A stretch of DNA of 64,000 nucleotides, from NCBI GenBank assembly GCA_009837885.1, contig VXSP01000045.1, positions 325,526 through 389,525 of the forward strand. The letters are read 5' to 3'. The notes under the pieces were generated by a model, which was not told where the DNA came from, made no database searches, and saw only the letters and a program-made list of their open reading frames with translations. This stretch comes from Holophagales bacterium. GTDB lineage: Bacteria; Acidobacteriota; Thermoanaerobaculia; Multivoradales; Multivoraceae. Positions 1-64,000 of this stretch are shown here, one piece after another. Each line of letters opens with the position of its first letter. Positions within the stretch are counted from its first letter, which is position 1. A program made the translations under genes and the position numbers.

Positions 1-2
1 AC

Positions 3-764
3 GAAGCGGCGCGCCGCTTCGAACGCGCCCTGGGACTCCGGCCGTCGTACTGGGCGGCGCGCGTCCGGCTCGGCAACGCCCTGCTAGCCGCGGGTAACGC
101 GAGTGGCGCCGAGGCGGCGTTCCGCGCGGTGCGGGCCGCGTCTCCCGGCACGCCCTGGGGCGAACTCGGATTGGGCAAGACGGCCCGCCGCCAAGGCGAG
201 CCCGAGACCGCGGCTCAACATCTGCGCACGGCGCTGGCGCTCGATCCGGCCCATCGCGAGACCCGCTATCTGCTGGCGATGACGGAGCGGCAGCTCGGCA
301 ACTCCGAGCGCGCCGGAGAACTGTTGGCCGGCCTGGAGGCCGCGGAAGTCTCCAGCCTCGACGATCCGATGCTGGAGGCCGTGTTCGAACTCGTCCGGGA
401 CACGCAGACCATGATCCGGACCGCGAACCAGCGGTTGGCCGAAGGGAACCACGTCGCCGCGGGGCGCCTCTACCGCGAGGTGCTGCGGCTCGATCCGGAT
501 TCCTACGACGCGCACCTCAACCTGGGCGTGCTCCACGGTCTGGCCGACCGCAACCAGGAGGCCGCCGCGGCGCTGGAGAGGGCGCTCGAGATCGATCCGG
601 ACCGGGCCGACGCCTACGCGCTTCTCACGATCGCCTACATCAGGACCGGACGTGCCGAAGAAGGCTTGCGTCAGTTGGAAAAGGCGCTCGAGTTGGACCC
701 CGATCATCCTCGTGCGCGAGAGATTCTCCGCAGCCTGGGCGGCAGTTTGGAACAGTTGCGCTAA
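3..764 (+). CDS. TPR-repeat protein, 5' end outside the window
   Basis: The frame of track ORF 129..764 stays open back to nt 3 (EAARRFERALGLRPSYWAARVRLGNALLAAG...). It shows repeated 34-aa TPR-like helices ending in ALELDP/LRLDP/LEIDP. Confidence 0.8.
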   Translation, partial: EAARRFERALGLRPSYWAARVRLGNALLAAGNASGAEAAFRAVRAASPGTPWGELGLGKTARRQGEPETAAQHLRTALALDPAHRETRYLLAMTERQLGNSERAGELLAGLEAAEVSSLDDPMLEAVFELVRDTQTMIRTANQRLAEGNHVAAGRLYREVLRLDPDSYDAHLNLGVLHGLADRNQEAAAALERALEIDPDRADAYALLTIAYIRTGRAEEGLRQLEKALELDPDHPRAREILRSLGGSLEQLR

Positions 765-1102
765 CATCTGATGTTTGGCCCCACTGGGACGGCTCTTGCG
801 CCGCCTGGTCAACGGCGCGCCGGAGTTGTCCTGGTGAGACTCCAGGTCGGTTCCCCGGCGTGAAGCAACGTCCGAGGCTCCGACCCGGAGTTGAACGGGC
901 AGCCGGGAATCACGAAGCGTGGTGATTCCCTCGGCTCACAGGGGTCTTCTCCAGCAGACGGGAGAATGCCTCAGGCGGCCGGAAGTGGCCGGTACGAGAT
1001 CGGAGATGGCCGGTCTGTCCGGCTGGAGAGTCAATTGTCTCTCCGCCCCTCGCTGCCCGTCGGGTCGCGATTCAGCGAAGGTCGACCGAGAGGGGGGTTC
1101 AG

Positions 1103-4100
1103 ATGGATACGAGAGTCTTGTGCGCGGCGCGGCGTTTCGCCGCGGGCTGCGTGTTGTCCATGGGTGGCGTTGGGGCTGGTTACGGACAGATCGTGATCAA
1201 CGAGATCATGCAGAACCCCAGTGCTGTCAACGACAACCAGGGCGAGTGGTTCGAGCTCTACAACGCGGGGAGTGAGACGGTCGACCTGAACACCTGGACG
1301 ATCAAGGACGATGGCAGCAACACGTTCACCATCTCCAGCAGCACGGAAATCACTGCGGGCGGTTACCTCGTCTTCGGAATCAACGCGACGACATCGTCCA
1401 ACGGGGGCGTCACGGTCGACTACGACTATCCGAACGGCTTCTCTCTGAGCAACGGCGACGACGAACTCGTGCTTCTGGATGGCACAAGCACGGAGCAGGA
1501 CCGCGTCAACTGGGACGGCGGACCGAACTTTCCCGACCCGAACGGAGCCTCGATGGCGCTCAAGGCGACCGACCTCGACAACAACGTCGGTTCCAACTGG
1601 TGCGAGGCGACGACCAGCTACGGCGACGGCGACAAGGGCACGCCCGGCGCCGCGAACGACTGTCCGACGGCGCCGGTGGACTTCACGGGCGCCATCTATG
1701 ACATTCAGGGGAGCGGTGCCGAAAGCCCCCACGTTGGCGCCAAAGTCACGACGAACGACAACGTAGTGACCGCGGTAGGCGCGGGCGGCTTCTTCATCCA
1801 GACCCCAACCGCGGCCAGCGACAGCGACGCCGACACCTCGGACGGGATCTTCGTTCTCTACGACGGAACGACGACGATCAACGCAGGCGACCAGGTCGAC
1901 GTGGTGGGCGAAGCCGAGGAGTTCTTCGGTTTCACCCGGATCAACGCCACGATGTCCATTACCGATGCGTCGGTCACCGTCGACGCCAGCAACCAGACGT
2001 TGCCCGATCCGGTGGCTTTCGGCGCGACGGTGCCTTCGGGTGACCCAGCGAGTCCCAGTTGCGCGATCGAGTACGAGTGCTATGAGGGCATGCGGATCCG
2101 GATCGCGTCGGGCACGGTGAGCAGCGGCAGCCAGTTCTTTCGTAGCGACCCGGTTGCCGAGATGTACATCACTCCCACTTCGTCGCGCGCGTTTCGGGAG
2201 AAGGGTCTCGAGTATCCGGGCGACACGACGAACACGAACATCCCCGTTTGGGACACGAATCCCGAGCTCTTCGAACTCGACCCGAACAAGCTGCGTGACG
2301 AGAACGAGTCCTGGGTGCCCGGGACGGCGTTTTCGGCAACGGGTGTCCTCGGTTACGAGTTCGGTGGCTATGAACTCTGGCCGACCGAGTTGACGCGCCT
2401 CACCGCAGCCACCGCTCTGCCACGACCGGTCCGGCAGCGAAGGGCGGGCGAGGTGTCGGTCGCGTCACTGAACCTGCTGAACCTGAACGCTTCGGCCGGG
2501 GACTACGACACGAAGCTGGTCAAGCTGTCCCGCTACATACGTGAGGTCTTGCGATCTCCGGACGTCATCGGCATCCAGGAGGTCTTCACGATCGAAGCAC
2601 TGACCGCGCTGGGCAACAAGATTCGAACCGATGGCGGTCCTACGTACACGGCGTACGTCGAAGTGGGCAACCAGCCGACCGGGGCGAACGTCGGCTTCCT
2701 TGTGCGCTCGGGAGTCACGGTCGACGCGGTTACCCAGCACAACAAGAGCGAGACGTTCGTCAACCCGACAACGACCAACAACGACATCCTGCACGACCGG
2801 CCGCCGCTGCAGCTCGATGCGTCCGTCACCGGCATCGAGTTCTCGGTGATCGTCATTCACAACCGCTCGTTCATCGATGTCGACACCGATCGGGTGCAGG
2901 TTAAGCGCCTGGAACAGGCCGAGTCCGTAGCAGCCCTGGCTCAGGCGCGCCAGGACTCGAAGCTGATCATCGTCGGCGACTTCAACGCGTATCAGTTCAC
3001 CGACGGCTACTCCGACATCGTCGGCGTGATTTCGGGCGACTTCACGGCCAGTGAGAGTAAACGTCCCGGAATGGACCTGGTGAATCCGAACCTCAAGAAC
3101 CTGGTCGCGGATCTGGAAGCAGCGGAACAGTACTCCTACGTGTTCCGGGGCAACGCCCAGGCGCTTGATCATGCTCTGGTCAATGCAGAGATGCAGCCGA
3201 GCGTGGTCGAGATGGTCTACGCGCGGGGCAACGCGGATGCGGCGGAAGGCGAGGAGGAAAACGCGGGCTCAGCTCTCTACGCCTCCGACCACGACGGTTT
3301 CGTGGTGTTCCTGTCGGCGCCGGGTCGTGCGGCTCCGCAAGCGCCGGGCGATCCGGGTGGCGGCACACCGCAGACAGCGGATCTGGACCTCGGCGCCGAA
3401 AGCCAGATCGTCTCGAACAGCATGGTTCGCTACGACGTCAGTGTCGAAAACGAGGGTCCCGGCATCGCTCGTGACGTCGTTGTCATGAGTTCCTTCTCGG
3501 GCGGCGTCGCCCCAGTGGAGGCGAGGACCTCCGGCTGCGAGGAGGATCCGGGTGGCGTACCGGAGTGCAGTCTCGGCGACATCCGGGTCGGAGAGTCCGC
3601 CTCGTTCAGGATCAACGTAGACACCGGCGGCGCCAGTGAGGCGTCGCTCCGGTACAGCGGCTCCATCGTCAGCGACACGTCGGATCCGACGCCGGAGGAT
3701 GACGATATCGACATCTCCCAGCCGCTCGGTCCGCCGAACATTCCCAGCGATCTCGTGGCGACGGCGATCAGTTCGACCGAGATCGAACTCCGCTGGAAGG
3801 ACAACTCGAGCGTCGAGACCGGCTTCGAGGTCTTCCTTCAGGGTCCAGGCGACTCGAGGCTGCGGCTGATCGGGTCGGTGCCCCGGAACACGACCTCCAT
3901 GATCGTCGCCGATCTGGTGCCCGACATCAGGTACAACTTTGCTGTCGAAGCACACAATGGCCCGCTGCGCTCGGGACAGACGCCGAAGGCAACCGCGACG
4001 ACATGGTTCTCGGACGCAGCCGGCTGTGCTGATGATTCCGTGCTCTGCGTCGGGAGCTTTGAGGTCGAGGTCGAGTGGACAGCGGCCGACGGCAGGACGG

Positions 4101-4834
4101 GGCGCGGCGTCGCCGAGCGGTTGACCGCGGAGACCGGGGACTTCTGGTTCTTCCATCCGGCGAACATCGAGATGGTGATCAAGGTACTGGACGGTTGCCG
4201 GATCAACGGTCACTACTGGGTCTTTGCCGCCGGTCTGACCGACGTCCAGGTGACGACGACCGTTCGCGACCTCCGCAGTGGCCTGGAGATGAGCTGGACC
4301 AACCCGCAGGGCACCCTGTTCGAGCCAATCGCGGATTCGGAGGCGTTCGCCACCTGCGGAAGTGCGTCGAGCGTGGCCGTCGCGAGCCGGGTACGGCTCA
4401 GCGGCGCTCCGCGGGAACGCGCTGTCGACCTCTATCAGGCGAGTCTGGCCGAGAGTGATCGACTCGATCTGGCCAGCACGGCCTGTGCGGCGAGCGAGAC
4501 AGCGCTGTGCCTGCAGAGTGCCCGCTACGAGGTGCGTGCGAACTGGCAGGCCGGTGAGCAGGAGGGCGAGGCGATGGGCATGCCACGCACTCCCGACACC
4601 GGCATGTTCTGGTTCTTCAACCCGGACAACGTCGAACTGATCGTCAAGGTGCTCGATGGTTGCGCCCTCAATGGCCACCGCTGGGTGCTGATGGGCGGTC
4701 TGACGGATGTCGGCGTCGATATCTTCGTGACGGACAGCGAAACCGGCGAAGCGAGGATCTACGGGAGTCCGGGCGCTTCGGCTTTCCAGACGATGTTCGA
4801 CACAACGGCGTTCTCATGTGGCGCTGGGAAGTAG
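1103..4834 (+). CDS. Secreted multidomain extracellular nuclease (ExeM/NucH-like: lamin-tail domain + endonuclease/exonuclease/phosphatase fold + DUF11-like + FN3 + two C-terminal repeats)
   Basis: 1243-aa ORF. LTD motif: IVINEIM..GEWFELYN..TWTIKDD. EEP motifs: SLNLLNL, IGIQEV, IIVGDFNAY, ALDHALV, SDHDGF. FN3-like: LVATAISSTEIELRWKD. The ~110-aa C-terminal domain is duplicated. A G-rich SD (GAGAGGGGGG) lies before the ATG. Confidence 0.8.
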   Translation: MDTRVLCAARRFAAGCVLSMGGVGAGYGQIVINEIMQNPSAVNDNQGEWFELYNAGSETVDLNTWTIKDDGSNTFTISSSTEITAGGYLVFGINATTSSNGGVTVDYDYPNGFSLSNGDDELVLLDGTSTEQDRVNWDGGPNFPDPNGASMALKATDLDNNVGSNWCEATTSYGDGDKGTPGAANDCPTAPVDFTGAIYDIQGSGAESPHVGAKVTTNDNVVTAVGAGGFFIQTPTAASDSDADTSDGIFVLYDGTTTINAGDQVDVVGEAEEFFGFTRINATMSITDASVTVDASNQTLPDPVAFGATVPSGDPASPSCAIEYECYEGMRIRIASGTVSSGSQFFRSDPVAEMYITPTSSRAFREKGLEYPGDTTNTNIPVWDTNPELFELDPNKLRDENESWVPGTAFSATGVLGYEFGGYELWPTELTRLTAATALPRPVRQRRAGEVSVASLNLLNLNASAGDYDTKLVKLSRYIREVLRSPDVIGIQEVFTIEALTALGNKIRTDGGPTYTAYVEVGNQPTGANVGFLVRSGVTVDAVTQHNKSETFVNPTTTNNDILHDRPPLQLDASVTGIEFSVIVIHNRSFIDVDTDRVQVKRLEQAESVAALAQARQDSKLIIVGDFNAYQFTDGYSDIVGVISGDFTASESKRPGMDLVNPNLKNLVADLEAAEQYSYVFRGNAQALDHALVNAEMQPSVVEMVYARGNADAAEGEEENAGSALYASDHDGFVVFLSAPGRAAPQAPGDPGGGTPQTADLDLGAESQIVSNSMVRYDVSVENEGPGIARDVVVMSSFSGGVAPVEARTSGCEEDPGGVPECSLGDIRVGESASFRINVDTGGASEASLRYSGSIVSDTSDPTPEDDDIDISQPLGPPNIPSDLVATAISSTEIELRWKDNSSVETGFEVFLQGPGDSRLRLIGSVPRNTTSMIVADLVPDIRYNFAVEAHNGPLRSGQTPKATATTWFSDAAGCADDSVLCVGSFEVEVEWTAADGRTGRGVAERLTAETGDFWFFHPANIEMVIKVLDGCRINGHYWVFAAGLTDVQVTTTVRDLRSGLEMSWTNPQGTLFEPIADSEAFATCGSASSVAVASRVRLSGAPRERAVDLYQASLAESDRLDLASTACAASETALCLQSARYEVRANWQAGEQEGEAMGMPRTPDTGMFWFFNPDNVELIVKVLDGCALNGHRWVLMGGLTDVGVDIFVTDSETGEARIYGSPGASAFQTMFDTTAFSCGAGK

Positions 4835-5011
4835 GTCCGCCGGCAGATCCTCAACGCCGAGATACTTCGCGTCGTAGGCGGTCCCCCAGAACACCTGCGT
4901 GGGGTGGTCCACGGCGGCTGCGGGCGAGTAAGTGCCGCGGTCCTGGGCGGGTAGGGCGCCGGTCAGCGACACGGCTGCCACGGTGCCGAGCAACGCGGTG
5001 TTCGGCTTCAT
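4814..5011 (-). CDS. Small secreted hypothetical protein (65 aa)
   Basis: Internal ATG of ORF 4814..5065, preceded by GGAGGT with 9-nt spacing. The N-terminus MKPNTALLGTVAAVSLTGALPAQD looks like a signal peptide. No recognisable domain. Confidence 0.35.
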   Translation of the reverse strand: MKPNTALLGTVAAVSLTGALPAQDRGTYSPAAAVDHPTQVFWGTAYDAKYLGVEDLPADLLPSAT

Positions 5012-5094
5012 CCCCTGGCTACCTCCGGAAGTAGGGTCGGCGGCGTAGCCGCCGGTCGCTATCATCGCGCGCTTGGACGGAAGGAGGCGGCGAC

Positions 5095-6126
5095 GTGTTG
5101 AAGGCGGTTCAGTTGGGTCAGAAGTGCGGACTCCGGGTGTCGGAGCTGTGCCTGGGAACGATGAACTTCGGAGAGCCGGGCAGGGGTCACCAGGGCGACT
5201 GGACGCTCGATATCGACGCCTCTCGGCCGATCTTCCAGGCCGCCATTGAGCGTGGACTCTTCTACTTCGACTGCGCGGACATCTATGGCATCGGCGCCTG
5301 CGAGCGGGTGGTCGGGGCGCTCCTGCGCGAGCTGCTGCCGCGCGACGAGTACGTGATCTCGACCAAGGTGTCCATGCCGATGGGCCGGTCGCCGAACCAG
5401 GGCGGGCTGTCCCGCAAGCACATCATGGAGGGGGTCGACGGTTGTTTGCAGCGGCTGGGCCTGGACTACATCGACCAGTTGATCATCCATCGCCACCCGC
5501 ACGGCATTCCCGGCCAGGTCCAGGCGCCGATCGAGGAGACGCTGGAGGCCCTGCACGACGTGGTCAAGGCCGGCAAGGCCCTCTACCTTGGCGCGTCGTC
5601 CATGTTCGCGTGGCAGTTCACCGAGCTCCAGATGACGGCGCAGCGGAACGGCTGGACCGAGTTCGTGTCGATGCAGAACCACTACAACCTCGTCTACCGG
5701 GAGGAGGAGCGTGAGATGAACCCGTACTGCGCCCGGACCGGCGTGGCGCTGACTCCGTGGTCGCCGCTGGCACGCGGCATTCTCACGGGCTCGTACAAGG
5801 GCAGCTTCGACGAGGGCGGAACGGACCGCTCGAAGGGCGGCGACCGGGTCCGCACCGAGATGCTCTACGGCGGCGCCGCCACCTTCGACATCGCCGACCG
5901 GGTGGTCGAAGTGGCCGGGAAGTACGGCCGCACGCCGGCGCAGATCTCGCTGGCCTGGCTGGTGAACAAGCCCGAGGTCACATCGCCCGTCGTCGGCGTG
6001 TCGAAGATCTCCCAGATCGAGCAGCTCGTCGAGGCGACGACGATCGACCTCGATGCGGAGGACGTCGCCTACCTGGAGGAGCTGTACCAGCCGGTCGAGA
6101 ACCTGCTGTCGCGCGGTCACTCCTGA
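5095..6126 (+). CDS. Aldo/keto reductase family oxidoreductase
   Basis: 343 aa. Motifs LGTMNFG, FDCADIYG, LVISTK, YIDQLIIHR and YNLVYREEE are typical of AKR11/13-type enzymes. AAGGAGG lies upstream of the GTG start. Confidence 0.9.
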   Translation: MLKAVQLGQKCGLRVSELCLGTMNFGEPGRGHQGDWTLDIDASRPIFQAAIERGLFYFDCADIYGIGACERVVGALLRELLPRDEYVISTKVSMPMGRSPNQGGLSRKHIMEGVDGCLQRLGLDYIDQLIIHRHPHGIPGQVQAPIEETLEALHDVVKAGKALYLGASSMFAWQFTELQMTAQRNGWTEFVSMQNHYNLVYREEEREMNPYCARTGVALTPWSPLARGILTGSYKGSFDEGGTDRSKGGDRVRTEMLYGGAATFDIADRVVEVAGKYGRTPAQISLAWLVNKPEVTSPVVGVSKISQIEQLVEATTIDLDAEDVAYLEELYQPVENLLSRGHS

Positions 6127-6176
6127 GCGTTCCCGGCCTGCCGTCGGGCGCCCAGCCGCTATCATCGGCGGCGACC

Positions 6177-8015
6177 TTGAAGCATCGCGTTCATCCGGGA
6201 GGCTGCGCGGCGGTGGCGATCGCCTGCTGCATCGCCCTGCCTGTAGCTGCCATCGGCGCGCCGGTCGATACGGCCGGCCACGCCTGGGTCGGCGACCTGG
6301 CGCCGCTGGCCGAGTCGGACTTCGGTTACGAGCAGGCGGCGCACCTGCTGGAACGGGCCGGCTTCGGCGGTACGCCGGCGGAGATCGAGGAACTCGTTTC
6401 GCTCGGGCTGGAAGGCGCCGTCGCCCGGCTCGTGGACTACGAGACGATCGACGACTCGGCGCTCACGCCGTTCGACGAATCCGGGATCTGGGATCCGGGC
6501 ATGGACCCGTTCCCGCCCAGCCGGGCGGCGGCGGTGCGGCGAGCGCGGCGGCACGGCCGGTCGCTCGGCGTGGACGTCCTACCCGAGGGTTCGTCGCGGC
6601 CGATCCAGCCGGTGGTCGACAAGTTCTTCTACGGGCTGCGCAGCAACGTGCTGGAGACGCGGCGGCTGGCGCTGTGGTGGGCCGATCGGATGGTGGTGAC
6701 GCCGCGGCCGCTGGAAGAGAAGATGACCCTCTTCTGGCACGACCACTTCGCGACCTCGGAAGTCAAGGTCCGCGACGCGCGCAAGATGCACCTCCAGAAC
6801 CGGACGTTGCGTACTCATGCCACGGCGGACTTCAAGAGCCTGGTGCTCGCGGTAATGCGCGATCCGGCGATGCTGGTTTACCTCGACAACCGGGAGAACG
6901 TGAAGGACCACCCGAACGAGAACTTCGGCCGCGAGCTGCTCGAGCTGTTCACGATGGGGGTCGGCAACTACACCGAGCAGGACATTCGCGAGGCGTCGCG
7001 GGCGTTCACCGGCTGGACGAACGACGTCCTCGACTTCCGGTTCGACGCCGATCTCCATGACGGTGGCCCGAAGACCTTCCTGGGGCGCGAGGGGAACCTG
7101 GGCGGCGAGGAAGTGCTCGACATCATCCTCGAGCAGCCGGCGACCGGCGAGTTCATCGCCGGCAAGGTTTACCGCTACCTGGTGCGGGAGGAACTCGACC
7201 CGGCGCTCCAGGTCGAACTGGGCCGGCGCCTGCGCGAATCGGGATACGAACTGAAGGCGCTGCTGCGAACGATCCTGTCGTCGCGGGACTTCTACAGTCC
7301 GCCGTCGGTCGCCACCCAGATCAAGAGCCCGGTCGCTCTCTTTGTCTCGACGTACCGCAAGTTCGGCGTGCCGACGGCGCCCACGGTACCCGACATGAAC
7401 AGCCTCGCGGGTCGCCTGGGCCAGCAACTGCTCTACCCGCCGAACGTGGCCGGCTGGGCGGGCGGGCGCACCTGGATCACGCCGGCGACGTTGCTCGAGC
7501 GCGGCAACGCGATGCGTTCCGTCCTCTTTCCGCCGGCGCTCGAGGAGTTCGGCCATCCGGACCGGCGGATGCCCGGGATCTATCGCCAGGTCGGCGAGCG
7601 TCTGGCGCGGGGCATGACGATCACGGCGGCGACGAAGCAGGGCGACGCCGCGTCGAACACGCTGGCCGACGCGGATGAGGAGTACAACACCCGCTACGGC
7701 GGCTATCGCGGCTACGTGGTGGCCTACGAGCGGGTCAAGCTCGTGCCGCGCCACGTCCTCGACGTCGACGTGCGAGGCATGGTGTTGGCGGCCGGCGCCA
7801 CCGACGCCGGGGGAGCGGTCGACCACCTCCTCCACCGGTTCCTGCGTGTTCCGCTGACCGAGCAGGGACGCGCGGCGCTGGTGCGGCACCTGGAGCGCGA
7901 ACTCGAGTCGACCGGCCTGGAGGCACAGGCACCGGGCGCGACCGGGAAAGTCGAGGAAGCGCTACGCTCGACCCTCTACCTCGTCTTCAGTTCGCCCGAG
8001 TATCAGTTGGGCTGA
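6177..8015 (+). CDS. DUF1800 domain protein (secreted)
   Basis: The track ORF 5757..8015 overlaps the AKR gene, so the start is re-placed at the in-frame TTG 6177. That gives the signal-like N-terminus MKHRVHPGGCAAVAIACCIALPVAAIG. DUF1800 hallmarks: MTLFWHDHFATS, NENFGRELLELFTMGVGNYTEQDI..FTGW. Confidence 0.8.
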   Translation: MKHRVHPGGCAAVAIACCIALPVAAIGAPVDTAGHAWVGDLAPLAESDFGYEQAAHLLERAGFGGTPAEIEELVSLGLEGAVARLVDYETIDDSALTPFDESGIWDPGMDPFPPSRAAAVRRARRHGRSLGVDVLPEGSSRPIQPVVDKFFYGLRSNVLETRRLALWWADRMVVTPRPLEEKMTLFWHDHFATSEVKVRDARKMHLQNRTLRTHATADFKSLVLAVMRDPAMLVYLDNRENVKDHPNENFGRELLELFTMGVGNYTEQDIREASRAFTGWTNDVLDFRFDADLHDGGPKTFLGREGNLGGEEVLDIILEQPATGEFIAGKVYRYLVREELDPALQVELGRRLRESGYELKALLRTILSSRDFYSPPSVATQIKSPVALFVSTYRKFGVPTAPTVPDMNSLAGRLGQQLLYPPNVAGWAGGRTWITPATLLERGNAMRSVLFPPALEEFGHPDRRMPGIYRQVGERLARGMTITAATKQGDAASNTLADADEEYNTRYGGYRGYVVAYERVKLVPRHVLDVDVRGMVLAAGATDAGGAVDHLLHRFLRVPLTEQGRAALVRHLERELESTGLEAQAPGATGKVEEALRSTLYLVFSSPEYQLG

Positions 8016-8025
8016 GGAGTTCCCG

Positions 8026-9282
8026 ATGGCTGAACGACTTCCCTGCGGCTGTTCGCGGCGCGACTTCCTGCACCGTGGCCTCCTTGGACTTGGCGTCGCC
8101 GCCGGTCTTCCGGCGGTTCTCGGACGTACGTCCGCGGCGCTCGCGCTCGAGGAACTGCGGTCCGGGATCTCGGACGCGTCGGGGCGCATCCTGGTCGTGG
8201 TCGAGCTCTCTGGCGGCAACGACGGGCTGAACACCGTCATCCCGTTCCGCAACGACGAGTACTACCGGGTGCGCCCGAACCTGGGCATCCGCCCGAAGCG
8301 GGCGATCGCCGTCACCGAGGAGGCCGGGTTCCACCCGTCGCTCGTCGGCATGGAGGGCCTCTACAAGGACGGGAACCTGGCGGTCGTCGAGGGCTGCGGC
8401 TACCCGAACCCGAGTCTGTCCCACTTCTCGTCGATGGGCTTCTGGCACACCGGCGTGCCGAACGGCGGCGAGGCGCTTGGCTGGCTGGGCCGTCTCGCGG
8501 ACGATCACGGCCCGGACGGCACGCCCAACTACATCGTCAACGTGGCCAGCTCGCAGTCCCTGGCGGTGCGCGCGGCCAGGCACTCGCCGCTGGTCTTCGA
8601 CGACCCGGGCCGCCTCCGGCGCCAGGGCACGCCGGGCGAGAAACAGGCGCTCGGCCAGTTCGGCACGGACGAGGCGAGCGGCAACGACGCCCTCGACTTC
8701 CTGCGCGGCACGGCCGCCAACGCCGCTTCCAGTGCGGCGCTCGTGCGCGACGCGTGGTCCGGCTACCGCACGCCAGTCGACTACGGCATCGGCGGCCTCG
8801 GCGCCGACCTGCGCAAGGTCGCGGCCTTGATCGAGGCCGAACTGCCCACGCGCATCTACTACGTCAGCTTCCGCGGCAACTCGTTCGACACCCACGTCCA
8901 CCAGGCCGACACCCACGCCCGGCTGCTGATGTACATGTCCGACGCGGTCGCCGGCTTCCTGCGCGACGTCGACCGGATCGGCCGCGCCGACGATGTGGCG
9001 GTGCTGATGTTCACCGAGTTCGGCCGGCGGGTGGAGGAGAACGCGAGCCTCGGCACTGATCACGGCACCGCGGGCCCGATGTTCGTCGCCGGCAAAGGCG
9101 TCGCCGGCGGCTTCTACGGCGACACGCCGAGCCTCACCGACCTCGACGACGGCAACCTGAAGATGACGACCGACTTCCGGCGCGTCTACGCGTCGATGAT
9201 CGAGGGCTGGATGGGAATGGACGACGCCTCCGCGGTCCTCAAGGGCGAGTTCCCGGCGCTGCCGGTGTTCGGCGCGACGTAG
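8026..9282 (+). CDS. DUF1501 domain protein (sulfatase-like fold) with Tat signal
   Basis: 418 aa. Twin-arginine motif CSRRDFLHRG. DUF1501 motifs: VVVELSGGNDGLN, SHF, FDTH, TEFGRR..EN...GTDHG. It follows DUF1800 as in the usual gene pair. Confidence 0.85.
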   Translation: MAERLPCGCSRRDFLHRGLLGLGVAAGLPAVLGRTSAALALEELRSGISDASGRILVVVELSGGNDGLNTVIPFRNDEYYRVRPNLGIRPKRAIAVTEEAGFHPSLVGMEGLYKDGNLAVVEGCGYPNPSLSHFSSMGFWHTGVPNGGEALGWLGRLADDHGPDGTPNYIVNVASSQSLAVRAARHSPLVFDDPGRLRRQGTPGEKQALGQFGTDEASGNDALDFLRGTAANAASSAALVRDAWSGYRTPVDYGIGGLGADLRKVAALIEAELPTRIYYVSFRGNSFDTHVHQADTHARLLMYMSDAVAGFLRDVDRIGRADDVAVLMFTEFGRRVEENASLGTDHGTAGPMFVAGKGVAGGFYGDTPSLTDLDDGNLKMTTDFRRVYASMIEGWMGMDDASAVLKGEFPALPVFGAT

Positions 9283-9401
9283 GCTTCGGGCTGGCGTTGG
9301 TTGGTGCCGAGATCGCGGCCTGGGAGCGTTCCCTTTCGGCAGTCGACTTCGTTCTCGGTTGACACCGGGAGTCGTCTGTGGTCGGATCCGACATGCGAAA
9401 A

Positions 9402-9421
9402 GACCCGCCGAGAGGCGGGTC
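9402..9421 (-). terminator. GC-rich hairpin followed by TTTT on the minus strand (candidate intrinsic terminator)
   Basis: GACCCGCC-GAGA-GGCGGGTC forms an 8-bp stem. On the minus strand it is followed by TTTTCGCA. On the plus strand no T-run follows. Confidence 0.35.
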
Positions 9422-9526
9422 GCAGATAGCCATCCGGCCCGAAGCGCTAAGCAACTACAATGGGCGGCTGGCTTTTCATGGGGGCTCCCTCGGGAGCCCC
9501 TCGTTAGTTTGCGGCGGAGAGGGTCG

Positions 9527-10117
9527 ATGGACTACGTGGCGGTCTTCGTGGATGCTGGCTACCTGTTCGCCCAGGGCTCGCAGGTCCTTACCGGCACGAA
9601 GCTCCAACGTGGCGAGATGCGGCTCAACGTGGACGGCGCGGTGCGGGCGCTGACAGACCTCGCCGTTCGGGCTTCTCGCGAACTTCGGCTCCTCAGGATC
9701 TACTGGTACGACGGCACCTCGGGGGAGCCATCTCACCAGCACCGCACCCTCGCCCGACACGCTCACATCAAGGTGAGACTCGGCATCGTGAACAGGCAGG
9801 GCCAGCAGAAGGGCGTGGACTCACTCTTGGTGACGGACATGATCACGCTGGCACGGAACCGGGCGATGGCAGAGTGCGTTCTGCTCTCCGGTGACGAGGA
9901 CGCGACCAGGTTCAGGACTTCGAGGCGCTCGGCATCGAAGAACAGGTTCTCGTACACGGAAACCAAGCCAGCCGCAACGACCCACTCGTCCTCAAGCGCC
10001 TGGAGCACCTCGCTTCGTTTCGTCAGGCGGTCGGCAGCCTCCTTGACCTCCTCCAGGAGCCCTTCCTCCAGGGTCTCGGTCTCCGGCGACGGGCCGTGGT
10101 CCGTCTCAGTCATTTAG
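9527..10117 (+). CDS. NYN/LabA-like domain protein; sequence after ~9903 does not look like NYN (possibly disrupted)
   Basis: ATG 9527 follows GGAGAGGG. Residues MDYVAVFVDAGYLF...YWYDG...KGVDSLLVTDMITLA...CVLLSGDED match the NYN (PF01936-type) pattern up to the SGDxD motif. The remaining ~70 codons are low-complexity R/S-rich sequence that overlaps a better-looking minus-strand ORF. Confidence 0.5.
   Translation: MDYVAVFVDAGYLFAQGSQVLTGTKLQRGEMRLNVDGAVRALTDLAVRASRELRLLRIYWYDGTSGEPSHQHRTLARHAHIKVRLGIVNRQGQQKGVDSLLVTDMITLARNRAMAECVLLSGDEDATRFRTSRRSASKNRFSYTETKPAATTHSSSSAWSTSLRFVRRSAASLTSSRSPSSRVSVSGDGPWSVSVI
9763..10113 (-). CDS. Hypothetical acidic protein; only 9903..10113 looks coding
   Basis: MTETDHGPSPETETLEEGLLEEVKEAADRLTKRSEVLQALEDEWVVAAGLVSVYENLFFDAERLEVLNLVA has high third-position GC. 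Below ~9903 the frame runs antisense into the NYN gene and looks non-coding. Confidence 0.3.
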   Translation of the reverse strand: MTETDHGPSPETETLEEGLLEEVKEAADRLTKRSEVLQALEDEWVVAAGLVSVYENLFFDAERLEVLNLVASSSPESRTHSAIARFRASVIMSVTKSESTPFCWPCLFTMPSLTLM

Positions 10118-10176
10118 CGGCAGAGAGCCTACCCTTCGAGGGTGCTCGCCCTGGCAGGTCGGACAGCTCTCGCGGC

Positions 10177-10425
10177 TTACTGCCGAAGTTGGGGCAGTGA
10201 GCCTTCGGCGCAGGCCTCGATCTGGAAGCGTCGGATCAACGCCTTGACGAAACGGCGCTGGACTTCACCGCGGCCCGACCGCTGCCGGCTGTGCTGGCCG
10301 CTCGGAAGAAAGGCGCTGCTGGCGTCGTAGGTGACGATCCAGTTGTGTTGACCGCGTTTGACGGTGTAACCGGGAGCGCAGACGTCCAGCATGGCGAAGA
10401 CGCTCCGAAGCTGAATCTGCGCCAC
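10177..10425 (-). CDS. HicA-like putative mRNA-interferase toxin (82 aa)
   Basis: GYTVKRGQHNWIVTY....LPSGQH......EVQRRFVKALIRRFQI resembles the HicA/YcfA pattern (G-SH..... P.H....... l+.il+q.gi). It starts 3 nt after the stop of the upstream 162-aa gene. Confidence 0.4.
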   Translation of the reverse strand: MAQIQLRSVFAMLDVCAPGYTVKRGQHNWIVTYDASSAFLPSGQHSRQRSGRGEVQRRFVKALIRRFQIEACAEGSLPQLRQ

Positions 10426-10428
10426 GAA

Positions 10429-10917
10429 TCAGGCGGCTTCGGGCAGTCCGGCGAGGACCAGTTCGGATGGCTTGGGGTTGTTGGCGGGTCCGGTCTCGAC
10501 GAACAACGTGACGCTATGGCGAAGGGCGGGATTCGGTCGCACCGGGAGTTCGGACTGGACCTGGCCGGCTGCGACCTTCTCTCGCGCCGCGTCGAACGCG
10601 TGAGCGGCCCATGCGTCCGTGTCCTTGAAGAACCTGGAGACCTTCCGCTCGAACACGTCGAAGTCGGGCGCGTCCGCCGCGATGTCGTACAGCGCGAGTT
10701 CCGTGTTCGCCTTCAGGTCGAGGTAGGCCTCGATCAGGGTGTCGCCCACGCCGGCGACGCCGCCCGGCTTCAGGCCGTGCGCGAGGAAGCCGTCCTCCTC
10801 TTCGGTGACCACGGCGCCCCCACGAAACTCGACTCCGGCGGCGAAGCCCGGGCCTTGTACGGGGATCTGCAATCGGAACACGATCGGGTAGACCGTGTCC
10901 GGCATGGGATCGATCAT
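10429..10917 (-). CDS. HicB-like (UPF0150-type) putative antitoxin / hypothetical protein
   Basis: 162 aa. The segment FLAHGLKPGGVAGVGDTLIEAYLDLKANTELALYDIA resembles the HicB N-terminal fold motif (pG..a.G.T.eEA..n..ea..). GAGGGAG lies upstream of the ATG. Confidence 0.35.
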   Translation of the reverse strand: MIDPMPDTVYPIVFRLQIPVQGPGFAAGVEFRGGAVVTEEEDGFLAHGLKPGGVAGVGDTLIEAYLDLKANTELALYDIAADAPDFDVFERKVSRFFKDTDAWAAHAFDAAREKVAAGQVQSELPVRPNPALRHSVTLFVETGPANNPKPSELVLAGLPEAA

Positions 10918-10958
10918 GTCGGTCTCCCTCTTCGACGTGGGAGGCGGGAAGGTTTGGA

Positions 10959-11054
10959 TCAGCGGCTTGACCGGCCGGCAGCCGGGTGCTGGAAGGCGAT
11001 GAGTATACCGAGGAGTCCGAGCGGGATCACCGCTCCCGGCGCCAGGGTCGGCAT
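10959..11054 (-). CDS. Possible 31-aa hydrophobic peptide downstream of the quinohemoprotein gene
   Basis: Not in the ORF track (too short). GGGAGG-cgcc-ATG, then MPTLAPGAVIPLGLLGILIAFQHPAAGRSSR-stop. One predicted TM helix. Confidence 0.2.
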   Translation of the reverse strand: MPTLAPGAVIPLGLLGILIAFQHPAAGRSSR

Positions 11055-11081
11055 GGCGCCTCCCACGTTGGCGGCTTTCGA

Positions 11082-13229
11082 CTACGGGGCCGCCGCGGCC
11101 TGCTCGTCCGCGAGCATGTTGCGGCGGTGGAGGACGTAGGCCTTGAGCAGGGCGACATCGTCGCGGTCGAGGACGGGGTCGAAGCTGGGCATGCCGACAT
11201 CGACGAGTGCGCCTTCAAGCAGCGCTGCTTCGTAGGAGTCGAAGACGCGCTGTGACGATTGCCGCAGGTCGGGCGTGACGCCGCCGGAGACCGCGCCGTA
11301 GCCGTGGCAGACGAGGCAGTACTGGTTGAACAGCCGGCGCCCGGCATCGATGTCCTCCGCCTCTGCGCCATGGTCCACGCGGGTGACCCGGATCTCGCGG
11401 CGCTCCTGCCGCTCGATCGGCCGGCCGGTGGCGCCGAGGGCGTAGACGACGATCCGGCCTTCGGACTCGACTGCCTGCCGGGCGGAGCGGCTGCCGACGA
11501 TGCCGAAGGCGCCGCCCCAGCCGGACATGACGGCGATGTGCTGGGTGCCGCCGGACTCGAAGGTGATCGGCGGCGCGATGACGCCGCTGCCGGTGTAGCT
11601 CTCCCAGAGCTTCTCGCCGTCATCGGCTCGATACGCGGTCAACTGGCCGAAAGGCGTACCCTGAAAGACGAGGTTGCCGGCCGTGGCAAGCACGCCGCCC
11701 GACCAGGGCATCGTGTACTGCGCCCGCCAGGCCTCCCGCTGGGCGACGGGATCCCAGGCCAGCAGGTGGCCCGAGAGCAGGGCCGGCGGCGCGTCCTCGG
11801 CCAGCATCTGGCCCGAGAGGCCGGTGGCGTCGACGATTGCCTGGGGGATGTCCTCGGGAGCCGCGGCGCGGACACCCAGGTTCCATTGTCCGGGGGTGTA
11901 CTGGTAGTTCGGGTCCGGAACGTAGAAGTTCCCCATCTCCATCGCCGGGATGTAGACGAGGCCGGTCTTCGGACTGAACGCCATCGGATGCCAGTTGTGG
12001 CCGCCGAGTGGGCCCGGCGAGACGTTCACGGTCTGGTCGGTGTAGCGCGCCCCGGCGAGTTCGACGGGCCGGCCGCTGGCCAGATCGACATGGCTGGCCC
12101 AGGTGACGGTGACGAACTCCTCGGCCGAGATCAGTTCGCCGGTGCGGCGGTCGAGGACGTAGAAGAAGCCGTTCTTCGGCGCCTGCATCAGGACCTGGCG
12201 GACGCGGCCGCCGATCGGTAACTCGGCGAGCATGATCGGCTGGGTGGCGGTGTAGTCCCAGGTGTCGCCGGGCGTGGTCTGGTAGTGCCAGACGTACTCG
12301 CCGGTGTCGGGCTTAAGCGCCACGATGGACGACAGGAACAGGTTGTCGCCGCCGCCGGGGCTGCGCAGGTTGCGGTCCCAGGGCGCGCCGTTGCCGACGC
12401 CGATGTAGAGCAGATCGAGTTCCGGGTCGTAGACGATCGAGTCCCAGACCGTGCCGCCGCCGCCGCCGGTCCACCACTCGCCGGTCCAGGTCTCGGCGGC
12501 CATCCGCATCGCCTCGTTCTCGAAGCCGTCGGCCGGGTCCCCCGGCACGGTGTAGAAGCGCCAGGCTCGCTCGCCGGTTTCCGCGTCGTAGGCGTCGACG
12601 TAGCCGCGCACGCCGTACTCGGCGCCGCTGTTGCCGATGATCACCTTGCCCTTGGCGATCCGGGGCGCGCCGGTGATCGTGTACATCGAGTCCTCGGGCA
12701 CGGTCATCGTCGACCAGGCGAGTTCTCCGGTCTCGGCGTCGATGGCGATCAGCCGTCCGTCGAGCGTGGCGGAGATCACCTTGCCGCGGTAGAGGGCGGC
12801 GCCGCGGTTCACCGCGTCGCAGCAGGTCTTGTTCGCGATCGAACGCGGAACCTCCGGGTCGTAGGTCCACAGCGGTTCGCCAGTCACCGCGTCGAGGGCG
12901 TAGATGACGTTCCAGGCGCCGGTCGCGTACATCACGCCGTCGACGATCAGGGGCGTGGCCTCGAGACCCCGCTTCGTGTTCGTCTCCTGGACCCAGGCGA
13001 TGCCGAGCTGATCCACGTTGCCATCGTTGATCTGGTCCAGCACGCTGTAGCGCTGCTCCTTGTAGGTGCCGCCGTAGGTCAGCCAGTCGGCGGTGCGGCC
13101 GGCGGCGCCGACCAGCGCGGCGTCGTCGACTCCGTATGCGGCCTCGGCCCGCCGCGGCGGCGGTTGGGAGGCCGCGGCAGTGGCCAGCAGGAGCGCCACG
13201 AGCGTGGCGATCGGAGTGTGGATCTTCAT
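11082..13229 (-). CDS. Quinohemoprotein alcohol dehydrogenase (PQQ beta-propeller + C-terminal cytochrome c)
   Basis: Start re-placed at ATG 13229 (MKIHTPIATLVALLLATAAA signal), in an ATGA overlap with the upstream gene. PQQ-ADH hallmarks: WLTYGGTYKEQRYS and the vicinal CC in KTCCDAVNRG. C-terminal haem site CLVCHG. Confidence 0.9.
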   Translation of the reverse strand: MKIHTPIATLVALLLATAAASQPPPRRAEAAYGVDDAALVGAAGRTADWLTYGGTYKEQRYSVLDQINDGNVDQLGIAWVQETNTKRGLEATPLIVDGVMYATGAWNVIYALDAVTGEPLWTYDPEVPRSIANKTCCDAVNRGAALYRGKVISATLDGRLIAIDAETGELAWSTMTVPEDSMYTITGAPRIAKGKVIIGNSGAEYGVRGYVDAYDAETGERAWRFYTVPGDPADGFENEAMRMAAETWTGEWWTGGGGGTVWDSIVYDPELDLLYIGVGNGAPWDRNLRSPGGGDNLFLSSIVALKPDTGEYVWHYQTTPGDTWDYTATQPIMLAELPIGGRVRQVLMQAPKNGFFYVLDRRTGELISAEEFVTVTWASHVDLASGRPVELAGARYTDQTVNVSPGPLGGHNWHPMAFSPKTGLVYIPAMEMGNFYVPDPNYQYTPGQWNLGVRAAAPEDIPQAIVDATGLSGQMLAEDAPPALLSGHLLAWDPVAQREAWRAQYTMPWSGGVLATAGNLVFQGTPFGQLTAYRADDGEKLWESYTGSGVIAPPITFESGGTQHIAVMSGWGGAFGIVGSRSARQAVESEGRIVVYALGATGRPIERQERREIRVTRVDHGAEAEDIDAGRRLFNQYCLVCHGYGAVSGGVTPDLRQSSQRVFDSYEAALLEGALVDVGMPSFDPVLDRDDVALLKAYVLHRRNMLADEQAAAAP

Positions 13230-15217
13230 GACTTCGGTTCCTCTAAGGCTGCAGGCAGGGCAAGCGCGACGAGTTCGGGGGGCGTGCCGCCGCCGCCGAT
13301 GCCGAAGCGGCCGCCGCCGGTGGCGACGGCCAGGTACTGCCGGCCGTCGTGTTCGTAGATGATGGGGTTCGAGTTCGGGGTGCCCGGTAACTCGATTCCA
13401 CCGAGGTACTCGCCGGTCTTCTTGTCGTAGACGCTGATCTCCGGCGGCACGTCGGGTTCGTCGGCCTCGGGATCGGCGGTGCGTTCCGGGGCGGCCGTGA
13501 CGAAGAGCAGGGTGGGCGTGACCAGGGGAGCCGCGGTGTGATTGGCGACCCCGAGCCGTCCGAGTTCGAGGTCGGCGATGGCTGGATGGTTCACCGGACC
13601 GACGCCGTGCGGGACCATCCACAGGTGCTCGCCGGTGTTCAGATCGATCGCCGTGATTCGCCCGTATGGTGGCTTGACCAGGGGCAATCCACGGGGTCCC
13701 TCGACGGTCCGGTACCAACGATCCGGCACGAAGTTCAGGTCGGAGCGGTTCGGATCGGGCCTGGTCAGGGAGACGCTGGCCGAACGGGTGTGGGAGACGA
13801 CGTAGAGGATTCCGGTTTCGGGATCGACCGCGGCGCCGGTCCAGTTCGCGCCGCCGCCGTCGGCCGGCAACTGGATCGTCGGCTTTCCCGCCTCCTCGAA
13901 GCGCGGCGGCGTATAGAGCGGCACCAGGTCGTAGTCGGCTGCGATCTCGATCGCCTCGGCGCGGAGTTCGGGAGTCCAGTCGATCAGGTCGTCTTCGGTG
14001 ATGCCCTGGCGATCGAAGGCGGCCGGCCGGGTGGGGAAGGGCTGGGTTGGCGCGGCACGCTCGCCCGGCACGTCGCTTGGCGGCACCTCGCGTTCCTCGA
14101 TCTCCCACACCGGCTTGCCGGTCACACGGTCGAAGACGAAGGCGAAGGCCTGCTTGGTGACCTGGACCACGCCGCGCACCCGCTCGCCCTCCACCGTCGC
14201 CTCGAACAGGTTGGGGGCGGTCGGCGGGTCGTAGTCCCAGAGGCCGTGGTGGACGAACTGGTAGTGCCACTGGCGCTGGCCCGTTTCGCAGTCGACCGCG
14301 ACGATGCTCTCGGCGTAGAGGTTGTCACCGAGCCGGTGGCCGCCGTAGAGATCGTTGGTCGGCGTGCCGACCGGCAGATAGGCGGTGCCGGTCTCCTCGT
14401 CGACCGCGATCATGGACCAGACGTTCGTGTTACCGCTGTAGCGCCACGACTCGTCCTCCCAGGTTTCGACGCCGAGTTCGTCGTTCTGCGGGATGGTGTG
14501 GAAGACCCAGGCGAGATCGCCGGTCGGGATGTCATAGGCGCGCACGAACCCGGGCGGCGCTTCCTTGTGGGTGGCGAAGTCCGCCACGATCGAGCCAACG
14601 ATCACGGTGTTGCCGCAGACTGCCGGCGGCGAACTGTGCGTCGTCAGGCGCTCCATCACCTCGCGACCCAGGTGCGGCGTCATCTCGACCGCGCCGCCGT
14701 TGCCGAAGTCCGGATCAGGCTCTCCGGTTGCGGCGTCCAGGGAGATCAGCCGCCGGTCGTGGGTGGGGATCAGCACCCGCTCCTGCTGGCCGTCCGTCCA
14801 CCAGGCGACTCCGCGGTGGTGGAAGCCGAGGTTGGCCGGCCGGCCGGCGCGCCAGCTTTCCGGGTCGTAGGCCCAGAGCGTCTCGCCCGTCCCGGCGTCG
14901 ATCGCGGCGACCTGGCTGAGCGAGGTAGCGACGAAGATCCGGCCGCCGACCTCGAGCGGAATCGCCTTGAACTGGCCTCGTCGCACGCTGCTCGGGACTT
15001 CGGTGTCCGCGGCGATCGAGCGCCAGCGCCAGACGACCTCCACGTCCTGGAAGTTGGAGCGGTCGATCTCGTCGAGCGTCGAGTACTTGCTGTTGCCGGG
15101 ATCGCCACCGAAAGCCGGCCAGTCGCCGGAGGTTCCGGCCTGGGCCGTGAGCGGCGAACTCGCGAGTGAGCTGGCGAGCGCCGCGAGAGCGACGGCGAGG
15201 CTGGAATGGGTACTCAG
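13226..15217 (-). CDS. PQQ-dependent dehydrogenase (beta-propeller, no vicinal Cys pair)
   Basis: GDWPAFGGDPGNSKYSTLDEI, HHRGVAWW and repeated propeller W-motifs. No ATG, GTG or TTG lies between the upstream stop and the mature domain. The proposed start is CTG 15217 in a CTGA overlap, giving (M)STHSSLAVALAALASSLASSPLTAQA as signal peptide. Confidence 0.75.
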   Translation of the reverse strand: MSTHSSLAVALAALASSLASSPLTAQAGTSGDWPAFGGDPGNSKYSTLDEIDRSNFQDVEVVWRWRSIAADTEVPSSVRRGQFKAIPLEVGGRIFVATSLSQVAAIDAGTGETLWAYDPESWRAGRPANLGFHHRGVAWWTDGQQERVLIPTHDRRLISLDAATGEPDPDFGNGGAVEMTPHLGREVMERLTTHSSPPAVCGNTVIVGSIVADFATHKEAPPGFVRAYDIPTGDLAWVFHTIPQNDELGVETWEDESWRYSGNTNVWSMIAVDEETGTAYLPVGTPTNDLYGGHRLGDNLYAESIVAVDCETGQRQWHYQFVHHGLWDYDPPTAPNLFEATVEGERVRGVVQVTKQAFAFVFDRVTGKPVWEIEEREVPPSDVPGERAAPTQPFPTRPAAFDRQGITEDDLIDWTPELRAEAIEIAADYDLVPLYTPPRFEEAGKPTIQLPADGGGANWTGAAVDPETGILYVVSHTRSASVSLTRPDPNRSDLNFVPDRWYRTVEGPRGLPLVKPPYGRITAIDLNTGEHLWMVPHGVGPVNHPAIADLELGRLGVANHTAAPLVTPTLLFVTAAPERTADPEADEPDVPPEISVYDKKTGEYLGGIELPGTPNSNPIIYEHDGRQYLAVATGGGRFGIGGGGTPPELVALALPAALEEPKS

Positions 15218-15687
15218 GACAGCAGCCCGATCAGGCGGGCGTAGACCGAAACGCTGGTCCAGATGCCGATCGAGAGAAAGCCGACCACCTTGGGCCAGTG
15301 TCCGAGCGTTCCTTCCTCGGCGAAGGCGACCCGGCGGCGGATCGTGAAGTTGAAGAGCAGCCCGATGACGATGATCTGAATCTTCCACCAGAAGAACGGG
15401 CTGTAGTACTGCTTGAGCGCCGTGGACAGGACCTGGGGCGCGCCGGTCACGAACAGGGCGACGAAGCTCCAGATCATCCACCGGTCCATCTCTCGGGCGA
15501 GCTGGTTGAGAGGCGTCTTGATCAGGCCGCGTCCAAGCAGGCGCATGTCGACGACCAGGACGGCGCCGGCGAAGCCGACCAGCGCCACCAGGTGAGCGCA
15601 CTGGATGATCGGCGACGCCCAGGTCTCCTCCAGCATCCAGGCGCTGAAGGGCAGGCCCTGCATCCACTCGAAGAAGGACTGCAACAT
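15214..15687 (-). CDS. 4-TM membrane protein of unknown function (paralog of 15712..16236)
   Basis: 157 aa, hydrophobic. Shares FEW(M/V)..LP.S....E......I...H.......G......DMRL(L/I)G with the neighbouring gene. Confidence 0.7.
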   Translation of the reverse strand: MLQSFFEWMQGLPFSAWMLEETWASPIIQCAHLVALVGFAGAVLVVDMRLLGRGLIKTPLNQLAREMDRWMIWSFVALFVTGAPQVLSTALKQYYSPFFWWKIQIIVIGLLFNFTIRRRVAFAEEGTLGHWPKVVGFLSIGIWTSVSVYARLIGLLS

Positions 15688-15711
15688 GTGGACGTTTCCT
15701 CCGCGGCCTCT

Positions 15712-16236
15712 TCAGGCGCCGATGTTCAGGTTGTTCCACCAGCCGGGCATCAGGCCGCTGTAGGCCATCATCCGTCCGGTGACCACGACCGCCGCCCACA
15801 ACACGAGGGACACGACCCCGGCGAGTCGGGCGTTCAGCGGAATCTCGCGGCCCTGGTCCCACGCCTGGACCGACTTGTAGGTCGCGTAGTGGAACCAGAA
15901 CATGTTGATGCCGGCGACAAGCATCAGCGCCATCTTGGCCCAGAAGTAGAAGTTGCCGTAGTACCGCATCGGCTGGCTGTAAAGCAGCAATGCCCCGGTG
16001 ATCAGGTTGATGCCGTAGCCGGTCAGCGCCCACGGGAAGAGGCGGGTCGGGATGTTCGATACCGGCACCTTCTTGAGCGTGAACCCGATCAGGCGCATGT
16101 CCCAGTACGCGATCAACCCGGCGAACAGGCACATGCTGACGACGTGGATCGTCAGCATGGTCGGGTAGGCGTTCAGCGACTCCCGCAGCGCGATGCTGCT
16201 GGGAAGCGCATCGACCCACTCGAAGAGGCTACGCAT
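15712..16236 (-). CDS. 4-TM membrane protein of unknown function (paralog of 15214..15687)
   Basis: 174 aa, hydrophobic, with the same N-terminal motif as above. Confidence 0.7.
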   Translation of the reverse strand: MRSLFEWVDALPSSIALRESLNAYPTMLTIHVVSMCLFAGLIAYWDMRLIGFTLKKVPVSNIPTRLFPWALTGYGINLITGALLLYSQPMRYYGNFYFWAKMALMLVAGINMFWFHYATYKSVQAWDQGREIPLNARLAGVVSLVLWAAVVVTGRMMAYSGLMPGWWNNLNIGA

Positions 16237-16292
16237 GAGCTATGTAGGGGAGGGTTCAGCGGCTCCCGGCCTGCGCCGGGGCGAATGCGGGC

Positions 16293-16826
16293 TCAGTCGT
16301 CGCAGCGGTCCTGGTACTTGCGGTAGACGAAGTGGCAGTCCTCGCAGGCGCCGGCAAGCTCGTTGGTGAGGTCGCTGACCTTGTCGCGGTCCTTCTCGTG
16401 GGCGGCGGTGTAGATCTTCTTGGCGACCTCGGTGAGCTTGCGCGCATACTCCTGATAGTCGTCTTTCTGGACCGGCGCCGGCTTGCCGTTCTCGCACATC
16501 CGGTCCGGGTTCAGGATCTGCGGTTCGACCTCGGCCAGGGCAAGCGCCGCCTGCTGGGGAACCTGCCAACCCGTGTAGATACTGGCGAAGCGGGCCGAAG
16601 CGGAACCGTCGCCGCTGTCGGACGCTTCGGGCGGCGCCTCCGGATCGTAGGACTGGACATCGAACAGGTGGTTCGAGTTCGGGAACAGGATGGCGCGCAT
16701 CAGTTCGGCCAGGTTGCCTACCGGCTCCTCGTGCTCGGAGGCTGCGACGGACGGCGCCACAATCGCCATACACGCTGCGAGGGCCACCGCGGCGGTGAGA
16801 ATCGGCGCGAGTCTGGTCAGGCGCAT
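16293..16826 (-). CDS. Class II c-type cytochrome (cytochrome c'-like), secreted
   Basis: Start placed at MRLTRLAPILTAAVALAA, after GGAAGGAGAA. A single CxxCH (CEDCH) lies near the C-terminus of a helical ~175-aa protein, the class II cytochrome c layout. Confidence 0.7.
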   Translation of the reverse strand: MRLTRLAPILTAAVALAACMAIVAPSVAASEHEEPVGNLAELMRAILFPNSNHLFDVQSYDPEAPPEASDSGDGSASARFASIYTGWQVPQQAALALAEVEPQILNPDRMCENGKPAPVQKDDYQEYARKLTEVAKKIYTAAHEKDRDKVSDLTNELAGACEDCHFVYRKYQDRCDD

Positions 16827-16965
16827 TGTGCGGTTCTCCTTCCCCCGGAACAAGGGGATTGACGTTGGTTTCGGTTGGCTGGCGGAATCGCGAGCCGGGA
16901 GTGTAACTCAGAAACGGAGGCCTTCACGGGGGAAGCGGGTGCCGCCCGCGACGGCCTGGAGCTGC

Positions 16966-17466
16966 TCAGTCGTCGGACTCTTCTCCGGACGAACCCGTGA
17001 CGGGTTCAGCCATCGTTGTCGTCGCGATCAGCCACTGCATGTCGAGCCCCGCGGTGCGGTGGACCGAGTACTCGGCGACGCGCGGGTCGCCGATGATGCG
17101 GAGGAACTCGGCCCGCGAGGGGTACTCCATCAGGGCGATCGCGTGGAAGTACTCGTCCGTGTCGCCGATCACCATCGAATCGACCCGGCCGGACCAGATC
17201 AGACGGGCGCCCTGAGAGGTGACCCACTGGACCATCTGGGCGCCATACCTGCCGTACGCCTCCTCGCCCGTGAGGCCCTCGTCGGGGGCGTCGGCCTCCT
17301 TCTTGAAGCGCAGCAGGTTGACCATGACGACCGGCTCCTCGGCCGGGCCTTCCATGAGTTCCTGGATCTGTTCGGGTTCGGGTGCGATCTGGGCCATGGC
17401 GCCTCCAGCGGCCAGCAAGGCCACGGAAAAGGTGATGAAGGTAGCGGCGGAAAGGGGGCGGATCAT
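16966..17466 (-). CDS. DUF1330 domain protein with N-terminal signal peptide
   Basis: Start at ATG 17466, after AAAGGAG. MIRPLSAATFITFSVALLAAGGAMAQ is followed by VVMVNLLRFK...YGRYG...EYPS..AF, typical of DUF1330. Confidence 0.7.
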   Translation of the reverse strand: MIRPLSAATFITFSVALLAAGGAMAQIAPEPEQIQELMEGPAEEPVVMVNLLRFKKEADAPDEGLTGEEAYGRYGAQMVQWVTSQGARLIWSGRVDSMVIGDTDEYFHAIALMEYPSRAEFLRIIGDPRVAEYSVHRTAGLDMQWLIATTTMAEPVTGSSGEESDD

Positions 17467-17489
17467 GACAGGCTCCTTTCGAGTGGACG

Positions 17490-18755
17490 TCAGGCGGGCG
17501 AGCGAACCGCCATCGGTTGGAACTTCATGTAGGTGAGGGAACGCCACAGCCACTCCAGCGGTCCGAAGCGGAAGCGGGCCAGCCACCACGGCGACCAGAT
17601 CAGTTGCGCTGCCCAGATCGCGACGACGATGCCGAACTGGCCGAGGCGGCCGACCTGCTCGAACTGGCCGAGGCCGTGGCCGTAGAAGATAAGCGTGCAG
17701 ATGACGCTCTGGCTGATGTAGTTCGACAGCGCCATCCGGCCGGCCGCCTGGAGCCGGTGCTGCAAGCCGGGCAGCCAGCCGCGCAGAACGGCCAGCATGA
17801 CGAGCGCGACGTAGCCAAGAAAGACGATCGTGGCTCCAACGAGGTTGAAGACCATCCCCTGGAACATGGAGTGCTCGAAGGCGAAGCCGTGCCGTGTGTT
17901 GAACACCGCGCCGAGGATGACGATCGGCAGGCCGACGCCGAAGCTCGCGGCCAGAAGGCGCCGGTAGAAGGTTGGCGAGCGGCGGGCGGAAAACACACCG
18001 AGCTTGTAGAGGCCCATGCCCACGAGCATCAGGCCGCCGCTGCGCCAGAAGAACAGCACGAGGAAGACGAAGGTCTCCGCGCCCAGGGCCGTGGCGCTCC
18101 GGTGCGGAAGCTGGGTGAGCCAGCTCCCCCGATAGGTGGCGATCTCGGCCTCGATGGCGGCCGCCGCCGGCGCCCAGTCGCCGGCGAACTGGGCTTGGGC
18201 TTCGGCCGGCATGGACGGTAATGCCGTGCCGGTCAGCAGAAAGAACCCCGCCGGCACGACCGTCATCGCGAAGCCGCCGATCAGCAGCTTCTTCGGGCTC
18301 AGGTTGCGCAGGCTGTAGAGCAGGAAGCCGCACAGGGCATAGGGGACCAGGATGTCGCCGTACCAGATCAGGTGGGCGTGGGCGAGGCCGATGAGCAGCA
18401 GCCAGAACTGCCGGCGGTAGTGAACGCCCGTCGCCGAGCCTCCTCGGGCGGCGGCCCGCTCGGCCATCAGCGCCATTCCGGCGCCGAACAGGGCGGAGAA
18501 GATGGAGATGAACTTCATGTCGAAGAACACGTGCGCGACGAGCCAGGCCCAGTAGCCGGCGCCGACGCCCCAGTCGTTGGCGGCCGGGTTCAGATACGCC
18601 GCTTCGATCATCGAGTAGCTCTGCACGTTCATCGCCAGGATGCCGAGCACGGCGAAGCCGCGCAGGACATCGAGCGCCGCGATGCGCTCGCCGGAGCGGA
18701 CGGGCACCGCCCTGGGCGGGGCGGCGGATTCGGTGGGTGAGTCGGCGGTCGTCAC
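17490..18755 (-). CDS. DUF418/YeiB-like integral membrane protein
   Basis: Start placed at GTG 18755, just after the upstream stop. RIAALDVLRGFAVLGILAMN, FSALFGAG and multiple TM segments, then C-terminal RFRFGPLEWLWRSLTY, are typical of the DUF418 family. Confidence 0.8.
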   Translation of the reverse strand: MTTADSPTESAAPPRAVPVRSGERIAALDVLRGFAVLGILAMNVQSYSMIEAAYLNPAANDWGVGAGYWAWLVAHVFFDMKFISIFSALFGAGMALMAERAAARGGSATGVHYRRQFWLLLIGLAHAHLIWYGDILVPYALCGFLLYSLRNLSPKKLLIGGFAMTVVPAGFFLLTGTALPSMPAEAQAQFAGDWAPAAAAIEAEIATYRGSWLTQLPHRSATALGAETFVFLVLFFWRSGGLMLVGMGLYKLGVFSARRSPTFYRRLLAASFGVGLPIVILGAVFNTRHGFAFEHSMFQGMVFNLVGATIVFLGYVALVMLAVLRGWLPGLQHRLQAAGRMALSNYISQSVICTLIFYGHGLGQFEQVGRLGQFGIVVAIWAAQLIWSPWWLARFRFGPLEWLWRSLTYMKFQPMAVRSPA

Positions 18756-18772
18756 GGGGCTCGGCTCTTGCG

Positions 18773-19678
18773 TCAGTCGGCGAGAAACGCCCGCGCCACG
18801 GCGACGAACTCGTCGAGCTGGTCGTGATGGACCCAGTGGCCGGCGCCTTCGAAGTTGCGAAGCTCCGCGCTTTGGAACGCTTCGATGCGGCCGTCCTCGA
18901 CCGGGTCGCTGGCCCAGCTCTCCGTGCCCCGAACCAGCAACGTGGGGCAGGTGATCCGGCCCCAGATGCTCCGCAGTTCCTCCTCGTCGTAGCGGTAGGG
19001 CGGGAAGGAGCGCACGTAGTTGTCGAACTTCCAGGTGTAGGTGCCGTCCTCGTTGCGCGCCATGCCGTTGACGGTGAGGTGGCGGGCCTGTTCGGGGCTC
19101 AGGAAGCTGTTCACCTCCTGCATCCGCTCGGCTGCGGCGCCGAGCGACGGGTAGCGCCGGGGCTGCCGCCCCGCGAGCTTCTGCATGTTGCCGACCCAGC
19201 CTCGCATACGCTCGTCGACCGCCGCGTTGACCCGGTCGGCGAGGATGCGGGGAGGCGGTCCCATCCCTTCGATCGCCACCAGCTTGTGGACGTTCCCGGG
19301 GTAGAAGCCCGTGTAGTGCAGCGCGATGTTCGCGCCCAGCGAGTGGGCGACGATGCGCACCGGGAAGCGGTCCAGTGCTTCCAGCAGCTGCGCGATGTCG
19401 AGGACGAAGTCGGTGATCGCGTACATGCCGCCGATCGCCCATTCGCTGTCGCCGTGACCGCGCAGGTCCGGCGCCACGATGTGGTAGTCGTGACGGAGCG
19501 CGTTCGCCACCCAGTCCCAGTTGTGGGCGTGGTCGCGACCGCCGTGGATCAGCACCAGGGGCGGTTTGTCCTCGTTGCCCCAGTTCAGGTAGTGAAGCCG
19601 CAGCCGCTGGGAGATGTAGAACTGGGACGACGGGCCGACGATGTCCCGGAAGCGACTGTCGCTGAAGGCGGTGCTCAC
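18773..19678 (-). CDS. Alpha/beta-fold hydrolase
   Basis: 301 aa. Oxyanion HGG (LVLIHGGRDH), nucleophile elbow AHSLG, APDLRGHGDS and a C-terminal GHW.H motif. Confidence 0.85.
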   Translation of the reverse strand: MSTAFSDSRFRDIVGPSSQFYISQRLRLHYLNWGNEDKPPLVLIHGGRDHAHNWDWVANALRHDYHIVAPDLRGHGDSEWAIGGMYAITDFVLDIAQLLEALDRFPVRIVAHSLGANIALHYTGFYPGNVHKLVAIEGMGPPPRILADRVNAAVDERMRGWVGNMQKLAGRQPRRYPSLGAAAERMQEVNSFLSPEQARHLTVNGMARNEDGTYTWKFDNYVRSFPPYRYDEEELRSIWGRITCPTLLVRGTESWASDPVEDGRIEAFQSAELRNFEGAGHWVHHDQLDEFVAVARAFLAD

Positions 19679-19763
19679 CGGTTGGCGTCGGATCGCGGGC
19701 CGGAGGTTGCTGCGATCATGACGTGCGCGCGGGCGCTCTCCCGTTGCTGCGAATCGAGGTTTG

Positions 19764-20378
19764 TCATTGGCCGCTGGCGTCGGGGCGAGGGGGATTGATC
19801 ATGATGTGCGCACCCGCGGTGCCGGGGAACATCAGCCAGGGCGCGCCGGGCACCGGCCGGGTCGTCAGTCCGGTCGACTCGGGCGTTGCGTACGGCGTGT
19901 AGATCACCCAGCGCAGGTAGGCGTCACTCACTTCACCGGTCGCGGCGTCGAAGCCGCTACCGTGGAGCACGTACAAGGTGCGCGGCTCCCGCGGCATCGG
20001 CAGCTTGCCTTCCGCGATCTCCCGTTCACGAATCTCGATTCGTTCCTGGCCCTCGATGCCCTGGGCCGTCAGTTCGCGGCCGCGGGCCATGAACGGCTCC
20101 AGCGACTCGTGGTAACAGGCGACGCTCCACTGCGCGTCGCCAGGCCGGGCCGCCAGGCAGACGAGGTCGTTGCTGCCGGTCCGGAGTTCCACCACCTTGC
20201 CATCGGCGGTCCAGCCAAGCACGCGCGCGCCGTCCCGCCGGTCTTCCGGCGCCGCCTGGATTGCGGCGGCGAGCTGAGCTTCGGCATCGCCCGGTTCCGC
20301 CGCCGGTGAGGCTGCAGCCAGACAACCCAGCGCGAGCGCGGCGATCACTGCTTTCGATGTCCTCGTCCTGACGTGCAC
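19764..20378 (-). CDS. Secreted hypothetical protein
   Basis: 204 aa with signal peptide AVIAALALGCLAAASPAAE. No domain recognised. Codon usage resembles its neighbours. Confidence 0.55.
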   Translation of the reverse strand: MHVRTRTSKAVIAALALGCLAAASPAAEPGDAEAQLAAAIQAAPEDRRDGARVLGWTADGKVVELRTGSNDLVCLAARPGDAQWSVACYHESLEPFMARGRELTAQGIEGQERIEIREREIAEGKLPMPREPRTLYVLHGSGFDAATGEVSDAYLRWVIYTPYATPESTGLTTRPVPGAPWLMFPGTAGAHIMINPPRPDASGQ

Positions 20379-20491
20379 TTCGTTCCTCCTGTCTCGCCCG
20401 CTACCTGGCGCACGGGCGCGGAGAGCGTATCGCGGGCGGGTCGGCGAGTCCGCTAACCTCCGGGCGTTTTCATCTCAGGGGGAGCATCGCG

Positions 20492-21226
20492 ATGATCGAT
20501 CTGCACTACTGGCCGACGCCGAACGGCAAGAAAGTCACGATCCTGCTCGAGGAGTGCGGGTTGCCCTACCGCATCGTGCCCTGCCGGATCGGCTTCGGTG
20601 ACCAGTTCAAGGAAGAGTTCCTGGCCATCTCGCCGAACAACCGGATGCCGGCGATGGTCGATCACGAGCCGGCCGACGGCGGTGAACCGATCGCGCTCTT
20701 CGAGTCCGGCGCGATCATGATGTACATCGCCGAGAAGGCCGGCCGGTTCTACCCTCAGGATCTCCGTGCCCGCCACGAGGTGAACCAGTGGCTCATCTGG
20801 CAGATGGCGAACCAGGGGCCGAAGTCCGGCGAGTGCGGTCATTTCCGTCGCCTGCGCGACACGGAAGGCGACCAGAGCTACGCGGTGCGCCGCTTCACCG
20901 ACGAAGTGAACCGCCTCTACGGCGTGATGAACAACCGCCTCTACGACCGGCGTTACCTGATCGGCGACGAGTACACGATCGCCGACATGATCTGCTATCC
21001 GTGGACGGTTCGCTGGGAGGACCAGCAGCAGGACATCGAGGAGTTTCCGTACTTCAAGCGCTGGTTCGAGGAAGTCGGTGCCCGTCCGGCGGTCCAGCGG
21101 GGCATGGACGTCTCGAGCGGCGAGGCGATCGACTACGCGAACCTCTCCGACGAAGAACGCGAACGCCTGAAGAAGCTGCTCTACAACCAGCGCGCCCGGC
21201 CGGCGCCCGAGGGCGGGCTGCTGTAG
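20492..21226 (+). CDS. yfcG: Nu-class glutathione S-transferase (YfcG-like disulfide reductase)
   Basis: MIDLHYWPTPNGKKVTILLEE...ISPNNRMPAMVDHEPADGGEPIALFESGAIMMYIAEKAG is very close to the E. coli YfcG N-terminal pattern. Confidence 0.85.
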   Translation: MIDLHYWPTPNGKKVTILLEECGLPYRIVPCRIGFGDQFKEEFLAISPNNRMPAMVDHEPADGGEPIALFESGAIMMYIAEKAGRFYPQDLRARHEVNQWLIWQMANQGPKSGECGHFRRLRDTEGDQSYAVRRFTDEVNRLYGVMNNRLYDRRYLIGDEYTIADMICYPWTVRWEDQQQDIEEFPYFKRWFEEVGARPAVQRGMDVSSGEAIDYANLSDEERERLKKLLYNQRARPAPEGGLL

Positions 21227-21248
21227 CGGGGCGCCGTCGGACGCACCC

Positions 21249-21426
21249 GCCCGCGTCGCGGCCCGAGGGGTCAGCTCCCAGGTGACGCTCGCGCTTGAGA
21301 GGAGATGGAAGGGGTTGCGCTCGCTCCGCTTCACTCGCTCCGGTTGGGCGTCGGTTGGTGGAGTGTCGTCGGGCGTCGCTCGTTCAGAGGCACCTGGGAG
21401 CTGACCCCTCGGGCCGCGACGCGGGC
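21249..21426. repeat. Perfect 36-bp inverted repeat flanking a 106-bp spacer
   Basis: Left arm 21249..21284 (GCCCGCGTCGCGGCCCGAGGGGTCAGCTCCCAGGTG) is the exact reverse complement of right arm 21391..21426. It lies in the convergent intergenic region between the GST and sulfotransferase genes. Confidence 0.9.
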
Positions 21427-21456
21427 TGGACATCGGTGGACCGCACTGCGCTTCAG

Positions 21457-21483
21457 ACTGGGTGCGCCGGCGTCCTCGCCGGC
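21457..21483 (+). repeat. 27-nt palindromic intergenic element, copy A
   Basis: ACTGGGTGCGCCGGCGTCCTCGCCGGC. It contains a GCCGGCG-N4-CGCCGGC hairpin (one mismatch in this copy). Confidence 0.8.
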
Positions 21484-21505
21484 CTCTTGAGGATCGTGCG
21501 AGGCG

Positions 21506-22426
21506 CTAGCCTCGCTCCTTTGCGAATGCGACTGTGCCGCGCAGCTCTTCGTAGGAACTGTGACCCGTCGCCGGTTTCACGATCCGCTGCCACTCTCGAT
21601 CCCAGACCTCGAGGACTTCGCGCGGTACTTCACGGGAGCCTTCTCCCGACTTTCCCTTGCGGACCTTTGTTGTGGTGCCGGAGGCGGGGAGGCCGCAGGG
21701 GGCGTTTCGGGCGTTGCGGACCAGGTGGTCGTCGAACTTCGAGCTGTGTTCGCGCATGAAGCCGATTGACGCTTGCCGGGTCGCGATCTCGATGTTGGGG
21801 TGCTCCGGGTCGAGCTTGAGGAACGCCGCGACGCGGGCGGTGGCGGCGGGGAGGTCGGCGACGATGTCCTCGAAGCAGAGCCAGAGGGTCTCCGGGTCCA
21901 GGCGCTCCGGCCACCAGGACACGAGGTGTTCCCAGTAGCGGCCGCTACGGGTGCCGTGGAAGATGAAGTCGAGGGCGAAGTCGCGGATCGAGACGGTCCC
22001 GGGCTCGAACACCCAGCCGCTGAAGAAGTGGAAGAAGGAGACGAGCGAATCGACCGGGTCGCGGACGACGAAGATGTTGCGCCCACCTTTCGGTGCCAGT
22101 TCCCGGCTCAGGTGGGTCTTGAACGCTCTGGGCTCGGCCCGCTGGTGTGCGTCGAGGTCGAGGCCGATGTCGTGGGCGACTTCGAGCCAGGGGACGACTT
22201 CCGTGATCTCGTCGAAGTCCATGTCGCCGCCGGTGCGGAGCCCGTGGACGATCTGCTGCATCAGGGTCGTGCCGGCCTTGGGATAGGTGGCGATCAGGAT
22301 GTCGCTGGGCCGCAGACTGAAGTCGAGACCGCGCCGTACTCCTTCTCGTGTGGCGAAGCCGGCCATGCGCCGCCTGATGCCCTCGACCGTAGTGGCCCGG
22401 TGAGGCGTCACGGCGCTGTCGCTCAC
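21506..22426 (-). CDS. Sulfotransferase family protein
   Basis: PAPS-binding 5'-PSB loop TYPKAGTT, FKTH, and the 3'-PB region VVRDPVDSLVSFFHF. The GTG 22426 start is in a GTGA overlap with the xth stop. Alternative ATG at 22366. Confidence 0.8.
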   Translation of the reverse strand: MSDSAVTPHRATTVEGIRRRMAGFATREGVRRGLDFSLRPSDILIATYPKAGTTLMQQIVHGLRTGGDMDFDEITEVVPWLEVAHDIGLDLDAHQRAEPRAFKTHLSRELAPKGGRNIFVVRDPVDSLVSFFHFFSGWVFEPGTVSIRDFALDFIFHGTRSGRYWEHLVSWWPERLDPETLWLCFEDIVADLPAATARVAAFLKLDPEHPNIEIATRQASIGFMREHSSKFDDHLVRNARNAPCGLPASGTTTKVRKGKSGEGSREVPREVLEVWDREWQRIVKPATGHSSYEELRGTVAFAKERG

Positions 22427-23232
22427 CCGAGTACCTCGGCCGAAAGGTCGACGCCGACCGGGCAGTGGTCCGAGCCGGTCACGTGCGTCAGGATGAACGC
22501 CCGCTCGACGAAACGCATCGCGGCCTCCGAGGCGAGCACGAGGTCGATCCGCCAGCCGACGTTGCGCTCGCGGGCCTGGAAGGCCTGCTTCCACCAGCTA
22601 TAGCGCACCGTGTCGGGGTGCAGGGTCCGGAAGGTGTCGATCCAGCCGGCGTCGAGCCAGCGCTGGACCTCGTCGCGTTCCTCCGGCAGGAAGCCGGAGT
22701 TCCTCGCGTTGTCCTTCGGGCGCGCCAGGTCGATCGGCTGCGGCGCCGTGTTGAAGTCGCCGATGACCAGGACGCGATAGCCGGCGGCGCGGGCCTGGTC
22801 GAGCTGGGCGAACAGGGCGCGGTAGAAGCCCAGCTTGTAGGGCACGCGGCTGTTGTCTCGCTTGCTGCCGCTGCCCTTCGGGAAGTAGACGTTCGCCACC
22901 AGCAGTTGGCCGAAGAGAGCCAGTTGCAGACGGCCCTCGGCGTCGAAGCGCGGTTCGCCGAGCGAGGTGCGGACCCAGGCCGGCTCCAGGCGGGAGTAGA
23001 GGCCGACGCCGGAGTAGCCTGGGCGCTCGGCGCTCGAGAAGGAGGTGTGCCAGCGCGTGGGCCGGCGAAGCTCCGGCGCCAGTTGCCCGGCGCGGGCCTT
23101 CGTTTCCTGCAGGCCGACGATCTGAGCCCGGCTCTTTCCCAGCCAGTCGAGGAAGCCCTTGCGCCCGGCGGCGCGCAAGCCGTTCACGTTCCAGGAGACG
23201 ACGCGGATGCGACGGCGCTTCCGGGGGCTCAG
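22423..23232 (-). CDS. xth: Exodeoxyribonuclease III
   Basis: VVSWNVNGLRA, GLQETK, IGDFN and SDHCPV motifs. The first ATG/GTG/TTG (23187) would delete the conserved SWN. The proposed start is CTG 23232 in a CTGA overlap with the upstream GNAT stop. Confidence 0.85.
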   Translation of the reverse strand: MSPRKRRRIRVVSWNVNGLRAAGRKGFLDWLGKSRAQIVGLQETKARAGQLAPELRRPTRWHTSFSSAERPGYSGVGLYSRLEPAWVRTSLGEPRFDAEGRLQLALFGQLLVANVYFPKGSGSKRDNSRVPYKLGFYRALFAQLDQARAAGYRVLVIGDFNTAPQPIDLARPKDNARNSGFLPEERDEVQRWLDAGWIDTFRTLHPDTVRYSWWKQAFQARERNVGWRIDLVLASEAAMRFVERAFILTHVTGSDHCPVGVDLSAEVLG

Positions 23233-23870
23233 GTGCGGCTCCGCTTCCCGGCGCCCAGGTCGTAGGACATGATCATCATGTCGCGGGTGCGCCCGGAGCG
23301 GTCGATGACCCAGTCGGTGAGCAGCGCCTCGGGCGAGAACCCGAGGCGCTCGAACACCCGGCGTGCTCCAATCTGCTCACGCGTCATCTGCGCTACCAGC
23401 TTGAGCAGACCCAGCTCTCTGGCCGTCTCGAACACCCGCTCGGTCAGCACGTGGCCGAGCCCGCAGCGGCGATGGGCCTCGGCGATGATCACGCGGATCT
23501 CGCCGAGGTGACTCATCCAGTGCAGGCCTCGAAGGTTCAGGCTGCCGTAGCCCACCAGCTCGCCTTCGTAGTGGGCCAGGGTAGTGAAGCGGCTGCCGGT
23601 GTCGGCGTCGTGGATCCATCCCTCCACCACGTCCGGATCGGTCAGGTCCGAGCGCAGGAACTGGAGGTCGATCTCGGGCAGGGCGCTGGCGAGCGAGACG
23701 ATGTCGTCCCGGTCGGCAGGGCGCAGGCGGCGCAGGTCGTAGGTGCGATCGCCGCACTGGACCTGGTCGACGGATTGGGTGCTCACGGGCCGCTCGGTCG
23801 TGCCCGGGTGGCGCGGCCGCGCCACCCGTGCCCCAGTCCGCGCGCCCGTCATTGGGTGCGCGGATGGCAA
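23229..23870 (-). CDS. GNAT family N-acetyltransferase
   Basis: Acetyl-CoA motif A region: IIAEAHRRCGLGHVLTERVFETARELGL..KLVAQM...N..ARRVFERLGF. The start is uncertain (ATG 23870, or GTG 23783). Confidence 0.75.
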   Translation of the reverse strand: MPSAHPMTGARTGARVARPRHPGTTERPVSTQSVDQVQCGDRTYDLRRLRPADRDDIVSLASALPEIDLQFLRSDLTDPDVVEGWIHDADTGSRFTTLAHYEGELVGYGSLNLRGLHWMSHLGEIRVIIAEAHRRCGLGHVLTERVFETARELGLLKLVAQMTREQIGARRVFERLGFSPEALLTDWVIDRSGRTRDMMIMSYDLGAGKRSRT

Positions 23871-23938
23871 CCTGCAAAGCTAGCAGGTTCGCCGTCGGGT
23901 ATCGTCGCGCGCGAACGGAATCAGGGAGGGCGGGAGAA

Positions 23939-25018
23939 ATGGCTCCGATACCGAAGGGCGGGACGGTCGCGGTGACGGGTAGCGCCGGCTTTGTCGGCGG
24001 CTGGGCGGTTCGGCTGCTACTGGACAAGGGCTACCGGGTGCGTGCATGCGTGCGCGACGCCAACGACCCCGGGAAGACGACCTTCCTGCGGGAGATGCCG
24101 GGTTACGCCTCCGGGCGCTTGACGATCCACTCGGCGAACCTGGACGAGCCGGGCTGCTTCGACGAGATCTTCGCCGGTTGCCACGGCGTGGCTCACATCG
24201 CCCACGTCAGCGACTACAACGACTTCGACTACGTGAAGAACGTGTGCGACCACATCGTCGAGAGCGTCGAGAAGTCGGGTTCGGTGACCCGCGTGGTCGT
24301 TACCTCGAGCATCGCCGCCGTGATCATGGAGGCCGACATCTACGAGTTCGTTCGGCGGCCGGTCCTGTACGAGGACCGCTACCCGGACGAGTCCAACCCG
24401 AAGCGGACGCCCGAGCGCGGTCACGGCTATTCGATGAGCAAGATCTACGCTCAGCAGGCGTTCACCAGGGCCGCGGAGAAGAGCGGGCGCTGGGACGCGA
24501 TCACCTGCTGCCCGGGCGACAATGTCGGCCCCATCCTGTCGGCGCACCAGAAGGAGAAGGGGCCCTGGCAGCACAACATCGAACTGATGCTGCTGGGCGA
24601 GTGCAAGCAAAACCAGGCCTACCGGCCGTGGATGACGGTCGATGTGCGTGATGATGCGGAGTGCCACATCCGGTTGCTTGAGAGCATCAGTGTCCGGAAC
24701 GGCGAGCGGTTCATCGCGTGGTCCGCGGACGCGGTGCCGGTGGAGGAGATCAACGCCGGCATCGATCGCCTGCTGCCCGAGCTCCGCCATGACACGCCCG
24801 CGATCACGGAAATCCACCCCGACCACATACAGAAGCGCGAAGAGGAACTGCGAGGCATCTGGGCCGGTGTCGAACTGCGCAACGACCGGATGCGGGCGGC
24901 TACGGGCGTCAGGTTCCGGCCGTTCGACGAGTCCCTGCGTGACTGCGTCGAATCGCTGATCTCAGTTGCCGGGGTCGAACCGCAACGGCGGCCCGAGGTG
25001 GACGCCAGCGACGGCTAG
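23939..25018 (+). CDS. NAD(P)-dependent epimerase/dehydratase-family reductase (aldehyde/cinnamoyl-CoA reductase-like)
   Basis: Start at ATG 23939, after GGGAGG. Rossmann motif VAVTGSAGFVGGW, and YSMSK (the YxxxK of extended SDRs). Confidence 0.8.
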   Translation: MAPIPKGGTVAVTGSAGFVGGWAVRLLLDKGYRVRACVRDANDPGKTTFLREMPGYASGRLTIHSANLDEPGCFDEIFAGCHGVAHIAHVSDYNDFDYVKNVCDHIVESVEKSGSVTRVVVTSSIAAVIMEADIYEFVRRPVLYEDRYPDESNPKRTPERGHGYSMSKIYAQQAFTRAAEKSGRWDAITCCPGDNVGPILSAHQKEKGPWQHNIELMLLGECKQNQAYRPWMTVDVRDDAECHIRLLESISVRNGERFIAWSADAVPVEEINAGIDRLLPELRHDTPAITEIHPDHIQKREEELRGIWAGVELRNDRMRAATGVRFRPFDESLRDCVESLISVAGVEPQRRPEVDASDG

Positions 25019-25071
25019 ACGCCCTACAGACGAGAAGGTCGCCGTCGACCGCTTTCTGATGTCCCGCGCGG

Positions 25072-27418
25072 TCAATCTTCGTTCCCGCTCTCGATCTCGT
25101 TGTCGCCACCGTTCTCCTTCTGCTTCACGGTAAGCGGCCAGCCGTCGAACTGAGTACTGGCGGCGCCTTCTGAAGCAGGGAAGCGGAAGGCCTCGAGCAA
25201 GTAGGTCTTCGCCGTCGTGTCGATCGTGACCAGACCGAAGCCGCTGCCCCTGTTGCGCGCTGTGACGTAGCGGTCCGTCGCCTCCAGCTCGGTCCCCGGA
25301 TTGGCGACGGCATAGACGTACATGTAGTTGCCGAAACCGTCTCGGTACTCGCCGGTGTTGGCCCGCTCGTGACTCGGCCGGTTGGCCACCGTGAACCAGT
25401 TCGTGTGCTCGTCCGGCCGCCACCAGCGCACCCAGCCGGTGCTGATCGCAGGCGTGCAGAACGCCCAGCAACTGTCGCGTTGCGCGTCGGCGCCGTACTG
25501 GATCAGGGACGGCAGGTGCAGATCGCCGCACACATGCAGGCACTTCGCCGTCTTCAGGATGCGCACGAGGCGGTTCCGCGGCGTCTGGGGCCAACTGCTG
25601 CTGTCGGATGGCCCGGATGAAGTTGTGGCGGGCCCCGTGGTGCGTCGCCGCCGCGGCGAACAGCGTCTGGCTGAGGAGGACTTTCATCGCGTGGCCGTTT
25701 CGGTCGGTGGACCAGGCGGCCAGGAAGTCCTCCTGCCGCCGGCCGAGCAGGTGGAGGCCAGGCGCGTCCAGCGTGGCCGTGTCGATGCTGTCGTCGTACA
25801 CGTGGTCTCGCGGGCCGACACCGGTGTTCACGCGCTCGGGGCCGCTCTTGAACTGGCGGTCGCCGACGATCGCAAAGCTGACGTTCCCGTAGACGAGGTC
25901 GCCGTAGTAGACGCTGATGCCCCGATTGGCCGGCCTCGAGTCGTAGGGGTCGGGATGATGAGATGTATGCGTGTGGTGGACCACGTTGACCATCCGTACC
26001 GGCTCGATGTAGCCGCCGTTCGAGGACGGGTTCTTGCCGGCGCCCATCGCGTTGCCGCTCTCGCCCCAGAGGTTTCCCTGGAAGACGTCGTGGTCGTCCG
26101 GGATGCACACCGTCGGCCGGTCCCGCATCGCCTCGCGAAAGGCCCACCCGAACATGTAGAACTTGCGCAGGTAGCTCAGGATCGCCAGCGACGCCGGGTT
26201 CCGAACGATGCCGTAGCCGCCGTTGTCCTCGTAGACCTGATCGCCCGAGAAGAACAGGAGATCGGGGTCCTTCTCCGCGACCTCCCTGGCGAGCGGGACG
26301 TAGGGGAAGGAGTAATCCTTCTGGCAGGTGAGCGCGGCGAGTTTCATCGACCCGCCCGTCGGATTCGCCCGGATCGTGCCTTGCCACTCGTGGATCGTCT
26401 CGGAGCCGTCCGCGTGGCGCTCCCGGTACGCGAACCGGTACGGCGTTGCCGTCGTTTGGTCCCAGTTCGCCAGTTTGAAGGTGGCCGTGTACGCGTCCGG
26501 GTTGAAGTCGACGAAGCCGTGGGATCGCCAGTTGCCGCTCCGCTGCGTGAGAAGCTCCACGCGCCGGTCGTCCTGAGCGCCCAGTGGAGGCAGGATCGCT
26601 GTCAGCTTGACGACGAAGCCCTCGGCCCCGCGCGTGTCGTCCAGGGTGTACATGGCCCACAGGACCGCCCCGAACCGGCGGTCCATGTTGACTTCGAAGG
26701 CGCTGCCGCTCGCCTTCCAGTCGCTGAAGCGATAGCGGCCGCCCTGTCCCTCCTGGATGGTGCGGTCGAAGTTGCTGACGATGGCGACGTTGCCGGCGAT
26801 GTTGGCCGCGGCCACCGAGTGGGTGACCGTGCCGAGTTCGGTGCCGGCGGCTGACAGCGCCTTCAGTGTGAGATCGGTCATGCTGCCGGTGCCGGGCGCT
26901 CCGCTCAGGATCAGGACGACGCCGTCATTGAAGGGGCCGGCGATCGTCGAAGTGGCCGTCCCCAGCGTCAGGCTCCCGTTGATCAGGCCGGCGATCATTC
27001 CGCCAGCGCGTACGAAGCAGTTGCTCCGATAGTCGTCGATGGCGTGGCGAATGCCGATCCGGAACCCCGCGCCGCCGTCCATCGCGCCGGTCTTCACGCG
27101 CCGGCAGTGGACCGACATCTCGAAGCTCCCGGTCGAGGTCAGCCGATGGGTGAGCAGGTGAACGCTGCGGTCGCCGGAGTCCCTCCGCGTCTCGGCGCCG
27201 CCGTTCACGACGCTCCAGTCCTCCATGGGATTGGCCCAGAAGGACTCGCCCAGCCAGACCCGGTCGCGGGTCTGATGCCACTTGTCGACCCGCGTGGTGT
27301 CGGAAGTGGATTGCTGCTCGCGCTGCTGCCTGGCGTGGGCGGGCCTGATCCGTTTCGGCAGGGAGACGATGGCCGCCAGCAGGCCGAGGAGTCCGCGTCG
27401 ACTGAGGCTGTACTTCAC
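25072..27418 (-). pseudogene. PhoD-like metallophosphatase with Tat signal; reading frame broken near 25600-25620
   Basis: N-terminal part in ORF 24962..27418: MKYSLSRRGLLGLL, FFSGDQVYE, CIPDDHDVF. C-terminal part in another frame, ORF 25072..25566, which extends upstream as ...DSSSWPQTPRNRLVRILKTAKCLHVCGDLHLPSL. The two frames overlap at a CCGGGCC run and need a +1 shift to join. Confidence 0.65.
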
Positions 27419-27486
27419 GATGGGCCTCGACTATTCCTTTTCGAACGAGAAGCCACGCCCCAGTCGCCCTTCACGTTACACTATTT

Positions 27487-27508
27487 CTTGTGAAAATTTG
27501 GTGAGTTG
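27487..27508. promoter_or_regulatory. Two 11-bp direct repeats (CTTGTGAAAAT / TTGGTGAGTTG) in an AT-rich divergent promoter region
   Basis: The lowest-GC stretch of the PhoD-like/TonB-receptor intergenic region. The 11-bp periodicity is what OmpR/PhoB-type regulators use. No consensus match is claimed. Confidence 0.2.
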
Positions 27509-27665
27509 GAGGGGTGCTACGTGATTTTTTGGCGACTTACCGAGTGTACCTGTGGGGTTTTGTCCTCGTCGTCCGCGTCGTGATGGGTAACGTTGTCTTT
27601 GTGTTCGGCCTGGCGGAGGAGTAGGGTCCGGGCAGGTCGGCGCGAACCGGGCGGAGGTTTCGGAG

Positions 27666-30275
27666 ATGGGAGTTCCTTGCTGGCGTCTTTTGGCGCTTGG
27701 GCTGTTGCTCGCCCAGTTCCTGGTTGGTCCGTTGTCCGGCCAGCAGGACGGCGGGGCCGAGGCGGCGGATACCGCGCACGACGAAGCGGAGTCCGACGAG
27801 CCCGCGGCCCACGTCGACGAGGAGATCGTCGTCACCGGCAGCCGGGCGCGGGAGCGTTCGGTGACGAAGTCGATGGTGCCCATCGACGTGATCTCGGCGG
27901 AGCACGTGGCGCATCAGGGGGAGACGAACCTCGACCAGCTTCTGCGCACCGTGGTGCCGTCGCTGAACATCAGTTCGATCAGCGGCGACGCGGCGACCAT
28001 CGTGCGGCCCACGAACCTGCGCGGCCTGGCGCCCGATCACACGCTGGTGCTGGTGAACGGCAAGCGGCGGCATCGCGGGGCCGTGATCCTGTGGTCGCGA
28101 ATCGGCGTCTCCCACGGCGCGCAGGGGCCTGACCTGTCCGCGATTCCGGCGATCGCGCTTCGCCAGGTCGAGGTGCTGAGGGACGGCGCTTCGGCGCAGT
28201 ACGGCTCCGACGCGATCGCGGGGATCATGAACTTCCGGCTCAAGGAGGCACGTGCCGGCGGTTCACTGGAGGTACTGACCGGCCTGTACGACGCGGGCGA
28301 CGGCGAATCCGTGACCGTTGCCGGCAACGTCGGCCTGCCCTGGGGCGAGACCGGTTTCGCGAATCTGAGCCTCGAGGTCGGCGGCGCGAACCCGACGAAT
28401 CGCGCAATCCAGCGAGCCGACGCGGCGGCCCTGGTCGCCGTGGGCAACACCCACGTGGCCGATCCCGCTCAGAGGTGGGGCAAGGCCGAGGTCGACGACG
28501 ACCTGAAGTTCTTCATCAACTTCGGCCGGCCGCTGGGAAGCAGCGGGACGGTGCGGTTCTACGGCTGGGCGAACCACGCGGACCGCAATGTGACGGCGAG
28601 GAACTTCTTCTTTCGGAACCCCAACACCCGGGACGCGGTCTACAGCGGCGACGGCGGCGCGACGCTGCTGATCGGCGACGCCCTGGACGCGGCGGACGGG
28701 GCGCCGGACGGCTCGGCCGGATGTCCCGTCGTCGCGGTGACGGATGCGTTGCCGGATCAGGACGCGCTCGCCCGGGTACTTGACGATCCGAACTGCTTCA
28801 GCTTCCAGGAGCTCTTTCCGGGCGGCTTCCAGCCGGTGTTCGGCGGCGACCGCGTGGACTCTTCGCTCGTCCTCGGAGTTCGCGGGTTCACCGCCTCCGG
28901 CACCGTATGGGACGTGAGCGTCAGCACCGGCCGGAACGAGATCGACTTCCTGCTGTTCGACAGCGTGAACGCCTCGCTCGGGCCGCTCAGCCCGACATCC
29001 TTCGAGCCCGGCCTCTACGGCCAGCGCGATGTGAGCGCGAACGTCGATCTGTTGCGTCAGTTCGGCGAACGGCTCTACCTGGCCGGCGGCCTGGAGTGGC
29101 GGGAGGAGCGGTTCGAGATCGGCCTCGGCGACCCCGCCTCCTGGCAGATCGGCCCCTACGCCCGGCAGGGATTCAGTTCCGGCTCGAACGGCTTTCCCGG
29201 GTTCAGCCCGGTCGCTGCGGGAGACTGGAGCCGTGCCAACGCGGCGGTCTACGGCGACCTGGAGTACGGGCCGCCGGACGAGTCCTGGAACCTGGGCCTG
29301 GCGCTGCGCTTCGAGGACTACGAGGACTTCGGCTCGACGCTCAACGGCAAGGTCGCTGGCCGCCGTCAGGTGTCCGAGGCGCTCGCCCTGCGCGCGAGTG
29401 CGTCGACGGGCTTCCGGGCGCCGACGCCCGGCCAGCAGAACGCGTTCAACGTCTCCACGCAGTGGGACGCGGAGCGGTTCGAACTGGTGAACAACGGCAC
29501 GATCCCGCCGGCCTCCAGGGTGGCGGAGCTACGGGGAGGCAAGGCGCTCGACGCGGAGAAGTCGGTCAACCTGGCCGCCGGCGCGGTCCTCGAGCGCGGT
29601 CCGTTGACGCTCACGGCGGACGTGTTCCGCGTCGACGTGAGCGATCGCCTGGGGGTCACCGGCCTGTTCGCTCTTCAGCCCTTCGAGGTCGAGCAACTGC
29701 TGGCGGAAGGCATCACGAGCGCCGCCAACATCACGAACTTCCGTTTCTTCGCCAACGACTTCGAGACCCGCACCGAGGGCCTGGACCTGGTCGTCACCTG
29801 GCGGCCGCCCCAGGCCGGCGGGCACACGACGCTCGACCTCGCGCTCAACGTGACCTCGACCGAGGTCGTGGACTTCAACCCGCTGACCCTGGACCGGCAG
29901 CGCATCCGCGAGCTGGAGGAGGCCCTGCCGGGCGTGCGCTGGAATGCGACGCTGCACCACGAACTGGGCCGTCACACCGCGACCCGGCGGCCGGTCGAGT
30001 TGCTCGCCCGGCTCGGCTACTACGACGGCTGGTACGACCCGTTCATCTCCGTCGACTTCAGCGGCGTGTACCTGCTCGATGCCGAGGTTGGCTTTCCTTT
30101 GCGCGACGGAGCCCGGCTGGCGATCGGCGCTCGCAACGTCCTGGGCGAGACCGGCACGGGCAATCCGACGCCGACGCGGCTGGGCAACCTGCACAGCACC
30201 CGCGCGCCGTTCGACGTCAGCGGCGGTTACTACTACGCCCGGTTGCAGTATGGCTGGGGCGGCGCGGCCCCCTGA
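27666..30275 (+). CDS. TonB-dependent outer-membrane receptor
   Basis: 869 aa with a signal peptide. Plug-domain motifs: EEIVVTGSR, IDVISAE, NLRGL....TLVLVNGKR, VEVLRDGASAQYGSDAIAGIMN. A long beta-barrel region follows. Confidence 0.9.
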   Translation: MGVPCWRLLALGLLLAQFLVGPLSGQQDGGAEAADTAHDEAESDEPAAHVDEEIVVTGSRARERSVTKSMVPIDVISAEHVAHQGETNLDQLLRTVVPSLNISSISGDAATIVRPTNLRGLAPDHTLVLVNGKRRHRGAVILWSRIGVSHGAQGPDLSAIPAIALRQVEVLRDGASAQYGSDAIAGIMNFRLKEARAGGSLEVLTGLYDAGDGESVTVAGNVGLPWGETGFANLSLEVGGANPTNRAIQRADAAALVAVGNTHVADPAQRWGKAEVDDDLKFFINFGRPLGSSGTVRFYGWANHADRNVTARNFFFRNPNTRDAVYSGDGGATLLIGDALDAADGAPDGSAGCPVVAVTDALPDQDALARVLDDPNCFSFQELFPGGFQPVFGGDRVDSSLVLGVRGFTASGTVWDVSVSTGRNEIDFLLFDSVNASLGPLSPTSFEPGLYGQRDVSANVDLLRQFGERLYLAGGLEWREERFEIGLGDPASWQIGPYARQGFSSGSNGFPGFSPVAAGDWSRANAAVYGDLEYGPPDESWNLGLALRFEDYEDFGSTLNGKVAGRRQVSEALALRASASTGFRAPTPGQQNAFNVSTQWDAERFELVNNGTIPPASRVAELRGGKALDAEKSVNLAAGAVLERGPLTLTADVFRVDVSDRLGVTGLFALQPFEVEQLLAEGITSAANITNFRFFANDFETRTEGLDLVVTWRPPQAGGHTTLDLALNVTSTEVVDFNPLTLDRQRIRELEEALPGVRWNATLHHELGRHTATRRPVELLARLGYYDGWYDPFISVDFSGVYLLDAEVGFPLRDGARLAIGARNVLGETGTGNPTPTRLGNLHSTRAPFDVSGGYYYARLQYGWGGAAP

Positions 30276-30341
30276 GCTACGGCTACTGCTGCCGCTTGGC
30301 GGGTTGTGGCTCGGGCGGCGACGGGTGAGTCGGTCTCGCGT

Positions 30342-33300
30342 TCAGGCCTGAACCCGGGAGCGCTGCATCGCGGGGGCGCCCTGCGGGAGGTGCATGCCGG
30401 CCTGCCGCGCCGCCTTCCGACGGCCGCGAATGGCGCGCCGCCGTTCCCGCCCGCGCTCGACCAGGAGATAGAGCGAGGGCACGAAGATCAGGGTGATCAG
30501 CGTCGAGGCGAGCAGGCCACCGACGACCACGCGGGCCAGCGGCGCCTGGAGTTCGGAGCCCTCGCCGATCCCGAGGGTCAGCGGCAGCAGGCCGAGGGCG
30601 GTGGTCAGCGTCGTCATCAGGATCGGCCGCAGGCGGCGTCTGGAGCCGCGGATCAGCGCCTCGTGGAGGGTGCAGCCGACGTCCCGGCGCATGCGGTTCA
30701 CGTTGTCCACGAGCACGATCGCGTTGTTGACCACGATGCCGACCAGGACGACCAGGCCGAGGAAGGAGTTCATGTTCAGGGTCGTGCCCGTAACCGCCAG
30801 GGTCAGCAGCACGCCGAGCAGCGAGAACGGCACCGCGGTCATGATGACCAGGGGCTGGACCAGGGACTCGAACTGGACTGCCATCACCGTGTAGACGAGG
30901 AAGACCGCGAGCAGCACGCCGATCAGGAGCTCCACGAAGACCTGGCGCTGCTCTTCCAACTCGCCGCCCATGTCGATCGTGAAGCCGTAGGGTGTTTCGA
31001 TCCGCGCCAGGGCCGCCTCGACGTCGTTCGCCGCATCGCTGAACCTTCGTCCGTCGATGCCGGCGAGGACCTGCATGTAGCGCTCCTGGTTCTCACGGTT
31101 GATGGACAGGGGCCCCTCGCCGGGATTGATGCTGGCGACCGAGCCCAGGGGCACGATGTCGCCGCGCGGAGTGACGATGGGTAGTTGCGGCAGCTGCTCG
31201 ATGCGCAACCGATCCTCGGGCTGGAGCTGGACCCGGATGTCGAACTCGTCGCCCTGGTCGCGGAACTTGGTCGCCACCCGTCCGAGGACGTAGTGCTCGA
31301 CGGCATCGGCGACCTGGCTGCCATTGAGGCCGAGTTCGGCGAGGCGGGCGCGATCGACTCGCAGGGTCCGCTCGAGCTGGCCGGATTCACGGTCGAGGCG
31401 CGGGTGGACGACCCCGGGGACCGCGGCCATCGCATCGATCACGCGCTGGGCGAGCTCGTTGCCCTGGTCCAGGTCGTGGCCGCGGATCTCGACGACGAGA
31501 CGGGCGTCCTGGCCGCCGCGCATCATCCTCATCATCATGTTGTTGGACGAGGCGTAGAGCTGCACCTGGGCGGCCGGCACGTCGGCGATGGCGTGGCGGA
31601 TCGACGCGAGGACTTCCTCCTGGCCGCGAGTTCGTTCGGTCAGCGGGGTGAGCAGGATCTCCATCGTGCCCTGGTTGGACTGGGCGGGCCGCCACCAGCT
31701 CTCGGGACCGGCGGTGGTGATCAGGCTGTCGAGTTCGTCGGGTCTGAGCGCGCCGCGGACCCGGGCTTCGATCTCCTCCATCGTGCCGGTGGTCTCATCA
31801 AGGGGAGCGCCCACGGGCATCTCGACCCGCATGTTGAGCCGGCCCTCGTCGCTCTCGGGCATCAACTCGAGGCCGATGATGGGCACCAGGGCGAAGGAAC
31901 CGAGCAGGAGCACGACCGCCGTGGCCATCACGCGGCCGGGCCTGCCGAGGGCCCACTCGATCATCCGGCCGTAGGCCATGTCGACCGGCCCGAGGGCGGC
32001 GACGCACTCGTCCGTCACCTGGCGGCTCTTCGGGACTTCCCGCAGCCAGCGGGCGGCGGCGGCCGGAATCAGCGTCAGGGCGACGAACAGCGCGCAGAGC
32101 AGGGCGAAACTGACCGTGATCGCCAACTGGTTGAAGAAGATGCCGGCGAAGCCGGAGATGAAGACGACCGGCAGGAAGACGGCCACCGTGGTCAGCGTGC
32201 CGGCCGCGATCGCCATCGCCACCTCGTTGCTGCCGGCGACCGCCGCGGCGGTGGGGCGTTCGCCCTCGTGGAGCCGGCGGTAGATGCTCTCGAGCACCAC
32301 GATCGAGCCGTCGACCAGCATGCCGACGCCGAGCGCGATGCCGGCCAGGGAGATCACGTTCAGCGTGAAGCCGTTGAAGTACATCAGGGCGATCGTCGCC
32401 AGCACCGAGATCGGAATTGCGGCGCCGACGATCAGGGTCGCCCGCATGTCGCGGAGGAAGAACATCAGCACGAGCACCGCCAGCGCGGCGCCGAACATGG
32501 CTCCCAACTGGACGTTGTTCACGGCCTGCCGGATGAAGGCGGCGCCGTCCATGAGGATCGTGATCTCGGCGCGACCGGCGTAGTCGCGGTTGATCGCGTC
32601 GATCTCGCGCTTCAGGCGATCCACGACCTCGACCGTGTTCGAGCCGGACTGCTTCATCACGAACATCCGCATGCCTTCGGCGCCGTTGATCCACAGCTCG
32701 TTCGTCATTTCGCGGATGCCGTCGTCGACCCGACCGACATCCCGCACCAGGATCGGCCGGCCGTCGCGGATCGCGACGATCGTGTTCTCGACGTCGACCT
32801 TGCGCTCGAACTCGCCGATCGCGCGGATCAGGACCTCCCGCCCCGTCTCCAGCATGTCTCCGGCGGAGACGTTGCGGTTTTCGCGGGACAGGGCGTTGGT
32901 GACCTCGCTCGGCGTGATTCCGAGGGCGGCCATCCGGTCGGCGGCGAGCTGGACCTGGATCTCCCGCACGCGGCCGCCCTGGATGTCCACCGAGGCAACG
33001 CCGGGCAGGCGTTCCAGCCGCCGGCTGATCGTCTGTTCGGCCATGTGGCGGACCTGGCGCGCGTCGCCCGTGCCCGACAGGCCCAGGAAGACGACCGGCA
33101 TGTCGGAGAGGTTGAACTTGAACAGGGTCGGTTCGGAGGCGTCCTCGGGCAGCATGCCGCGCACGAAGTCGAGCTGCTCCCGGATGTCGTTGACCACTTC
33201 GTTCAGGTCGACGCCCCAGTCGAACTGTGCCTGGATGCTGCTCATGCCCTCCGCGGACATGGAGTTCAACTGGTCGAGACCGGTGACGGTGGACAGGGCC

Positions 33301-33506
33301 TGCTCGACCGGCCGGGTGATCAGGCTCTCCATCTCCTCCGGCGCCACGCCTTCGTAGGTCGTCGTGATCGAGATCCGGGGCATGTCGACTTCGGGCATCA
33401 GGTCGACGGCGAGCTGGCGCACGGCGACCAGACCGATCACGACGACGCAAACGTAGAGCATGGTCACGCCCACCGGGCGGTTGGCGGAAAGGCGGGGGAG
33501 GTTCAT
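30342..33506 (-). CDS. RND efflux transporter permease (AcrB/HAE family)
   Basis: Start re-placed at ATG 33506 (MNLPRLSANRPVGVTMLY). 12-TM AcrB-type layout with two large periplasmic loops. The track ORF's upstream extension overlaps the MFP gene. Confidence 0.9.
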   Translation of the reverse strand: MNLPRLSANRPVGVTMLYVCVVVIGLVAVRQLAVDLMPEVDMPRISITTTYEGVAPEEMESLITRPVEQALSTVTGLDQLNSMSAEGMSSIQAQFDWGVDLNEVVNDIREQLDFVRGMLPEDASEPTLFKFNLSDMPVVFLGLSGTGDARQVRHMAEQTISRRLERLPGVASVDIQGGRVREIQVQLAADRMAALGITPSEVTNALSRENRNVSAGDMLETGREVLIRAIGEFERKVDVENTIVAIRDGRPILVRDVGRVDDGIREMTNELWINGAEGMRMFVMKQSGSNTVEVVDRLKREIDAINRDYAGRAEITILMDGAAFIRQAVNNVQLGAMFGAALAVLVLMFFLRDMRATLIVGAAIPISVLATIALMYFNGFTLNVISLAGIALGVGMLVDGSIVVLESIYRRLHEGERPTAAAVAGSNEVAMAIAAGTLTTVAVFLPVVFISGFAGIFFNQLAITVSFALLCALFVALTLIPAAAARWLREVPKSRQVTDECVAALGPVDMAYGRMIEWALGRPGRVMATAVVLLLGSFALVPIIGLELMPESDEGRLNMRVEMPVGAPLDETTGTMEEIEARVRGALRPDELDSLITTAGPESWWRPAQSNQGTMEILLTPLTERTRGQEEVLASIRHAIADVPAAQVQLYASSNNMMMRMMRGGQDARLVVEIRGHDLDQGNELAQRVIDAMAAVPGVVHPRLDRESGQLERTLRVDRARLAELGLNGSQVADAVEHYVLGRVATKFRDQGDEFDIRVQLQPEDRLRIEQLPQLPIVTPRGDIVPLGSVASINPGEGPLSINRENQERYMQVLAGIDGRRFSDAANDVEAALARIETPYGFTIDMGGELEEQRQVFVELLIGVLLAVFLVYTVMAVQFESLVQPLVIMTAVPFSLLGVLLTLAVTGTTLNMNSFLGLVVLVGIVVNNAIVLVDNVNRMRRDVGCTLHEALIRGSRRRLRPILMTTLTTALGLLPLTLGIGEGSELQAPLARVVVGGLLASTLITLIFVPSLYLLVERGRERRRAIRGRRKAARQAGMHLPQGAPAMQRSRVQA

Positions 33507-33514
33507 CGTCGGCC

Positions 33515-34807
33515 TCAGAGTCCGGCGGCGCCAGTGGGCGAGGGCTGTGCTTCTGATGGTTGGGGCTCGTTGCGGACGACCCGAACGGGCGCGCCGTGTC
33601 CCAACTGGTTGTGGCCCATCGTCAGGACGAGCTCGCCGGCTTCGACGGGACCGGCGATCGCGCTGTACTCCCCGGAGCGGCCCGCGACCGTGACCGCGCG
33701 CCACTGGGCGAGGCCGTCGACCGGCACCATGACTCCCGTGGAGCGCGCGCCGTCCATCGCCACCCGTTCGAGCAGGGCGGTACCCGGTACGATCAGTGCG
33801 TTTTCGAGATCCCGCAGGCTGACGGAGACGTCGGCGTACATGCCCGGCAGGAGCAGGTCGTCCGTTTCGGCCAACTCGCCCTCGACGAGCACGGTGCGGT
33901 CGTTGCGGCGCACCTCGCCGGCGACCCGGCGCACGATGCCGCCGAAAGTCCGGTCGCCCGTGGCTTCGGTGACCACGTCGAAGGCGGCGCCGGTCTGGAC
34001 CGCCGAAAGATCGCGTTCCGGAACCCGAAACTGGACCAGAAGCGGCGCCTCCTCGACCAGGCGCAGAATCGGCGTGCCCGGCTGGACCAGGGCGCCGCGG
34101 TCCAGGTAACGATCCGAGACGACGGCGTCGAACGGCGCCCGCACGCGGGTGTTCGCGAACTGCTCGGCGAGCAGCGCCTCGCGGGCCGCGGACTGCTGGA
34201 CCTGGGCCTCGCCGGCGGCCAGGTTCGCCTTCGTCGTCGCGTACTGGGAACTGACCTGCTGCTGCTCCTGCTCGGAGAGGAGACCCTGGTCGTAGAGCTC
34301 CATCGCCCGCTGGTAGTCGGCTTCGACGCCGACGAGCTCGGCGGCGGCGCGATCGCGGTTGGCCTCCGCGACGCCGAGTTGACCGCGCGCCTCCTGGAGC
34401 TGGTTCCTCACTTCGACGTCGGCGATCACCGCGATCACCGTGCCGGCCGCGACCCGCTGGCCGATTCGTGCCGGGACGTCGATCAGGAGCCCGGAGACCT
34501 GGGGTGAGATGTCGGAGACCTCCCCCACGAGTTCTCCCGAATAGGCGGTGCGCACGGAGAGGAATCCGCGCCACGCGGCGACGGCGCGCACGGGTACTGC
34601 CTGGGTCATCTGCGCGTCCGCCGCCTGGCCGCCTGCACGCGCCTGGGACCCGCGGCCGAAGGCGAACACGGCGGCCGCGACGAGCACGAGGGCCGCGACG
34701 GCAAGCCCCGCGATCTGCGGGCGGCTGATCCGGCGGCCGGGTTTCGGAGCGGCTCTCGGGGAGCGCGGCATTGCGCCGCCTCCATTGGGTTGCTGAGCTA
34801 TAGCCAT
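33515..34807 (-). CDS. RND efflux periplasmic adaptor (HlyD/MFP family)
   Basis: 430 aa with an N-terminal TM anchor, a coiled-coil hairpin (LQEARGQLGVAEAN...QVQQSAAREAL) and beta-barrel segments. It lies directly upstream of the RND pump. Confidence 0.85.
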   Translation of the reverse strand: MAIAQQPNGGGAMPRSPRAAPKPGRRISRPQIAGLAVAALVLVAAAVFAFGRGSQARAGGQAADAQMTQAVPVRAVAAWRGFLSVRTAYSGELVGEVSDISPQVSGLLIDVPARIGQRVAAGTVIAVIADVEVRNQLQEARGQLGVAEANRDRAAAELVGVEADYQRAMELYDQGLLSEQEQQQVSSQYATTKANLAAGEAQVQQSAAREALLAEQFANTRVRAPFDAVVSDRYLDRGALVQPGTPILRLVEEAPLLVQFRVPERDLSAVQTGAAFDVVTEATGDRTFGGIVRRVAGEVRRNDRTVLVEGELAETDDLLLPGMYADVSVSLRDLENALIVPGTALLERVAMDGARSTGVMVPVDGLAQWRAVTVAGRSGEYSAIAGPVEAGELVLTMGHNQLGHGAPVRVVRNEPQPSEAQPSPTGAAGL

Positions 34808-34850
34808 GAGATCGTCGTTTCTTTCTGGTCTGACGGTTCTTCCGCGTCGT

Positions 34851-35393
34851 CTACGCGGTGCCGGGTCGGGAGTTGCCGTCGTCGCCCGCCATCGCCGCGA
34901 GCACGGAGTTCAGGCTGTCGGCGAGGATCGAGTAGAAGCGGATGAACCGATCCAGCCGCTCGGCGACGACGCCGCCGGCGCCGGACTCGGGAAGGAGCGC
35001 CTGCTTCATCTCCTCGGCGCTGGCTTGCCGCGCCCGGTAGCGATCGACGATCCGCAGCAGGAGGCCCGGCTCCTCGTTGATCTTGAAGTAGTCGCGGCGG
35101 TCGCCCGGACGGGTCACGCGCTGGATGACGCCCATGTTCTCCAGCAGGCGCGTGTTCGTGCTGATGCTGCCGCGGCTGACCCGAAGGCGCTCGGTGAGAT
35201 GGTCGAACCGGACGGGTTCGGGCGAGAGGATGAGCAGGCCGACGAGGCGGCCGGCGATCCGGGGCAGGCGGTCCTCTTCGTGCGCGAGCCCCATCGCTTC
35301 GATGAAGCGCTCCTCCGCGACGCGCAGGCTGAAGTCGGCGGCGGAGGACTCGGCGGCTGGATCCGGAACGGGAATCGGTTCGGAGACGGTCAT
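34851..35393 (-). CDS. MarR/GbsR-type winged-helix transcriptional regulator
   Basis: 180 aa. wHTH region: LTERLRVSRGSISTNTRLLENMGVIQRV..PGDRRDYF. First gene of the efflux operon. Confidence 0.75.
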   Translation of the reverse strand: MTVSEPIPVPDPAAESSAADFSLRVAEERFIEAMGLAHEEDRLPRIAGRLVGLLILSPEPVRFDHLTERLRVSRGSISTNTRLLENMGVIQRVTRPGDRRDYFKINEEPGLLLRIVDRYRARQASAEEMKQALLPESGAGGVVAERLDRFIRFYSILADSLNSVLAAMAGDDGNSRPGTA

Positions 35394-35498
35394 GAGTCAG
35401 GGATGTTGGATCATCCGGTTTGTTTTGTCAAGACTGAACAGGATGAAACTGATGAACGAAGTGGGCTTTCCTGAGCGCCAGCTACTAGGCTCGCGAGA

Positions 35499-35882
35499 AT
35501 GCGGTCTTCGCGGCCTCGCTCAAGCCCCCGATTCCTGCCCCTGCTGCTCGGCCTGGCGATGCTGGTCTTCGCCCTGCTGCAGATCAACGACCCGGATCCG
35601 CTGATCTGGGTGACCTACTACGCCGCGATCGCCTGCGCCTGCACGATCGCCGCCTACCGGCCGCTGCCCCTTGTCGTCTTTCTGGCGCTCGCCGCGGTCA
35701 CGGCGGCGGGCGTCGTGCTGACGCTGCCCGGGTTCATCGACTGGCTGCTGAACCGTCCGACCAGCGACCTGTGGGCGCCCATGTCGGCCGGCCGGATGTA
35801 CATCGAGCACAGCCGCGAGCTACTCGGACTGCTGATTGCCGGCGGTTTTCTCGTGATGGCGGACCGGCTGTCGCGGAGTTAA
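35499..35882 (+). CDS. Small 4-TM membrane protein (TMEM220-like)
   Basis: 127 aa. LLQINDPDPLIWV.YY motif with four hydrophobic segments. Confidence 0.6.
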   Translation: MRSSRPRSSPRFLPLLLGLAMLVFALLQINDPDPLIWVTYYAAIACACTIAAYRPLPLVVFLALAAVTAAGVVLTLPGFIDWLLNRPTSDLWAPMSAGRMYIEHSRELLGLLIAGGFLVMADRLSRS

Positions 35883-35885
35883 CTG

Positions 35886-37187
35886 CTACTCCTCCGGGAC
35901 CGCGGCGCTCATCATGAAGCCCATCATCATCTCGTCGGTGGAGGGCTGGCCGAAGCGGACCTCGCGGTTCGAGTCGAAGCCGTAGCGAGCGGCCTTTTCG
36001 GGCGAGTTGTCGTACCAGGCGGTGTACTCGATTCGCGTGCCCTTGGGGATGCGCTTCATCTGGTCGTAGTAGTAGACCGTCTGCCAGGAGAAGTCGAACT
36101 CGGGCACGTCGAGCAGCACTTCACTCGTGCCGTCGGGGTAGAAGGCCTCGAAGCGCGCTGCCTTGCCGCGCATGTGCATGTGCGGCATGAGCGCGATGAT
36201 GTCCGAGTCCCTCCGGGCGACGGTGGAGTAGGGGCCCACCTGGTGGTTGCCGTCGTTCGGCGGTATCGCGAAGGTGAAGTCCATGATCGGCCGCAGACCC
36301 GACCCGAGCGAGCGGGTGACCGGCTCGTCGGCGAAGATGAAGCCGATCGACGACTGGTCCCACACGCCCGTGCCGGCGCCGGGCTCCTTGTGGTAGTGGA
36401 TGTCGAACGTCACCCGCGAGCCCTTCCTGAGCAGGAAGCCGTAGCCCTCCGGGTAGCGGTTCGCGTCGCTGCCGGAGGAGACGCCGCCCATGTAGTTGCC
36501 CGCGTTCTCCGGTGACGGGGCGATCTGATCCTGGTTGGGGAACGCGGGTGGAGGCGGCAGCTCGCCGTTCTCGTCCGGCGCCAGCAGGTGAAGGTTGAAG
36601 TGGTGGATGATCTCGCTGTCCGGCTTGCACTGGAAGGCGACCACCCAGCGGTCCTCCGGCAGGTCTTCTTCGGTCAGAACGTAGGAGAACGCTGCGTAGA
36701 GGTCTTCGACATCGTCCTCGACGAAGTAGGGCTCGGGCATCGTCACGACCAGGTCGGGTTCGCCCACGACCCAGCCGCCCGTGCTTGGGAACTCGCGCGG
36801 CGGCGGGGCGTCGGCGGCCTCGCCGGGAGCGGCGCCGCTGCCGGCCCAGTTGACCAGGGTCTCGATCTCGGCCGCGTCCAGCACCCGTTCGTTCGCGAAC
36901 GTGCCGTCGTGTTGCGGATGAGCGTCCCAGGGCGGCATCTCGCGGGCGGCGACCGTACGGGCGATCGACCGGGCCCAGGGGCGCACCTCGGCGTAGGTGG
37001 TGAGCGCCATCGGCGCCCTCATCCCGCCATAGTTGGCTCCGGCCGGGCGGTGACAGTCCTGGCAGTGCATCTGGAGCACCGGCAGCACGTCGGCGTAGAA
37101 AGTCGGCGCGTCGCGATCGGCGGCCGTCGCGGGCGCGGCAGCGACCGCGAGCAGAAGGGCGAGGCAAAGGAGGACTGAACGCTTCAT
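35886..37187 (-). CDS. Secreted haem-c (CxxCH) protein fused to a copper type-II ascorbate-dependent-monooxygenase-like domain
   Basis: 433 aa with a signal peptide. N-terminal CQDCH...MPPW module. Candidate Cu sites: IIHHFNLH (HH), PHMHMRGK (HxH) and DEMMMGF (Met), matching PHM/DBH CuH/CuM spacing logic. Confidence 0.55.
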   Translation of the reverse strand: MKRSVLLCLALLLAVAAAPATAADRDAPTFYADVLPVLQMHCQDCHRPAGANYGGMRAPMALTTYAEVRPWARSIARTVAAREMPPWDAHPQHDGTFANERVLDAAEIETLVNWAGSGAAPGEAADAPPPREFPSTGGWVVGEPDLVVTMPEPYFVEDDVEDLYAAFSYVLTEEDLPEDRWVVAFQCKPDSEIIHHFNLHLLAPDENGELPPPPAFPNQDQIAPSPENAGNYMGGVSSGSDANRYPEGYGFLLRKGSRVTFDIHYHKEPGAGTGVWDQSSIGFIFADEPVTRSLGSGLRPIMDFTFAIPPNDGNHQVGPYSTVARRDSDIIALMPHMHMRGKAARFEAFYPDGTSEVLLDVPEFDFSWQTVYYYDQMKRIPKGTRIEYTAWYDNSPEKAARYGFDSNREVRFGQPSTDEMMMGFMMSAAVPEE

Positions 37188-37207
37188 CGCGTTCAGATTA
37201 CCAGCAC

Positions 37208-40200
37208 TCAGGCGGTCGCCAACTGGCGCTCGGGGTGCATCTCGTCGACGTCGACGCCGACGATCTTCGAGACCCCGCGTTCCTCCATCGTGACCCCGTA
37301 GAGCGTGCTCGCGACCTGCATCGTCAGCTTGTTGTGGGTGATGACGAGGAACTGGGTCTCCGCCGACATCCGCTCCAGCATGTCGACGAAGCGCAGGATG
37401 TTCGCGTCGTCGAGCGGCGCGTCGACTTCGTCGAGGATGCAGAAGGGCGAGGGCTTGGTCTGGAAGAGGGCGAACAGCAGGGCGATCGCGGCCAGAGCCT
37501 TCTCGCCGCCTGAGAGCAGCATGATGTTCTGGGCCCGCTTTCCCGGCGGCCGGGCGGTGATCTCGATGCCGCAGTCAAGCGGATCCTCCTCGTCCATCAG
37601 GCGCATTTCCGCGTCTCCTCCGCGGAAAAGCTCCGTGAAGGTCCGCCCGAAGTTCTCGTTGACCTCGCTGAAGGTGGCGACGAAACGCTCGGAGGAGGTC
37701 CTGTCGATGTCGCGAATCGTGCGTTTCAGGCTCTCGACAGAGGACGCCACGTCGGCCCGCTGTCCGGCCAGGAAGGTGTGGCGCTCCTGCTGCTCGTCGT
37801 ACTCGTCGGCCGCCAGGACGTTGACCGGCCCCATCCGCTCCAGCAGGGTGCGCCGGCGTTCGAGCTCCTCGGTCATGGTCTCGAGGTCGGCGGCCTCGCC
37901 GTCCTGCGTTGCCGGCGCCTCCCGGGTGGCCAGCTCGCGCCGGAACTCCTCGCGGTACTCCCGTTCCAGGTGTTCGGCGTCCTGACGCAGGCCCGCCTGC
38001 CGCACGCGCAACTCCTCGATCCGGTCACGCAGTTCGTCGCGCCGGGTGCCGAGGTCGCGCATCCGGGCATCCAGTTCGCGTCCGCGGTCCCTCTCAGCCT
38101 CGAGAGCCTCCTGGGCGCCGGTCGCTTCGTCTCTGGCGCTCGTCCGCTCGGCCAGGGCGTCGTCGAGTTCCCGCCTCGCCCGGGTGGATGAGTCCTCGAG
38201 TTCGACAAGACGCCCGCGCAGCCGCTCCTGCTCGACCAGCCATTCCTCGTCGGCCTCGCGCAGACCCGCGATTCGTCCCTCGAGCCGCTCGGTTTCGTTC
38301 CGTTCGGTGGCGGAGCGCTCCTCGATCAACTCGAGTTGGCCCTGGCGGCCGGCGCCCGCGGTGACGTGCTCCTCCCGTTCTTCCCGAGCCCGCTCGACGG
38401 CGGCCGCCGCTTCCTGCACTGCCCGTTCCAGACTGCGGTGAACCGTCTCCCGGGCCTCGATGTCGGTCTGGATCCGGGCCTGCCGACTCTCCGTCTCGGC
38501 GATTCCGCGGATCAGTTCGTCGCGCTCGGTCTCGGCCGCCGCGCTCTCGCGGGCCTGCACGTCGCGTCGTTCGGTGATGTCCTGGAGCCGGGCCTTGGCG
38601 ACCGCGAGCTGTTCCCGTAGCCCGGCCGCGGCCTGCTCGATCCGTCGACCTTCCAGAGCGGCGTCGCGGACGCTCTCAGCGGCGGCATCGATGTCCCGAC
38701 CCAGTGCCGTGCAGCGCGCCTCGAGTTCGTCAGACCGTCGAACGAGGTCGTCGAGTTCGCGCTGGCGGCCCAGGGCGCCGGGCGCCGCGCCCTCGCCGCG
38801 GACGGTGACACGGCCGGCCTCGATCCAGAGCCGGTCGCGGCACAGGAAGGCGACACCCGGGTTGTCCGCCGCCAGGCGTTCCGCCGCTTCGGGGCTCTCC
38901 ACGAGACAGCCGGGCTGAAGCGAGCCCCGCAGATCCTCGGGGAGGCCCAGCGCGGTCCACACGTCGCCGACGATCTCCGGATCGTCGAGTTCCCCGAGTG
39001 CCGTGAGTTCCGACAGGGGCTGCGGCGGATCAGCCGGCCGGAGAAGTGTGACCTGGTGGTCGAAGCCGGCGAGAGCTCGGGCAATGGCGACCGCGTCTTC
39101 GTCGCCGGGGGCCAGGATCGCATTGCGCAGCGGACCGAGGAAGAGGTCCAGGCTGTCCTCCCAGCCCGCCGGGACGTTCACTTCGTCGCCGAGAAAGCGG
39201 GGCTCGGAGAGTTCCAGCTCGATCAGCGCGTCCCGGATTCCGGCCCGCAGTTCCTCGTCTCGCCGACCGAGCTCTCGGAGAACAGCCGCCCGCTTCTGGG
39301 CTTCGACCAGCTCCTCGCGGCGCGTTTCCAGTTCGGCCTGGGCGGTTTGCCGTCGGTCCCGGCTCGCTTCCAGGGCCACGGCCGCCCGCCGGGCGGCCTG
39401 GGTTTCGGTCGTCAGGGCGAGTTCCAGCGTTTCCACCTTGGCGCCCACGTCTCTGACGTCGACGTCGATCGAGCGGAGGGCTTCCTGGCTGCGTTCGAGG
39501 GTCTTTTCGGCGCGGTCGCGGCGGTCGACCGCCTTTTCGCTGACGATGCGCTCCGCGACCAGACTGCTTCGCAGTTCGTCGATGCCGACCCGCGATGCCG
39601 CCTGTTCCTCGAGCAGATCCCGGTGTCGTCTGCGCGCATCCTCGATCGCGGTATCGGCCTCGTCGATCCGCCGGCGGTCCTCGTGGACCTTCGCCAGCGC
39701 CTCTTCGCGCTCCGAGAGGAACATCTGGCGGCGTCCGGCGAGAACGGCGAGCGCCTCTTCGGCCGTTGCCAGTTCGCGGCGCCGCGTCTCCCCATCGCGG
39801 GCGCCTGCCTCGAGCCTCTCGGCGATCTCCGCTCGGGTGGCGCCGGCTCCCTTGATCAGTTCGCTCCGCCCCTCGATCGTCGCCAGCAGGGTGGCCTGAC
39901 GTTCGTGCGAGCGAACGGCCTCCTCTGTGCGCGCGTCGATGACGTGACGGGATTCGGCGAGTGCCGCGTTGCCGCGGGCGATCTCGGCCAGGAGTTCCGC
40001 CTCGCGGTCGGCCTCCCGTGCGAGAGCCGACCCGAGTTCCTCGAGCTCGCCACGGAGCTTCGCCCAGCGCGCCAGGAGCACGGCGTCGAGCAGTTCACGA
40101 TAGGCGTCCCTGCGCTCACGGTGGCGCCGGGCGGCGTTCGCCTGACGCTTGAGGGAGCGAAGACGGCGCTCGACCTCGGAGATGATGTCGTCGAGCCGGA

Positions 40201-40768
40201 GCAGATCGGCGGTCGCGTCCTCGAGCTTCAGGCTGGCCAGCCGCTTGCGGTTCTTGTAGCGGGTGATCCCGGCCGCTTCCTCGATCAGCTTGCGGCGTTC
40301 CTGGGGCTTGCCGGAGAGGATCATCCCGATCCGCCCCTGCTCGATCACGGAGTAGGCGCGAATGCCCAGACCCGTGTCCATCAGGATGTCGCGGATGTCC
40401 TTGAGCCGGGCCACCCGGTCATTCAACCGGTACTGGCCCTCGCCGCCCCGGAAGATTCGCCGCCCGATCGTGATGCGGCCATCCTCGGCGTTTTCGACGC
40501 TGCCGTCGGTGAGGAAGGTGAGGCTGACCTCGGCCATCCCCAGGGGCTTGCGTTGGCCGCTCCCGTTGAATATGACTTCCTCCATGGAGCTGCCGCGGAG
40601 CGACTTCGGGCTCTGTTCGCCGAGCACCCAGGTGATGGCCTCCGCCAGGTTGCTCTTGCCGCAGCCGTTGGGTCCGACGATCGCCGTGATGCCGCGGGCG
40701 AACCGGCTCGTTACCGGGTCGACGAAGGTCTTGAAGCCGTTGACTTCAAGGCTCTCGAGTTTGAGCAT
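37208..40768 (-). CDS. smc: Chromosome segregation protein SMC
   Basis: Start re-placed at ATG 40768 (MLKLESLEVNGFKTF...IVGPNGCGKSN Walker A). Long coiled coils, a hinge, a C-terminal signature LSGGEK and Walker B FCILDEVDAPLD. Confidence 0.95.
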   Translation of the reverse strand: MLKLESLEVNGFKTFVDPVTSRFARGITAIVGPNGCGKSNLAEAITWVLGEQSPKSLRGSSMEEVIFNGSGQRKPLGMAEVSLTFLTDGSVENAEDGRITIGRRIFRGGEGQYRLNDRVARLKDIRDILMDTGLGIRAYSVIEQGRIGMILSGKPQERRKLIEEAAGITRYKNRKRLASLKLEDATADLLRLDDIISEVERRLRSLKRQANAARRHRERRDAYRELLDAVLLARWAKLRGELEELGSALAREADREAELLAEIARGNAALAESRHVIDARTEEAVRSHERQATLLATIEGRSELIKGAGATRAEIAERLEAGARDGETRRRELATAEEALAVLAGRRQMFLSEREEALAKVHEDRRRIDEADTAIEDARRRHRDLLEEQAASRVGIDELRSSLVAERIVSEKAVDRRDRAEKTLERSQEALRSIDVDVRDVGAKVETLELALTTETQAARRAAVALEASRDRRQTAQAELETRREELVEAQKRAAVLRELGRRDEELRAGIRDALIELELSEPRFLGDEVNVPAGWEDSLDLFLGPLRNAILAPGDEDAVAIARALAGFDHQVTLLRPADPPQPLSELTALGELDDPEIVGDVWTALGLPEDLRGSLQPGCLVESPEAAERLAADNPGVAFLCRDRLWIEAGRVTVRGEGAAPGALGRQRELDDLVRRSDELEARCTALGRDIDAAAESVRDAALEGRRIEQAAAGLREQLAVAKARLQDITERRDVQARESAAAETERDELIRGIAETESRQARIQTDIEARETVHRSLERAVQEAAAAVERAREEREEHVTAGAGRQGQLELIEERSATERNETERLEGRIAGLREADEEWLVEQERLRGRLVELEDSSTRARRELDDALAERTSARDEATGAQEALEAERDRGRELDARMRDLGTRRDELRDRIEELRVRQAGLRQDAEHLEREYREEFRRELATREAPATQDGEAADLETMTEELERRRTLLERMGPVNVLAADEYDEQQERHTFLAGQRADVASSVESLKRTIRDIDRTSSERFVATFSEVNENFGRTFTELFRGGDAEMRLMDEEDPLDCGIEITARPPGKRAQNIMLLSGGEKALAAIALLFALFQTKPSPFCILDEVDAPLDDANILRFVDMLERMSAETQFLVITHNKLTMQVASTLYGVTMEERGVSKIVGVDVDEMHPERQLATA

Positions 40769-40912
40769 CGTGCGTGTGGTGGCCAATCGGGCTGGTTGAG
40801 CTTCGGGGAACATAACAGGGTTCATGCATAAGTCACAAGTGGTTGTGCCGGCGACGGACCGCGTCCACAACATGTGGCGTCGCGAGCGCGCCGCTGATAC
40901 GCTGCCGCGGCC

Positions 40913-41466
40913 GTGAGTGCGCTGACTGTCAAGCGGATGCTGTTCGACGCGCCGCAGATGGCGCGGATGATGCGCCGGATGGCGTTGGAGGTGGTCGAGC
41001 GGGCGGGGGGCACCGATTCGCTGATGCTGGTCGGCGTGCGCACGCGCGGCGTGCCCCTGGCCGACTTCGTCGCCGCCGAGATCAAGCGCACCGAAGGCGT
41101 CGCCGTGCCAGTGGGCGTGCTCGACATCACGCTCTACCGGGACGATCTCTCGACCATCGCGCCGCAGCCCGTGGTCAAGGAGAGCGTGATGCCGGTGCCG
41201 ATCGACGACCGAATCGTCGTGCTCTGCGACGACGTCCTCTACAGCGGCCGCACGATCCGGGCGGCGATGGACGCTCTGATCATGGACTACGGCCGGCCGC
41301 GGGCGATCCGCCTGGCGGTGCTGATCGACCGTGGCCACCGGGAACTGCCGATCCACGCCGACTGCGTCGGTGAACACGTGCAGACGACCGACACCGAGGT
41401 GATCAAGGTCTCTTACGCCGCCACCGACGGCGGCAAGGAGATGGTCGAGCTCCTGGAACGCGAGGG

Positions 41467-41470
<4 letters not shown>
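40913..41470 (+). CDS. pyrR: Bifunctional pyrimidine operon regulator / uracil phosphoribosyltransferase PyrR
   Basis: 185 aa. [20 protein letters not shown], and the PRPP loop [39 protein letters not shown]. Confidence 0.9.
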
Positions 41471-42416
<946 letters not shown>

Positions 42417-42420
<4 letters not shown>

Positions 42421-43706
42421 GCGGATCGCTGGTGATTCGGGGGGGCCGGGTTGTCGATCCGACCCAGGAACTCGACGGCGCGGCGGACGTCCTGATCGAG
42501 GGCGGCAGGGTGACGGCCTGCGGACCCGGTCTCGCGGCGCCGGAGAACGTGCGCGAGTTCGACGCCGCGGGGTTGGTGGTCGTACCCGGCCTGATCGACA
42601 TGCACGTCCACCTGCGCGAGCCGGGCCAGGAGTACAAGGAGACGATCGAGACCGGCACCCGCGCGGCGGCGTCGGGCGGGTTCACCGCCGTCGCCTGCAT
42701 GCCGAACACGGACCCGGTGAACGACGATCCGTCACTGACCGAGTTCATGCTCAAGCAGGCGGAGCGGGCGGGCTGGACTCGTGTGTACCCGATCTCGGCG
42801 GTCAGCCGGGGGCTGGAGGGCCGCGAGTTGACGGAGTTCGGGGCGCAGCGGCGGGCCGGCGCGGTAGCGGTCTCGGACGACGGCCATCCGGTCTGGAGCG
42901 CCGCCCTGATGCGCCAGGCGCTGCGATACGCCCGGCACTTCGACCTGCCGGTCATCCAGCACGCCGAGGAACTCGCACTCTCGGGCGACGGGGTCATGCA
43001 CGAGGGACGCTTCTCGACGCGGCTCGGCGTCGAGGGGATCCCCGGCGCCGCGGATGACGTGATGGTCTCCCGCGATCTGCTCCTGACCGCTGATACGGGG
43101 GGCCGCTACCACCTGGCGCACATGTCGACCGCGCGCAGCCTGGACCTGATCCGGGCCGCCAGGGCCGATGGCCACCGGGTCACCTGCGAGGTCTCGGCCC
43201 ATCACCTGCTGCTGACGGACGAGGACGTCTTCGACTCGGGGCTGGACCCGAACTTCAAGATGCATCCGCCGCTCAGAACCGCCGGCGACCGCGACGCCCT
43301 GGTCGGGGGCCTCGCCGATGGTTCGATCGACGCGATCGCGAGCGATCACGCCCCCCACCATCCGGACGAGAAGGAGCTCGACTTCGTCGCCTCGCCGAAC
43401 GGCATCGTCGGGCTCGAGACGACGCTCAGCCTCTGCCTGGACCGGCTGGTGAGGAAGGGCGTGATCGACATGGCGCGCCTCGTCGACCTGCTGTCGACGG
43501 CGCCCGCGAGGATCCTCGGCGTGCCTGGGGGCAGCCTCGCGCCCGGTTCGCCCGGCGACGTGACCCTGATCGACGTGGAGCGCGAGGTCGAAGTCGATCC
43601 GGCGACGTTCCGGAGCAGGTCGCGGAACACGCCGTTCGCGGGCTGGGAGCTTCGCGGCGCGCCGGCCGGCACCGTCGTCGGCGGTCGCGTGATCGAGCTG
43701 CCGTAG
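42417..43706 (+). CDS. pyrC: Dihydroorotase
   Basis: [15 protein letters not shown] and SDHAPH motifs. GTGA overlap with the pyrB stop. Confidence 0.9.
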
Positions 43707-43719
43707 CCGGGAACCGCCC

Positions 43720-43746
43720 ACTGGGCGCGCCGGCGTCCCCGCCGGC
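43720..43746 (+). repeat. 27-nt palindromic intergenic element, copy B
   Basis: ACTGGGCGCGCCGGCGTCCCCGCCGGC, 14 nt after the pyrC stop. Hairpin GCCGGCG-TCCC-CGCCGGC. Confidence 0.8.
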
Positions 43747-43784
43747 ATCCGGAGCGAAGCGACGGGCTCTGGGTGTCCGCTGAA

Positions 43785-44591
43785 CTACCCGATACTCCGC
43801 CCGCCGTCGATGTCGAGGCAGACGCCGGTGAGAAAGGCCGCGTCGTCGGAGGCGAGGTAGGCGACGGCGGCGGCCACGTCGGCCGGTTCGGCGAGTCGGC
43901 CCAGCGGGATCGTCTTCTGAAGGACATCGCGTCCCGATGCGTCCAGCTTCCGTCCCCCCGAGGGGCCCTTCATGAAGTCGGTGTCGGCGGCGACGGGGTT
44001 GACCGCGTTGACGCGGATGCCATGAGGCGCGAGTTCAGTCGCCAGTCCCCGGGTCAGTGTGATGACCGCCCCCTTCGTCGCGTTGTAGGCGGTGATCAGC
44101 GGTCGCGGGCGGACGGCGCCGATCGACGCCGTGTTCACGATCACCCCGCCTCCGCGCTCGAGCAGCCGCGGCACGCCGTGCACCACGCCCAGATAGACGC
44201 TCTTCGTGTTCACCTCGAAGACCCGGTCGTAGTCGGCCTCGGCGAGCTTCCAGAGGGGCCGGGCCCGGTGGCAGTAGCCCGCGTTGTTGACGAGGATGTC
44301 GATGCCGCCGAACGCGCCGCAGGTCCGCTCCATCAGCCGCCGCACGTCGTCGCCCTTCGATACGTCGACCGTCTCGAAGAGGACCCTGGCGCCGCGCTTT
44401 GCGAGCTGGGCCGTGGTCCTCTTCCCCTTGCCTGAATCGATGTCCGCGAGCGCGACGGCCGCGCCTTCTTCGGTGAGCCTTCGTGCGATGGCGCGGCCGA
44501 AACCGCCGGCCGCGCCGGTCACGACCGCGACCTTTCTCGCGAACCGGGAAGTGGCTGTCGCGCTGTCGTTCTTGCTGTTCGAGTCGTTCAT
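43785..44591 (-). CDS. Short-chain dehydrogenase/reductase (SDR)
   Basis: VAVVTGAAGGFGRA, NNAG and YNATK (YxxxK) motifs. Confidence 0.9.
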   Translation of the reverse strand: MNDSNSKNDSATATSRFARKVAVVTGAAGGFGRAIARRLTEEGAAVALADIDSGKGKRTTAQLAKRGARVLFETVDVSKGDDVRRLMERTCGAFGGIDILVNNAGYCHRARPLWKLAEADYDRVFEVNTKSVYLGVVHGVPRLLERGGGVIVNTASIGAVRPRPLITAYNATKGAVITLTRGLATELAPHGIRVNAVNPVAADTDFMKGPSGGRKLDASGRDVLQKTIPLGRLAEPADVAAAVAYLASDDAAFLTGVCLDIDGGRSIG

Positions 44592-44717
44592 GGTGAGTAT
44601 CTCCCCGGGTTTCGGGCGGCTACGCTACCTTGCCATCCGCGCGCCCCACGAAGGGGCGCACGGAGTGGGACGCGGGTGGCGCGAAACGCGCCACCCGGGT
44701 TCAGCGCGGGAGGCAAG

Positions 44718-46214
44718 ATGATGGGAGAGCCAGCAGCAGGTAAGCGGCGCGTGGTCGTCGTCGGCGCCGGCAACGCGGCGTTGTGCGCCGCCCTCGCGGC
44801 CCGGGAGGAGGGCGCGTCGGTAACCGTGCTGGAGCGTGCGCCGCGCGCGGAACGGGGAGGGAACAGCCGCTTCACGATGGCGGCGATGCGCTTCGCCTAT
44901 GACGGCCTGGACGATCTGCGCGAGGTGGCCGCTGGTCTGGGCGAGGAGGAGATCGAGGCCAGCGATTTCGGAACGTATCCGGCGCGGCGATTCGCCGAGG
45001 ACCTCGAACGGACCGGTGGCGGTCGCGCCGACTCCAAGCTGGTCGGAACCCTGGTGGGGGAGAGCCTCCGGACGCTGCGCTGGATGCGTGGCCAGGGGGT
45101 CGAGTTCGTTCCGCTCTACGCGGGTCAGGCGTTCGAAGTCGACGGCAAGCGCCGGTTCTGGGGCGGCTTGACATTGCAGGCGCGGGGAGGCGGCCCCGGC
45201 CTGGTGGCGGCCCTCGAGCGGGCGGCGGAGAGTGCAGGAATCGAGACGCGCTACGGCTGCCGGGCTTTGAGCCTGCGGTTGGAAGAGGACGCCGTGTGCG
45301 GCGTCGAGGTCGAGGAGGAGTCGGTTCGGCGCGTCCTCGAGGCCGACAGCGTGGTTCTCGCCAGCGGCGGCTTCGAGGCGAATCGTGAGTGGCGCCGCCG
45401 CTACCTCGGCGAAGGTTGGGAGGAGGCCAGGGTCCGGGGCAGCCGCTACAACGAGGGCTGTGGCATCCGCATGGCCCTCGAAATCGGCGCCGGACGGGCC
45501 GGACAGTGGTCCGGCTGCCACGCCGTGGCGTGGGATCTGAACGCGCCTGAGGTCGGCAACCTCGAGGTCCGCCACCGCTACCAGAAGCACAGCTATCCGC
45601 TTGGCATCGTCGTCAACGCGAGGGGAGAGCGGTTTCTCGACGAGGGCGCGGACTTTCGGAACTACACCTACGCCAGGTACGGCCGCGAGGTGCTGGAGCA
45701 GCCGGGCCGTTTCGCCTGGCAGGTGTTCGATGCGCGGGTCGCTCACCTGCTGCGGGACGAGTACCGGAAGCGGCACGCGACGCGGGTCGAAGCCGACTCG
45801 CTCCCGGGACTCGCCGACCGTCTCGAGGGTGTGGACGGCGAGACGTTCCTGCGGACGGTCGGCGACTTCAACGCCGCCGTGCGCCGGGAGGTGCCTTTCG
45901 ATCCCAGCGTCCTTGATGGCCGCTCGACCCGCGGTCTGGTCCCGAACAAGTCGAACTGGGCCAACCCGATCGAGGAGCCGCCGTTCGAGGCCTTCGCCGT
46001 GACCTGCGGCATCACGTTCACGTTCGGGGGCCTGTCGGTTGACCGGCGCGCCAGGGTGCTCGACGACGGCGGACGGCCGATTCCGCACCTGTTCGCGGCG
46101 GGCGAGCTCGTCGGCGGCCTGTTCTACGACAACTACCCGGGCGGTTCCGGGCTGACGGCGGGCGCGGTGTTCGGCCGTCTGGCCGGCCGGGGGGCGGGCC
46201 GGTTCGATGGCTGA
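44718..46214 (+). CDS. tcuA: FAD-dependent tricarballylate dehydrogenase-like flavoprotein
   Basis: Start at ATG 44718, after GGGAGG. VVVVGAGNAALCAALAAREEGASVTVLE.AP....GGNS.FT and C-terminal LFAAGE..GG.FY.NYPGGSGL match the TcuA / fumarate-reductase flavoprotein pattern. Confidence 0.75.
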   Translation: MMGEPAAGKRRVVVVGAGNAALCAALAAREEGASVTVLERAPRAERGGNSRFTMAAMRFAYDGLDDLREVAAGLGEEEIEASDFGTYPARRFAEDLERTGGGRADSKLVGTLVGESLRTLRWMRGQGVEFVPLYAGQAFEVDGKRRFWGGLTLQARGGGPGLVAALERAAESAGIETRYGCRALSLRLEEDAVCGVEVEEESVRRVLEADSVVLASGGFEANREWRRRYLGEGWEEARVRGSRYNEGCGIRMALEIGAGRAGQWSGCHAVAWDLNAPEVGNLEVRHRYQKHSYPLGIVVNARGERFLDEGADFRNYTYARYGREVLEQPGRFAWQVFDARVAHLLRDEYRKRHATRVEADSLPGLADRLEGVDGETFLRTVGDFNAAVRREVPFDPSVLDGRSTRGLVPNKSNWANPIEEPPFEAFAVTCGITFTFGGLSVDRRARVLDDGGRPIPHLFAAGELVGGLFYDNYPGGSGLTAGAVFGRLAGRGAGRFDG

Positions 46215-47250
46215 GCCTTCGGCCGATGCCAGCGTTCCCCTCGGGAACCTCCAGATCCACAGCCCGCGCGGGCGCGTGCGCTACCTCAAGGTAACCGCCG
46301 CGAAACTCCAGCTTGGGCTGGCGGCGCTGATTCTCGTTGGTTCCCTCGTGGTCAATGCCGCTCTGATCGCTCCCGTCGTCGTACGCTCCCAGTTCTCGAG
46401 GGCCGAGCAGGTCGAGGTGTTCGGGGAACACAGGCGGCTGGCGGCCCGTTTCGAGGCACTGGCCGAACGCTACTCGGAGGTCCGCCAACTGGCGTCGGAG
46501 CTCGATAGTCGACTGTGCAAGATCGTCCTTGCCTACGGTGTCGGGGCGCCAGCGAACGAAGGATGCGGCGAGGCCGTCGACGTCCTGGAGGAACCCGCCC
46601 TCACCTTGCGGCAGGGCGAGGTGGTGCTGATCGAGTCAGGCGTCGAGGAAGACGTGGAACGGGTGACGGGGCGCATCGAGGGCCGGCTGCAGGCGGCCCT
46701 CGAGGTCGAACGGGCCGAGCCCGAGCTCGTCGAGTCGACGCCGTCCGCGGTTCCGCTTCGCGGCGACGACTTCGTCCTCGTCGGCCCGTTCGGACAGACG
46801 AGAAACCGGGTGACGGACGTTGAAGAGTTCCACCAGGGCATCGATCTCGCGGCGTCCGCCGGGGCGCCGGTGCTGGCCACTGCGGCCGGTCGCGTGACGT
46901 ATGCGGGACGGGGCGCAGCTTTGGGCCGTTCCTGGGTTCGCTACGGGCGGATCGTGGGAATCCGGCATGGTGACCGCTTCATCACCCTGTTCGGCCACCT
47001 GGATACGACGGAGGTGCGAGCGGGGCAATCGGTCAGCCGCGGACAACGCATCGGCACCGTCGGCGCGACCGGATGGAGCGTGGAACCGAATCTCCACTAC
47101 GGCGTGCTGCGGCGGCGCGGCGACGGAGGCTACTTCGCCGTCGATCCCCGCATCCACATCCTGGACTACCGGTGGAACGAGGAAGGCTTCATCGCCTCCG
47201 ATCGGACACCGGCGGATCCCCTGACCCTGCCGGCCACGTTGCGGCGATAA
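46207..47250 (+). CDS. M23 family metallopeptidase (membrane-anchored)
   Basis: HQGIDLAA..GAPV.A...G.V, and GH...........G..IG.VG.TG.S..P.LHY (HxxxD/HxH-type LytM motifs). N-terminal TM helix. Confidence 0.85.
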   Translation: MAEPSADASVPLGNLQIHSPRGRVRYLKVTAAKLQLGLAALILVGSLVVNAALIAPVVVRSQFSRAEQVEVFGEHRRLAARFEALAERYSEVRQLASELDSRLCKIVLAYGVGAPANEGCGEAVDVLEEPALTLRQGEVVLIESGVEEDVERVTGRIEGRLQAALEVERAEPELVESTPSAVPLRGDDFVLVGPFGQTRNRVTDVEEFHQGIDLAASAGAPVLATAAGRVTYAGRGAALGRSWVRYGRIVGIRHGDRFITLFGHLDTTEVRAGQSVSRGQRIGTVGATGWSVEPNLHYGVLRRRGDGGYFAVDPRIHILDYRWNEEGFIASDRTPADPLTLPATLRR

Positions 47251-47260
47251 CGGGAGAAAC

Positions 47261-47950
47261 GTGTTCATGAGCTATCGAGCAGTCATCTTCGACCTGGGCG
47301 GAGTCGTCTTCGGCTCCCCGCTGCACGCCATCCGGCGCTACGAACAGGCGAACGGCATCGAGGAGAATTTCGTCAACCGCCTGGTCGTGGCGGCCGGGCC
47401 GGGAGGCTCCTGGCAGCGGATGGAGCGCGGCGAGCTGGTCATGGGGCCGGGCTTCTTCGCCGCCTTCGACGACGATGTGAGGGCGGCCGATCCCTCGGTG
47501 GCCGAGCGTTTCTCGGCCGAGGAGATGATGGCGGCGATCGCGGAGGAGTCAAAGCCCAGGCCGCAGATGATCGACGCGCTGCGGCGGTTACGCGCCGGCG
47601 GCTACACCGTGACGGCGTTGACGAACAACTGGGTCAGCGAGGAGGAACGGGAACCCGCGGATGCCGAGGAGGCCGCGATGCGGGCCGAGGTCCGTGCCCT
47701 GTTCGACGACTACGTCGAGTCGAGCGTCGTCGGCCTGCGCAAGCCCGATCCCGCGATCTACCGACTGGCCTGCGGCCGGATCGGCGTCGAACCGCGCGAG
47801 GCGGTGTTCCTGGACGACATCGGTTCGAACCTGAAGAGCGCGCGGGCACTCGGCATGACGACGATCAAGGTCGACGACGCCGACGACGCCCTCGCGGAAC
47901 TCTGGCGGACGCTGGCCAGGAGGCGGCGCGACAGAAACGACATGGAGTGA
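47261..47950 (+). CDS. HAD-superfamily hydrolase (subfamily IA)
   Basis: DxD motif VIFDLGGVV, LTNN, K at GLRKPD, and FLDDIGSNL. Confidence 0.85.
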   Translation: MFMSYRAVIFDLGGVVFGSPLHAIRRYEQANGIEENFVNRLVVAAGPGGSWQRMERGELVMGPGFFAAFDDDVRAADPSVAERFSAEEMMAAIAEESKPRPQMIDALRRLRAGGYTVTALTNNWVSEEEREPADAEEAAMRAEVRALFDDYVESSVVGLRKPDPAIYRLACGRIGVEPREAVFLDDIGSNLKSARALGMTTIKVDDADDALAELWRTLARRRRDRNDME

Positions 47951-48021
47951 GTTCTGTCGCGAAGCCTCCTGGCGAGGTGGGGGCTGGGGGCCAAACAGCG
48001 AGCCTGCGAGCGGTTTGGCGG

Positions 48022-48816
48022 CTACTCCGGAAGGGTGAACGTGAGATCGAGCGTCGCGGCGAGCCCGTCGAGCAGCGTCACGCCGGACCGCATCGTGCCG
48101 AGACGTTCGTGCCACGCCTCGATCGTGTAGGTGCCGGCCGGGAGCCCGGGAATCTCGAACGAGCCGTCCGGCCCGGAGACGGCGAAGTAGGGGTGGCTGA
48201 AGACCCCGACATAGCTCGACATCCACGGGTGGACGTCGCACTTGATCCGGAACGCCGGCTCCTCGTCGGTGAACGAGAACGTGGCCTGCTTGATGGCCGC
48301 CGGCATGGCCCGGTTGAAGGGGCGGTTGACCTCGGACAGCGAGTGGACGTTGTGGAGCAACTCGTCCGAGTTCAGCACCTTGAGCTCCTGGCCCACCATG
48401 ATGCCTGCGACGCGGGGCGTGTAGCGGCAGCCCTGCTGGTCGATCACGGGCGGTTCCGCCGGCGGGTAGGGCCCCTGTGGAACGTTGTCGGCGACGTAGA
48501 CGAGGACGTTGGCCAGGCCGGCCTGATCGTCGACCGCGAGGATCTCCGGATAGACCGGCTCCGTGTGCTTGGCGGCGCAGGCGGGATCGGCATGCATGTT
48601 GAGCGGCCGGAGTTCCGGCACCTCGCCGTCGAAGCGAACGACGCCGGCGATCGAACTGTTGCCGAGGGGTTCGGTGGGTGTGGCTTCGGGGGCTGAGGGA
48701 GTGTCGCCGCCGGAGTGCTCCGGGGCATCGCCGGCGCAGCCGGCCAGGAGGAAGGCGAAGGGAAGAAGGGCCGTGGAGAGGGCCAGCGGAAGCGTAGTTC
48801 TCGATGCGCAGATCAT
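48022..48816 (-). CDS. Cupredoxin (amicyanin-like type-1 Cu site) lipoprotein with C-terminal carboxypeptidase-regulatory-like domain
   Basis: Lipobox LLAGC. Candidate Cu ligands: LLHNVHS (His) and KCDVHPWM (C-x2-H-x2-M, as in amicyanin). C-terminal GSFEIPGLPAGTYTIEAWHE. Paralog of 52397..53113. Confidence 0.65.
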   Translation of the reverse strand: MICASRTTLPLALSTALLPFAFLLAGCAGDAPEHSGGDTPSAPEATPTEPLGNSSIAGVVRFDGEVPELRPLNMHADPACAAKHTEPVYPEILAVDDQAGLANVLVYVADNVPQGPYPPAEPPVIDQQGCRYTPRVAGIMVGQELKVLNSDELLHNVHSLSEVNRPFNRAMPAAIKQATFSFTDEEPAFRIKCDVHPWMSSYVGVFSHPYFAVSGPDGSFEIPGLPAGTYTIEAWHERLGTMRSGVTLLDGLAATLDLTFTLPE

Positions 48817-48971
48817 GCGCCTATTCTAATGGGCCGCAGGACGGTTGCACCGGGGTTCTTCTCGCCGTACGGCCCGTTTCCTTGACCGCGATAGGGGCGG
48901 GTGTTAGCTTCCGCGCGATTCGTGGCCCGGCCGGCCCTTGAGGGCACAGCCGCCCTATCTCCAGGCCCTCG

Positions 48972-50432
48972 ATGGCACAGAGTCAGGACAACACTCAGGA
49001 ACCCGTCGCCGGGCGTGCGCCGCTGATCGTCGGCGGTTACGACTTCCGTTCCCTGACGGAAGCGGTCGCGGTGCCGGTCGAGCGCAAGACGCCGATCGGC
49101 TGGTGGTTCTTCTTCCTGCCGTCGCTGGCGATGCTGGGCCTGTTCGGCGTTTCGATCGGCTGGCTGTTCTGGGAGGGCACCGGCATCTGGGGCCTGAACA
49201 ACCCGGTCAACTGGGGCTTCGCGATCGTCAACTTCGTCTTCTGGGTCGGCATCGGCCATGCCGGCACGTTGATCTCCGCGATCCTCTTCCTGTTTCGGCA
49301 GAAGTGGCGCACGTCGATCAACCGCGCGGCGGAGGCGATGACGATCTTCGCGGTCATGTGCGCCCTGGTCTTCCCGGGAATCCACGTCGGCCGCGTGTGG
49401 GTCGCCTACTGGATGTTCCCGCTGCCGAATCAGATGGACATGTGGCCGAACTTCCGCAGCCCGCTGATCTGGGACGTGTTTGCGGTGTCGATCTACGGCA
49501 CGGTGTCCCTGATGTTCTGGTACGTGGGCCTGATCCCGGATCTCGCGACGATCCGCGACCGCGCCAAGACGCGGATCAAGCAGATCGCCTACGGCATCTT
49601 CGCTCTCGGCTGGCGCGGTTCGCACCGGAACTGGCTCCACTACGAGCGGGCCTACCTGATGCTGGCCGGTCTGGCGACGCCGCTGGTTCTCTCCGTCCAC
49701 TCGGTCGTGTCGATGGACTTCGCCACCGCCCAGTTGCCGGGCTGGCACACGACGATCTTCCCGCCGTACTTCGTCGCCGGGGCGATCTTCTCAGGCTTCG
49801 CCATGGTCATGACCCTGATGCTGATCTGCCGGGTCCTGTTCAAGATGGAGGACATCATCACGATGCGCCACCTCGAGAACATGGCCAAGATCATGCTGCT
49901 GACGGGGTGCATGGTCGGTTACGCCTACGGCATCGAGATGTTCATCGCCTGGTACAGCGGCAACCCGTACGAGCAGTTCGCCTTCGCCAACCGGGCCCTC
50001 GGGCCCTACGCCTGGGCCTACTGGATCATGGTGAGCTGCAACGTGCTCACGCCGCAGTTGTTCTGGTTCAAGAAGATGCGCAACCACATCGGCTGGCTGT
50101 TCATCTCCTCGATCCTGATCAACATCGGCATGTGGTTCGAGCGTTTCGTCATCGTCACCTCGTCGCTGCACCGCGACTTCCTGCCCGCGAACTGGGACTA
50201 CTACCAGGCGACCTTCTGGGACTTCGCTTCGCTGATCGGCAGCTTCGGCCTGTTCTTCACGATGTTCTGCCTGTTCGCCCGGTTCCTGCCGCTGGTGGCG
50301 ACGGCGGAGGTCAAGACCGTGCTGCCGGAGGCCGACCCGCACCAGGGCGAGGAACTGGTGCGCGTGGTGCCAGCCGGCTCCGGAGTGGAACCCGCGCCGC
50401 AGGCGGCGCCGGCCGGCGGGGGAGGGTCCTGA
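48972..50432 (+). CDS. actC: Alternative complex III subunit ActC (NrfD/PsrC-family quinol-interacting membrane subunit)
   Basis: 486 aa and polytopic. [31 protein letters not shown] and RFVIV are typical of the NrfD family. It is followed by ActD and ActF homologs. Confidence 0.8.
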
Positions 50433-50433
50433 C

Positions 50434-51042
50434 ATGGGCCTGATGACCCTGGACGTGCCGGAAGCGTCGGCGGGTTACAGCCACTACGGTGTGCTGGCCC
50501 GCTTCGAAACCGCGAAGGCGCTCTACCGGGCCTGTGAGGCGGTCCGGGACGCCGGCTACTCGAAGTGGGACGCGCTGACGCCGTTTCCGGTTCATGGTCT
50601 CGAGAAGGCGATGGGGCTGAAGCCGTCCAGGCTGCCGTTCCTCGTGCTGGCCACGGGACTTTCCGGCGCCGGGCTCGGCTTCGCCCTGCAGAGCTGGGTC
50701 CACATCAAGGGCTACCCGCTGATCATCAGCGGCAAGCCGCTGTTCACCTGGCCCGCCTTCGTGCCGGTCACCTTCGAGCTCGGAGTGCTCGGCGCTGCGC
50801 TGGGGGCGGTGCTCGGCATGTTCGCCTTCAACAAGTTGCCCACCTACCACCATCCGCTCTTCCGGTCGAAGAACTTCGCGCGCGTGACGGACGACGGTCT
50901 GTTCATCGCCATCGAGGCCTGGGATCCGAAGTACGACGACCAGGACACCGCGGAGTTCCTGAGCAGGCTCGGCGCGGTCGAGGTGGAGCACGTGCCGATC
51001 GACGATCCCGCGGACGACGGTGACGGGGGAGGCGCCGCCTGA
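50434..51042 (+). CDS. actD: Alternative complex III subunit ActD (DUF3341)
   Basis: 202 aa. GVLARFE....L..A....RDAGY.KWDA.TPFPVHGL..AMG, then two TM helices, is the DUF3341 pattern. Confidence 0.8.
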   Translation: MGLMTLDVPEASAGYSHYGVLARFETAKALYRACEAVRDAGYSKWDALTPFPVHGLEKAMGLKPSRLPFLVLATGLSGAGLGFALQSWVHIKGYPLIISGKPLFTWPAFVPVTFELGVLGAALGAVLGMFAFNKLPTYHHPLFRSKNFARVTDDGLFIAIEAWDPKYDDQDTAEFLSRLGAVEVEHVPIDDPADDGDGGGAA

Positions 51043-52277
51043 TGGCCCACGGACCGCGCATCGTTCATCTCGATCAATTGGTCATCCGGCCGGGCAGCGG
51101 CTGGGCGCGCCTGCCTTTGATCGCGGGCGCGGTCGGCGTCGTCTTCACGGTCGTGTCGATCGTGCTGGCGATGGGGTCAAAAGAGAGCACCAAGCAGTTC
51201 TTCCACTCCTGGCTCGTCGCCGTCGTCTTCTTCCTCTGCATCGGTCTCGGCTGCCTGTTCTTCGTGCTGATTCACCACGCGACGAAGGCCGGCTGGGGCG
51301 TCGTGGTGCGCCGTCTGGCCGAGAACCTGGCCTGCACGGTGCCTGTGCTGGCCGTCCTGTTCATTCCGGTCGTGGCCCTGGGCATGTACGACCTGTTCCA
51401 CTGGACCCACGCCGACGCCGTGGCGCACGACCGGTTGCTGCAGGTCAAGGAACCGTGGCTCAACGAGACCGGCTTCTGGATTCGGACCGTCATCTACTTC
51501 GTGATCTGGAGTGGGCTGGCCCTCTACTTCCGGAACGCGTCGCGGCGCCAGGATGACAGCGGAGACGAGGCCCTTTCCCACCGGATGGCGCGATTCAGCC
51601 CCGTCGCGGTCGCCATGTTTGCCGTGACGCTGACGTTCGCCGGTTTCGACTGGCTGATGTCGCTGGAGCCGCACTGGTACTCGACGATGTTCGGCGTCTA
51701 CTTCTTCGCCGGTACGGTCGTCTCGGCGTTCGCGGCGCTTACGGTCCTCACCCTGGCCTTCGAACGGTCGGGCCACTTCCGGGGCGTGATCACCGGCGAG
51801 CACTTCCACGATCTCGGCAAGCTGCTGTTCGCCTTCACGGTCTTCTGGGCCTACATCGCCTTCAGCCAGTTCTTCCTCATCTGGTACGCGAACATCCCGG
51901 AGGAGACGAACTGGTTCCTGAGCCGGCTGCACGGCACGGCCGACAATCCGGCGAACTGGCGCCCGGCGACCCTGCTTCTGGCCATCGGCCACTTCGCCGT
52001 CCCGTTCTTCTTCCTCATGCCCCGGACGATCAAGCGCAACCGCACCCTGCTGCTGATCGGCGCCCTCTGGATGCTGGCCATGCACCTCTGGGACGTGTTC
52101 TGGCTGGTCATGCCGAACCTGCACCGGGAGATGACGTTCTCCCTGCTCGACCTGACCTCGCTGCTCGGCGTGGGCGGCGTGTTCCTGGCAACCGCGGGCT
52201 GGCTGCTGGGCCGCGGCTCGCTGGTGCCGTCCCGCGATCCGCGGCTGGTCGAGTCGCTGGCCTTCGAGAACATCTGA
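51042..52277 (+). CDS. actF: Alternative complex III subunit ActF-like quinone-binding membrane protein
   Basis: 411 aa and polytopic. FFLIWYANIPEETNWF and HATKAGWGVVVRR motifs. The start shares one nucleotide with the actD stop (TGATG). Confidence 0.75.
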   Translation: MAHGPRIVHLDQLVIRPGSGWARLPLIAGAVGVVFTVVSIVLAMGSKESTKQFFHSWLVAVVFFLCIGLGCLFFVLIHHATKAGWGVVVRRLAENLACTVPVLAVLFIPVVALGMYDLFHWTHADAVAHDRLLQVKEPWLNETGFWIRTVIYFVIWSGLALYFRNASRRQDDSGDEALSHRMARFSPVAVAMFAVTLTFAGFDWLMSLEPHWYSTMFGVYFFAGTVVSAFAALTVLTLAFERSGHFRGVITGEHFHDLGKLLFAFTVFWAYIAFSQFFLIWYANIPEETNWFLSRLHGTADNPANWRPATLLLAIGHFAVPFFFLMPRTIKRNRTLLLIGALWMLAMHLWDVFWLVMPNLHREMTFSLLDLTSLLGVGGVFLATAGWLLGRGSLVPSRDPRLVESLAFENI

Positions 52278-52396
52278 GACGTTCAGGGGCCCTCCCAGTC
52301 CGTCAGCCGTTCGCCTTGTTCAGTCCGCCGGTCCTTGCTACGCTGCGCACCGTCTCAGGACCTCTTGCAACACCTCTCCCGTCAAGGAGCATCGAC

Positions 52397-53113
52397 ATGA
52401 TTCCGAAGCAGACGATTCGCGTCTGTGCCGTTCTTCTCGCCTTCGCCCTGGCTTCCTCCTCGGTTGCGCTCGGCGGCACGATTGTCGGCAAAGTCACGTA
52501 CGAAGGCCGGACGCCCCCGCAACGCCCGATGAGGATGGACGCGGACCCCAAGTGCGCCGAGAAGCACAGTGGCACGGTCCTCGACCAGACCTTCATGATC
52601 GGGGATGGCGGCGCCTTCGCCAACGTCTTCCTGGTGATTACCGAGGGCCTGGACGGGAAGTCGTTCGACACGCCTTCGCAGCCGGTGGTCATGGACCAGA
52701 ACGGCTGCATCTACACGCCACGCGTCATGGGCATCCAGGTCGGGCAGCAGTTCAAGGTGAAGAACTCGGACGGCCTGCTGCACAACGTCCACTCCCTGTC
52801 CAAGGACAACCCCCCGTTCAACCGGGCGATGCCGGCCAGCGTGACGGAGGCCGACTACAGCTTCGACAAGACGGAGCGCTTCCGCATCAAGTGCGACGTC
52901 CACCCCTGGATGACGTCCTGGGTGACGGTCGTCGATCATCCGTTCTACGCGGTTTCGGGCGCCGACGGCAGTTTCCGCATCGAGAATGTTCCGGCCGGCA
53001 CCTACACGATCGAGGCCCGGCATGAGTTCGAGAGGTTCAGGATCTACTCGGAGACCGTCGAGGTCGGCGACAGTGGCGAAGCGACGGTGAACTTCGTCTT
53101 CAAGCCGGAGTAG
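52397..53113 (+). CDS. Cupredoxin (amicyanin-like type-1 Cu site) with carboxypeptidase-regulatory-like domain, secreted
   Basis: Start placed at ATG 52397, after AAGGAG (MIPKQTIRVCAVLLAFALASSSVALG). LLHNVHS and KCDVHPWM motifs. C-terminal GSFRIENVPAGTYTIEARHE. Confidence 0.65.
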   Translation: MIPKQTIRVCAVLLAFALASSSVALGGTIVGKVTYEGRTPPQRPMRMDADPKCAEKHSGTVLDQTFMIGDGGAFANVFLVITEGLDGKSFDTPSQPVVMDQNGCIYTPRVMGIQVGQQFKVKNSDGLLHNVHSLSKDNPPFNRAMPASVTEADYSFDKTERFRIKCDVHPWMTSWVTVVDHPFYAVSGADGSFRIENVPAGTYTIEARHEFERFRIYSETVEVGDSGEATVNFVFKPE

Positions 53114-53154
53114 ACGAGGCAACCCCAGAAAGTAGCTAGAAAGGAGCGGCGTCC

Positions 53155-54912
53155 ATGGCGGAGCCCGTTCACGCTTCACCTGCACACGACGAGCATCACC
53201 ACGAGCAGAGCTTCTGGCGGAAGTACATCTTCTCGACCGATCACAAGGTGATCGGCGTCCAGTACTCGGTCACGGGTCTGGCGTTTCTCCTCTTCGGGTT
53301 CGTCCTGATGATGGTGATGCGCTGGAACCTCGCCTACCCGGGCGAGCCGATTCCCTTCATCGGCTCGCTCCTCGGCGAGAACCGGGCGCCCGGCGGCATC
53401 ATGCTGCCGGACTTCTACAACGAGCTCGGCGCCATGCACGGCACGATCATGGTGTTCCTGGGGGTCGTGCCGCTGGCGGTCGGCGGCTTCGGCAACTTCG
53501 TCATGCCGCTGCAGCTCGGCGCCCCGGACATGGCCTTCCCGCGGATCAACATGATCAGCTACTGGTGCCTGTTCCTGGGCGGCGTGACGATGTTCGCCAG
53601 CTTCTTCCTGCCGAACGGCGCCGCGGGCAACGGCTGGACCTCCTACTCGCCGCTGGCCGACATCGCGCTGAACGGCCAGACCGCCTGGCTGATCGGGATG
53701 ATCTTCCTGATCACGTCGTCCCTGCTGGGCGCGGTCAACTTCATCACCACGGCGATCCAGCTCCGGGCTCCGGGCATGACCTGGATGCGACTGCCCTTCT
53801 TCTGCTGGGCGCAGATCGTGACCGCCTTCCTCCTGCTGCTGGCCTTCCCGCCGCTCGAGGCCGCGGGCGTGCTGCAGTTGATGGACCGGGTCGCGAACAC
53901 CAGTTTCTTCATTCCGGAGGGCCTGGTGGTCGGTGGCGAAGTGGTCGACCGGAGCGGAGGCGGCAGCCCGCTGCTCTGGCAGCACCTGTTCTGGTTCCTG
54001 GCCCACCCGGAGGTCTACGTGCTCATCCTGCCGGCGATGGGGATCGTCGCCGAGGTGATCGCGAACAACTCCCGCAAGCCGCTCTGGGGTTACCGCTCGA
54101 TGGTCTACTCCCTGATCTTCCTCGGCTTCATGAGCTTCATCGTCTGGGCGCACCACATGTTCATCACCGGCATGGGCTCGGTGATGTCGACCTTCTTCCA
54201 GACGACGACGATGATCATCTCGATCCCGTCGGTCATCATCCTGAGCGCGCTCTTCATCTCGCTGTGGGGCGGTTCCATCCGCTACAACACGCCGATGCTG
54301 TTCGCGCTCGGCTTCCTGCCGATGTTCGGCATAGGAGGGCTGACCGGGCTGCCGCTCGGTCTCTCGGCGGCGGACATCCCGCTCCACGACACCTACTACG
54401 TGATCGGGCACTTCCACTACGTGGTGGCGCCCGGAACCCTGTTCGCGCTGTTCGCCGGCGTCTACTACTGGTTCCCCAAGGTGACGGGGCGCAAGATGAA
54501 CGAGTTCCTGGGCAAGCTCCACTTCTGGCCCTCGCTCGTCTTCATGAACGGGGTTTTCTTCCCGATGATGATCCAGGGCCTGAACGGCGTATCGCGCCGG
54601 CTCGCCGACGGCGGCATCACTTACGACTTCGCGGGCGAGGTCGCCGGGCTGAACCGGATGATGTCGGTTTCGGCCTGGTGCCTGGCGGTGGCGCAGATTC
54701 CGTTCATCATCAACTTCTTCATGAGCATCCGGAACGGCGAGAAGGCCGGACGCAACCCCTGGAACTCGACCACCGTCGAGTGGCTGGCGCCGTCGCCGGC
54801 TCCGCACGGCAACTTCGATCAGCCGATCGAGGTTGTGCGCGGGCCGTACGAGTACAGCGTCCCGGGTAGCGACAAGGACTACGTCCCACAGGCCGAACCG
54901 GCCTCAACCTGA
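53155..54912 (+). CDS. ctaD: Cytochrome c oxidase subunit I (A1-type haem-copper oxidase)
   Basis: 585 aa. GAPDMAFPRIN, WFLAHPEVYVLILP (HPEVY with the Glu and the cross-link Tyr), WAHHMF and GHFHYV. Confidence 0.95.
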   Translation: MAEPVHASPAHDEHHHEQSFWRKYIFSTDHKVIGVQYSVTGLAFLLFGFVLMMVMRWNLAYPGEPIPFIGSLLGENRAPGGIMLPDFYNELGAMHGTIMVFLGVVPLAVGGFGNFVMPLQLGAPDMAFPRINMISYWCLFLGGVTMFASFFLPNGAAGNGWTSYSPLADIALNGQTAWLIGMIFLITSSLLGAVNFITTAIQLRAPGMTWMRLPFFCWAQIVTAFLLLLAFPPLEAAGVLQLMDRVANTSFFIPEGLVVGGEVVDRSGGGSPLLWQHLFWFLAHPEVYVLILPAMGIVAEVIANNSRKPLWGYRSMVYSLIFLGFMSFIVWAHHMFITGMGSVMSTFFQTTTMIISIPSVIILSALFISLWGGSIRYNTPMLFALGFLPMFGIGGLTGLPLGLSAADIPLHDTYYVIGHFHYVVAPGTLFALFAGVYYWFPKVTGRKMNEFLGKLHFWPSLVFMNGVFFPMMIQGLNGVSRRLADGGITYDFAGEVAGLNRMMSVSAWCLAVAQIPFIINFFMSIRNGEKAGRNPWNSTTVEWLAPSPAPHGNFDQPIEVVRGPYEYSVPGSDKDYVPQAEPAST

Positions 54913-54932
54913 CCGTTCGAGGACCTCAAGAG

Positions 54933-55532
54933 ATGGAAATCCCCTACACGGTAGAGGCCCACCCCGAAACCGGCCTCAACAACGGGAAGATCGGGATCTG
55001 GCTGTTCCTGACCTCGGAGGTCATGCTGTTCGGGGCGTTGTTCGCCACGTTCATCATGCTGCGCCTGGGATCGGACGGCAACTGGGCCGCGATGCAGGCG
55101 GAAGCGGAGCTCAACATTCCGCTGGCGACGCTCAACACGGCCGTGCTGATCGCCTCCAGTCTGACGATGGTCATGGCCTGGGCGTCGCTGATGCGCGGGC
55201 AACTGGGCCGGTTCAAGCTGTTCGGCTGGCTGACCGTCGCCTGCGGCGGCGTCTTCTTGGTCATCAAGTACTTCGAGTACACGGCGAAGTTCGAGCACCA
55301 CCACTACCCGGAGTCGAGCACCTTCCTCGCCATCTACTTCGCGATGACGGGCCTCCACGCCCTGCACGTGATCGGCGGCATGGCCTGGAACGCCTACTTC
55401 ACCGGGCCGGGGTCGAAGCTTTTCCACACGAACCGGCAGTGGCTGACCGACCGGGTCGAGCACTCCGGTCTGTTCTGGCACTTCGTCGACCTGGTCTGGA
55501 TCTTCCTCTTCCCCGTCTTCTACCTGCTGTAG
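54933..55532 (+). CDS. ctaE: Cytochrome c oxidase subunit III (short form)
   Basis: 199 aa. WLFLTSEVMLFGALF, YFAMTGLHALHVIGG and LFWHFVDLVWIFLFP. Confidence 0.9.
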   Translation: MEIPYTVEAHPETGLNNGKIGIWLFLTSEVMLFGALFATFIMLRLGSDGNWAAMQAEAELNIPLATLNTAVLIASSLTMVMAWASLMRGQLGRFKLFGWLTVACGGVFLVIKYFEYTAKFEHHHYPESSTFLAIYFAMTGLHALHVIGGMAWNAYFTGPGSKLFHTNRQWLTDRVEHSGLFWHFVDLVWIFLFPVFYLL

Positions 55533-55584
55533 CGGACATCTGCCGCCCTGAATCCCTGGTCTACCCTGGAGCGAGTCGCATTCC

Positions 55585-55914
55585 ATGAGTGAACACGTCG
55601 ATATCGACAAGCAGGTCCGCGTCTACTTCCTGGTTTTCGGCGCCCTGATGGTGGGTACGCTCGTCACGGTTCTTGCGGCGGAACTCGATGTTTCGGTGCC
55701 GGTGGCCCTCACCATCGGCCTGTTCATCGCCACCGCCAAGGCGTCGCTGGTCGCCTGCTTCTTCATGCACCTGATCGACGAGAAGAAGATCATCTACTGG
55801 ACGCTGGCCCTGACCGTCGCGTTCTTCATCGCCCTGATGGCGTTGCCGCTCCTGACCTCGGTAGCGGACCAGGTAGGGGAGTTCGCCGAAGTCGAGGCGC
55901 ACGAGCCGCACTGA
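55585..55914 (+). CDS. Cytochrome c oxidase subunit IV family protein
   Basis: 109 aa with three TM segments and the FFMHL motif typical of prokaryotic CoxIV/QoxD-like subunits. Confidence 0.7.
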   Translation: MSEHVDIDKQVRVYFLVFGALMVGTLVTVLAAELDVSVPVALTIGLFIATAKASLVACFFMHLIDEKKIIYWTLALTVAFFIALMALPLLTSVADQVGEFAEVEAHEPH

Positions 55915-55933
55915 CGATCCCGCTGAACGCGTC

Positions 55934-56407
55934 ATGAACCTGAAGGTCATTCACATCGTCTTCGTCGGCAGCGCCATTCTCCTGGCGCTGTTCTTCGGCG
56001 GCTGGTGTCTGGCGCAGGGGAGCGCGTTCGCGGTGGGCGCCGTTCTTTCCTTCGCGGTCGCGGCTGCGCTCGTCTGGTACGGCATCTGGTTCTGGCGCAA
56101 GATCACGACGCCCGAAGAGGAGTGGGCTCGCCGGCGCAAGCTGTTCCGCACGATTCCCGTTGCCGTGGTCGTCTGGCTCTTCGCCTCCGAGCCGGCGGCC
56201 TGGGCCTGCTCGGTCTGCTACGGGGCCGCTGAAGGGTCGATGATCGACGCGGCCCGGGCCGGGGTGTGGTTCCTGCTGGCGGCCGTGTTCGTGATGCAGG
56301 GGGCCTTCGTTCTCTTCTTTCTCTATCTCCGGCGCCGTGCCCGGCGTCTGCGAACCGACCCGGTGCCGCCCTGGTGGAGCACCGTTGAGGAGCCTGTCAA
56401 GTCATGA
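55934..56407 (+). CDS. 4-TM membrane protein with CSVCYG motif, embedded in the cox operon
   Basis: 157 aa with four hydrophobic helices. A CxxC lies at the predicted start of TM3. ATGA overlap with the following coxII start. Confidence 0.6.
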   Translation: MNLKVIHIVFVGSAILLALFFGGWCLAQGSAFAVGAVLSFAVAAALVWYGIWFWRKITTPEEEWARRRKLFRTIPVAVVVWLFASEPAAWACSVCYGAAEGSMIDAARAGVWFLLAAVFVMQGAFVLFFLYLRRRARRLRTDPVPPWWSTVEEPVKS

Positions 56408-57207
56408 TGGATGCCATGTTCCCGGCCGCGGCGTCGGAGCACGCCGGCCGGATCGACAACATGATCGACGCGGTGCACTACCTGATGCTCGCGCTCTTCA
56501 TCGTCTGGGGCGTGTTCTTCGTGTACGTGCTGATGCGCTTCCGCGCCAGCCGCAACCCGAAGGCGGACTACGTCGGCGTCAAGAGCAAGATGAGCACTTA
56601 TGGTGAAGTCGCCGTGGCGATCGCGGAAGGGATTCTCCTGCTCGGCTTCTCGATTCCCATGTGGGCGGAACGGGTGGACGAAGTGCCGCCGGAGTCCGAG
56701 GCGACGGTCGTGCGGGTCGTGGCGCAGCAGTTCGCGTGGAACGTCTGGTATCCGGGGGCCGACGGCGAGTTCGGCGCGCAGGACCTGTCACTGATAGACG
56801 AGGCGACCAATCCGATCGGCCTCGACCGCGACAGCGAGGCCGGCGCCGACGACATCTGGACGGTGAACCAGTTGCACCTCCCGGTCGACAAGGCGGCGAT
56901 CATCCACCTGACGTCCAAGGACGTGATCCACAGCTTCAACCTGCCGAACATGCGGATCAAGCAGGACACGATCCCGGGCATTTCGATTCCGGTCTGGTTC
57001 GTTCCCACCAAGACCACCGCCCAGATCCGCGAAGAGACCGGAAACCCGGACTACGTCTACGAGATCGCCTGCGCCCAACTCTGCGGCAACAGCCACTACT
57101 CGATGCGCGGCTTCCTGACCGTGCACACCGAGGAGGAGTTCCAGGCCTGGCTCGACGAGGAGGCGTCCTACCTCACCGGCAGCGACGACGACTTCTTCGA
57201 CTTCTAG
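56404..57207 (+). CDS. ctaC: Cytochrome c oxidase subunit II (CuA domain, no fused cytochrome c)
   Basis: 267 aa with two N-terminal TM helices. CuA ligands DVIHSF ... CAQLCGNSHYSM. Confidence 0.9.
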   Translation: MMDAMFPAAASEHAGRIDNMIDAVHYLMLALFIVWGVFFVYVLMRFRASRNPKADYVGVKSKMSTYGEVAVAIAEGILLLGFSIPMWAERVDEVPPESEATVVRVVAQQFAWNVWYPGADGEFGAQDLSLIDEATNPIGLDRDSEAGADDIWTVNQLHLPVDKAAIIHLTSKDVIHSFNLPNMRIKQDTIPGISIPVWFVPTKTTAQIREETGNPDYVYEIACAQLCGNSHYSMRGFLTVHTEEEFQAWLDEEASYLTGSDDDFFDF

Positions 57208-57234
57208 GAGCCTGGCCGCGAGGCCGGTTCCTTC

Positions 57235-57261
57235 ACTGGGTGCGCCGGCGTCCCCGCCGGC
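57235..57261 (+). repeat. 27-nt palindromic intergenic element, copy C
   Basis: ACTGGGTGCGCCGGCGTCCCCGCCGGC, 28 nt after the coxII stop. It sits inside a pair of ~45-nt imperfect direct repeats, each beginning GGCCGCRAGGCCGGTTCC (57214 and 57291). Confidence 0.8.
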
Positions 57262-57335
57262 TGCCGCCGGAGGCGGTGAGGAAACGTACCGGCCGCAAGG
57301 CCGGTTCCCTATGCTCTGGGTGTACGCTCTGAAGA

Positions 57336-58730
57336 ATGAGCGGTTGCACACCCCTCTGGGGCCGCCGCGAGCTGTTGAAGGCGGCCTGGGTAGGGCCTTC
57401 GGCGGCGGCCGCCGCGTTTAGCGCCCACGCCGCGGCGAGTCAGGAAGCTGACGAAGACGACGCCGCGGGGCAGCCGGCCGAAGAGGCGCTCAAGGCATAC
57501 CGGGCGGGCTTCGCCGCTCCGCCGCTCGAGCGGGTGCGGATCGGTTTCGTCGGCGTCGGCCTTCAGGGCGGCGGCCACGTCCGGAACTTCCTCCGCATCG
57601 AGGGGGTCGATCTCGTGGCGGTCTGCGACATCGACGAGCGTCGCGCCGAGGAGGTGGCCTCGTGGATCGTCGACGCGGACAACGAGCCGCCCGAGCTCTA
57701 CACCCGGGGCGAGACGGACTTCAAGCGTCTCTGCGAGCGCGACGATATCGACCTCGTCTTCAACTCGACCCCCTGGCGGTGGCACGTTCCCGTCTGCGTC
57801 GAGGCGATGGAAACCGGGAAGCACACCGCGGTCGAGGTGCCGGCCGCGATCACGCTCGAGGGCTGCTGGCGTCTGGTCGAGACCGCCGAACGCACCGCGC
57901 GGCACTGCGTGATGATGGAGAACTGCAACTACGGCCGCAGCGAGATGATGGTCCTGAACATGGTGCGCCAGGGCCTGCTGGGAGACCTTCTTCACGGCGA
58001 GGCGGCCTACATTCATGACCTGCGGTCGATCAAGTTCTCCGATCGCAACGAGGGACTGTGGCGCCTGCAGCACTCGGTGGAACGGAACGCGAACCTCTAC
58101 CCGACCCATGGCCTTGGGCCAGTAGCCCAGTGCATGGACATCAACCGGGGCGACTGCTTCGACTACCTCGTCTCGCTGTCGAGCCCGGCCAAGGGGCTGG
58201 CGCTCTACGCGGCGGAACGGTTCGGCGCCGACGATCCGCGGGCCAGGGTCCGCTACGCCCTGGGTGACATGAACTCGAGCCTGATCCGGACGCGGCGCGG
58301 GCGCAGCATCCTGCTGCAGCACGACACGACGACGCCCAGACCGTACAGCCGGCTCAACCTGGTGCAGGGTACCCGCGGCGTGTTCGCGGGGTTTCCGGAC
58401 CGGATCTTCATCGAAGGCGAGGCCGAGGGGCACGAGTGGAGCGATGTCGAGCCCTACCGGGAGCGCTTCGAGCATCCGTTGTGGGCGGAGCGGTCCGGCG
58501 ATGCCGAGGGCGCCGGCCACGGCGGCATGGACTACCTCGAGGACTACCGGCTGGTCCGCTGTCTGCTCGAGGGCACGCCCACCGACATGGACGTCTACGA
58601 CGCGGCGGCGCTGTCGGCGCCGGTCGAGTTGAGCGAACTCTCGGTCGCCCGGGGCAGCGAGCCGGTCGAGTTCCCCGACTTCACCCGCGGCGCCTACCGG
58701 ACGCGGCCGCCGCTGGGGATCGTCGCCTGA
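57336..58730 (+). CDS. Gfo/Idh/MocA-family NAD-dependent oxidoreductase with Tat signal (GH109-like)
   Basis: GRRELLKAA Tat motif. Rossmann IGFVGVGLQGGGH. VMMENCNYG and YPTHGLGP motifs are typical of GH109-type proteins. Confidence 0.8.
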   Translation: MSGCTPLWGRRELLKAAWVGPSAAAAAFSAHAAASQEADEDDAAGQPAEEALKAYRAGFAAPPLERVRIGFVGVGLQGGGHVRNFLRIEGVDLVAVCDIDERRAEEVASWIVDADNEPPELYTRGETDFKRLCERDDIDLVFNSTPWRWHVPVCVEAMETGKHTAVEVPAAITLEGCWRLVETAERTARHCVMMENCNYGRSEMMVLNMVRQGLLGDLLHGEAAYIHDLRSIKFSDRNEGLWRLQHSVERNANLYPTHGLGPVAQCMDINRGDCFDYLVSLSSPAKGLALYAAERFGADDPRARVRYALGDMNSSLIRTRRGRSILLQHDTTTPRPYSRLNLVQGTRGVFAGFPDRIFIEGEAEGHEWSDVEPYRERFEHPLWAERSGDAEGAGHGGMDYLEDYRLVRCLLEGTPTDMDVYDAAALSAPVELSELSVARGSEPVEFPDFTRGAYRTRPPLGIVA

Positions 58731-59776
58731 GAGTCGCCTACCTTCTGCCCGGCGCCGCCCTCTACGGCGGCGTCAAGGTGGTCTTGCAGCACGCCCGGGC
58801 GCTCCGCAGCCTCGGAGTCGACGCGACCGTCCACTCGCCGGATCCGTGCCCGGCCTGGTTCGACGGGGCGGACGCCTTCTACCGGCAGGTTCGGGCCCTC
58901 GACCGGCGATCGCTGCCGCGGGTCGAGGTGGCGGTGGGGACGCTGGCGCCGACGGTCGCTCCGGCGATCGAGGTCGCCGAGTACCTGGCGTGCCACCTGT
59001 GCCAGGGCTACGAGCCGGCCCACGAGACGCTGTCTCGCGCCGAGCGCGCTGGGATGCTGGCGGCGTACGAGTTGCCGGCCCGGAAGCTGGTCGTGTCGCC
59101 TCACCTCGTCCGCACGGTTCGCGAGCGGCACGGCGTCGAGGCTCACTGGATTCCGCAGCCGTTCGAGCCGGCGCTGTTCCGACCCCCGGAGGAGGAACGA
59201 GAAGACGATGGCCGGCTACGTGTGCTCGTTAGCGGCCACTGGGATCTCGAAGTCAAGGGAGTCGCCTGGTGCCTGCGCGCACTACGGCCGCTCTTCGAAC
59301 GAAGCGGTCGCCGTCTCGACCTGGTGCGCCTGTCGCTCGACGCGGATGCCGAGGAAGTCTCCTTCTGGCCGGAAGCGGAGCGGCATCGTCACGTTCTTCC
59401 CGCCGAGGTTCCGGCATTGATCCGAGGCGTCGACCTGTGCATCGGACCGTCGTCGCCGCTCGAAGGCTTCGGCCTGCTCGCGCTCGAAGCGATGGGCTGC
59501 GCCCGTTCCTGCGTTCTGACGGAGATTCCCTCCCACCGCGACCTCGATCCCGAAGACCGGGCCTCGATCAAGGTGCCGTTCGGCGACGCGGAGGCGCTTC
59601 GAGTTGCGGTGGAATGCCTGTGGCGCGACCGCGACCTGCGGTGGCGGCTCGGCATGGCGGGGCGGGCGATCGCCGAAACGTACACGGAACGCCGCACCGG
59701 CGAAGCGCTGATGCGGGCGTTCGGCGTCGACCCGGTGAGGCGGCAGCCCGCGGCTCAGACGAAGATCGAGACGTAG
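58727..59776 (+). CDS. Glycosyltransferase (GT-B fold, GT1/GT4-like)
   Basis: (M)RVAYLLPGAALYGGVKVV N-terminus, and the C-terminal EGFGLLALEAMGCA (E-x7-E region). The track start 58436 would overlap GH109 by ~290 nt. The proposed start is CTG 58727 in a CTGA overlap. Confidence 0.75.
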   Translation: MRVAYLLPGAALYGGVKVVLQHARALRSLGVDATVHSPDPCPAWFDGADAFYRQVRALDRRSLPRVEVAVGTLAPTVAPAIEVAEYLACHLCQGYEPAHETLSRAERAGMLAAYELPARKLVVSPHLVRTVRERHGVEAHWIPQPFEPALFRPPEEEREDDGRLRVLVSGHWDLEVKGVAWCLRALRPLFERSGRRLDLVRLSLDADAEEVSFWPEAERHRHVLPAEVPALIRGVDLCIGPSSPLEGFGLLALEAMGCARSCVLTEIPSHRDLDPEDRASIKVPFGDAEALRVAVECLWRDRDLRWRLGMAGRAIAETYTERRTGEALMRAFGVDPVRRQPAAQTKIET

Positions 59777-60864
59777 AAGCCGGCCGTGGCCAGGCTCTCG
59801 CGGTCGGGTGTCATCGACGCGGGAAGCGCGTCGATGCGCTCCGGCAGGGGAGTGGTCTGGGCGTCGATCCGGTAGCGGTCGAAACCGGCCGCGTGGAGCC
59901 AGTCCTCGAGCGTGCGGCGAGTGAAGAAGCGGACGTGGGTAGCGCAGAGCAGACCCATGGGCACATAGTCCCATCGTCCGGCGATCAGGTCCTCGACCAC
60001 CGAGTAGTGGCCGACGTTGGGCACCGAGAAGACCATCCGGCCGCCGGGACGGAGCCAGCCGGCGGCCCGTTCCAGGAACGCCTGACCGTCCGTGAGATGT
60101 TCGAAGAGTTCGAAGGCGACGATGGCGTCGAAGGTCTCTCCGGGTTCCACGGTCTGGACGTCGCCCCGGATCACCCGGTCGAGCCGCCTCTCGGCCGCCA
60201 GTGCCGCTTCAGGATTCAGTTCGATGCCGACAGTGCGGCAGCCGAAACGGTCCTTGATCAGGGCCGCGGTCGCCCCGCGGCCGCAGCCGACCTCCAGAAC
60301 GGAGGATTCGGGCCCGAGGTCTTGGGGCAGGAGCGGCAGGACATCGGCACGTTCGCCGCCGTAGTAGTCGATGAACTCGTAGCAGAGGCCGGCTCGCGGA
60401 CCGGGTATCCGCTCGCCCGCGGCCAACCGTGCAGCGGCCGCGGTCGACAGCAGCGCGGCGGGGGAGGCCGCTTCGCCGGAAAGTGGCCCGGCCGTGTTTG
60501 TGGAGTCGGAGGCGAGCCATGCGGTCTCGGCCTGTTCAAAGTCGGCCAGAGTGAACAGGTCGCTGCTTGCTTCCGGGCCGGTTGTTGTCAGGTCGGTGGC
60601 GTAGAGGGCGCCGTTGCCTCCGTCGCGGCTGTTCGCCGCGAGTTCCTCCCGCATTCTGCGCAGGGACTTGCGGCCGATCAGGACGCGGCAGGACCCCAGG
60701 ACGAGGGTCGCTTCCGTGTCGTCGGGCGGTTCGGCTGGCAGCTCTGAAACAACCTGGACCTCGCCGAACACGGCGCGCGCCTCGCCGACCAGCCAGCGAC
60801 GGAGATACCACCACTCGGCTGACGCCTCGGCCTCGGCGTCCCAGGGCAGGACCAGCAGGAGCAT
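59755..60864 (-). CDS. Class I SAM-dependent methyltransferase with ~170-aa N-terminal extension of unknown function
   Basis: Motif I VLEVGCGRGATA, then AFELFEHL and LRPGGRMVFSVPN. Its 3' end overlaps the convergent GT gene by 22 nt. Confidence 0.75.
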   Translation of the reverse strand: MLLLVLPWDAEAEASAEWWYLRRWLVGEARAVFGEVQVVSELPAEPPDDTEATLVLGSCRVLIGRKSLRRMREELAANSRDGGNGALYATDLTTTGPEASSDLFTLADFEQAETAWLASDSTNTAGPLSGEAASPAALLSTAAAARLAAGERIPGPRAGLCYEFIDYYGGERADVLPLLPQDLGPESSVLEVGCGRGATAALIKDRFGCRTVGIELNPEAALAAERRLDRVIRGDVQTVEPGETFDAIVAFELFEHLTDGQAFLERAAGWLRPGGRMVFSVPNVGHYSVVEDLIAGRWDYVPMGLLCATHVRFFTRRTLEDWLHAAGFDRYRIDAQTTPLPERIDALPASMTPDRESLATAGFYVSIFV

Positions 60865-60899
60865 GGCGTGATCGTAGCGTTGGCCCGAGGCGCGGGTCC

Positions 60900-61970
60900 C
60901 TACAGTCTCTCCATCACCTCATCGTGGAACTGCTGGATGACCCGTTCCTGGGTCGCCAGCGAAGGCAGGAGCATGAGCTGGTCGAGACCGGCGTCGGCGA
61001 GGGTGCGGACCTGTGCCCGTACCTCCTCGGCCGTACCCGCAAGGCAGGAGGCGCGGATGAGATCAGGGGTGACGAACCTCTCTTCTTCCGGCAGGGAGTA
61101 CGTACAGTGCCCGGCGTGGACGCGCAGGTGGCGCCCTCTCGCCGGCGTCTGCTCGACCAGCGCGCAGTACTCGTCCCAGACCGGCCGCACGTGCGGCGGC
61201 GGCTCGCGGTCGAACTGGTGCTGCTGGTCGTACAGGTAGTGCAGGCCGGAGAGGACGAAGGGCCCGCACTCCTCGATCACCCGCGGCGAGGTCAGGTCCT
61301 CGCCGGGCTCGAGAATCACGGCCGTGGTAAGCGAGCAGGTGTAGAAGCTGTCGGCGTCGAAGTCCCGGCCGGCCGCCTCGGCGCCCCGGCCGCAGTTCTC
61401 GATCGCGCGATCGAACAGCGAGGCGTTCGGCGGAATCGACATGACCAGGCCGTCGCCGACCTCGCCGGCCAGGCCCTGGCTCTTGGGACCGAAGCCGGAG
61501 ACGTACATCGGGATGCGCGGCTCGGTGGCGATGAAGCCCTGTTCCTCCATGAGGAAGCGGAGCGGCTCCGTGCGGCCGCGGAACGTGAAGTCGACCTCCT
61601 GGCCGTCGAGCAGCGCCCGCACCACGCGCAGGTACTCGCCGAACTCCTGGACGCCGACCGGGCGGTGCCCCATCAGTCGGAGCGCCGTGTTGCCGGCGCC
61701 GATGCCGAGGAAGGTGCGTCCCGGAGCGATGCGGTTGATCGTCGCGATGCTGTGCGCCGTGACCGGCGCGATCCGCGTGCCGGTGATCGCGACGCCGGTC
61801 CCGAGCCTGATCCGGCTCGTCCGCTCCGCCGCCAGCGCCAGCACCGCGTAGCAGTCCGACCAGATCATCTGGCTGTCGGCGATCCACGCATGGCTGTACC
61901 CGAGCGCTTCCGCCCTCTCGATGTAGCCGATGTCGTCGATCTTGCTGGCGACGCAGACGCCGAAGTCCAT
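60900..61970 (-). CDS. Luciferase-like monooxygenase (LLM-class, F420/flavin-dependent oxidoreductase)
   Basis: Start placed at ATG 61970 (MDFGVCVASK...). AE.LGYSHAWIADSQ, LGTGV and GIGAG motifs are typical of the LLM class. Confidence 0.8.
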   Translation of the reverse strand: MDFGVCVASKIDDIGYIERAEALGYSHAWIADSQMIWSDCYAVLALAAERTSRIRLGTGVAITGTRIAPVTAHSIATINRIAPGRTFLGIGAGNTALRLMGHRPVGVQEFGEYLRVVRALLDGQEVDFTFRGRTEPLRFLMEEQGFIATEPRIPMYVSGFGPKSQGLAGEVGDGLVMSIPPNASLFDRAIENCGRGAEAAGRDFDADSFYTCSLTTAVILEPGEDLTSPRVIEECGPFVLSGLHYLYDQQHQFDREPPPHVRPVWDEYCALVEQTPARGRHLRVHAGHCTYSLPEEERFVTPDLIRASCLAGTAEEVRAQVRTLADAGLDQLMLLPSLATQERVIQQFHDEVMERL

Positions 61971-62201
61971 GGGGCCGGCAGTGTACCGCCGGAAGCTTCG
62001 GCTGCACCCGCCCGTTCCGGGCCTCAGGGGAGAGGGTCCCAGCGGGCTGGGCGGCGTAGACGTGCGTGCAGGCCCAACAGTGCATCGTCCTGGAGCCTTT
62101 GGCGGCGCAGTCTTGGCGGGTTCTGGTCCTTGTCGACCGTCTAGCCACCGGGAACTCATGCACCGACCTTGTGTTCTAACAGAATACTGTAAATTTAGTG
62201 A

Positions 62202-63260
62202 GTGCTGCTCCTGAGCCAGAGACCCTTGCGAGACAGAGATGGCGATCGGGCGCTCTTCACGGGTCGAGAGCCTGAGCTCGATCGCCTACTGCGAGCGTCC
62301 CGAGTTGGATTCAACGCCATCGTCTTGGGTGATCGAGGTGCAGGTACTAGCTCGTTGCTGGCTCGACACGCTTCCCACCTCGAAGGCCGGGGCGGTCGAG
62401 TGTGCCTCGTGACGGGAACCGCGGTCGACTCGATGCGTGGGCTCGCGGAAGCGATCCGACTCGCTGCCGAGGGAAGGCGGACTGTCGGCCGCGTTCCACC
62501 GGCTCAGGAACGGGGAGAGGACGAGCAGTCGGTACTCGGCAGGTTGATCCACGGTGACCCGCAGTCCTTGGGCCGGCTGCGTGACGTGTGCTTCGAGTTG
62601 GAGGAGTCCAACAACAGTGGGCGGCTGACCGTCATTCTCGACAATGTGCTGCGGCCAGAGATGGTCCACGGGCTCTTCGGCCGGTGCCGGGACGAAGTCT
62701 GGGAGTTACCAACGCGATGGGTGATTGCGGGGCGAGCAGATCGGCGCAGCCAGTATCTGAAGCCGCCGGCCGACTCCTTCTTCGACACTGAGGTGTACGT
62801 CGGAGCTCTTGAACCGGGAGTAGCGCGAGAACTGGTCCTTGCGCGCCTGAAGTCAGCCTTGCCCGAAGAGCGTGTCGACGCGGAACGAATCCGGCGCCGG
62901 CTTGACCAGATCGTGGAGCGCGGCGCGGGGAATCCCCGGCGGCTCTTGTCAGCGGCCAGGGACGTGCTCCTTAGTACCCAGGAGGAAGCGGAGAGCGGCG
63001 ACTCTGCCCTCGCCGCCGCTGCGTCGCTAGGCAAGACGGAGTTTGCTGCACTGCACTACTTGATGGACAGGGGCCCCGCGAGCGCGTCTGACTCGGAGTT
63101 CCAGGCAGACCTTGGAGTGACCCGTTCGCGTGCCACCCAGGTCCTGAAACGACTCGAAGACTCGAATCTCGTCACGGTCTTCGAGACGCGAACCGGCCGC
63201 GGCAGGCCGCGGAAGCTCTATCGTTCGATCGGCAGCGCGAGTGCGGAGGATCCTGCATGA
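62202..63260 (+). CDS. ORC/Cdc6-like AAA+ protein with degenerate P-loop and C-terminal winged helix
   Basis: 352 aa. FTGREPELDRL precedes the P-loop GDRGAGTSSL (Thr where the Walker-A Lys is expected). Walker-B-like LTVILDNV. Sensor-2/lid-like GAGNPRRLLSAARDVL (compare Cdc6 GDAR). C-terminal wHTH: ADLGVTRSRATQVLKRLEDSNLVTV. More A/T-ending codons than its neighbours. Confidence 0.6.
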   Translation: MLLLSQRPLRDRDGDRALFTGREPELDRLLRASRVGFNAIVLGDRGAGTSSLLARHASHLEGRGGRVCLVTGTAVDSMRGLAEAIRLAAEGRRTVGRVPPAQERGEDEQSVLGRLIHGDPQSLGRLRDVCFELEESNNSGRLTVILDNVLRPEMVHGLFGRCRDEVWELPTRWVIAGRADRRSQYLKPPADSFFDTEVYVGALEPGVARELVLARLKSALPEERVDAERIRRRLDQIVERGAGNPRRLLSAARDVLLSTQEEAESGDSALAAAASLGKTEFAALHYLMDRGPASASDSEFQADLGVTRSRATQVLKRLEDSNLVTVFETRTGRGRPRKLYRSIGSASAEDPA

Positions 63261-63955
63261 GTCGCCACCTCCTCGTGTGGCTGCTCCAGACCCACGCCTT
63301 CGACGATGCTTCGCCACGCCACGACACCCGAGGCTACGAGCTGCCTACGGTACTCGGCGACCAGACTCTTCGGTACGTCCACGGCGGCATGGCTCCTCGT
63401 ACGCTGCCATGGCCGGGGCTGGAAGGAGTCGCTCCCGGCCAGAAGGGGCCAGCCGACTTTGGCCTGTCCTCGGCTTGGCCGCCGCAGCGACCGCTGCGTG
63501 CCGAGCGTCGACCAGTGACGACGACGCGGGAGGAGGTGATGGCGAACGTCTATGCGGCGTTCGGTTGGCGTGGAAGTCGCGAAGAGGGCGACGAACGGGT
63601 CGTTGTCCTGTCTGTGCGGACGCCGCCGGGCCTTCGGGACGTCCGGATCGACCACGGATTCGTGGAGCATGTGGCCAGGCACGCGAATCGCGGTGCCTTC
63701 GCGAACTACGTTTTGCCAACCCTGAAGGAACCCCATGAGGTCTGGTTGACGCACGTAGGTTCCAGTAGGGGTGGGGCCTTTCGGCATCACTTTCTTGCGG
63801 CTTTCGATGATGGAGTGACCGCGGTTGTCGTCGTGGAGCCCGGCGAGGCGCCGGTTGCTTGGAACTTCTTCCCCGTAAGGCGCCGGACGGATGTCCGGAA
63901 ACGGCGAAAGGGCATGCTCCTCTACTCTCGGCGCCAAGAAGGCGGGGAGGGCTGA
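63257..63955 (+). CDS. Putative PBECR/RelE-fold nuclease-like protein (hypothetical)
   Basis: ATGA overlap with the upstream stop. An alternative internal start is ATG 63539, behind GGGAGGAGG. The C-terminal 138 aa (RIDHGFVEHVARHANRGAFANYVLPTLKEPHEVW...AVVVVE....VAWNFFP) resemble the H..H...ip..l..Pd.V pattern of phage Barnase-EndoU-ColicinE5/D-RelE-like nucleases. Confidence 0.4.
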   Translation: MSRHLLVWLLQTHAFDDASPRHDTRGYELPTVLGDQTLRYVHGGMAPRTLPWPGLEGVAPGQKGPADFGLSSAWPPQRPLRAERRPVTTTREEVMANVYAAFGWRGSREEGDERVVVLSVRTPPGLRDVRIDHGFVEHVARHANRGAFANYVLPTLKEPHEVWLTHVGSSRGGAFRHHFLAAFDDGVTAVVVVEPGEAPVAWNFFPVRRRTDVRKRRKGMLLYSRRQEGGEG

Positions 63956-64000
63956 CGGGCGCGCGTCGCGGGTTAGGAGAGGCTGGAGCCTGCCGCCGCC

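Follow-up and report, generated by a model that had tools for sequence, protein, structure and literature searches.

The described proteins closest to the product of gene 1, the first gene of the cassette analysed here, are archaeal Orc1/Cdc6 initiators (2qby, 2v1u, 1w5s, 1fnn) and the likewise archaeal 'Walker-type ATPase' family PF01637 (2qen, 2fna), at 11-20% identity. In contrast to archaeal Orc1/Cdc6, gene 1 has neither the Walker A lysine nor the Walker B glutamate, and it occurs in bacterial hosts, in a mobile cassette with no origin context. A related pairing is known from BREX, where BrxB is an inactive STAND/ORC-Cdc6 protein and BrxC an active ORC/Cdc6-clade ATPase with a winged helix. 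In the present cassette, however, the winged-helix-bearing protein is the degenerate one, PglZ, methyltransferase and other BREX genes are lacking, and the PADLOC BREX models gave no match. Hyperpromiscuous antitoxin domains of the Panacea/PanA type keep a conserved upstream partner while the downstream toxin is exchanged for an unrelated one. The fold of gene 1 is unrelated to theirs, and the one exchange seen in its family put PBECR2 in place of an ATPase.

For gene 2, the nearest described systems are the MuF polymorphic toxins and MuF-portal-PBECR fusions (Jamet 2017, PMC5576092; Iyer 2017, PMC5512222), whose pre-toxin and PBECR2 module is homologous to residues ~50-232, with the predicted His and Thr/Ser site kept. 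Gene 2 differs from them in carrying a 46-aa peptide of an unrelated ATPase instead of a MuF or portal domain, in lacking phage context and a small downstream immunity ORF, and in being paired with an Orc1-like winged-helix protein. Type II toxin-antitoxin systems with BECR RNases (RelE/ParE, including the ATPase-associated ptuXYZ; Gerdes 2025, PMC11980606) are likewise overlapping bicistrons with the DNA-binding gene first and the BECR RNase, here a predicted one, second. The cassette shares with them the ATGA bicistron, a winged-helix first gene and a palindrome conserved upstream in 39 of 81 loci. It is also probably autorepressed, patchily distributed and prone to horizontal transfer, its second gene often decays, and a plasmid copy lies beside classical modules. 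It departs from them in having a 352-aa AAA+-like protein upstream in place of a small antitoxin, in a predicted toxin that is a member of phage PBECR2 and not of RelE/ParE, and in the ATPase that most family members have as second gene. A three-domain 'antitoxin' of this length is atypical, which weighs against a toxin-antitoxin reading.

The cassette was found in a sponge-symbiont genome of the Acidobacteriota, near the end of the window (the whole 64,000-nt stretch of DNA that was analysed); its features are listed in Table 1. The two genes share the 4-nt ATGA overlap that the first-pass annotation had reported, and gene 2 is translationally coupled to gene 1 through it. All of the sequence observations in that annotation held on re-checking. 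With 45 nt of the window left past gene 2, it had also allowed for further partners beyond the end, but the extended contig gave no partner gene common to relatives. Downstream of gene 2, locus L001 has 130 nt of intergenic DNA and then a convergent gene, and PSD1 is the immediately next gene in L086 and L087. The cassette is a real, horizontally acquired two-gene unit; its anatomy and history are well supported, and we infer its function.

Table 1. Positions of the cassette features in the window and in the encoded proteins.
Feature	Position (nt)	Residues	Strand	Remarks
Promoter/operator patch	62169..62201		+	assigned by comparative conservation
-35-like TTGTGT	62169-62174		+	
CTAAC	62176-62180		+	
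Degenerate palindrome core ATACTGTAA	62184-62192		+	family consensus TTACNGTAA
-10-like TAAATT	62190-62195		+	positions -12 to -7 from GTG
Right arm TTTAGTGA	ends at -1 of gene 1		+	
Gene 1	62202..63260		+	352 aa, GTG start
AAA+ core, Orc1/Cdc6-like		~19-200	+	part of gene 1
Helical lid		~201-276	+	part of gene 1
C-terminal winged helix		~277-345	+	part of gene 1
Degenerate Walker A GDRGAGTSS	62328..62354	43-51	+	Thr49 at P-loop lysine position
Walker B-like strand VILDNV	62631..62648	144-149	+	Asp retained, catalytic Glu replaced by Asn
Family-invariant motifs	62673..62948	158-167; 188-195; 243-249	+	LFGRCRDEVW; PPADSFFD; GNPRRLL
Winged-helix domain	63030..63236	307-319; 332-340	+	recognition helix TRSRATQVLKRLE; wing GRGRPRKLY
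Gene 2	63257..63955		+	232 aa, ATG start; chimera, predicted effector
N-terminal peptide	63257..63394	1-46	+	core aa 1-30 MSRHLLVWLLQTHAFDDASPRHDTRGYELP; derived from ATPase partner
Pre-toxin segment	63404..63634	50-126	+	PWxGLxGVAPGQKGPADFGLS..WPP.RPL.AER..., then helix and strands
PBECR2 domain	63635..63925	127-223	+	predicted metal-independent endoRNase; Pfam PF18810

The composition of the cassette was compared with that of its surroundings. Bulk GC (0.646-0.660) was modestly below the window average and was equally low in other 1-kb bins, while both genes had a GC3 of 0.72 (z about -3.5), as against 0.88 ± 0.046, and no less than 0.78, in 41 other ORFs. The foreign patch that had been proposed for this region was borne out by third codon positions, where both genes are the lowest in the window. 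Across 73 loci, gene 1 had a GC3 under that of its flanks in 73%, a difference biased by the choice of neighbour ORFs for coding-like GC3.

An AAA+ core, a helical lid and a C-terminal winged helix are present in the one gene 1 chain, in agreement with the Orc1/Cdc6-like AAA+-winged-helix fold first proposed for it. The top structural matches were Orc1/Cdc6 on origin DNA (2v1u, 2qby), and the model contains the elements of a winged helix (H298-304, H308-320, E324-329, E337-342), a region (aa 276-341) that the Pfam models MarR, MarR_2 and TrmB matched below threshold. The FTGREPEL motif occupies aa 19-26, and GNPRRLL the sensor-2 position of the lid. Among sequence profiles, no ORC/Cdc6 model of Pfam matched gene 1, AAA_16 (23.1 bits, GA 32.6) and nSTAND1 (17.4, GA 27.1) fell short, an NCBIfam search returned nothing relevant, and a PDB profile search found local P-loop and winged-helix matches only, with ORC4 at E 0.1. 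A 32-sequence alignment identified F159, G160, R163, W167, P189, A190, F193, F194, P245 and R246 as invariant, and the invariant motifs are kept in lineages without an ATPase partner. The long GTG start is backed by homologues of 340-370 aa that open with ML[FQL]LSQRPL; gene callers had shortened homologues to 275-286 aa in several assemblies.

Neither a canonical Walker A (GxxGxGK[ST]) nor a canonical Walker B (hhhhDE) was found in gene 1, and the two substitutions noted earlier, Lys to Thr in Walker A and D-N in Walker B, were both seen. Across the family, 23 loci have K at the place of the Walker A lysine, 9 have R, and 20 have V, S, I, M, T or L. Walker A motifs without lysine also occur in relatives that still hold an ATPase partner, and the second acidic Walker B residue varies throughout. 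Since the loss of the lysine is common to a whole subclade and older than the partner swap described below, it gives no evidence of a special sensor role in the window pair, and the suggestion that the degenerate motifs mark a sensor or switch was not supported. The gene 1 protein is predicted to be a DNA-binding regulator and adaptor, and is unlikely to hydrolyse ATP.

The C-terminal part of gene 2 matched PBECR2 at 52.7 bits, above the Pfam threshold (GA 27.1; E 6.1e-14, profile positions 23-119 of 120), as expected from the small RNase-like, BECR-type domain that the first-pass annotation had placed there. The domain is predicted to be an RNase of BECR fold. Candidate active-site residues are His138, in the helix FVEHVA, and Thr165, together with the invariant R176 and R217. 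Alignment of 14 homologues and 5 phage-type relatives showed His138 to be invariant and position 165 to be Thr or Ser, a pattern consistent with the described site of a His within the N-terminal helix together with a C-terminal Thr/Ser (PMC5512222). A PDB sequence search with gene 2 gave no match. The AlphaFold model from a 14-sequence alignment had an order of secondary structure that fits the BECR fold, but is unreliable (pLDDT 40.8); as it could not be used, fold and active site were assigned from matches to profiles and patterns.

Gene 2 as a whole has two sources. Residues 1-46 aligned with 50 ATPase partners, the usual second genes of the family (hhalign probability 81%, E 1.2e-5). A 34-residue HMM of this peptide, built from ATPase partners alone, ranked five PBECR2 partners, the window protein among them, next after the ATPase partners (E 2e-7 to 4e-3). 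One higher match, L080, was read as a read-through ORF of gene 1 and its ATPase partner, and MuF-like proteins were not matched. In six loci the peptide persists as an ORF of 24-64 aa after deletion of the ATPase body. Residues ~49-224, in turn, aligned in a full-library profile search with the C-termini of P0079 (E 7.5e-64), P0080 (E 4.8e-60), P0081 and others, and identity to the phage MuF/portal fusion module was 57%. The proteins that match residues ~50-232 carry N-terminal Phage_Mu_F, Portal_Mu or TMP_3 domains. Within this module, aa 50-126 are the most conserved part of gene 2, with an amino-acid divergence of 0.22-0.24 versus 0.36 in the PBECR2 domain, and they fall beyond the stretch that was aligned with the Pfam model. 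These data show that gene 2 joins the N-terminal ~30-46 residues of the ATPase partner to a MuF-type toxin module (~50-232), and that the pre-toxin segment was co-inherited with the nuclease domain from phage MuF/portal fusions. We propose that the N-terminal peptide is a docking segment for the gene 1 protein.

No MuF domain was found in gene 2, and the locus is chromosomal, without phage context. A pattern scan of IMG/VR and a tblastn search of INPHARED phages gave no relative of the PBECR2 module, so its phage origin rests on metagenomic proteins in which it is fused to MuF, portal and tape-measure domains. Changes at third codon positions dominate, among homologues of 62-98% identity, in aa 51-94 (0.15/0.16/0.33 for the three positions) as well as in the PBECR2 domain. 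Gene 2 is thus under purifying selection, and the long ORF is the coding one. An internal start at Met95, with GGAGGAGG just upstream, was rejected as the main start, because Met95 lacks conservation and the pattern of change over aa 51-94 is that of a coding sequence. An antisense ORF of 239 aa (63218-63937) was likewise rejected as coding, because its third codon positions fall on the least variable sites.

The gene 1 family comprises at least 209 confirmed loci, mostly in Actinomycetota, of which 81 (897 kb) were included in a detailed census. Most of these have a partner with a 4-nt overlap after the gene 1 homologue, typically a P-loop ATPase of ~350 aa that is a paralogue of gene 1 (hhalign probability 96.8%, E 2e-10). 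The partner was an intact ATPase in 57 loci, a disrupted one in 12 and a PBECR2 protein in 4; another 4 loci had no partner, and 4 lay at a contig end. No third gene was conserved across the family loci. A PBECR2 partner with the same 4-nt overlap was identified in L012-L014, L086, L087, L089 and L091, and the chimera, intact and overlapping, is known from at least 10 distinct sequences that are 62-98% identical. The pair of ATPase/winged-helix protein and nuclease picked out in the first-pass annotation is therefore co-inherited in relatives, but is not the family norm. The chimeric partner is confined to the Acidobacteriota clade of the window, and the nuclease is a clade-specific replacement of the ATPase partner. 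In a neighbour-joining tree, the PBECR2-paired gene 1 sequences formed two clades of 100% bootstrap and a third lineage; with its deep nodes unresolved, the tree is compatible with one swap or several.

Congeneric genomes hold the cassette at a shared site, COX2-GFO-GT-MT-LLM before it and PSD1-DUF1501 after it. Flanking genes there are 76-94% identical and gene 1 only 54-62%, and the partner is intact, decayed or replaced, depending on the genome; congeners L006, L007 and L009 have pseudogenised partners, and gene 1 of L014 is without its N-terminus. The cassette thus turns over rapidly at one chromosomal site. The frequent loss of gene 2 with gene 1 kept may be likened to the decay of toxin-antitoxin modules.

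A palindrome, ACAGAATACTGT at 62179-62190, had been pointed out ahead of gene 1. By itself it is a mere 4-bp inverted repeat and not significant, but it belongs to a degenerate copy of an element conserved in the family, with the full consensus CTAAC-N5-TTACNGTAA-N5-GTTAG. Exact TTACNGTAA occurred 40 times in the 897 kb of the 81 loci; 39 of these occurrences were upstream of gene 1, in 39 loci, at 15-40 nt and mostly 18-21 nt from its start. The palindrome is intact in the close relative L086 (TCACaaaaTTTACAGTAAAtttcGTGA, followed directly by ATG) and on plasmid pFiD188, while the window copy has one mismatch, a left arm 1 nt shorter and a GTG start. A second copy is found ~65 bp upstream in L006, L007 and L009. 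The single clade with a different upstream palindrome also has a different recognition helix, SRQRAQQA, so that helix and operator class co-vary in this one alternative. This suggests that the gene 1 protein binds at the palindrome. There is no space for a Shine-Dalgarno site, and the mRNA is therefore probably leaderless or nearly so. A scan of the upstream region with the sigma-70 consensus gave no promoter site; the promoter is assigned from comparative conservation.

Known defence systems were searched with PADLOC-DB v2.0.0, in which gene 1 gave just Csa3 (E 0.009), over the winged helix, and gene 2 gave nothing. This agrees with the initial impression that the pairing is not a named system. 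The mad3 and mad8 matches of ATPase partners were confined to the P-loop and other system genes are not conserved, so membership in MADS or BREX was rejected. The first-pass annotation had also proposed to check for a defence-island setting, of which there was no general signal: in a survey that had no matched control, 132 flanking proteins from 73 loci were assigned to 139 Pfam families. For the most part these were housekeeping; integrase (3), ResIII (3) and DNA methylase (2) were among them. Integrase, replicon or other mobile-element genes were not conserved around the cassette. An immunity ORF usually lies downstream of toxins of the MuF type (PMC5576092). No small ORF of this kind follows gene 2 in L001, L086 or L087, which leaves gene 1 as the sole candidate neutraliser. 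A 70-aa ORF after a portal-PBECR2 fusion (P0080, L090) was considered as an immunity gene and rejected; it is Arg-rich, with no relative near the cassette.

Taken together, the cassette may be a self-contained, horizontally mobile and autoregulated two-gene conflict unit of toxin-antitoxin or abortive-infection type with a swapped effector, a reading to which we give an even chance. Bound to the palindrome, which overlaps the -10 box, the gene 1 protein would keep the leaderless operon that encodes it repressed; it would also hold the downstream protein by the conserved N-terminal peptide of that protein, ~30-46 residues long. In most of the family the partner tethered in this way would be the AAA+ ATPase, a paralogue that is catalytically intact. 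In the Acidobacteriota clade, the pre-toxin segment and predicted PBECR2 RNase of a phage MuF/portal fusion have taken the place of the ATPase body in situ, with the putative docking peptide retained. Should the gene 1 protein be lost, titrated or triggered (by phage infection, element loss or stress), the RNase would be freed to cleave cellular or invader RNA, leading to growth arrest. We infer the toxicity, RNase activity, trigger and biological role in this scheme; as the ancestral 'effector' is an ATPase without obvious toxic activity, the argument for a toxin extrapolates from a single swap. More tentatively, and with rather less assurance than an even chance, the at least 209 loci may together form an unrecognised bacterial conflict or toxin-antitoxin family of Actinomycetota, transferred to sponge-associated Acidobacteriota. 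A nucleotide-dead or nucleotide-dependent Orc1/Cdc6-like repressor would there tether, by a short N-terminal docking peptide, an exchangeable effector, normally a paralogous AAA+ ATPase and here an RNase captured from a phage-virion toxin.

The same components could instead form a positive-control immune sensor of STAND/Avs type, in which gene 1, alone or with its partner, would sense an invader and activate the effector, the peptide recruiting it to the oligomerised sensor on DNA. This is unlikely, though it deserves serious thought: an intact NTPase site is missing from the window pair, which leaves no obvious switch, repeat or sensor domains are lacking, neither PADLOC nor the flanking genes gave a defence signal, and the frequent loss of gene 2 with gene 1 kept is a better fit to a restrained, costly effector. 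Degeneration could also account for some of the data. The Walker motifs and the window operator with its GTG start are degenerate, partners are pseudogenised at the same site in three congeners, and L014 has lost the gene 1 N-terminus, as if the cassette were a leftover of a dead ATPase and a chance fusion to a prophage remnant, with gene 1 an orphan transcription factor. Such a relic is improbable, however, given a chimera that stays intact with its overlap in at least 10 distinct sequences under third-position change, the two well-supported clades and third lineage of PBECR2-paired gene 1, and the invariant gene 1 motifs.

The conservation of aa 50-126 beyond the aligned PBECR2 match, common to MuF, portal and tape-measure fusions, raises the question of whether catalysis matters at all. 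The captured MuF C-terminal module could act against Mu-like phages as a decoy or by interference, for instance by upsetting the assembly of head or portal or by titrating out some factor of the phage, with catalysis dispensable; in the MuF of phage Mu itself, the PBECR domain is catalytically inactive and has been predicted to be RNA-binding (PMC5512222). We regard such a decoy as quite improbable, since the predicted catalytic His138 and Thr/Ser165 are kept in the 14 homologues and phage relatives, the virion-anchoring MuF and portal domains are absent, and cultured phages and IMG/VR yielded no relative. Finally, the palindrome directly upstream of gene 1, its second copy in three congeners and the structural matches to Orc1/Cdc6 bound to origin DNA would all suit an initiator with its origin, the palindromes being ORB-like sites of an integrated element. 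Archaeal oriC-orc1 arrangements indeed have initiator sites directly upstream of the gene. The cassette, however, is flanked by housekeeping genes at a chromosomal site that is conserved, with no conserved mobile-element or replicon genes around it, cumulative GC skew has no turn there, the ATPase site is degenerate, and a palindrome placed across the -10 box and up against the start codon has the geometry of an operator. A replicative role is thus very improbable.

If the repressor-tether proposal is correct, Orc1/Cdc6-like proteins would have a bacterial, non-replicative role as repressor-adaptors of a toxic partner, in a widespread, unannotated two-gene family whose proteins are now labelled 'hypothetical', 'ATPase AAA' or 'ATP-binding protein'. 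A host cassette would have acquired, through a replacement in frame after a peptide of ~46 residues, a toxin module that phages deliver. This natural domain swap would predict both a protein-protein interface and the effector role of gene 2, and could be reused for tethering effectors. The cassette also exemplifies cross-phylum gene flow in sponge microbiomes.

A cis element would come ready with the family, and Rhodococcus fascians pFiD188 would provide a host that is tractable. A gene 1 homologue from Rhodococcus (the L045 protein) had no match in the phage collection. On pFiD188 the cassette adjoins Phd/YefM-RelE and RES toxin-antitoxin modules. At other loci HipA, PIN-Phd and Fic/HNH genes were seen near the cassette, as anecdotal observations, and so was an ORF that we tentatively take to be AbiEi-like.

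The last two genes of the window form a cassette in which an Orc1/Cdc6-like first gene (gene 1) overlaps its downstream partner, here a gene with a PBECR2 domain (gene 2). Both ORFs were confirmed where the first-pass annotation had placed them, ATGA overlap included, and all motifs it had quoted for gene 1 were found in the 352-aa translation. Gene callers shorten gene 1 to 275–286 aa in several assemblies; the 352-aa reading is correct, since homologues of 340–370 aa align from residue 1 and start ML[FQL]LSQRPL. Pfam matches of gene 1, to AAA_16 and MarR/TrmB, were all sub-threshold. An AlphaFold model from an alignment of 32 homologues was confident (pLDDT 86); its AAA+ core is followed by a helical lid and then by a winged helix, bearing out the AAA+-wHTH fold proposed for the protein. 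The invariant family motifs FGRxRDEVW, PPADxFFD and PRxLL are kept in the window protein, as are the wHTH motifs SASD, TRxRxxQV and GRGRPRKLY. At two related loci the gene 1 call differs: in L014 it is N-terminally truncated, alignment beginning only at residue 112, and in L087 it carries an extra 87 N-terminal residues (439 aa), probably a start-codon call artefact.

Features of the cassette in the window and at related loci (L numbers, loci compared; L001, the window's own locus, extended)
Feature	Location	Strand	Description
Gene 1	window 62202-63260	+	GTG ORF, 352 aa
Gene 1 motifs	aa 19-26; 43-51; 144-149; 243-249		FTGREPEL; GDRGAGTSS; VILDNV; GNPRRLL
Gene 2	window 63257-63955	+	ATG ORF, 232 aa; ATGA overlap with gene 1; 45 nt left to window end
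Palindrome core	window 62184-62192		ATACTGTAA, one mismatch
Internal Met95	window 63529-63541		in-frame ATG directly after strong Shine-Dalgarno-like GGAGGAGG, inside gene 2
Hairpin	window 63688-63714		terminator-like, then T-run, within gene 2
Site state	L006-L009		ATPase partner intact in L008, decayed in L006, L007, L009
Site state	window, L012-L014, L086, L087, L089		PBECR2 chimera
PBECR2 chimera	L091		2.5-kb contig without visible flanks, site unconfirmed
326-aa/XRE-HTH pair	L001:10829-12177	-	starts ~130 nt past the window's last gene
Truncated gene 1	L014:6001-6723
Extended gene 1	L087:6001-7320
P0080 patch	L090:2983-10722		chromosomal
pFiD188 cassette	L095:5004-7090		NC_021080.1 41383-43469

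One genome per species was scanned for gene 1 relatives; 209 were confirmed, and the best 80 of the 209 were fetched. The family is mostly found in Actinomycetota (Acidimicrobiia, Solirubrobacterales, Nakamurella, Rhodococcus), and the closest relatives are in Candidatus Multivorans (Acidobacteriota); at NCBI the window protein is named 'hypothetical protein [Holophagales bacterium]'. The next-closest relatives are from sponge-associated Acidimicrobiia (42–46% identity), which suggests that the cassette moved across phyla within sponge microbiomes. Pairing of gene 1 with a nuclease gene, as read in the window, does recur in relatives, but the usual partner is a P-loop ATPase, intact at 57 of 81 distinct loci. 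It is disrupted at 12; a PBECR2 partner, no partner and a contig end account for four loci each. This default partner (~340–355 aa, with intact GxxGSGK[ST] and hhhhDDTDR) has the same 4-nt overlap at most loci, and hhalign identifies it as a paralogue of the gene 1 AAA+ and lid domains (probability 96.8%, E 2e-10). The gene pair is likewise present in distant family members and in a plasmid copy, and no conserved third gene was found around the cassette in family loci. At the Walker-A Lys position, more distant relatives have K or R and closer ones V, I, S, M, L or T, so that loss of the Lys is a clade trait. The loss is older than the nuclease partner, since the Lys-less gene 1 of L008, L010, L015 and L017 is still ATPase-paired.

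Residues 127–223 of gene 2 matched Pfam PBECR2 at 52.7 bits (threshold 27.1), in agreement with the nuclease domain first proposed; the structural model was unusable (pLDDT 41). Alignment of residues 1–46 with the N-terminus of the ATPase partner gave an hhalign E of 1.2e-5. A 34-residue HMM made from ATPase partners only was searched against a 2,769-protein set. Five PBECR2 partners ranked directly below the ATPase partners (E 2e-7 to 4e-3, window protein 3.9e-3); one hit above them, from L080, was read as a gene 1 and ATPase partner read-through ORF, and MuF-type proteins in the set gave no match. These two tests show the first ~30–46 residues of gene 2 to be homologous to the ATPase partner N-terminus. 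A profile search covering 1.84 billion representatives aligned residues ~49–224 with the C-terminal ends of larger proteins (P0079, E 7.5e-64; P0080, E 4.8e-60; others) whose N-terminal parts carry Phage_Mu_F, Portal_Mu or tape-measure domains, with 57% identity between the C-terminal module and its MuF/portal-type relatives. The same architecture has been described for MuF/portal-PBECR fusions (PMC5512222) and MuF polymorphic toxins (PMC5576092). At the level of sequence comparison, gene 2 is shown to be a chimera of an ATPase-partner peptide and a phage-derived PBECR2 module.

The N-terminal peptide alone survives as an ORF of 24–64 aa in several loci after deletion of the ATPase body. In L007, L009, L020, L023, L026 and L037, a peptide-only ORF (..LLxxLQxxHAFDxxPxRHDLG.YHV..) begins 3 nt ahead of the stop codon of gene 1 and is still coupled to that gene, being either selected or a mere deletion boundary. 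P0080, a portal-fragment–PBECR2 fusion, is the second-closest relative of the gene 2 C-terminal module; its patch in L090 also holds two ThsB-like TIR genes, a DUF1799 phage tail chaperone and a Uma2 endonuclease, and looks like a prophage remnant or a defence patch.

The cassette lies between COX2-GFO-glycosyltransferase-methyltransferase-LLM and PSD1-DUF1501, a site that recurs across related genomes with different partners. Flanking proteins at the shared site are 76–94% identical, and gene 1 only 54–62%. The partner has turned over at one chromosomal site. PBECR2-paired gene 1 sequences formed two clades at 100% bootstrap, with one further member within the ATPase-paired group; the tree gives no resolution at its deep nodes, so that there may have been a single swap and later recombination, or several swaps. 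Further partners had been suspected beyond the window end, but none shared with relatives was found; downstream lies an unrelated pair. One member, of 326 aa, matches nothing in Pfam or PADLOC; the other is an XRE-type HTH protein of 116 aa with a weak CapH-like PADLOC match (E 9e-7). This pair, between gene 2 and PSD1, occurs in the window lineage only, being absent at the site in L006-L014, L086, L087 and L089; possibly the site is variable and took up the pair as a second small insertion.

Exact TTACNGTAA, the family consensus core of a palindrome directly upstream of gene 1, occurs 40 times in 897 kb (81 loci). All but one of these sites (39/40, at 39/81 loci) lie 15–40 nt upstream of the gene 1 start, mostly at −18 or −21. 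Frequently a ~29-bp palindrome, CTAAC-N5-TTACNGTAA-N5-GTTAG, is centred on the core and terminates at the start codon, with a −10-like hexamer (TAnnnT) overlapped by its right half; this arrangement suggests a leaderless, autorepressed operon. A sigma-70 consensus scan found no promoter. The small palindrome noticed earlier in the window is part of this larger family-conserved element, intact copies of which are present in L086, a close relative, and on the Rhodococcus plasmid. One clade has a different palindrome, GTAGCTGCTAC, together with a different recognition helix; this covariation, a single phylogenetic event, fits reading of the palindrome by the gene 1 wHTH. In L006, L007 and L009, a second related palindrome, CACCAAATTTACAGTGAATTTGGTTG, lies about 65–90 nt upstream of gene 1, beyond the start-proximal one, which suggests two operator sites in these Multivorans loci.

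The abrupt change in composition described in the first-pass annotation held at third codon positions, where GC3 of each gene is 0.72, the lowest in the window, against 0.88±0.046 for 41 other ORFs (minimum 0.78; z about −3.5); bulk GC of the pair (0.646–0.660) is unexceptional. Gene 1 GC3 is under flank GC3 in 73% of 73 loci (p 2e-6), a comparison biased by the choice of neighbour ORFs for high GC3. The 132 immediate neighbours at 73 loci represented 139 Pfam families, mostly housekeeping, and gave no general defence-island signal, with no matched control set. Anecdotally, toxin-antitoxin or conflict genes neighbour some copies, among them HipA, PIN-Phd and Fic/HNH/SNF2, and an ORF that is presumably AbiEi-like. 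On pFiD188, the linear virulence plasmid of the cultured strain Rhodococcus fascians D188, the cassette adjoins Phd/YefM-RelE and RES modules. This copy is complete, with an ATPase partner and an intact TTACAGTAA operator, and its two genes carry no annotation beyond 'ATPase AAA' and 'ATP-binding protein'.

With cassette anatomy, family distribution and operator conservation established, the best-supported reading is an autorepressed toxin-antitoxin or abortive-infection-like cassette. The gene 1 protein would bind the upstream palindrome and hold the downstream effector by its N-terminal peptide; in the window lineage the effector would be the phage-derived PBECR2 RNase. We infer the DNA binding, the docking, the RNase toxicity, and the trigger and biological role of the cassette. 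Rival readings make gene 1 a positive-control STAND-like sensor or a replication initiator. Gene 1 is pointed to as the restraining partner by the fact that the second gene repeatedly decays while the first stays, and by the absence here of the immunity ORF that usually accompanies MuF toxins (PMC5576092).

There are two further rivals. The captured phage module might act as a decoy or in interference; the predicted active-site pattern is retained, with His138 in helix FVEHVA and either Thr or Ser as residue 165. The cassette might also be a decaying relic; the whole 232-aa frame of gene 2 is kept in ten full-length homologues (62–98% identity), substitutions pile up at third codon positions in residues 51–94 and the PBECR2 domain, and gene 2 is under purifying selection. 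PADLOC matched no system and the literature searched contained no description of the cassette, in keeping with the initial impression that the pairing is not a named system. Pairing of a DNA-binding or NTPase regulator with a BECR RNase is already known, as is effector exchange. New are the Orc1/Cdc6-like, Walker-dead first gene, the paralogous-ATPase default partner, the defined operator, and a phage virion toxin captured in frame downstream of a peptide that was kept.

A long antisense ORF across gene 2 was ruled out as a gene by its codon-position pattern. The hairpin within gene 2 is at chance level (1 found, 1.1 expected) and is probably meaningless. Gene callers report gene 2 versions of 139–143 aa in some assemblies (P0076, P0078, L089). 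Met95 is not conserved among homologues; a short isoform starting there, without the proposed docking peptide, may be made.
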